Below are positions 1 to 64,000 of a stretch of 64,000 nucleotides of DNA, piece after piece. Source of the stretch: Amoebophrya sp. A120. Taxonomy: Eukaryota > Protista > Dinoflagellata. The translations under genes were made by a program, and so were the position numbers. The stretch lies in the NCBI GenBank assembly GCA_905178155.1, contig CAJINV010000010.1, positions 1,036,678-1,100,677 on the forward strand, in the 5' to 3' direction. The notes beneath the pieces are model-generated. The model searched no databases and had not been told where the DNA came from. It worked only from the letters and a program-made list of their open reading frames with translations. Every line of letters starts with the position of its first letter. Within the stretch, counting starts at the first letter, position 1.

Positions 1-13835: not shown

Positions 13836-16800
13836 ATGCCCCCTCCCCCACGACCCGGGGATGATGACGACGATCCGCAGTTGTCAGAGACCATGGACGG
13901 TGCGGCAAACGCATCAAATCCCTACGTCCAATACGAGGAACGTGATCACCAGCACGACAACCTCTCGGCTCCAGCCCGGAGATCCAACAGTCAAAGTCCG
14001 ATTCCCAGCATGCGGGGCAGCTGGACGGACCGGGAGTATGAAATGCAGATTTCCGAGCGCGTTCCGGGCGATCCGGTAGGACTACTGCAGCAGAACCACG
14101 ACAGGCAAAATGATGTACAAGATGACGACCGTGTCTACTCCGATGAACGCGAAGATTTTCCAAGCACGATCATACAACCCAAGAACTCGAACAGAACCCT
14201 CGCCCACGAGGCGCGCGCAAGTTCGAAGGAGGGCCGGGTGCACACCCCGAACAGCAGGAAGGCGGTGCCACGGCGAGATGCAGACTGGCTGGTCCGAAGC
14301 GACGAGGAGAGGGAGATGGAGTTTGCGGAAGCAGGACGTGGGCAGCAACCCGTGGGAACGACCGGATCACAATCCCAATCCGCCTACCACCGGGCGATCC
14401 AGAAGTCGCTGGACGACAGAGCTGGAAATAAGCAAGAACCTGTAGTGCAGCAGCAGCAGCAGCCACAGAACACTCTGAACCTCCAGATGAACAATCAAAA
14501 CAATGTCCAGAACTTCATGATCGACAGCCATTCGCAGGAGAAGTACTTCAGCAACACGCCGAAAGTCACCCGGTACGACGACGATGGCTCCGGCTCCGGT
14601 TCCGGCTCGCCGTCAGAAGAGGGGTTTCCCTACGCCCAGGAGAGAACGATCGAGTTTTCCGGCAGCTTTGACAACGGCAGCAGAACCAGTCCGTTCATTG
14701 ACGAGGATCTGAACGGGTGGCATCGGAGTAATAATGTTGCGGGGCCGGGGGGACGAGCGAGTTCTTCCAGAAACAGAAATCCCGACCACGATGCAGATTA
14801 CGATTACGACATGGGGTACAACAACACAAATGGCCGGCAAAATAACGTGAACAATTTCCGAACCGGGAACTACCAGTACGGTGGGGCGCAGTCGTCGACG
14901 GCAGGGACAGCGAGGAGGAATGAACAGAACTATTACCAGAGGAACGCTAACAACAGGCAGCAACAGCACCAAAGAAACCAGTTTGATGATATCATGTCTT
15001 CCTCCCAGCAGTTCATAAGCCAAATGACGAGCAGTGGGAGGGATTTCCTGCAAAGCAATTTTTTCAATACGACGGGCAGCAATCTTCAAATGAACAACCC
15101 CGGAGGCGGAGTTCATCTTGGTCGGAATTCCAACTACAGCACAGCTACAGGAGCTGCAGGCCCGTCGCCAGGGACGATGGGTCATCAACATCATTTCCAA
15201 CCTCCGAACCGAAACATGACGAACAACCTCGGGTCGCCGTTACTGGGCAGTAGAACTGGGAGCTTTGGATCCCCTATGAATAACAATTTCGGCACGAATT
15301 TCCCCACCATGAACATCGACGAGGAATACAACGCCGTGACAAATGTCGACGACTTCCTGACCCACCTATCAAATGCAAATATGTCTGGGTCTGGAAAATT
15401 GTGATGCTAAAATGTGGATGATGGAAACAGTTCCGAATGCACCCTAGCATGACAACTTGCCAGAACGCTTTCTCATAGGCAATCCGCATGAGAGCCTGCG
15501 TGTTTGCATGTACAAAAGAGGCTGCGACTTTTGTTGCTTTATGCAATACAGATTTCCTAGGTCTAGGTGTGGAAAGCTAGGATTACAAGTTCAAACCTTC
15601 CAGACCCAGACATTTTTGTATTCGATACCACCTCTACCGCTACTACGAAGCCAAGGGGCTTCATGGGCGAGTGGCAGACCACCTCGGCCATTTGGTCGCG
15701 TTGGCGTTCACCATCGGGTTCAGTTTTCTCCTCGTGTTTTACGTCAACTGGCCGGCGATTTTCAGCTGCAAATCGGAGGCGACCTGCGAGAAGGTGGTAT
15801 TCTGTGCAAAAGTATCGTGCTCGTATTGCAATCATGCATGACAAATCTTTTTCTCAAGGTAAATGTAAATCCGCATTACAAATTTTATTTCTCATGCTGA
15901 GGAACTTTGTAATGCATTTAGACGAGTGCGATACTTTTGCAGTGCATAAGTGGTGTTTTTCTACGACAAACCTTTCTCCAGTTTGTCCCTGCTCGGCTAC
16001 ATCGCGCTGTTTTACTTCATGCTCGCGGGGGTGTATTTGGTGTACAACGTGTTTCAGTGTATTGAGGACTTGCGCTATCCGCAGTGAATTTTAATTTTCC
16101 CTACACGACGTACAAATGTGGCTTCCGCATGACAAACTTTTCTTTCAACCCTCTTTAGCATGGCAAGTTGCTTCTTCTATTGGTTGGTGAAATCATTTGT
16201 GATGCATTTTGTACTTTTAGTACGGGAAATTTGTATTGCATATGCGCCACGCGTTGGAAGCCTCCGCGTTCTACAAGGACAAACTCTACATCCCATCGGA
16301 CGACGTTCTGGCCTGCATGTCCTGGGCGGAGGTGGTGGAAAGGATCATTCAGGAGCAACTCCGCTGTCCCTTCGTGATCCGAGAGGAAAGGCTGACCGCG
16401 CTGCAGATAACCAACATCATCATGCGGGAGGAGAATCTGCTGATCGGGTTGGTGAACAATGAACACTTAGAGAACCACCTACCCTACTGGCTGCCGAAAC
16501 GAATTTTCTACAGCAAATCCGTGCTGTTCGCCTTCCGGAACATCATCTACAAGAGCTTTTTCGACCACAAATCGAAAGTGGATTTCGGTTCCTTGAAGCC
16601 CGAGATCCTGTGCAACCACTTTCGCCTCGTCGGACTCTTCGCATTGATCGGGTTAGGCCCGATCTGTGTCTTCGTTATCGTAAGGAAAGATCCTCCCTCC
16701 CCATATCGAAAGTAAATTTGTGATGCTGATTTGTGACCACAAATCGACTTGTATTGCTAGAAGGGCAACAAGAGACGCAGCTGCTCCCTCGTTTGCAGGC

Positions 16801-19800
16801 AATTTGTCACGCTGTGTCCCGTTTCCAGTTGCTTCCTGTCATGCTGAAGACGCAAGGCTTTCTCACGCCAGCCAGAGCTACACTCTGGCTATGGGGAGGG
16901 GTCGTGATTTTTCCGCTTGATATTCGTGTTTCTGTACTTCTTCATGCGGCACTGCGAGGACTTCCGGTCACATAGGAATTCCCCTATCAAAAGGAAAAAT
17001 GCCTCTCCCCATATCGGAAACGAAATTTGTGATGCTGTATTTGAGTACACAAGTCGACTTGTGTTGCTAGAAGGCCAAGAGACGCAGCTGCGGCTTGAAT
17101 TGCAGGCAATTTGTCATGCTGTTCCCCAGTTCCAGCTGCCTCCTGTTATGCTGGAGATGCAAAGGTTTATTCCCACGCTAGCCAGCACTACAGTCGCAGT
17201 CCGCATCTTTTGCCTTCTAGCGTTACAAAGCTGATTTGTGGCCACAAATCTGCATCACAGATTTCCGTTTTGATATGGGGAAGGGGCGTTTTTCATTGTA
17301 ATATCCCCGTTGGAACGCCAGTGGACGGGGTACGCGGAGTGGTTTTTGCGGGAGTACAACGAATTGCCGCATGCCTTTAAGCAGCGACTGGAGAAGTCGA
17401 AGTTTTTCGCGAACGACATTGTGGACAAACAGGAAATCGTGTCGAACACGCCTTTGACCGACGGGATCAGGAAGTGCGTAAAATACGTCTCGGGCTCTTT
17501 GCTCGCGATTCTAGTCGTCATCGCCTGCTTCGACGACGCGCCTTTGCTGTTTTTGAAAATTTGGGACAAAAACCTCCTGTGGTACCTCGCCGTCCTCGGG
17601 TTCATCGTCACCCTGTCCGACACAAACTCTTCGGGCTCGGGGTCCGGCCCGTTTGGCGGGGGCGGCAAGAAGAAGCGGTTCGCTCTATCACATATTAAAA
17701 CGCTCCCACCCCATAGTGAAGTTGGGAACTTAGCAACACAAATCCAGAAGTCTTAGAAGCCACGCATGACAGGTTGCAGTCCGCAGTGTATTGCATGTTA
17801 GCAAGGACACCTGCATCAGAAATCCATTTGCTTGTCCTGTTTGCAGCATTAGAAATTCCAAAACACGACTGAGAGTGCCTCCCTACTTGGGGATGCGTTT
17901 AAACAAGTGTTCCTGTAGTCGCAAATCTGCATGAGAACTCTGGGGTGGGGACGTTTTTACACAGGATACGCCTCCGGGTCTCCGTACGAGGGGCACAGTG
18001 GCGCGACCTTGTACATGGAGAAGGTGATTTTAGACTTCGCGAAGTGCACCCACTACATCCCGGTCGCGTGGACCAAGGTGTTTGGCGGAATGAACGACTT
18101 CAACCCAAACAGGCGGTTGGTCCAGCTGCACCAGAGACTCTCGCTGCAGGAAAAATATCGGGTGGTGGAGGCGTTCGGTACTAACTACTTATTGGAAAAT
18201 GATTTTTTGCATTTTTGTATTAAAGTTGTCCACAGGAAATACAAATACAGCAAGGTTGAAAGTAACAAAAAAATGAACTTTTTGCCCGATTACCAGTGTT
18301 TAGCAAGTTTATTCTGGCAACCCGGGTTGGTTGTTATGCTGTGTGAATAATCGCGCGGTAGCATAATTGGGAATGCGCCTGGTCGAACCTGTGCTGCACT
18401 TGCAGCTTCGCAGCGTTGCTAGCAGCAGCGAACATTTCCTGTGCTCAGCACGTGGAAAACAGGTTGCCGCGTGTGGTCGTTACTTGGTCAAAGGTTCATA
18501 GGAAGCGACTGGAACAGCCTTCCTATGCTGTTCCGGAAGTGGGGCTAGAGGCTCTGTGCACCGACGCCGACGACTAGGAGACCCGGGTTCGAGTCCCGGA
18601 ACGCGCATCTTTTTTTGGGAGACAGAGTACTTGATTCCGAAAGCACCCTTGTACTCGTTCACCTCGTGCTTGTTCTGAACCTAGGCACAAAAACACCTTC
18701 AATTTGAAGACGCAAGAGAAACCTTTTTGCCCGAATGCAAGTATTTAGCAAGGGTATTCTGGTGACCATGGGCAACGGTTTTTCTTTGTAAGCAATCGCG
18801 CGGTAGCATAACTGGAAATGCGCCTGGTCGAGCCTGAATGAACTGAGGAAGGTCAAGGTCTGCGTACGTAGCATGGACTGAGACCTTCAGGTTCGCTCCA
18901 GTCGTCGGTCGACCGGGCGGCACCGCTGTCGTCCCGAAGCAGTGCAACGGACCGGCGGACGCGCCTGGTCTCGATGATAGGGGTTGCTCGCATAGACGCT
19001 CGTCTCGGGGGCTACGTCAGGTGCGAGAACAGGTCAAAGACTGGACGGAGGCCAAGGGGAATCGGCCGTGGCTTGGTCCAGTCCTGCCCGTCGACGGCAG
19101 ACTAGGAGACCCGGGTTCGAATCCCGGAACGCGCGCTTTTTCGGTTTTTTTTTTCTCCTCTCGCGTAGCCTGTCACCACTGCCGTTCGTCTGACCCATTT
19201 ATTAGTTACCTGTGCGGCTAGCTTCGGGTTATTTTGGTCCGCCTGCCGAAAAAAATATAAAATTAAAATGACACTATCCGCACTGGGCAACGACGAGGAT
19301 AAATTTTTTTTTCCCCGAGTCGTTGCATTTAGCAGAGGTATTCTGACGACCCAAGCATTCTGCTGTTCCACTGGAATAACTGCGCGGTAGCATAACCGGC
19401 AATGCGCCTGGTCGAGCCTGGCGTGCAGGTGCGTTTCCACTCACTGGAGACGGCGGCGGGCGTTCGGGTGACTCAGGAAGCCCGTGCGCACTCAACTGCC
19501 GCTCGTGGTTGAAAAACTCTCACCGCGTCGCCTGCCCGAAGTGCGAGTCGCGACTCACTTCGGTCTCTCGGGGAGGTCATCCGCGAGGATCCCCGAGGAC
19601 AGGTTCCAGACTGGCGGCTGACCGGGCCAACAGTCCACTCGACTAGGAGACTCGGGTTCGAATCCCGGAACGCGCATTTTTGTGTTGCGCGGGAGGATCG
19701 TTTGCGCAAATGGTTTTTCGTGCTGGATCACTACAACTCTTGAACCATGACAATCCTAGGTGTCGCCATTTCTTGCGTCCTCGGGAAGCATTAATGAGGT

Positions 19801-22090
19801 ATGTATGAGTCCCAAAAGCAAATGCAAACCTTCAAAACAGCCCGCTCCCGGGATGAATTACAGAAGAACTTTTTCGTCCCAAGGATCCAGCAGCTCATCG
19901 AAGAGATCTTCGGACTGTGCGTGACGCCAATTCTCCTGCTCGTCTACCTCCCGGCCGCGAGCATCGACATCTGCAATTTTGTCCGGAACACGGTGTATCA
20001 GAGTGAAAATCTCGGCGACTGGTGCAGCCTTGCGACCTTCGAGTTAGACCAAACCGACCCAAGATTGTCCCGGTTTGGCAAAATAGAAAAATCGGCGCTG
20101 AGCTTCGCTCTCATGTAAGTACAAGTTGTTGTCCCTATGGCTATGGCGGGTTGGATCATAGTGCGCATTTGCGATGAGACTGTGCTCCTTAGTAAATGTT
20201 ACGCACACAACGTCGCGTGATTTTTCCGCATGATCCGCTGCGCAATATGTAAAATGAAATTATCGAAAAACAGGTACCGCAACGCTCCTTCCGATTCGCT
20301 TCAAGAGCAAACCAACGCTTTGGTCCAGCAGCGCATCCCCTCTGGAGAGTTCAACCAATCTTCCCAAACCGAAACGAGGCCGACAGAATATGGCGTTCTC
20401 AAACGCTACATTCTCAACTGTTACATGAATTTGTGATGCAAGAATGGCAACAGGGAAAGGCCGGATCTTGCAAGTCTTGCATTACAAACTTGGCACAGAT
20501 TCCCATGCTGTTTGGCCCTTCCAAAATTTGTCATGCGAGGCAGCTTCATTGTGTGGACGTTGGTGCTCATTTTGCATGAGCAGTTGAGAGTGTAACAAAT
20601 CATGTAGCAGCTGAGAATGTAGTAACATTTGAGAACGCCATACAGAAGTGATGGAGATGAGTTTGATGGTGAACGCAAACACGGACACGGAAGTGGAACT
20701 GACCGAAGCTGATCCGAGCAATCCGGACCGAAAAATTCTGAACGCGACCAGTAGCAAACGGCCGATAGTAGATCATGATGCAGGGAATAATTTATCAACC
20801 GCAAATATGTCTGGGTCTGGGAGACTGCGATTTTTGTATATCCTAGTCTGGCATAGGCATGGCTCTGAGCTCTGATGTATTGCGAGGCCGCGAAGAGCTT
20901 CTCTTGCCTGCCATGCAAAAACGCAGTTTCTCATGCGGAGTACGAAACTCAGTCTCAGAACCACGGAAAAATTTGTCATGCTTAGCCGCGCATTGCAGTG
21001 TGCTCACTATTCCGTTCCGTGCAGATCACAAGTTTATTCCAGACCCAGACATATGTCCGATGCATACACTTTGGATTCCGAAGTGGAGACCAACTACACT
21101 GCGAAAGCCGCGGACCCCGTCTGGGGCTACCCGATGGCGGTTTTGCGGTTGTGCTACGATATCGAGCAGCTGGCGAAAGAGAGTTTTGAGGACTACAACT
21201 ACCTCCCCACGAGCTTAACGGAGTTGAAGGACCAATTCGTCGAGAAGCACGCCGATGGGACCTTTTCCATGCTGCCGGTCTCCCAGTTTTTGGATTTCGA
21301 TAACCCGGTTTGGTTTGACACCACGCACTACTTCTGGTTGGAAGTTTTGCTGAAAAACCGGGAAAGTTCCAGAAGGAACCGGGTCCGGACGATAAGTAGA
21401 GAGCCGTATGGCAATGGTGGACTATCAAATGCAAAAGTGTCTGGGACTGGAAGATTCTGACACTTGTCATGCACGTTTTGCATGAGCCCTGATGTCTGTG
21501 ATGCATGCCCTAGCATCACAGATTTTTTGAGAGCTTCTTGATGCCTCTTCCGCATTACAAATGCCCTCTCCGCGTAGCAAAAATTACATTCCCTTTGGTA
21601 CTCATGCAATACAGATTTTTCTGGAATCCAAATGCAGCATCACAAGTTGCATTCTTCCAGACCTAGACATTTTTACATTTGATATGGACCAATGGGGATG
21701 AACAATAGTGGCGGTGACACGGCGGGTGACGGGGGGGAAGGCGAAAATATTGATAACCAGGAACAACATCATGATCATCAAACCCAGTATAATAGAAATC
21801 CGCAGTACAACGGCGCTTCTGATGGTGATGATCTTCAGGATCGCGAGATGCGGGAGATCTACTCGGCACGGGAACGAACCGTGTCCAATCAAAACTACAA
21901 CCCTGCAAATTCCCGCATGCAGAGTCGCGGAGGCGTCAGCAGCAATAACGCGGATAACTACGTGTACCGGTACACTTCGTCTGCGACCTACCACGCACCG
22001 TCTTTGGGGGAAACGACCAACGAGGTCGGGGAGACGGTGTTGCCGCGGTTCCGGGACACGTTGCGGGCGGCGTTTGGGATTAGGGGATAG
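13836..22090 (+). CDS. ATG9: Autophagy-related protein 9 with a long low-complexity N-terminus, multi-exon
   Basis: After removing elements: NVDDFLTHLYRYYEAKG, SWAEVVERII, LTALQITNIIMREENLLIGL, RQWTGYAEWFLREYNELPHAFKQRL, IEEIFGLCVTP, LGDWCSLATF, GKIEKS. Confidence 0.9.
15367..15627. mobile_element. Introner family A
   Basis: DR CCACC. Confidence 0.9.
15798..15948. mobile_element. Introner family B
   Basis: DR GGTGG/AGTGG. Confidence 0.85.
16076..16242. mobile_element. Introner, divergent
   Basis: TAT...ATA, DR TGCGC. Confidence 0.8.
16676..16922. mobile_element. Introner family F (TIR core GGAAAAAT..CCCTCCCCATA)
   Basis: DR TTCGT. Confidence 0.85.
16985..17303. mobile_element. Introner family F
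   Basis: DR TCCCC. Confidence 0.85.
17686..17968. mobile_element. Introner family C (TIR core TAAAAACGTMCCCAC)
   Basis: DR CGCTC/CGCCT. Confidence 0.8.
18279..18322 (+). promoter_or_regulatory. USE (inside ATG9 intron)
   Basis: TTTTTGCCCGATTACCAGTGTTTAGCAAGTTTATTCTGGCAACC. Confidence 0.8.
18352..18613 (+). ncRNA. tRNA-framed ncRNA, family 2, copy 1 (~190-nt insert in the anticodon arm)
   Basis: 5' GCGCGG-TA-GCAT-AATTGGGA-ATGC-G-CCTGGTC ... 3' GACTAGG-AGAC-CCGGG-TTCGAGT-CCCGG-AACGCGCA; USE upstream, T7 downstream. Confidence 0.85.
18724..18767 (+). promoter_or_regulatory. USE (inside ATG9 intron)
   Basis: TTTTTGCCCGAATGCAAGTATTTAGCAAGGGTATTCTGGTGACC. Confidence 0.85.
18797..19141 (+). ncRNA. 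tRNA-framed ncRNA, family 2, copy 2 (~270-nt insert)
   Basis: Same tRNA-like ends; insert helices GAGCCTG/CAGGTTC and GACTGGAC/GTCCAGTC; T5 end. Confidence 0.85.
19305..19351 (+). promoter_or_regulatory. USE (inside ATG9 intron)
   Basis: T-run then CCCCGAGTCGTTGCATTTAGCAGAGGTATTCTGACGACC. Confidence 0.8.
19381..19681 (+). ncRNA. tRNA-framed ncRNA, family 2, copy 3 (~230-nt insert)
   Basis: Same tRNA-like ends; GAGCCTG...CAGGTTC and GACTG...CAGTC; T5 end. Confidence 0.85.
20389..20642. mobile_element. Introner family H (TIR TATGGCGTTCTCAA)
   Basis: DR CAGAA. Confidence 0.9.
20793..21066. mobile_element. Introner family A
   Basis: TIRs; DR TAATT/CACTT. Confidence 0.8.
21423..21684. mobile_element. 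Introner family A
   Basis: DR TGGAC. Confidence 0.9.
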
Positions 22091-22567
22091 GAGTAGTTTC
22101 TTGAAATCCTTTTGCTGCACGTATGGATTTGTTCAAGTTCAGTGCAGTAAAAGTTTTCATTTGCTGGACACGCCGTTCTAGTAGTACTTAGAAGGGCAAG
22201 ACCCGTCAGACACTTTTCTCAAGAATTCAGCAACAGACAGTACGAGGAATCTCATGTACCTGCCAAGGAACAAGTACAAGAATTATGATCAGAAACTGCA
22301 GCAGGAGGGGAGATAGGATTTTGGTTTTCGGTCAACGAAGGAGCAATTTCGTCAGATCTGGTAGAAAGAGTTTTTCAAAAGAAAAGAAGACTGCAGCCGT
22401 GGTGCTGTTTCGAGAAGTAGAGTGTGCGGTTTGGCACAATGGCTCGTGTTCCAGATGAACTTTTTTTGTTTTAGCTGCGCCGCGCTTTGTTCCCAAAAAA
22501 ACAAAAATCGAACAAGAAGTCGTGGACAAGAGATTTGTGGCATCGTCAGTTCCTCCTAGTAGCCAAA

Positions 22568-25500
22568 ATGGATCCGATCGTCCCTGCCAGTCCGTCCAAC
22601 CGCGTCATCTCTCCTCAGCACCCGCCGGCGGCACATCAAACTGCGCCCGGAGTCACAGCACCAACAAACCGCCCCCGGCCGTCTGTCTCCAGACCCGGGA
22701 GATCCTTGACTGTGATAAGTTCTCCGACGCAAGACCGCAGTGCTGTTGGACCACAGCAGGTCGTGCCAGGAGCAGGAGGAGGATTGTTTGGAGGTCCTCC
22801 GCAGCAACAGACTAATAGTAATATTAACACGGCTTTAATCAGTCCGAATCCAAATGCTGTTGTCCAAGTTGTTTCCCCGACAAATTCCTCCTACACCAGA
22901 TCGCCGACGAACAACATACGGCAAAATAGTATCACATCGTCTCATATGAACTGCAAAAGTATCGTACTCGTATAAATGCATTACAAATTTCCTCAGCGTG
23001 AGAAATAAAATTTGTAATGCTGATTTGCCTTGACAAAGAAATTTGTAATGCAAGACCTGCATTTATACGAGTGCGATACTTTTGCACAGCATATCTCAAC
23101 ATTCACCGTCGGTTTCGTCCTACCAAACATCCGTGTGGAACCCGGGCAACAGCCCCTCGTCGCACTTTACCAACACAAATTTTAGTTCCACGACCGGGCA
23201 GAACAATCATAGTTTCCTAACCCACAACGCACTTCTCACAAGCGGACAACATCATTCCAGTGGGAGCCACAACAAAGGCCATGGAAATGCCTCCAACGCA
23301 GCAGAATATGATGACGACGGTGCGAGCTCTTCTGCGGCCAATTCTTCGACCTACTCTGTCAGCTCCGTCGGGTCTCCGTTTTCCACTTCCAGGCAATCCT
23401 CTACCACTCCCGGGGGGGGCACCAGTTCCCGGTCCAGCTCCTTCGAGAATCAGTTCGACGCGACTTCCGGGACACTGAACGTCAGCAGTGGGGGGCACCA
23501 CCACCATCACGGTCAGAGGAATTTGTCGGACCCGAACCGGAAACCGCGAAAAAGGTCTTCCCGGTCGTTGCACATCGGGTTCGAAGACACGAATTCCGGG
23601 AAGTGCTCCATTGACATCGAATGTGAGCTATCAAATGCAAAAATGTCTGGGTCTGGAAGGATGCAAGGTTTGTCATGCACATTTTGCATGATTCCTGACG
23701 TCTGTGATGCATGCTCTAGCATCAGTGATTTTGCGAGGGCTTCCTGATGCCTATACCGCATCAGAAATGCCCTCTCGCCAAGGCAAAAACTGGACCTCTT
23801 TTGCTGTTCATGCAATACAGATTTTTGTAGCATGCAAATGCAGCATCACAAGTTACATCCTTCCAGACCCAGACATATTTGCAATGCATACGAGCACGAC
23901 CGGCGGGCGGCGCAGTCGGGCGTGTGGGTGATGAAGGACTTCGCCGAGCTGTTCCAGCACGGGAGAAGCTACAACTACAACCTCGCGAGTGGTTCATCTG
24001 GAGGTGGTCCACTGCAGCAGCAGCAGCCTCTGGCAATCGATCTGAAAGTTGTCGACACAAGGTCCGCGAGTAGCAGAAGTTCGAGTACGAGCTGCTACAA
24101 TAACCAAACGTATCACGGAACAAGTCTGCAACCACAGCACGCGGCGCATGGGGGATCGGTCAGCAGCGGGTCGGGCGTGGTACAGATTTTGTTCGCGTAG
24201 TTATGGTGGTCGTGGTCCTGCTCGGAGGTGGTGGTTTTGCATGAGATCCTGCTTATACGACATTCGAGACTTCCTTTCTTGCTTTCTGCAAGAACGCAAA
24301 GATGATCAATCAATGGTTCTTCGCTAGGTCCAGCCCACTTCCCCCAACCGTCCCTCCTCCGCCTCGCCCCGCGTCGGCAAACAGCAACAACAGCAGAACC
24401 AAAACTACACTGCAGGACCACAAACAGCACAAAATGACAACCCCAACAAGATCAACCCCCCCGCCGCCCAAAACCGGATTCTGCAATGTCTGAAGCTCTA
24501 TGGTTTCGAAAAACCGACGAAACTGCAGGCCCACACCATCCCCGCAGTTTTCAACGTGGTGTCCACCGGCAGCGGGTTGACAGCTGCCACAACAGCCTCT
24601 CACAGCAGTAGCAGCAGCAATCGCGAGCAGGGGAAGTCCTGTGTGGTGATCCAGGGGCCACCGAAATCCGGCAAAACCTCCGCCTTAGCGCTCGCGGTCG
24701 CCGCGGGGGTCAATCCGCTGATTAAACACTGTCAGGCGCTGGTGTTGTGCATGAGCGAGCGGAGGGATTTCGAGAAGTTTTTCAACGTGTTTACCATGCT
24801 GCATCCGGTCAAGTTGTGCTCTTTGTACGACGACAAGAATAGTAGTTCGGGCACAGGTATCAACTGCAAAAATGTCTGGGTCTGGAAGATTGCCAGGTTT
24901 GTCATGCAGGTTTTCTATGGCCCATAAGGTTTAGAATGCAACACCTAGCATGACAAATTCTTTGAGACCTCTATCATGCCCGTTCTGCATGCGAAATTCC
25001 CTCTCAATTTCGTAAAAAAGGACCGCTATTGGTAATCACGCAACACAGATTTTCTGCATGGTGTTGATGCAGATTTAGCATGACAAGTTCCAGACCCAGA
25101 CATTTTTGCAATTCATAACGGGCACTGCGGCGGGCATTGGTGTAGTTGGTGGAGTCGGTGCTGGTACCACCACTACGGGAGGACATCTTGGAGTTATTGG
25201 TGCTCAACATCCGATGGAGGCGTGGAGTGGACTGGGAGTTGGCAATCAGGGACCAGGTGGCCCGATGGATATTGACGAGACGGGGTCTGTTGCGAGTGGG
25301 CCGCACAGACCGAATTTCAACCGTACAAACTGAGAGGTTTTCTTACGAATACTGAAATGCGAAAATTTACGTGCTGACTATGATTTTTCTCCAAATCTAC
25401 ATTCTGCCTCTTCCAAACAAAAACAAAGGTACTCACCTTCCGGAAAACCACCACCCCGCCACCTTCTCCCCTTCTTCCGACCACATCGGCGCACAGGTGA

Positions 25501-27703
25501 TTGCCGGCAGACCCGGCGACGTGTTGAAGTTTTTGAACACCCAGGATGTCTGCCTCGACTACATTTCAGTGCTGATTCTCGACGACGCACAAGATTTATG
25601 TACTAGTACGATAGGGGGTAATGCTGGAGGTGGAACTAGTGTACTAGACCGAGCCGCGTCCGCCTCGTCGGACCAAACTCCTATCCCAGTAGTTGCTGCA
25701 GCACATCTTCTACCGCACGGAAAAACTGTCTCAGTCCCAAACCTTTGCAGAAACTTGCTCGGCATGACACGGAAAACCTGTGATGCGTCAGGCACAAAAA
25801 AAAAAACATAAAAGACGACTCTTTTGCTTGTCGAGTATGACAAAAACTGTCTCCAGGAAGTTGCGCATTACAAGTTGAGACTGAGACAGTTTTTTCTCAG
25901 GATAACATCAGAAGACCACAACCCAGATGGACGAAGTGATTCAGGTTTCCCACCTCGTAGAGTGCCGGATTCTGTATCTGTCGGCAAAAGAGTATCGTAC
26001 TCCTCGTAGTTGCAGTCATGCGTGACAAATCCAACTTTCTACCTGAACTACAGCTAGCATGACAAATTGCGCTTCTGTAGTTTTTGAGAAAATTTGTGAT
26101 GCGATGCCTACTACGTACAAAGGCTTTTGCAATCTGCATATTCTCGCACAGAAGCTGAAGTACGTGCTGTCGAGTCAAATGATCAACGCGGGTGGAGCAG
26201 CAGTAAACGGTCCACCTGGAACTTCCTCCTCCAGCTCCACAACCACCACTCAACAATCCGCGGCGATGCAACAGGCCCTGCAGCAGCAACAGCGGAAAGT
26301 TCTCCGGATGCTGAAGTCGTCGGTGATGAAAAAGAAAAACCTCTTCTCCGTGATGCCCTATGAATTGCAAAAGCATCATGATCGTACTAGTATAAATTGC
26401 ATTACAAATTTGCTCAGCATGAAAAATTGAATTTGTAATGCTGTTTCACATTGGAAAGGAAATTTGTCATGCATACCTGCAATTAGTACGAGTGCGATAC
26501 TTTTGCACAGGATATGCCCGATTTACCAACGAAGCTCCGGTCCAACGTGAAGCACTATGTGGTGGAGGCGAAGTCCGATTCTTGGTGCAAAATCTTGAAA
26601 GGACTGGTCAACGCGTTGTTGTTTCCGAAAGCGGTGGTGTTTTGCGACGACAAGAAGAAACTCGACTTGTTCCCGGCGAAAATGAAGGAACTGGGATTGC
26701 AGACCTCGGTGAACTTGAGTTACCAATCCATGAACAACTTATTACACCACCAGCCGGGGGGAGCAGCGGCCGCGATGGGTGGAAATCATGTCGTTCATCA
26801 AGGTGGGCCACTCTATCAGCAAAATTTAAATTACGGCCAGGTTAGTATGGAAAACAAAAGGTTAGAAGCGGTCACGGATTTTCACCAGGGGAAGACGAAA
26901 TTCCTCTTCACCGTGTCCGAGCCGTCGCTGTGTAAGTCGACCTATCAAATGAAAATATGTCTGGGTCTGGAAGCATGCAACTTGTTATGCTGCATTTGGA
27001 TTCCCAAAAAATCTGTATTGCTTGAGCTCCTGCAGAGGGAATGTACTTAAGTTTTGCTATGCGGAGATGGCATTTGTCATGCGTAATAGGGATCAAGTTC
27101 AAGACGCCCTCATCAAAAATCTGTGATGCTAGGACATGAATCACAGACATCATGGCTCATGCAAAACGTGCATGACAAGCCTCAGAATCTTGATCTTCCA
27201 GACCTAGACGTATTTGCAATTGATTCGACCCAATTGACCACCAGCTGCGTCTTCCATCTAGATTTGCCGCAGGAAATGCTCTCGGTGTACGCGGTTAGAC
27301 TCCTCGCCTTGGACGCGAACCCAAATCGGGAGGTGGTGTCGGTGCTGTTTGTGGAAAAGGCGTATCAACTGCAAAAATGTCTGGGTCTGGAAGAGTGCAT
27401 GTTTGTCATGCTTGTCTGGCATGACTCTCAAATCTGTCATGCACGTTACCGAAGAGCGCCATTTTTCTGTCATGCAGAAACGCAGTTTCTCATGCAGAAT
27501 AGGTAACACCTAGAAGCTCCGAAGCTTGTCAATGTCATGCTGAGCCAGAACTTGTGGCCTCCTCATGATACGCCACCCAGCATCACAAGTTTCCAGACCC
27601 AGACATTTTTACATTTGATAAGGCGGCGAAACTGGTGCCGGAGCTGGGGAAGTTGTTCAACGTGCAATTTTTGGACATGCCGGTGGAGTTCATTCCGATG
27701 TAG
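22568..27703 (+). CDS. Degenerate eIF4A-like DEAD-box helicase fold protein, multi-exon
   Basis: Q motif LYGFEKPTKLQ, motif I GPPKSGKTS, Ib GRPGDV, motif II LILDDAQ, second RecA domain VKHYVV...KAVVFC...FHQGKTKFL...FHLDLP, end FLDMPVEFIPM-stop. Confidence 0.8.
22945..23093. mobile_element. Introner family B
   Basis: DR TCTCA. Confidence 0.9.
23629..23890. mobile_element. Introner family A
   Basis: DR TGAGC/CGAGC. Confidence 0.9.
24858..25117. mobile_element. Introner family A
   Basis: DR ACAGG/ACGGG. Confidence 0.85.
25682..25904. mobile_element. Introner family E-like, decayed
   Basis: TATCC...GGATA; weak DR. Confidence 0.65.
25975..26140. mobile_element. Introner family B
   Basis: DR TTCTG/TTCTC. 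Confidence 0.8.
26359..26514. mobile_element. Introner family B
   Basis: DR TGCCC. Confidence 0.9.
26943..27225. mobile_element. Introner family A
   Basis: DR CGACC; right end ATT. Confidence 0.85.
27363..27620. mobile_element. Introner family A
   Basis: DR AGGCG. Confidence 0.9.
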
Positions 27704-30700
27704 CGAGAACGATACGTCGTCTGCGTCGGGGTAGTGGAAAAGTGATGAATTTTCGACCAGTTATTTATCCGCAGATAGGCGCCAATTTTTTCGAGTTGCT
27801 TTTTTGTCGCTTTAAGTAATTTTTGCGCTTTGGCTTGAGAAACTTCGAGAGACGTAAAGATCTCCTGCCATTCGTACGATAGATGGCCAGCGGTAGATGC
27901 AAAATCACCGCGACGAAGAGTGATACGCGACAATGCGCATACGCTTGCCTTGATGACTTTTAAAATAGGAAGATGGCTCGAAAATCGAAAGATCGCTATC
28001 AAGATACTCCCTGTTTTTACCCTTTGACCGTGAGTCCAGGTCAATCATTGTCGGCAATTATAGTGTTCGGGGCAACGTGATCACTCGTCCTCCTTTGCGC
28101 GCGTGCGGGAGAAAAGTATGACGGAGTTGATATCTGTCGCCGCTGATGACTGCGACAGCTTTTGAAGCCGCCCCGCTACTACATGAATGGCGGGCGTCGG
28201 CCAATGTGCCGGGCCTGCGGGCGGAAGTTTCCTCGGCCGGCTAGCCCGACCGCCCGGGGATGAAGAACGAACACGGGCCGCCACGCGGTTGCGAAGGAAG
28301 TAACGCGCGCCCAGCTGGCTCGATTTCCATTTCCCGCGCAGGCTCAGGAACGAACCCGGTGCGGGGGCGCGCGCCGGTGCCACTTTCCCAGGATAACACC
28401 GACCCAATACTATTATTCCGGAAACCCCGCCTCGGCTTCGGCCCTGCTCGAAACCCTGCGCGCGCGGATCTATCGCACCTGCGCGAACTTGGGCGGAGGG
28501 GCTTCGCTGGTGATGGGCTTCGTGTCGCGCGGCGCGCAGGGGCCCACTTCCGAGGATGGGGGCGGCTATAGCACGGCGCTTCCGAGGGCCCGCCAGTGCT
28601 AGGAGCTATAGACGAGGCGGGGGAGGCGGAGGGCGCCAGCAGGGTGGCTAAGTAAGTAGCCCCGCCGCACGTAAGTGCCGCAGCCCGCAAAATCTATCCC
28701 GCCCGCCGCATGCCTCCCCCACCAACGATAGTTAGACGGAGCACGCAGGTGTGTGGCCTTGCCTGGGGTGGCGCGCGCGCGCCAGAGGAGGACATGGAAG
28801 CGCCTGGGCGCCGCGATAAAGCAGCGGTGGAACAATTTGCGCCGCGCCTGTAGCGCGAAAGCCGGCGCGCTATTTTGTGAGCGCGCGGGCCACGTAGAGA
28901 AGGCACCACGGGCGCGAAGGATGCAAAGGTTTGTGGCGCCCTGCTGCGGGCATCGTTTGAGGCTCCGCCGGGCGGCCGGCGGGCGCGATTGCTAGACTCT
29001 GCCCGACCAGCCCCGAGGGTGCACAGAGCGGGGGAAGCGAAGCCGTGGAGCCCCGTTTGGCCCGGGGCCCTCCCTTTCCCGCGGCGGGCGCAGGCAGCAA
29101 ACTCCGCGCGCGCCCGCCGGCATACAGGAGGCGAAATAGAATGCCTCTGCCGCACCGCCGCCCCGCGGAGTCACTCCCTCGGCGGCAGCTTGATTCCGGA
29201 ACGGTCCCAAGTAGACCAGCGCGGGCCGCGAATACCTACGGCGGGCGGGCGGGCAGGGCGCGCGGCGCCTTTTGGTCCTCCCTCCTTCTTTGCCGGGCTG
29301 CTTGGTGCGGCCTGGGAGCCCCGCCCCCGTGTTTGGCCCTTTGTTGCCCGCCGGGCGCGCGGGGCTTGGCGGGTCGGTGGGTGTGTCGGCGGGGTTCGCC
29401 GTCGCGCTTCGTGCCCGAGCCAGCTAGGGGGGCGCCGCCGTTTCCGAGCGGCCAGTCGCGTGCGCGCCGAGTCCGGTAGGTGGCCAGGGAAGGGGCCCCG
29501 GCGCGGCCTCCTTGGCGTTGCGCCCGCGCCCGCGCGTGCGGTGGGGGGGGGCCGCGGTTTCTTTCAACGAACGAACCGTGCCCAGGACGGGGCGCGCGGA
29601 CAGGGGCAGGGCCCCCCCGAGGACGCCCTTCAGCTGGCAAAGCAGGATGGCTCGGCGGGGCGGGTGCATTTCCTGCCTGTTTTTGTTCGCATGGATGGGG
29701 CGCCTGCGTGTTTGCGTCTGGCTGCTCTCGTTGTAAGACGCAGAGGCCCTCTGCCCCTCTGTGAGTGCATCAGGCGGGTACCCACCGTTTGGCCGTTGGC
29801 TCGTCGTGGTACGTAGGTCGGTCGGCAGCATTTTCTTTGAAGTTTTCCGGGCGTCTGCCTCTCTATGTGCTTATGGGTGGGTGGAGCTAAAAATCGACTT
29901 TCAGTGATATTGAAGAAATAAGAACAGCTGCGCAGGAGGTGTTGCCCTAGTGGTGGTTGACACGAGTGTATATTTGCGAGCGGTGGGTCGTTGTCGTTCT
30001 TCATTTTTGTCTATATAGGAACATTATCTGGAGGACGACTTGATGTATTTAAGTTTTCCCTGATCTACCGCAAGTGAAAGCTCCTCATCGTTGCAAAGGC
30101 ATAAAAAGTTAAGACCTGTGTTCACAAGGGAATATGCAAGAACTCTGAAGTAGACACGAAACAAATAGGCTAGGTCGTATTCGGTACTAACTAAATCAAG
30201 CAGTTTAGTCGGTATTGGTTTGGTCTCTTGGATCTTCCCTTTCGGACGATGACATCGATAAACGCCATCGGTTTTGCGTGCCGTGTAGTCACGCTGTTGT
30301 GTCGCGCGAGCTTCCAGCGGAGCATTCTAATTTTTTATGGAATTGACTTCATCATTAAGCTGGGAAACTGTAGAAAGAAGATGCGCCAACTTTTTCTACT
30401 AGCCTCGTCGGTGCATTACATACGTTTACTTGTCACCACCTCGATCTTATATATGTATCCGGGCGAATAACCGAAAGGGCATACTTACTGAGAAGAACTG
30501 CAGATAAGGTAAGCAGAGAAACCTAACCTCTTGCGACAACGCAGAACCAGAAAATCTTTTTTTGCCAGGGCTTCGAAAGCAGAAGCTCATACCTTTTCTC
30601 CCACAACCAGCACGACCCGTCGAGTAGTAGTACTGCTGAGTTCATCAGTTCGAAAAAAATACCATACTAGTGAGATAGAGCAGTGGTTTTGCTGGTGTGT

Positions 30701-30839
30701 GTGCGTACACAAACCACCTCCGCCTTCAGGATCGATCGCGAACAACTTTTCTTTGGCGTAATATAAAACAAGTACGTGCAGACAAATAAATAAGTTTTCG
30801 CATCGGCTACGCAAGGGCAAAAGAAACCCGAAGCCAACA

Positions 30840-31454
30840 ATGCGCTCCTCTCCTCGGAAGACTAACAGCATGCTCGTCAAGGTCGTGACCTTCCTGGTTC
30901 TTGCCGGCGATAAATACCACGGCGGGTCGTCTTCGCTGGGAGTCGCGGGACGAGTGTTCACTCTGCACAAGACTGCGAAGAAGCAAGATCCGGAGCACGT
31001 GGCAGCAGGTGGACGTGGAGCAGAAGCTGAACAAGGAAAGACGGAAGACAAACAAGACTCCCACGACGCGCTGTCCGGTGGGAGTGAACAAGAAAATAAA
31101 TCTTCGTCGGGATCCATCCTCGGTTGGTTCGGGGAACGCACCCCTGTCGTAGTGAAGGACTGCAGTGAGCTGGATTGGACGATCTCGAGAGTCGGATTTT
31201 ATTTGCGATGGCATAAGCCAGCGCCCATTTTTACGAAATATGGAAGGATCCCGAAAAATGCGCGCAAGTGCGAAGCTGCAGTTGACAGTGAGGGGGAGAA
31301 ATGCTACGGGTGGACGTACAGCAGCTTTCCTACCGGCCGCTTTTTCCGTTGTCGCAAGGACGGTGATCAGAAGGGCATGGAAGCGAAGGCGAGAAAAGTC
31401 CCGGCGTCCTGCTGGAGTTGGGGATTTTTTCATGATGCGAGCCCTTACTGCTAG
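30840..31454 (+). CDS. Putative small secreted cysteine-rich protein (intronless)
   Basis: 204-aa ORF with a hydrophobic MLVKVVTFLVLAG near the start, a polar linker, and a C-terminal region with six Cys. No family recognised. Confidence 0.45.
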   Translation: MRSSPRKTNSMLVKVVTFLVLAGDKYHGGSSSLGVAGRVFTLHKTAKKQDPEHVAAGGRGAEAEQGKTEDKQDSHDALSGGSEQENKSSSGSILGWFGERTPVVVKDCSELDWTISRVGFYLRWHKPAPIFTKYGRIPKNARKCEAAVDSEGEKCYGWTYSSFPTGRFFRCRKDGDQKGMEAKARKVPASCWSWGFFHDASPYC

Positions 31455-33029
31455 CTTGTTCCGGGGGAGCGCGTGAAAAGACCGGCCTCGCAATGCGCCG
31501 GCAGCACGTAGTGGGGGTAAGAAAGTATGTACTTACTTCCCCCGAAGATCGATATTGAAATGTGAAGAAGAACCGCGCAGCATCAACCGATGTTGCCTAG
31601 AAGTGATCGGGCTTTGGAAAAAAACGAAAAGGATCTGTGTTATGGTAGATCAACAGTCCAATGTGCAACTATGTTCCTACAGAACTTAAACTCACCACTT
31701 ACTCGACGACCTAGCTTCTGCTACGCCTACGCGTCTTCTTGTCGAGATAGATACGATAGCATACCGAGAACAAAGCAAACAAGTTATCTTTTTTTTTTTA
31801 TTTCACGCGTCGAAACACCACAGCCTCACCTCCTTCGTCGCGCCACTATAATAACGTTTGCGCTTCGGAAGGATCTGTCGTCATTTTGCTTCTTGTTGCG
31901 TACTGTCAAGCACATCTACAATTTTTGAAACTTGGCAATTTGCTCGCAAACTCAGATGCACTACAACTAAGTATTCATCTGAAACTGAAACCGGCCGGCA
32001 AGCCCGTTGACCGAGAAGGGCCTGGGCCTCAAGCCCTGCGTCTGAGTGGTGCATGTTCGCAGGTAGTGTCATTTCTAGAAAAGGATGAGGACAGGTTTTT
32101 TTTTGGGTGTAAGGACTTCTTCACGAGCGAGCGAGCAAGCGGGTTATGTTGTCTACTTCTTTCGTTTTTTCCTCTACTCGTCACGCCATCTATTTTTTCA
32201 TCCTCCACTCGTCTTTCTCGATGACTGAGGTTCAGTGCCTATTGACTCCCATCTATGTCATCTTGCGAAAAAAAATCGGTTGCAGTTTTTTGCGCGCCAC
32301 GGCGGGTGTGCCGGGAGAGCCAATGGTCACGAGTGGCAAGTGCTTTTTTTTCTGATTGCTTTTTGTTTCATCAACGTTGATTCCGAATCTCTGTCGTGTT
32401 ATTTTTGGTTAGCGTCGTGTCGCCTAGTCGGTATGATTTTTTTCAAGGCGTCTTAATTTTTCGCCTGCTGAGTTTACTGCAGGAGCAGGCTGCACATCAG
32501 AGCTATCCAGTTCTTGGGAAAAACTACTTACATCTCAGGAGCTAAGTGGAAACACTTTTTTTACGCCGCCTTCGGGTTGTTGCGTCGGAACTATCCACTT
32601 TTAAACGCTGAGGTTTTGGAAACTCCATTGCGTTTCGTCGTGTAAGTATACAAACACTTCTCGTCCATAGAACCATAACTTTACAGACTCTGACTCAAGT
32701 AAATTTTAGTATTGCTTGTAGTTCATCCACACAACGAAGATTTCCCCTCACGGCCATTAAAATAGCCTGCATAAATAAGTAAAGGTAAACCATTGGTGGA
32801 CCATAAGAAAATACTAGGTAAGTAGCCGTTCTTTAAAGAAAAAATTAGAGACATAGTACCTGATCTTCCATAAGAGTAAGTACACAAATCAAAAGCTCTT
32901 TAGTACTATTGTAACTTTCGGTTCAGCGTAAAAGTGGATTCATCTCACAACAAACAAATCGAAACAGCAAGAAAGGGATTTTCCTCCGCCTCTCCTAGGC
33001 GGTCTCTCGTAGCCGCAGGAGCTGCTGCC

Positions 33030-36000
33030 ATGATGTTTTTAAAATTTTACGAGAAGGCAGCAAAAAAGATGTCGCTTTCAACATCTTTCGCGGCTTTGCT
33101 ATTTTGCGGCCTGCAGCAGGCATTTCTACTGACCAACGCGTTGGATGTCGAACTCTACGACGTGCACAACACCCAGTGGCGCAAGGTCGGGACTGCGCCG
33201 GCCAATTTGTTTCCGCTTTTCGACGCCGAGGCGCCGACGACCGACAAAGATGGCTTTGTTTTAACCCACACCTATTCCTTCGTCCCCCCGCCCCCGGGCG
33301 TTGGCTTGCCGGTGATGCTGCAGCGGCAATCTTTAACTGCGGACGAGATTACCCGCCGGAAAGTGCTGGTCTTGGCGGCGCGAAGAAGGCAGCTGCTGGT
33401 GGGGGAAGGTAGGAGTTTTCAATTTTGCTTCTATGTTTATGTTGAGCGTGAGGTGGTTTTTTGTAGTGCCTGCATTCTGTACTAATGCGAAGCCGAATGA
33501 CAGATACAAAAGATGAACAAGACCTTGATTATGTCTGATGAAGCAAGACCCCCTACTGAAGTTTCGAACATATAATCTTCAAACATCCCATAGCCACCTC
33601 CCCCTCCGACAATCAAGTGGCCCCACCTGCCAGCCACCGTCAGCTCGCGGCCCCGACGCTCGCCAACGAGCGAGAAATTGTCCGAACCTTGTTGAATATC
33701 AACAAGGCCGTATCCTGAGTAAAAACGTACCCACACCAGAGTCAAGATGGGGAATCGGCTAGACAAATCCACAAGCTTTGGCTGTTTTGCATGACAAATT
33801 TGGATTCGTAGTGTAGTGCTGTTTGAGCTAGCTCAGCAGCATCACAGATCTAGCATGCAATGCTGATTGGAGCACGACAAATTGCAAAACGCGATTAGAA
33901 AATGCTTCTCATGGGGCTCCGCATGAGAAACATTTTCAGCATGCAGATTTGCATTACAACTATGGGGTGGGTACGTTTTTAAATAGGATAGGCCGCTCGG
34001 CTGCCCTTCAACTACACCGCACAGTACGATGATTTGCGTGAGATTATCCTGTGTGAAAACGTCCCCACCCCGGAGTCAAGTTGCGAACTTAGCAACACAA
34101 ATCCACAAGTTTTGGGAGCCACGCATGACAAGTTGCAGTCTGCAGTGTAGTGCATGTTAGCAAGGACATCGGCATCACAAATCCATCTGCTTATCCTGTT
34201 TGCAGCATTACAAATACCAAAACACGATTGGAAATGCCTGTCATAGGGAAGCGCGTTACAAGCGCCCCTGTCATTGCAAATCTGCATGACAACCCTGGGT
34301 TGGGGACGTTTTTACATAGGATAGAGATTTTTGACGCGGGTTTGAACGAGCACGGGGGGGTCACGACTACCACACTGACCGGGTTAGAGCGCGCCGCCAG
34401 CGAGATGGAGGCGAGCTGGAAGAAAACGACGGCGGACCAGTCGTTCACCGTCGCGGAAGAGGCCGACGGGACTTTGCCGTCGATCAAGAAACCGCTAAAC
34501 AAAGATTACGTTTGGAACGAGGTATGAGAGTGCACAACTCCCCCTCTCACTGTTTTGTCATGCAAAATTCCTAACTCACCCTTTGGCTTTGCCTCGTAGC
34601 ACTGTTTGCATGACAGATTCCGGATGAATCTAAAACAGCACTACAATCCTCTGCGAATTTGTCATGCAAAAGCTGCATCTCTGCCAGCGCAAGTGCTTGT
34701 GTTGCTGTTGATGCAACACAAATGAGGGGGAGGGGGAATTGTGCACTACTATGCGAGGAGAGAAACGGCTACAATCTGACTTACATCCAGACCTGCGAGT
34801 ACATTCAGGGCAGTGGCGCCGAGATGCACTTGCAGGTACTAGGCTTCCTTCTGCATAGGAACAAATCGCATGACAGATCTGATTCTGCATTGTCATGCGC
34901 AACCCCTCTACGACCCACCTTTTTTGCAGCACACGGAAATTTCTTTCGTATTCGTATCACTATCAGGTCCTTTTCCCGGTTCTTGCCACAAAGTACAATT
35001 TCTGTGGCGCCGGCACGAAGTACGGCAACCGCATGATGGGCAATGACGCGTACAAGACGCAGATGGCGTATAACCCGCTCAGGTGTTACAATCTCAAACG
35101 TTACAATAGAATATGGCAAACTGTGATGCAAGAGTGCATGATCTAGCCAACTCTCATGGGATTGCGCATGACAAGTTCCGGAGCCCCAAAACCCACTACA
35201 ATCTGGCGAAATTTGTATTGCAGAAAGTGGAACGCTCTGCGAGGTTGTCATGCTCAACATGCAAGACAAATCTCAGATTCTATTGTAACGTTTGAGATTG
35301 TAACATCTGAGCGGGTTATATGGCGGCCTGCGGCTTTCCGCTTGTCGGAACGGAGCCCTACGACGTTCCGGTCGATGCGATTTATCGCAAGAAAAAACTG
35401 TTTCAGTGTAAACTTGTGATGCAGAAAATGGAACACAGAAGCGTTTGTCTTGCTACACGACATACAAGACAATGGATTTGCAGCCATGTTTTCCCTTAGG
35501 AGTCTCGCATGGCAAATTTTTGTATTGTCATGTGTAACGAAGACGAACTTGTGATGCAGAACTTGCAAAATCCTTACAGTTACTTAAACACTTTTTTCGT
35601 GCGATGCGATCGATGAATGCTGCAAGACCCACGACGAAGACCATAACCGCTTTATCAAAATGAAAAATCCCCCCTCCCCATATCAAAACGGAATTTCTGA
35701 TGCTGGATCTGTGTACACAAATGCGCTCTGTATTGCAGGAAGGCATTGCGGCCAGATACCCAGCCTAGGCACAGGCGCCTGGGTCTAGTTGTCTAGCATG
35801 GCAAACAGCTCCCCTTTAGGCCAAACAGCATGACAAACCGCTTCCATAATCGGGCGGAAGCTTCTGCCCTTGTCTTCTTGCAAGACAAATGGGATTTGTG
35901 GCCTCAAATCAGCAACACAAATTTCCGGAAACATACCTTTTCAATATGGGGAGGGGGGATTTTTCATTTTGATACGCTTGCAGCAGAATGGGTATCGGGG

Positions 36001-39000
36001 GAAAGTGGCGGGTGTGGGCGTTTACAGCGAGGAGATTACTGCGGTGGACCGGAAATTAGATGAGTGCGGGCGCAGGGTGGCGGCGACGGAGATCGGAAAT
36101 ACGATGACCGAGGGGGACAAGAGTTTCATGATGGCGGCGTTGGTATAGCTAAGTATTTTGTTTACGTTTTCAGTACATCATGTCAGTACACACAAAAAAA
36201 CACTTTTGCTATGTTGTTTCAGCATGACAAAGAAACCCAAGAAATCCTTGTATATTACACAGCTCAACGCGGAGGTGCTCGGTGCTCTGGCGCCGACAGC
36301 GGCCTACGTTTTCATCCAACATGACATCCACGGAAATGCCTTCCACAAGTACGCGAACTACAAGCGAGCGTTGGAGAACGCAGGTTTACTCGTTTACCAA
36401 GCGGCCGACGCGAGTGGAAAGAAGGCTTTTGTCCTCCGCACCGTTTTATGCATTGCAAAAGTATCGTACTAGTATAAATTGCAATACAAATTTCCTTAGC
36501 GTGAGAAATGGAATCTGTCATGCGGATCTGCCTTAACAAAAAGATTTGTAATGCAATACTTGAATTTATACGAGTGCGATACTTTTGCACCGGATATGTG
36601 TCCGGCGGGGCACTGGGTGCAGGTGAGGACAAAGTGTTCGAAATTGATCCGGAGCACCATGCTGGTTGGCTGTCGCACAAGTCGAAACAGGCCTACTACG
36701 GGTTGTGGAACACGTACTCGGCTCAAGTTGGTGCCTACAACGCCCGACAAATCGCGCAGAACGACTTTGACGACACGAAAATGCAGATGGAGCTGCTATC
36801 CGCGTTTAACGAGGAGATTGAGCAGAAGAAAAATTTGTTCACCTCTTCCCTGCAAACCATCCACGCGAAGTCTCTGGCTTTCCAGGACAAGTGGCACTAC
36901 TACAAGTTGATGGTGGATGCCGCGATCGCGCAGGTTGGATCGGTGACGAACGGGAACTCCTTCTTCACCGGCCACGGGACCGGCGGGACAATCGCAACGA
37001 TGGTTTCGATGTGGAAGAAGAAAATCGCTACAACCGCGTACAAAACCTACACGTTCGCCGCCCCCGGGAATCAGTGCGCGTTGCGGGCTATGAATTGCAA
37101 AAGTATCGTACTAGTTCTAGTATAAATTGCAATACAAATTTTCTTAGCATGAGAAATGGAATTTGTAATGCGGATGTACCTCGAGAAAAAGATTTGTAAT
37201 GCATGGCTGCAATTACTACGAGTGCGATACTTTTGCACTGCATACGGGCGAAATTAACCGCGGTGACCACAGACATCGACATGACGGACGGGGTATCAAT
37301 TGCAAATATGTGTGGGTCTGGAAGATTGCTAGACTTGTCATGCAGGTTTTCCATGCCCCATGAAATTTGGAATGCGGGACCTAGCATGACAGACTCTGTG
37401 AGGTCTCTGTCATGCCTAGCCTGCATCAGAAATCCCCTCCAAACTTGGTCGAAAGTGGACAGCCTGTGGCAATCATGCAACACAGTTTTTTGCATGATTC
37501 AGAGTTAGCATTACAAGTTACATCCTTCCAGACCCAGACATATTTGCAACCCATATGGGGTGGACAAGCACCAGCACATTGTGAACTACGTCCACGCTTT
37601 GGACAAAAACAACGCGATTGACCACCACATCGGGAAGAAGTGCACTTTTGGGACAACAGACGCCGCGACGGCGACAAGTAAAGCGAAGTACTTCTGCGCA
37701 AAAATGGTCGGCTTCAACGGTGCCGACATGTTCCTGTCAACGGGCAAGGCGCATCTGTTCATGAAGCAGTGTCTGTACTTTTCCCACATGGTCGAATCTG
37801 TGGCGAATTTCTTGAGTTCGGACGCGATCCTCGCAGCCGACGGGACGACGGACGGCGGGTGTGTCGCCGCGGCAACGCAAACGGACGTCATCACCACCGG
37901 CAACGCCGCGACGAGCTGCGCCCCGTGCTACGACCCGCTGGTCGCGTCCGCCTGTCCGGCGACCATTCCGAAGATCCCGCTAATGTGGTCGCAGGGGATG
38001 CAGGCGAACCTGCAGCAGTCGTTCACGCAAACGGCGAGTCACCCGTGTATCGAAGCCGGGTCTGGGTTGTCGACACCGTCGGCGTTGCAGTCGCTCCCGT
38101 TGTCGGCGGCGCACCAAAGTTCCGCGGTGATCCAGAATCTGTTTCAGAACTGCATGTTCCTTATGCATTGCAAAAATGTCTGGGTCTGGGAGGTTGCGAG
38201 ATTTGTCATGCTTGTCTGGCGTGACTCTGAACTCTGTGTTGCATGGCCGCGAAGAGCTCCTCCTCCCTGTCATGCAAAAACGCAGTTTCTCATGCGGAGT
38301 ACGCAACTCAGAACCATGGAAAAAACTTATCATGCTTGGCAGCGCATTATAGTGACTTCACTATTCCCTTTCTTGCATCACAAGTTTCCAGACCCAGACA
38401 TTTTTGCAGTTGATATTTCTCGGCGGGCAAAGTGACTTCTTCGTCACGGGGAGTAGCGCACGGGTGGCGGGGGTGGCAAACCAGTATAGTGAAATTCTTC
38501 CCCAGTACAACTTCGCGTTGCAGTACAACTTGATGGGTAACAAACTGAAGTTCCAAGCTTCCATGTATTTGCAGAAACTCGCGGCCGCCGGGGAGTTCCG
38601 GTTGATGTCGTTTTTCTCCGTTTCGGATTTAACCCAGATGCTGTCGAACCAGCTAACGGAAGAAATCGGCGCGGGCGAGGAATCGTTTCCAGGACAAGAG
38701 TATTTGGAGAAAGTGAACAGTTTGGCAAATGATTACAGCGGTTTTGAAAAATTGAAACTGTCGAACAAGAACCTGAAGCACTTGACGAAAGCGCCGATGT
38801 TTGACACGGTTTTGGAAGCTGGGAAGAAGACGTGTAGTACTGTGGTCCAGTTCGAAGCGTGTGTTTCGCTGTTAGCCAACACGGATCTGCTCTTGTCTGT
38901 TGGGTTCGCGTCTGGTCTCGGGAATTTAGCGAAAACATTATCCTTCAAGATCGGCACCGTGACTGCCACAGCCGCGACGTTTCTACAAACCGCGCCGGTG

Positions 39001-51000: not shown

Positions 51001-54000
51001 TATCAAATGCAAAAATGTCTGGGTCTGGAAACTTGTGATGCAAGTCAGTCAATAACACATGCGCTGTAATGCGCCGCCAAGCATGACAAGTTCCTTCGTG
51101 CTTCTGTGCTGCGTATTCCGCATGAGAAGCTGCGTTTTTGCATGACGAGCGAGAGAGGCTGTTTGTGGTCACGCAATACAGATTTAAGGGCCATGCCAGA
51201 TCAGCATGACAAATCTCGCAATCTTCCAGACGCAGACATTTTTGCATTTGATACATTCCGGGCATAGCCGGCGGGACCATGTCCGTCACGGAGGTGTATC
51301 CTGTGCAAAAGTATCGTACCCTTAAGGTAAACCCGCATTACAAATTTTATTTCTCATGCTGAGGGGTATATGCATTTATACGAGTGCGATACTTTTGCAG
51401 TGCATAAGGTGTTACCCTTCACGATTTTCCCCTACTTCGTGATGCTGTGTGCGCCCTTTTTGGTGGTGGTTTTGACCCTATGGCCCATGCTGTCCATCAT
51501 CGCACACGGCCTGGGGTCGGTGTACATGATGCTGGGCGCTTTGTTCTACGTAGCCTACGCATTGGTCCTGTCCTACGGTGCTTTCAAAGGAATGCACACC
51601 ATGACGGCGTTTGAAGACTTGGGATCGGAAATCTACTTATGAACTGCAAAAGTATCGTATTCGTCTAAATGCATGCAGTACGTTGGAATGTTGTTTTTGG
51701 TTGGGATGTTGAGCATCACTACGAAATGTTGAAAATATACTGCGACAGGATTTTTGCGCGCAAGCATCGCAAAAGCAAAAGCAAAGCAATGGCGTACCCT
51801 TTTCCCTGTGAAAGCAAAACAGAACATCCGAACCCGAGAAAACACTCCACATCTCTCCAAGCCGATGGATTGCGCAAAACATTCGATTGCCGGAAAAAGA
51901 ACAATCGAAAGAAAAACAGCAATGCAATGGTCTACGGGAGAAGTGAATTGCTGGCAACAGTGGCCCGCAGTTGCCCCGATGTGGTGTGGTGATTTTCTTG
52001 CGCGCACGCAAAAAAGAGGGCAAGACGCGATATCAGCGAAAGAATTTCCCAGCTGTCGTTTTGATATGGAACCAACAAAAGGCAACTTTGGAAAATGGGC
52101 GAAAGGACTCAAAAGCAGGAGCCTCGCTCAAAATAAAATGTAAAGCAACGCTAAGAAATACGCAGCGCAAAAAACAAAATCGAAGCAAAACCAGCAATGC
52201 AATGGTCTAAGGGAAAAGCGCATTGCTGGCGCAAATAGCTACAAGATGCTAGCAGCAGCGGCGCCGGCGCACCTTGGCCCCTATTAAATGCGAGCGCGAA
52301 GAAGAGAATGCGAAGCCAACAAAGCAGTGCGCTCGCTCTTATTTGGATGGATGCGCTGAAGGCAACAGAAGATAACCTGGGGAGGAAAGACAGCCCCTAT
52401 AGAGAATAGCTACGGGGGAAAGGTCCCTGCTACCACGGCAAGCGAGGGGCGGAAATCGACGACGAGCTAGGAAGTTTGAGTGCACGAGAAGCAGAGCCGC
52501 TGCGATCATCGGAGCGAGTTTGCTTCGGTGCGTGGGGCGAAGGGCGAAGCGAGATTACGGGGGAGGGGGGGGGGAAAGGGCGCGGAGGTCTGCGTTTTCG
52601 CCGCGAGCCGACTCCCCATGCTCGGTCGCCTGTGCGATTTCGATGCCCCGCGCGACGGCGGGCCCAGCCCCCGAAAAAAAAACCAGACGACAGCAGCGCC
52701 GGCCCCTGAAATAACAAAAAGCACGATCGCGCCCGGCGTGGGGCCCTCGCAATGCACGGACGAGCGCACGCATTTTCGAAGAGGAATGGGGGAGCAATGA
52801 ATCCCAGGGCCGCAGAATTTCAGCGGGACAACGCGCGACCAAACTGGCTCGGACGCAAGCGGGGCACGCAGCGGCGCACAATTACGGCACACAAGGGCGA
52901 ACGCAAGCGGGGGCCCTACGTCCTACAGGAGACAAGAGGGAGCCACGCGCCCTACGAGAGACAAGGGGAGCCGTTGCTGCTGGTGTTTTTCAAGAAAGCC
53001 GGGCGACTTTTTCAGCATGGTCATAAGGCCAGTTCGGATGTAATCCTGGCGACTTTTTCATGGGTTTTTGTGCGTTTTGAAATGATGAAAAACAATCCAA
53101 ATTGCGAGCAGTATTGCACTTTTTCAGCCATCACTGCAAGCAAATATGACGCCGATAGGTTTTTTTTGAAGGGGAAAACCACATTTGATCGCGGCGCGCG
53201 ATGAAATGTCTACACATTCCAACTAGAACAGCAATTGATCGCAGCAGCTGTTTTGTACGAAATCTACATTCCATCGTAGCAGCAATCGAAATTTCTGCAT
53301 GCATGACAAATTCCCTTAGCATGAGAAAGAAAATTTGTAATGCTGTTTTATCTTGAGAAAAAAATTTGTAATGCATGATTGCAATACGAGTACGATGCTT
53401 TTGCACAGGATACTACTCCCGGACGAACGAATCGAAGTTAGAACAACTGTATGAACCGCAAATATGTCTGGGTCTGGAAGGGTGCAAGGTTTGTCATGCT
53501 TGTCTAGCATGACTGAAAAGTCTGTGATGTGTGTCCAAGAAGAGACCCTTTTGCTTGTCATGCACAAACGCAGTTTCTTTGTCATGCCGAAAGCGCAACA
53601 CTAAGCCCTGCAAATATTTCTCATGGAGGTTGGTTGGCTGTGCATTACAGACCATTCACTATTCACAACTAAGCATTGTTACAAGTTTCCAGACCCAGAC
53701 GCTTTTGCATTTGATAAGCTACAGCATATGGCGATTCAGCATTACACGCCGAAGAAGTCGGTGTTTGGCAAGGTGTTGTCAGCTGTGTCGAAAAACAAGT
53801 CCACGAATGCGAGCCCTAAAATGTCCCCGGCAGCTCCGAGCGGCGGCAGGGAAAATCAAGTCGTAGTCTGTGGCGGTGAAATGATCCAGAAATGCAACAC
53901 AACACACACGACCCACAGCGAGGCGCTGAGGACCTATAACGGTCGTGTCGACCACCGCTGCACGGAAAAGAACTACGACAGTACGCTGTTGCAAGATGAG

Positions 54001-56184
54001 GAGGACAACAAGATCACCAAAACTCGATCGGAGGAAGAGATTGGGGACTTGGAAATGAGCGAGCACCAGGCGGTCGCGGTACTGGAAGATGTTAACCCGG
54101 TCGTCGTGTTTAATAATGGTAGTACTGGCGATGGACAGCAGGAACAGCAACCGCAAGACTATTCCGCCCAAGAGAACCACACTTTCGAAGACGCCGAGCA
54201 GTCGAACGCAGAAGAGATGCACAGTCTTGACCACCAGAGTTTCGTCGAAGGGCAGCATAGCAAAATGAACCAGAACTCCGCCGCGGACGACGATAGCGAA
54301 GATGCTGAGCAGAAGAACAACAAGCCCTTATCGGTCCGGGTCGTCGGACTAGCCCCGGCTTCCCCCGAGCGGGAAACGAGTCAGCTGAGCATACAGCAAA
54401 ACGTCACGGAAGATTCCGGCGGAATCATGCAGTCAACCTTTATAAAGTCCAGCGAGAAACTATGAAAGTGCACAACTCCCCCTCATTTGTATTGCATGCA
54501 CAGCAATATTACAAGCGTTAGAAAGAATACAGTTTTTGCATGCCAAATTTAGACAGGCGTGTAGTGCTATTTGGGCTGCCAGAACTTGCCATGCATACAG
54601 TGCTAAGAGCCAAGGCGTAAGTTAGGCACTTTGCATGACAAACGAGTGGGGGGGCTGTGCACTTTCATAGAAACTCCGAAAGAAGATGTCGCACTACAGC
54701 GGCATGATAGAATCCCGACTGAAGAACAACCGAACGGGAGGATTACTTGTCGGGTCGACGTTTCTCGGTGGGGTGGACGACATGACGAACAAGGCGAATG
54801 GTACAGCAGGAGGAGGTGTAAATGAAAACAAGCCGAATGTCGAGTACGCACTGGTACAGGCGACGTTGATCAAGCATCTGTGCACGAACGTGAAGAAGAA
54901 GATGATGAACGTGATGCGCTTGTCACTCCTTATGCAGATTCTGGCGCTGGGGTTCATCGCGGCGGCAATCATCATTGAGGGCAAGGAGTTCATCGATTTG
55001 GCCATCAATTCCGATATGGTGGCGAGCATCATGCTGCTCTATGAACTGCAAAAGTATCGTACTAGTAGTAGTAATTGCAACACAAATTCGCTCAGCGTGA
55101 CAAATGGAATTTGTCATGCTTATTTAGCTTGAAAAAGAAATCTGTCTTGCATGACTGCGATTAGTACGAGTACGATACTTTTGCACAGGATATGCTCTTC
55201 GCGGACGCAATGATCAACAAGACCATGATGGACCTTATCACTATCGATTTCCAATTCGGAGCGTTTATGCATTGCAAATGTGTCTTGGTCATCTGGAGAC
55301 ACGCAAACTTGTCTGTGATGCGTATTTTAGATCACACGAAAATCTGTCATGCATAAACAGCAAGAGCATCGATCCCGTTACCGTTTCTTGTCACCGAGAG
55401 CGGAAATTTGTCATGCGGATTAAGCATTGGTAGGCGCTTGAAAAACCTGTGATGCTAGGGCTTGCATGGCAGACCTTGAGGGTCAAGCAGAGACAGCATG
55501 ACAAACAGCTGTGCTCATCCAGACCAAGATAAATTTGCATTTGATAGCGTTGGTCAAAATGCGATTGTACAATGGCTACATGTCCGACGATCAGGACCTG
55601 TCCAACCTGGCGGTCCTTTTCAAATTTTCCGACGCCTTAAACGAACATTTCTGCAAGGGCATCCTCCGGGCGCAGGCCAAGGAGCAGCAGAAGCGGAGCG
55701 GGGACAAAAACGAAACGGATGGGAACAGTGCTACTACGAAAAACCCGACGTCGGTCGGCGCCAAGGGAAGTAGCGCCGCGTATTACAATGAAAAATGCCC
55801 CCACGACCCCCGAACTTGGGAGCATTTGTATTGCAAACCTTTCCAAGTGAAACACTCGCCCTCTTGCATCTATCAGCATCACAGGTTTCCAATCGTGAAT
55901 AGCAAAAATTTGTATTGCAAAAAACCCCAGCAAGAGCGGCGCTTGTCATGCAGGCGATGCGATACACGCCTAGACTCTGCATCAGAAAGATTCACACTCC
56001 TTTCATGCATGACAAAAAGTTTTCATGTGGAAGCTTCGCATCACAAATTTTTGCAACTTCAGGGGTGGAAGGCATTTTTCACTGTAATACCGCGAAGAAT
56101 TTGTTTACCGCGCCGGTGTCGTTTGTGGCGAACAAAATGGTCTCCGGGGTGAGTCCGCGCTCGAAAAAGGAATGCGTGGATTGA
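33030..56184 (+). CDS. Giant multi-exon membrane protein: signal peptide, PLA2-like domain, two lipase-3-like domains, Cys-rich ectodomain, multi-pass TM C-terminus
   Basis: The frame was continuous at every introner junction checked (about 41 elements in the gene), with one apparent frameshift near 33290. Motifs: YNFCGAGT...PVDAIDECCKTHD; FTGHGTGG...YTFAAP; ITGHHLGAAVA...VTFSSP; several hydrophobic helices after 46400. Confidence 0.7.
33711..33990. mobile_element. Introner family C
   Basis: DR GGCCG. Confidence 0.9.
34045..34323. mobile_element. Introner family C
   Basis: DR GAGAT. Confidence 0.9.
34523..34753. mobile_element. Introner family G (TIR core GTGCACAACTCCCC)
   Basis: DR CGAGG, which also gives GT-AG ends. 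Confidence 0.85.
35069..35320. mobile_element. Introner family D (TIR TATAACCCGCTCAGRTGTTACAATCTCAAACG)
   Basis: DR TGGCG; ~42-bp TIR. Confidence 0.92.
35383..35606. mobile_element. Introner family E (TIR TATCGCAAGAAAAAACTGTTTCA)
   Basis: DR CGATT/CGATC. Confidence 0.85.
35653..35974. mobile_element. Introner family F
   Basis: DR CGCTT. Confidence 0.9.
36447..36596. mobile_element. Introner family B
   Basis: TIRs; DR CGTTT/TGTGT. Confidence 0.85.
37089..37244. mobile_element. Introner family B
   Basis: DR CGGGC. Confidence 0.9.
37294..37555. mobile_element. Introner family A
   Basis: DR CGGGG/TGGGG. Confidence 0.88.
38162..38415. mobile_element. Introner family A
   Basis: DR TTCCT/TTTCT. 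Confidence 0.88.
39680..39820. mobile_element. Introner family B
   Basis: DR CGGCC. Confidence 0.88.
39874..40154. mobile_element. Introner family C
   Basis: DR GGGAG/GGAAG. Confidence 0.88.
40516..40779. mobile_element. Introner family A
   Basis: Left end TAC; DR GCTCC/GCTCT. Confidence 0.82.
41296..41620. mobile_element. Introner family F
   Basis: DR GGCGC/GGCGA. Confidence 0.85.
41728..41936. mobile_element. Introner family E
   Basis: DR GACAC/GACTC. Confidence 0.85.
42010..42291. mobile_element. Introner family C
   Basis: DR CCGGC. Confidence 0.9.
43480..43644. mobile_element. Introner family B
   Basis: DR GATCA/AATCA. Confidence 0.85.
43824..43973. mobile_element. Introner family B
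   Basis: DR GAAGT. Confidence 0.9.
44627..44878. mobile_element. Introner family A
   Basis: DR GTTCG. Confidence 0.92.
44949..45199. mobile_element. Introner family A
   Basis: DR CCCAG. Confidence 0.9.
45781..45995. mobile_element. Introner family E
   Basis: DR GACAG. Confidence 0.9.
46230..46376. mobile_element. Introner family B
   Basis: DR AGAGC. Confidence 0.9.
46484..46773. mobile_element. Introner family C
   Basis: DR CCTCT; right end ATG. Confidence 0.85.
46847..47104. mobile_element. Introner family A
   Basis: DR ATGAC. Confidence 0.9.
47202..47423. mobile_element. Introner family G
   Basis: DR ATGCG. Confidence 0.9.
47482..47772. mobile_element. Introner family C
   Basis: DR GAAGA/GAAAA. 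Confidence 0.85.
47865..48116. mobile_element. Introner family A (opposite orientation to 44627-44878)
   Basis: DR TCCGA. Confidence 0.92.
48160..48413. mobile_element. Introner family D
   Basis: DR CGTAC. Confidence 0.9.
48598..48971. mobile_element. Introner family B with internal filler insertion
   Basis: DR GGGAT. Confidence 0.85.
49033..49280. mobile_element. Introner family A
   Basis: DR GGAAA/GGAGA. Confidence 0.85.
49888..50171. mobile_element. Introner family C
   Basis: Perfect 32-bp TIR TATCCTGAGTAAAAACGTACCCACACCAGAGT; DR CGTCG/CCTCG. Confidence 0.92.
50192..50497. mobile_element. Introner family I (TIR TATTRCRATGAAAAAYGCC)
   Basis: DR TCATC; near-identical to 55781-56089. Confidence 0.9.
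50534..50833. mobile_element. Introner family C
   Basis: TIRs; DR CATCA/CGTTA. Confidence 0.8.
51001..51253. mobile_element. Introner family A
   Basis: DR CATTC. Confidence 0.9.
51297..51406. mobile_element. Introner family B, internally deleted (110 bp)
   Basis: DR AGGTG. Confidence 0.88.
51638..53412. mobile_element. Introner family B expanded to 1.8 kb by a nested insertion
   Basis: DR CTACT at 51633-51637 and 53413-53417; removal gives in-frame SEIYSRTNE. Confidence 0.82.
51675..53298. mobile_element. 1.6-kb non-coding insertion nested inside a family-B introner
   Basis: Splits the B-family motif AAATGCATGACAAA; ATGCAT duplicated at both ends; termini GCAG...CTGC. Confidence 0.65.
53450..53716. 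mobile_element. Introner family A
   Basis: DR AACTG/AGCTA. Confidence 0.82.
54461..54669. mobile_element. Introner family G
   Basis: DR GAAAC. Confidence 0.9.
55040..55192. mobile_element. Introner family B
   Basis: DR TGCTC. Confidence 0.9.
55266..55546. mobile_element. Introner family A, decayed
   Basis: DR GCGTT. Confidence 0.82.
55781..56089. mobile_element. Introner family I
   Basis: DR CCGCG. Confidence 0.9.
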
Positions 56185-58383
56185 GACGTGGAAGAAGGCG
56201 GATTTTTTTTGGTGGGAAAGTAGCGAGGAATCTGAATTTGAATACGAAATGGCTTTAGAAGTTTTTTTAGTAGTTTCACGTAGTATAATCACGACAGCAA
56301 CAAGCAACTCTATCATCTAGAAATAGAAAGCAAAACAGAGTGTGAAAAAAGTTGACAAGATACTGTTTCTGGAAATAAGGCTTGAATAAGTAGAAGAATA
56401 TCGAAAGACCGCGCTTTTTCTCAATATAGCAAATTTTTTAGCAGCAAACTGATTTGAAAAGAATATGCAGATAGTGGTCTCAGCATAGCAAATCGAAAGC
56501 ATTGACTTCAAAACTCTCCTTGAAAAATAGCGACTGACTTTATTACAGAATATTTACAAATGATAGATTATTTTCCCATGAAGGTTCGATATCCTCGATT
56601 TCCTAGTTCCATAGATTGCGGACCCTTACACCAACATTCATATGAGTTTGAAAAGTAAAAGCATAGCATGATGAAAAACAAGTGCATACAAATGAAAAGG
56701 AAAAATATCGAAAGCAAACAGGAATGAAAGAAAAGAAAGAGTCCCCTCTAGCATCCCTGCAAAAGTCGAACGCGAACACAGCGCAGCGCTGGAGCAGTGA
56801 ACATGAAGACACAACATAAATGGGAACGAGAAAATAACATAACAACATGCGCTAGTAATGCTCTCAGCGTTATAATCTATCAGTGCCTAGTACACCTGCA
56901 CCGCATAGGTGGGAGGGCATCTTGTGAAGGGGAATCTGTTCCGCAAAGACGACCGCAGTCAACGAGTGAAGAACGAGAGTGTTTGCCAATACCGAGCGCA
57001 AATAGAGAGGCAGCAGGCGAATCTCCGATATTGCACAGATCACGATTGAAAGTCACCGGGGCAGTGAATGGCGAAGATTCTGCGAAGAAGGCCCGCCCTG
57101 TGGGCCAGCAGTGCAGAGCTGAGGAAGCGGGCAAATTATCGCGCGCTCCTGCGCCCCTGCTCTTGGTCCTGCGACCACCTAGCAGCGAAGCCAGTGGCGG
57201 CGGCTGGCGTGTGATTCAGTCGCCCCGCGTGTTGGGTGGCCGCTTTGTTTTCCGGGGGCCCGCCCGGTTGGGCCGCCTGCGCGGGCCGCGCGCGCCCGCG
57301 CGCCACGGCCGGCGGGGTTTTGTGTTGCTGCCAGAGCACCCGGGGAAGGGCCCAGGTAGATGGGTGCCGCCCGGCGGCGGGCCAATAGGCGGCGCGCCCC
57401 GCTGCGGCGCATTGGTTGCGGCATTTCAAAACCAGAAGCAGCCACCGCGATGGAATCGCACGCCCGCGCGCCCCGCGGAAGAAATCTCACGCGCCCGCGG
57501 CCGGCGCCTTCGCGCCCCCTTTTTGCCCCCTCCCCCTCGCCCGTGTCATGATTATTATCAGGCCGGAGAACACGCCGCCGGCCGCGCCCGATTCGGCATC
57601 CGCTGGGTCCAGCGCACACAATTCGAGTCATCATCGCCCGCGCGACGGAAGCCCTGCAGAGTCTCCGCGAGGTGGGGCGAACGCTGCGGAATTCTCTGCC
57701 GAATTCAGCGCGCACATTACGCCGGGCCCGGGCGGCGGGCCTTCTATCAATCTCTCCGCGCGCTCGGGGGATGATCCGGGGCGCCCCATTGCTTTGGCCG
57801 GTGTGGCTGTGTGACTTACTAGCCGGCCGGGCCAAGGTGTTTGCTTGCTGGGCCGGCTGGGTGGTGGCGCCCCCGCTCGTGGCCCTTTTTCGTCCCGGGC
57901 CGGCCCGTTTTTCTTGTGATCTTTGCGCTTGGCGTCGACGTGCCCCTGTGGAGGGCAGGGCAGACGGGACTTGGGTCTGCGCTGGTTTTTTTTGTGCCAG
58001 CCTCCCTCGTTCTACTTGCCGTTGTGGAAGTGGCCCCCGACCGCAGATGGTCCTGTCGCTGTTGCGTATGGATTTTGGCAGCCGACTTCGGTCTCTCGGC
58101 CCGTACTCGTTGTGGTAGTAGCGGTTGCAAGTAGATACTCTGTATTTATTGCGTCCTTATTAAAAATGCCCATGCGCACGCTTATTTGCTCTTCCTCTTT
58201 CAGGCCTGTTCCCTGTGTGCGGTGTTCTTTTCTCGAGTGCTGATGTGCCACGCCCTTCTTTTCTTGTTGTTCGTGCACGGTTGAAGAAGGCCGTAACAGT
58301 TCTCCGCCTGTTTTTGGCCTCACAGCGTTACTAACCGAACTTAAAATGAGAACTGCAACTGCCCATCTCGTTCTCGTCCCACC

Positions 58384-60738
58384 ATGACTGCCGCCAACCC
58401 TTCGCCCCAGGGTCACGCCTCTGCGGTGGAGGAGCCAGCGGTGGACTACCAGCTCGACCATCGTGTTCCAAGAACGTCATCGTCTAGCACCGAAGATGGA
58501 TCCACTTCACCGGACAAAACCAAACCGATGAACAAGGAGCGCCACCTCCTCACCGGTTGCTATGAACTCCTCCACTTCGGCCACCTCAACGCGTTGCGAC
58601 AGGTGAAGCAGTGCTACACCAATTCGCAGTCAAGTACAAGCTCCAGCAGCAGCAGCAGGGACGTCCACGTCGTCGCAGGGATCCACCCGAACGAGGAGAT
58701 CTTGCGGGTGAAGGGCGGGGTTTGCATTTTGGACGAAAAGGAGAAGGAAAGACTGCTGTTGGGGTGCAAATTTGTCGACGAGGTGGCGCACAACGTGAGA
58801 TACGACACTATGGCGTTCTCAATTGTTACATTCTCTACTGTTACATGGATTTGTGATGCGAGAGTGGCAAAATTGAAAGGAAGGATCTTGCGCGTCTTGC
58901 ATGACAGATTTGGCACAGATTCTAAGCCTGTTGGGCCGTCTCAGAACTTGTCATGCGAAGCAGCTCGATGGCGTCGATAGTCAAGGTAATTTTGCACGAC
59001 AAATCATGTAACAGTTGAGAATGTAACGTTTGAGAACGCCACAGACACGATACAGCCCGAAGAATTCAACTGCGACTACTGCTTATCAAATGCGAAAATG
59101 TCTGGGTTTGGAAGAGTCATGCTGTTTTTGCATGACACAGAAGGTCTGGCATGGAAGCTCTAGCATCACAGGTTTCGAGAAGCTTCCGCGATGCCGAACC
59201 CGCATGAGAAATCCCCCATTTTGGTGACAGAAAGTCGGCAGCTTTTGCTACCTATGCATGAGAGATTTTTCTGTGTTCTAAAATGCGCATCACAAGTTCG
59301 GATCCTTCCAGACCCAGACACTTTTGCAGTTCATACTGCTGGCACGGGGACGATGCGGTGGTGGTGCAAGGTAGGAAATATCTTTTTCGTTTGGTAGTTT
59401 GGAGAATCTGAATCATCACCATGACCACAACTTGCATAATTAATACTACACTCGTCTTTTTTTCATGCGAGACGAACACTTTAGATTTAGAATGGTGGAA
59501 ACGTATCACTTCGCACATGACAAATACCCACTCTACTACTACTCCTCGCTTCCCAGCACAGGCACCGACATATTCGGGTACGCGAAAAACACCGAGAAAT
59601 TCAAGACTCTTCGTATGGCCTGCTCAAGCGTTACAATCTCAAGCGTTATAATAGAATCTGGAATTTGTGTTGCATGATGGGCATGACAGACTCGCACAGC
59701 GTTCCACCTTTTGCAATACAAATTTCGACAGAATGTAGAGGGGTTTGGAGCTCCGGAACTTGTCATGCGCAACCCTATGAGAGTTGGCTGGATCAACATG
59801 CTCATCATGCAAGACAAATCTCAGATTCTATTGTAACGTTTGAGATTGTAACGCCTGAGCGGGTTATACTTCGCCGCACCGAGGGAATTTCAACCACGCT
59901 GATGATAGCGCGGTTTTTCACGAACCAAGAGCGAGAGGGCGGGTTTTCCGGGTCCAACAGCCCGTCGAAGACAACACGAGGTGCAGGAGGTGGAGCTGCT
60001 CCGAGCCCCTCGCCCGCGCTTTCGGAGGAAGAGGAGACGCTGATGGAGATGAGTTGTCTGGGGGAGAATTTGGCGGAGAAGATTCTTTCGAAGCAGGACA
60101 AAACGGAAATCCAATACATCAACGCGACGGCGTCGCGCATCTCCCGCTTTTTCCTTCCCAACCGGCCGCGGTCGGTGTGCAAATCCGTGGTGTACTTGCA
60201 GGGATGCTTCGACCTGTTCCACGTGGGTTACTTGGACCTGCTCCAGCTGATTCTCGAAACGGAGCGGAAACGGAAGAATTTGGAATCCGTGAAGGACGTC
60301 TTTCTCATCATCGGGGTGTTGCATCACACAACAACATCTACTACGACGCATAATTCTGATGTTGACAACGACGGCGATCATCATGTCAAGACGCAGTTCT
60401 GCCTGCAGTCCCTGCACGAGCGGGCGATCTCCATGCTGTCGCTGCGGTGCGTGGACGATGTGGTCCTTGACGTGCAAAATAAGGTGGACGAGACGTTTCG
60501 ACGGTCTCTGGGGATCACAACGGTGTATGGGATCGAAAACCACTGCGACTTTGTGAACGACGAGAGGAACGCCAGTTGCGTCGACGCGTGGGTGGACGGG
60601 TTTGGGTACTTTAGCTCGCGGACGATCCAGCTCCGGGTGTTGAAAAGCAGGAAGGTTTTGAAGGAGAGGCAGGCGAAAAAGAAGGAACCCGAGATGGCGG
60701 TGGCCGGGTCGATCAACATGATCGACAGTGGGGCTTGA
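58384..60738 (+). CDS. PCYT2: Ethanolamine-phosphate cytidylyltransferase (two CT domains), multi-exon
   Basis: GCYELLHFGHLNALRQ, CKFVDEV, CDYCWHGDD, RRTEGISTT; second domain YLQGCFDLFHVGY, LHERAISMLSLRCVDDVV. Confidence 0.88.
58809..59043. mobile_element. Introner family H
   Basis: DR GACAC; right end ACA. Confidence 0.85.
59084..59335. mobile_element. Introner family A
   Basis: DR CTGCT; splits the CDYC/WHGDD motif. Confidence 0.88.
59614..59868. mobile_element. Introner family D
   Basis: DR CTTCG; removal restores TLRRTEGISTT. Confidence 0.9.
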
Positions 60739-62663
60739 GTTAGATAAGAGGAAGAGTCTTTCGGGGACAGAAAAGTTTCAGGACTTCGTGAAAAGAGATT
60801 TCCTCAACCTGCTCGAAGAAAAGCAGGCTCTGAAAAATTTTCAACGCAAGGCCTTGTTTTGTGTTCTCAGAGTTGATTGAGTAGCTGGCTCAACAGTCGT
60901 CCGACGCCATGAGGGTCCAGCTCTGTGCCTATCAGGCAATAGCCTCTTCGTTTTTTTTGCCCAGCCACAGGTGGCGGAAGCGGGCCGGGCGCATTGTCGT
61001 GCCGGCCGCAGGAGAGGGAAACGGGGCGGGCCGGGCAGGTTGGGCGGCCCGCGAAGGCGGCCGGGAAGCGGGGGCGGGCCGGGGGCCTGCTAGAGAGACG
61101 CACCCCGCAACCAGTACCAAGTGCCGCGCCCGGGGCCGCGGGGGCGGGCCCGCTACTTAGGTGTTGCGCGGGAAGTTGAAGCGATCGCGTGGCGCCGCCC
61201 TCTGCCCGCTTCCTTGCCGGCCTATTCACCTCGCACGCCGGGAGCCCGCATCTGCATGCTCGGTGACAGAGGCAGCATTCGAGCAGATGAACGCTGGCAA
61301 TGACAGCGAGGGGGCCGCCCTGTTATCGGAGACGCTCGGCGGCCCGCCTGCTAGCCTCCTGCGTCGCTATGCTTGCCCGCCGCCCCCCGGTGTCGCGTCC
61401 GTACATCGGGGGGCGCCTGCTCGTGTGTTGTTGCCGTGTGGGCCCCCCTGGCTGCCCCGCCGCGCGGGCCAGGCCGCCAGTGGCGACGAGGATGGAAGGG
61501 AAATGGGGCCGGGTTGGCTGGGGCCTTTTCGGAAACACACAAAGAAAACCCCGTGCGCCCGGCGCCCAGTGGGCCGGGCCCGGCTGCAGCAAGGGCCTCC
61601 CGGCTGAAGGAGCACGCAGCGCCGTGCGAGCGCGCGCGCCGCGCCACGGCTCCTGCGGTGCAGCACCGGGGGTAGTGTTTGCCGGTCGTCTTCAGAGAAA
61701 GTGGGTCGTCCGCTGGCTTCGCAGCCGCCGGTGGCAGCAAATTGTTTGGATGGCTGCAGGGGGGGCCTCGCCGGTACGTGGGCATGGCCCGTCCGCTGAT
61801 GGATTGCGCAGTATACCGCCAGACCGCTCGGACAGAGCTCCTGCTAGTTCGCGTTTTTTGCATGCGAGGAACTCCTATATTAGTGCAGCTGGCTCCTCTT
61901 CTTGTAGTGCAAACGGCGGCCGCGTTACGTGGCCGCCGTTGCGGCGTTCCGGGCTTTTTCGCCTGCCGCCGGTTCTTTGGAGTGTGTTGAAGATGCCGCT
62001 GATGTTGCTGTGCTAATATACGGCGCTCGCGCTTCTACCTTGAAGAAGAAACTCGGTTTGGATGAAAACTACAAGTTCGTTGGAATTCAAAATGAAAGAT
62101 CGTTGCCATTCGGTGTCTAAGTAATTACAAAAATGATACGGGTCAGTGGCTCCTTTTACTACAGATGATCCAGGATAAGTGCAGATCACGCAGACAGGAA
62201 TTAAATATAAATTTTGAAACAAGATCAAAAGCATAAATGTTCATCCCTGAAGATCCAGAGAGACGGAGACTCTGTACGAAGCAGAACTTATCTAGGTCCG
62301 ACGTCGTAGCGGTAGTCGTGGTGGGTACCAAGCGTGGAAATCAAAGCCGTTCTTTCTCTAGATCCTTTTCCAGGGTACGACTAACGCATCTTCGATAGGC
62401 TTGAGATAGAGCTCTAAGCAACCTGACTTAATACCGGGAAAAAGTTTTCGTGTGTATAGGAGTAGCAGACAGGAGCTGTAGCAGAAGCAGTACTGATTCT
62501 TGCGGTAGCTTATGTCGAAATCATGTTAATATTCCGAATTCGAGTGTGGTTTTCCGAAAGCGAAAAGGTCCGCCTATGATATTTTCGCTTTAGATGAACA
62601 TTCATCAGTCGAGTATCGTACTACACAATCAAATTACACAAACTTTCTTCGAATTAAAACGCT

Positions 62664-64000
62664 ATGCCGAGCATGTCTTTTTCGAACTTGTTTCGAACCG
62701 CCGCCTTGCTGGCGCTCGGGGTAACGGAAACTCGACACCAAGTCTCAGCGGGGAACGTCGTCATTCCAAAAGCTGTCGCTTCACGACCCGCAGGAGCAAC
62801 AAGAGATGATGAAGTAAACCCTCCAAAGGATAACTTCACTTCATTCCCACAGGAGTTCAAGTTCTTCAGCCAGCTCCCTGCCTACGTCACTAACCATCCC
62901 TCCGTCGTTGCTGAGCTGCTGAACAAAAAGCCAGCCCTCATTAGCCGCTGGACCACCATCAAAAACATCAGCAACGTCGTCCCACCTTCCCTGCACGAAG
63001 ACCCTGCAATTGTCAAAACCGCGATAAAAGCCGGCGTCTTCCGCGAAAAGGATTGGGAAAACCTGGTCCAGACCAACAGCGTTTTACTGAAAGACGTGGC
63101 TATCACCGACCTAGCGATCGAGAAGAAGTGGATCCAGCTTCATGAAAGATACCGCTTCTGGCAGTGTAGTTTCGAGCTTTTTGGCGAGAAAAGCAACTTC
63201 CGCGCCAACCCAAAAATTGTCGCCGAGGCGATCTCTGGCTTTGACAGTACTAGGGGTTACTATCGCTCCTTCAATGACATCGAAAATCTGCAAGTCCGCC
63301 ACAACCCGCGAGTGGTTTTCGCGGGGTTGCTGCGGGGATGGGAATATGTAGATGAAGGTTGGGACAAGAATAAACAGCGGTATGAGCCGCGACCTTTTTT
63401 CTACCCGAGACAAACCGGACGAAATTCTAGCGAAGACACGCAGAAGCAACGGTACTTCAACGCGGATAGTTTCCTTGCGCGGAAAATCGAGGAGGGCTGC
63501 ATCACGGATTGGGAGAGGGACATCCCGAAAATTGCGAGACAGCACGAAATGGTAGTCTTGGCTGGGATAAAAAGCAACCCCAGGCTGATCACAAGTTGGG
63601 ATACACAAGTCGTTTTGAAACACAATCTTGAGGTGGTGAAGGCGGCACTGGAAACTCCATTGATCACGGATTATGAGAAGCAAATCCCCGATGCGCTAAA
63701 GGACCAGCCGGAAGTGCTCGTAAAAGGGATCGACCGTGGTTTGATCCAGTATTTGAAGCGGTATCGCTTCAAGCGGATCCTTACCATTCCAGAGCAGCAC
63801 GGGCTACTGTATCATGACGATATCGGTACTCGCATGATAAATGATAGTCTCCCCGGTTTCACGATACCAGGAAACCGACGCGCACTGTTTCCGCGGTGGA
63901 GTGAAGAAGACCGGAACAACGTGATGCAAGCGGCCCTGCGAAAAAAATTGATTTATTTCGTAACAAGCAACGAGGACCTGCTCCGAAGTAGAAGTTGCGA
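62664..64000 (+). CDS. Secreted helical-repeat protein (DUF4116-like repeats), 3' end beyond the window
   Basis: Stop-free frame from ATG 62664 to the window end, so absent from the ORF track. Signal-like FRTAALLALGV; repeats LHEDPAIVKTAI, FRANPKIVAEAI, VRHNPRVVFAGL, LKHNLEVVKAAL, LKDQPEVLVKGI. Confidence 0.75.
   Translation, partial: MPSMSFSNLFRTAALLALGVTETRHQVSAGNVVIPKAVASRPAGATRDDEVNPPKDNFTSFPQEFKFFSQLPAYVTNHPSVVAELLNKKPALISRWTTIKNISNVVPPSLHEDPAIVKTAIKAGVFREKDWENLVQTNSVLLKDVAITDLAIEKKWIQLHERYRFWQCSFELFGEKSNFRANPKIVAEAISGFDSTRGYYRSFNDIENLQVRHNPRVVFAGLLRGWEYVDEGWDKNKQRYEPRPFFYPRQTGRNSSEDTQKQRYFNADSFLARKIEEGCITDWERDIPKIARQHEMVVLAGIKSNPRLITSWDTQVVLKHNLEVVKAALETPLITDYEKQIPDALKDQPEVLVKGIDRGLIQYLKRYRFKRILTIPEQHGLLYHDDIGTRMINDSLPGFTIPGNRRALFPRWSEEDRNNVMQAALRKKLIYFVTSNEDLLRSRSC

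Follow-up and report, generated by a model that had tools for sequence, protein, structure and literature searches.

A candidate family of tRNA-framed non-coding RNAs with gene-specific inserts in Amoebophrya sp. A120

What kind of RNA is produced by a gene that begins and ends as a tRNA, but carries a long stretch of its own in place of the anticodon loop? Three such genes lie close together in the marine parasitic dinoflagellate Amoebophrya sp. A120, in the window considered here, by which we mean the whole stretch of 64,000 nucleotides that was analysed (assembly GCA_905178155.1, contig CAJINV010000010.1, positions 1,036,678 to 1,100,677 of the forward strand; all coordinates below are those of the window). 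An earlier note, made from the letters of the DNA alone, had described positions 18352-19681 as near-identical tRNA-like halves around differing inserts, and the sequence matches that description. The genes belong to a family of 15, the members of which are probably transcribed by RNA polymerase III. As to their products, the reading that we favour, with a probability of roughly 0.6, is that they are stable, unspliced, non-decoding RNAs in which the tRNA frame acts as a folding, processing or RNP handle.

All three genes lie on the plus strand and share one layout. Specifically, gene 1 (18353-18607; 255 nt) consists of a 5′ tRNA half (18353-18384), an insert (18385-18571) and a 3′ tRNA half (18572-18607); gene 2 (18798-19135; 338 nt) has its 5′ half at 18798-18829, its insert at 18830-19099 and its 3′ half at 19100-19135; and gene 3 (19382-19676; 295 nt) has the same parts at 19382-19413, 19414-19640 and 19641-19676. 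Each unit starts at a G (18353, 18798 and 19382) and finishes at the discriminator base (18607, 19135 and 19676). The 5′ halves are 32 nt long and vary at three D-loop positions only, while the 3′ halves, at 36 nt, vary at the discriminator, at a single base of the T loop and at the base that opens the T stem; the inserts, of 187, 270 and 227 nt respectively, are unique to each gene. Around them lies an ATG9-like gene (16236-20109, plus strand), recognised from open reading frames and two matches to Pfam ATG9 (E = 1.7e-20, profile positions 103-254; E = 2.8e-9, profile positions 422-478), the exons of which (16236-16712 and 19870-20109) flank the three RNA genes. The RNA genes are therefore intronic and on the same strand as their host.

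The count of three given in the earlier note proved too low, as 12 further members lie on seven other contigs, bringing the family to 15, with RNAs of 173-399 nt and inserts of 113-330 nt. When 115.5 Mb were searched with the pattern of the 5′ half there were three forward matches, with none in reverse and none for the control, and because of this its occurrence cannot be put down to chance. Neither half was found outside the family in the genome at up to 2-3 mismatches, on which ground a surviving canonical tRNA ancestor was rejected, and two pattern scans of metagenomes for relatives gave no match.

Upstream of each gene, again on the plus strand, lies an element that for gene 1 (18279-18323) is made up of a T-rich/GCCCGA box, a TTTAGCA box and a TATTCTGG box, and that for genes 2 (18724-18768) and 3 (19304-19352) was located by the same upstream-element pattern. 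There are seven matches to this pattern in the window where 0.44 are expected, and about 172 sites in the genome against two in a control. Across the family the TTTAGCA box stands 54 ± 1 nt before G1 in 15 of 15 members. The element also precedes U6 (5550), SRP RNA (4794; the SRP RNA of this genome is matched in its S domain only), tRNA-Sec (6112) and a tRNA-Val(CAC)-like gene that is interrupted by an intron of 44 nt. At the other end, a run of T7 (18610-18616), T5 (19137-19141) and T5 (19677-19681), respectively, on the plus strand begins 0-2 nt past the discriminator, so the T-run ends reported for each copy are indeed there; in 13 of 14 members a run of at least four T starts 0-4 nt past this base. 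Within the gene bodies no T4 run occurs in 3,975 nt, where 3.0 would be expected. The constant spacing of the common upstream element, the T-run end and the lack of an internal T4 run are together what marks a Pol III gene of this lineage with an external, type-3-like promoter. The claim that each gene has its own U6-type promoter thus stands for all three, but as an argument against a tRNA it is weakened, because tRNA-Sec and the tRNA-Val-like gene share the element and the promoter alone therefore says nothing against a tRNA.

Selection acts on the tRNA frame as an RNA structure. Across the family, pairing reaches 96% in the acceptor stem (pairs 1-5), 98% in the D stem, 98% in the anticodon stem and 100% in the T stem, and falls to 23-44% when the partner strand is slid along. 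Eight pairs show changes on both sides, and the covariation score of 0.284, compared to 0.140 in shuffles, was reached in none of 500 shuffles. Such compensatory changes, together with pairing of 96-100%, therefore indicate selection on RNA helices and not on DNA motifs. The pair 26:44 covaries as well, and the nucleotides of the tRNA elbow (A14, G18-G19, A21 and the T-loop consensus) are kept. The acceptor stem has its own peculiarity, in that position 6:67 is unpaired in 14 of 15 members and 7:66 in 10 of 12, with a single member (C3) having seven Watson-Crick acceptor pairs. In the window genes, five G-C pairs are followed by a G opposite an A, which is the irregularity that had been noticed in all three copies, and the 5′ strand is one nucleotide shorter than in the other members. 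Left unconstrained, the minimum free energy (MFE) fold of gene 1 recovers the acceptor, D and T helices and an anticodon helix of 7-8 bp; the MFE fold of gene 2 preserves the frame (z = -3.0), as do both the MFE and centroid folds of gene 3, with an anticodon helix of 10 bp (z = -3.0). The 7-bp anticodon stem described before is therefore present, paired and covarying throughout the family, although the thermodynamic ensemble does not favour it in 4-5 of 14 members.

These RNAs are not decoding tRNAs. In the anticodon arm, pairs 32:38 and 33:37 are formed and covary, and there is no 7-nt loop; position 33 is a C in 12 of 14 members, and neither U33 nor R37 is found. The triplet that would be the anticodon (34-36) varies between members and is base-paired within a further helix, helix A, which in gene 1 follows directly on the anticodon helix (18386-18465, plus strand; 18386-18392 paired with 18459-18465) and has plus-strand counterparts in gene 2 (18830-18838 with 18886-18894) and gene 3 (19414-19420 with 19600-19606). 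Five other members have a different complementary pair of strands at this site. The lack of U33 and of a recoverable anticodon was thus rightly noted, and with it the doubt that these genes could decode. A lack of clean calls from tRNA tools had also been predicted, and ARAGORN in its default mode called neither a tRNA nor a tmRNA for the window genes, while Rfam, searched at gathering thresholds and at E up to 10 over the window region and at eight further loci, had no family that matched any of the members. On other contigs, two members of the family have intron-bearing tRNAs as neighbours, and these reach 48-54 bits with the Rfam tRNA model and are called by ARAGORN too.

The alternative that survives best, which we consider unlikely, is that these are tRNA-like precursors with long introns, the insert being removed by an endonuclease of the tRNA-splicing type and a ligase. 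The products would be a tRNA-like RNA of roughly 70 nt and an intron RNA, either linear or closed into a tricRNA-like circle, with one or both being functional. Genes for tRNAs with introns do exist in this genome behind the shared promoter, the tRNA-Val(CAC)-like gene being one, and the intron mode of ARAGORN can force tRNA solutions for genes 2 and 3. However, these solutions differ in position and identity despite the common frame (Trp with an intron at 31/32 versus Ser with an intron at 35/36), and for gene 1 there is none. Moreover, the canonical 37/38 sites fall within a helix of 7-10 bp that is unbroken and covaries; the folds contain no 3-nt bulges and no bulge-helix-bulge motif, but a helix and then a junction; and a frame from which the insert had been removed would not have the 7-nt loop, U33 and R37 that a decoding tRNA has.

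Transcript evidence bears on the same alternative. A sequencing run, X3, which we take to be RNA from an automatic library guess and from coverage confined to the gene bodies, gives contigs at 18360-18579, 18812-19132 and 19462-19655, with the spacers and flanks bare. The contig of gene 1 spans both junctions between frame and insert, and that of gene 2 extends from the D arm through the entire insert to 3 nt short of the 3′ end; gene 3 is covered in addition by an independent contig from an estuary metatranscriptome (19467-19643), each of its two contigs being 100% identical. RNA with the insert still in place is therefore present. From two poly(A) RNA-seq runs there were zero reads. Since this evidence consists of assembled contigs, the ends and abundance of the RNA, and any short spliced product, lie beyond what they show; a short spliced product is compatible with them, but unspliced RNA was abundant enough to be assembled from two independent libraries.

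The inserts themselves can be read in more than one way. The 14 that were compared cannot be aligned with one another, the sequence that they share amounts to two short blocks, each held by one pair of genes, and no shared motif exceeds chance at k = 5-8; a protein-binding or target motif common to the inserts was rejected on this basis. The inserts of the window genes have no match or complement elsewhere in the genome. A guide or antisense role was also rejected, as genome matches to the region are paralogue promoters and frames only, and short complementary matches elsewhere in the window are no commoner than for shuffled queries (932 versus 809 HSPs). Divergence between inserts seems to be about that of the flanking spacers, by a measure that is noisy. 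An intron would be expected to look the same in both respects, and conserved ‘exons’ around fast-diverging inserts of variable length are a classic intron signature. Against this stands the enrichment of stable tetraloop hairpins, there being 13 hairpins of the UNCG/GNRA type with at least 4 bp where 3.3 ± 1.8 are expected, a number reached in none of 300 shuffles. Mean MFE for 14 inserts gives z = -1.75 relative to shuffles, and GC content is 62% in the gene bodies (frame and insert) compared to 44% upstream, with the inserts alone at 57-66%. Both helices that had been claimed as common to the inserts, the first helix and a hairpin initiated by GACTGG on the 3′ side, are present in all three window genes, the hairpin lying on the plus strand at 18507-18536 in gene 1, 19039-19084 in gene 2 and 19609-19635 in gene 3. 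Of the suggestion that the inserts are variable functional domains, what holds is that composition, stability and hairpin style are not random; the idea of a conserved functional cargo is weakened by the want of a common motif.

It could be argued that the RNA has no function at all, the halves being kept as DNA, with their A and B boxes serving as TFIIIC sites or boundary elements, or being the remains of disrupted tRNA genes in decay, and the inserts being neutral filler. The near-consensus A-box and B-box sequences inside the frame would fit this, as would the want of a common motif in the inserts and, for the window inserts, of any genomic resemblance or complement. We nevertheless regard it as improbable, given the compensatory changes and near-complete pairing of the frame, the presence in every copy of a terminator and of an external promoter that is intact and constantly spaced, the non-random character of the inserts and the contigs that show the RNAs to be expressed. 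Less probable still is that the tRNA body is a signal for import or export of a cargo, for example one that directs nuclear-encoded pieces of RNA to the mitochondrion or to the host cell. The mitochondrion of Amoebophrya must import tRNAs, the frame retains all the features that elbow-binding tRNA factors need, and two papers on the mitochondrial genome of Amoebophrya never mention rRNA, though 31 mitoribosomal proteins are reported. However, no universal rRNA core motif, allowing up to 20% errors, occurs in the inserts of the family or in the separate family-1 genes, and no rRNA model matches at E up to 10; fragments of mitochondrial or other rRNA were rejected on the same grounds. Finally, a tRNA-derived SINE or other mobile element, suggested by a 5′ end related to tRNA and by the presence of several copies, is hardly credible and was rejected, since there are only 15 copies, 14 of the inserts are unalignable and those of the window have no second occurrence in the genome, the copies keep their 3′ tRNA half, unlike SINEs, and the copies end in T runs with no A-rich tail and have an external promoter conserved outside the transcribed unit.

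Returning to the stable, non-decoding RNA that we favour, its production can be envisaged as follows. Transcription would be by Pol III, from the external promoter that this lineage uses for U6, SRP RNA and tRNA-Sec, with a predicted start some 4 nt upstream of G1 and an end at the T run after the discriminator. The transcript is expected to fold as a tRNA L-shape, with a 5-bp G-C acceptor stem, two conserved mismatches and canonical D and T arms, in which the anticodon arm would be a closed helix of at least 7 bp opening into a multi-helix junction with a GC-rich, gene-specific domain. End processing would be of the RNase P/Z type, and the full-length molecule would persist, a step that supposes the unspliced form to be stable. 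The tRNA module may then be a selected common handle for folding, end maturation, protection or the binding of tRNA-recognising proteins, and the insert a fast-evolving structured payload. A bolder version, which we consider speculative and unlikely, is that the tRNA body is a general natural scaffold, the 15 RNAs being matured at their ends by the tRNA machinery, stable and each provided with a different structured domain that evolves fast and has a job of its own. In that case the RNAs would make up a functional class of ncRNA that is new for eukaryotes. Possible jobs include a part in unusual RNA processing, or in the conflict of host and parasite as decoys or carriers that use tRNA trafficking routes. 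In the published analysis of Amoebophrya, U1 snRNA was not found, the majority of introns were non-canonical, with hairpin introns being abundant, and many RNA components were left unidentified (PMC7789003).

If the full-length RNAs are functional, they would form a natural eukaryotic family in which an intact tRNA L-shape is the common chassis for diverse large RNA domains. We know of no earlier natural gene family of this kind in eukaryotes. It would also follow that the machinery which recognises tRNAs (RNase P/Z, the CCA enzyme, La and exportins) can be co-opted for a repertoire of ncRNAs. If, instead, the inserts are spliced out, they would far exceed in length any tRNA-type intron that we know of in a eukaryote and would be cut from a non-canonical context, which would be notable as well. 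The upstream promoter occurs at about 170 loci, the majority without annotation, and is therefore a ready probe for the hidden ncRNA complement of the organism.

The statement that no eukaryotic family like this has been described agrees with the absence of such RNAs from Rfam and from the papers found in a limited literature search, although several known systems resemble it in part. Intron-containing pre-tRNAs and tricRNAs (PMC4536317; PMC6614914) likewise have their insert at the anticodon loop, with conserved halves and a variable insert, but here the inserts are of 113-330 nt, the sites lie in a continuous covarying helix, and there is neither a bulge-helix-bulge nor a functional anticodon loop. 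Vault RNAs are similar in being paralogous Pol III families with conserved ends, A and B boxes and a variable centre, but they are of 80-150 nt and have no full cloverleaf, whereas the present RNAs are of 173-399 nt; a search of the genome for a major vault protein gave no Vault repeat, and its control search was equally silent.

The tRNA-like partner of SRP in trypanosomatids (sRNA-76/85) and the bacterial YrlA Y-RNAs are non-decoding and keep the tRNA elbow as a module for binding proteins or RNPs. They resemble the present family as Pol III or small RNAs with such an elbow module, but are single tRNA-sized or permuted genes that have no large variable insert, and a six-frame search of the genome, the genes of which are split into small exons, gave no match to a TROVE/Ro60 domain. 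Another system of similar architecture is tmRNA (SsrA), in which a tRNA-like acceptor and T module is joined by a long helix, in the position of an anticodon arm, to a domain with structure that measures some 200-300 nt, the total size being likewise in the low hundreds of nucleotides. Unlike tmRNA, the family is nuclear and multi-copy and has hypervariable inserts, and it lacks a tag reading frame, a reduced D arm, a tmRNA call by ARAGORN and the G3:U70 pair of alanine identity, 3:70 being G-C in 14 of 15 members.

The last comparison is with a man-made system, the engineered tRNA scaffold, in which a recombinant RNA is placed in the anticodon stem of a tRNA, and the tRNA body confers folding, protection from nucleases and end processing of the tRNA type. 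The topology is identical, with a complete acceptor, D and T body, an extended anticodon stem and an arbitrary RNA of defined structure that replaces the loop; the present family differs in consisting of natural genes, 15 in number, each with an external Pol III promoter, and in the covariation of its frames and the pair of conserved mismatches in the acceptor. Biotechnologists arrived at the tRNA-chassis design independently, and if the bolder reading of a general natural scaffold is true, this family would be a natural precedent for it.

The region 18352-19681 (+ strand) holds three units of family 2, the tRNA-framed RNA genes, arranged head-to-tail and each made of four parts. Gene 1 (18353-18607) carries an insert of 187 nt, gene 2 (18798-19135) one of 270 nt and gene 3 (19382-19676) one of 227 nt, with one upstream element of about 45 bp per gene (18279-18323, 18724-18768 and 19304-19352), all on the + strand. 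The 5' half of the frame (32 nt) runs from an acceptor strand through 1-2 linker nucleotides, a D arm (4-bp stem, 8-nt loop) and position 26 to one strand of the anticodon stem (7 nt). The 3' half (36 nt) opens with the other 7-nt strand of that stem and continues with a variable loop of 4 nt, a T arm (5-bp stem, canonical loop), an acceptor strand and the discriminator, and a T run lies 0-2 nt past it in each gene. Unconstrained folding of the full transcripts recovered the acceptor, D, extended anticodon and T helices in genes 1, 2 and 3 (folding z-scores -1.6, -3.0 and -3.0, respectively). The sequence description in the earlier note is accurate. The host of the three genes is an intron, on the same strand, of an ATG9-like gene (16236-20109, + strand) that has many short exons and Pfam ATG9 matches on 16236-16712 and 19870-20109; this single intron houses three independent, putative Pol III genes in the sense direction.

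The family extends well beyond the window, as a search of the organism's own 115.5-Mb genome with both halves, the check proposed in the earlier note, found 12 further members and so brought the total to 15. Five of these are clustered on contig 2, two lie on contig 10, and contigs 3, 4, 11, 18 and 19 have one each; pattern scans of metagenomes gave no match to the family. All members have the upstream element, in which the TTTAGCA box lies 54 ± 1 nt 5' of G1 (the first frame nucleotide), and all but one have a run of four or more T within 4 nt of the discriminator. In most, an additional nucleotide at position 7, absent from the three in the window, brings the acceptor strand to the standard 7 nt, with U8 and A9. 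Two members are unusual. In one, on contig 3 (L016:838-1010, - strand, G000:C3, G000 being the window's own genome), the acceptor stem is a perfect 7 bp with C1-G72 as its first pair, both 32 and 33 are U, and the insert, at about 113 nt, is shorter than in any other member; this gene may resemble the ancestor of the family. The other, in the contig 2 cluster (L011:2441-2723, - strand, G000:C2), lacks a base in its 3' acceptor strand, which could reflect either decay of the copy or a mistake in the assembly.

Selection has acted on the frame as an RNA structure. In an alignment of 15 sequences (A2), scored for pairing and covariation on the named cloverleaf minus the anticodon loop, 96% of cells are paired in acceptor pairs 1-5, 98% in the D stem, 98% in the 7-bp anticodon helix and 100% in the T stem, and pairing falls to only 23-44% once the 3' partner is slid by 1-3 columns. 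Both sides have changed at eight pairs (1:72, 13:22, 28:42, 29:41, 32:38, 49:65, 50:64 and 51:63), and covariation scores 0.284, a value reached by 0 of 500 shuffles (0.140 ± 0.013). Positions 26 and 44 also change in concert (G/A to A/G and the reverse). Two positions are conserved mismatches: 6:67 lacks pairing in 14/15 members, and 7:66 does so in 10/12.

Judged from its sequence, the family-2 RNA is a non-decoder, as the earlier note had thought likely. Positions 32 and 33 base-pair with 38 and its preceding nucleotide, and both pairs covary; C occupies position 33 in 12 of 14 members; and the three nucleotides after it, which belong to the 5' strand of helix A, the first helix of the insert, vary among members that have one common acceptor/D/T body. 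No member matched the Rfam tRNA model, even at E up to 10, ARAGORN in default mode called 0/3 window genes, and with introns allowed its solutions for two of them contradict each other and the third gets none, so the clean call that the note did not expect was not made. Both tools do call the intron-bearing tRNA-like genes that adjoin two members on contigs 10 and 19 and serve as an internal control (L019:386-487 and L019:679-779, at G000:C10:1506135 and 1506428; L020:521-637, - strand; Rfam tRNA, 48-54 bits), each with the promoter upstream. In the twin neighbours the anticodon arm is long and carries at its tip a second stem, of 5 bp, whose 7-nt loop includes U33, and one neighbour is a tRNA-Val(CAC)-like gene whose canonical intron measures 44 nt. 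That gene and the window's tRNA-Sec carry the same upstream element as family 2, and hence the promoter alone is no argument against a tRNA; each gene does have a U6-type promoter of its own, but the contrast that the note draws on this point with the real tRNA-Lys is weakened.

The inserts, 113-330 nt long across the family, are not alignable with one another and share no k-mer above chance. Those of the three window genes have no second copy or complement anywhere in the genome, and the 14 members compared show no excess over shuffled queries in short matches to the remainder of the window. The inserts are non-random sequence: GC content is 62% in gene bodies (57-66% for inserts alone) but 44% over the 110 nt that precede them, T4 runs number 0 in 3,975 nt of gene body against 3.0 expected, the mean folding z-score is -1.75 (14 inserts), and UNCG- or GNRA-capped hairpins of at least 4 bp number 13, where dinucleotide shuffles give 3.3 ± 1.8 and 0/300 reach the observed count. 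Helix A (6-9 bp) abuts the 7-bp helix with 0 unpaired nucleotides, its partner strand lying 56-199 nt further 3', and its position is filled by either of two alternative complementary strand pairs, depending on the member; the anticodon arm thus ends in a multi-helix junction. The window copies have in common a hairpin on the 3' side (18507-18536, 19039-19084 and 19609-19635, + strand). The rRNA core motifs used to probe the inserts, which gave no match at up to 20% errors, are approximate only. Within the gene 2 insert, 18961-18970 is an exact 10-nt repeat of the gene's own 5' frame end (18820-18829, covering the last part of the D stem and the anticodon-stem strand; chance expectation about 0.05), which could give the 3' anticodon strand another sequence to pair with or be a trace of insert growth by internal duplication.

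Contigs of X3, a run that is RNA by the tool's guess and shares its organism label with the DNA runs, cover 18360-18579, 18812-19132 and 19462-19655 and leave spacers and flanks uncovered; confinement to gene bodies is not the pattern of DNA contamination or of a retained ATG9 intron. The first two span both frame/insert junctions of genes 1 and 2, the second running from the D arm to 3 nt short of the 3' end of gene 2, although such contigs do not reveal transcript ends, levels or whether a short spliced product is absent. An estuary metatranscriptome from a separate study contains a 177-nt contig within gene 3 at 100% identity. Two poly(A) RNA-seq runs gave 0 reads, as expected for Pol III RNAs, and are no test of expression.

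We propose, with a probability of about 0.6, that the genes yield a Pol III transcript with a tRNA-like fold that is processed at its ends and persists unspliced, the tRNA module being a handle and the insert a structured domain. Transcription would start about 39 nt past the last promoter box, the distance measured for U6 and SRP RNA, and so about 4 nt before G1, and would stop at the T run just past the discriminator. The transcript would adopt the tRNA L-shape with its payload on the anticodon arm, tRNA end-processing enzymes would trim the short leader and trailer, and the full molecule would stay unspliced, with a common handle and a fast-evolving insert. The main rival, that a splicing-type endonuclease cuts the insert out, would suit the intron-like evolutionary pattern, but we consider it unlikely, given that the would-be splice sites are buried in a covarying helix, that removal of the insert leaves no usable anticodon loop and that unspliced RNA is assembled in contigs. 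A neutral or DNA-level explanation is less likely, a purely DNA-level cause of the conservation (A and B boxes) being ruled out by the pairing and compensatory changes of the frame, and so are organelle-import cargo and SINEs.

The promoter motif has about 172 sites genome-wide, against 2 in the control, and precedes U6, an SRP RNA with the S domain only, tRNA-Sec, family 1 (a separate set of small RNA genes near the window start), arrays of purine-rich RNAs of about 85 nt and other unannotated genes. U6 gave ten matches at nine loci, two of them adjacent, in the 115,520,608-base assembly, and the samples in which the sequence occurs are marine or estuarine; the published Amoebophrya sp. A120 genome has 115.5 Mb and U6 at 9 loci, with U1 not found (PMC7789003). 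The match of the SRP RNA gene (4794-4941, + strand, about 150 nt) to the metazoan SRP model is confined to the S domain, positions 101-249, and no Alu domain is apparent; the shared promoter lies 39 nt before the gene, which also has a T run. The SRP of trypanosomatids pairs a truncated 7SL with a tRNA-like RNA, and for this reason an S-domain-only SRP RNA alongside a tRNA-like RNA family is of interest. Family 1 (1236-4430, + strand) comprises at least 5 genes under the promoter, with 5' ends like a family-2 acceptor strand joined to a D-like hairpin, 3' ends that pair back, no clear T arm and no Rfam match; tandem repeats of about 120 bp, each unit with a TTAGGG-like word and a T run, flank them (240-1000 and 2340-3500). 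The purine-rich arrays, such as that at L021 (G000:C2:1573600-1574500, - strand; spacing about 146 bp), recur at many promoter loci and account for dozens of the sites; each unit is a promoter and an RNA ending in a T run, and ARAGORN and Rfam found nothing in them. A repeated promoter-driven gene pair of about 70 and 120 nt (L023, G000:C1:4129100-4129700), dispersed at at least 5 loci, has no Rfam match at gathering.

The claim that no eukaryotic family like this has been described stands for Rfam 15 and the literature searched, where no family of this kind was found. The RNAs fail the defining tests of a tRNA, a SINE and a canonical intron-bearing pre-tRNA. As for protein partners, a six-frame search for that of Y RNAs, in a genome whose genes are split into small exons, gave no TROVE match, and for that of vault RNAs no Vault repeat matched in the genome, the control being likewise silent. 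We class family 2 with the broad kind of ncRNAs built on a tRNA-like module; its topology is like that of tmRNA, whose defining tests it nevertheless fails. By analogy, the family-2 RNA would work as an engineered tRNA scaffold does, and if its cargo proves functional the family would be a new functional class.
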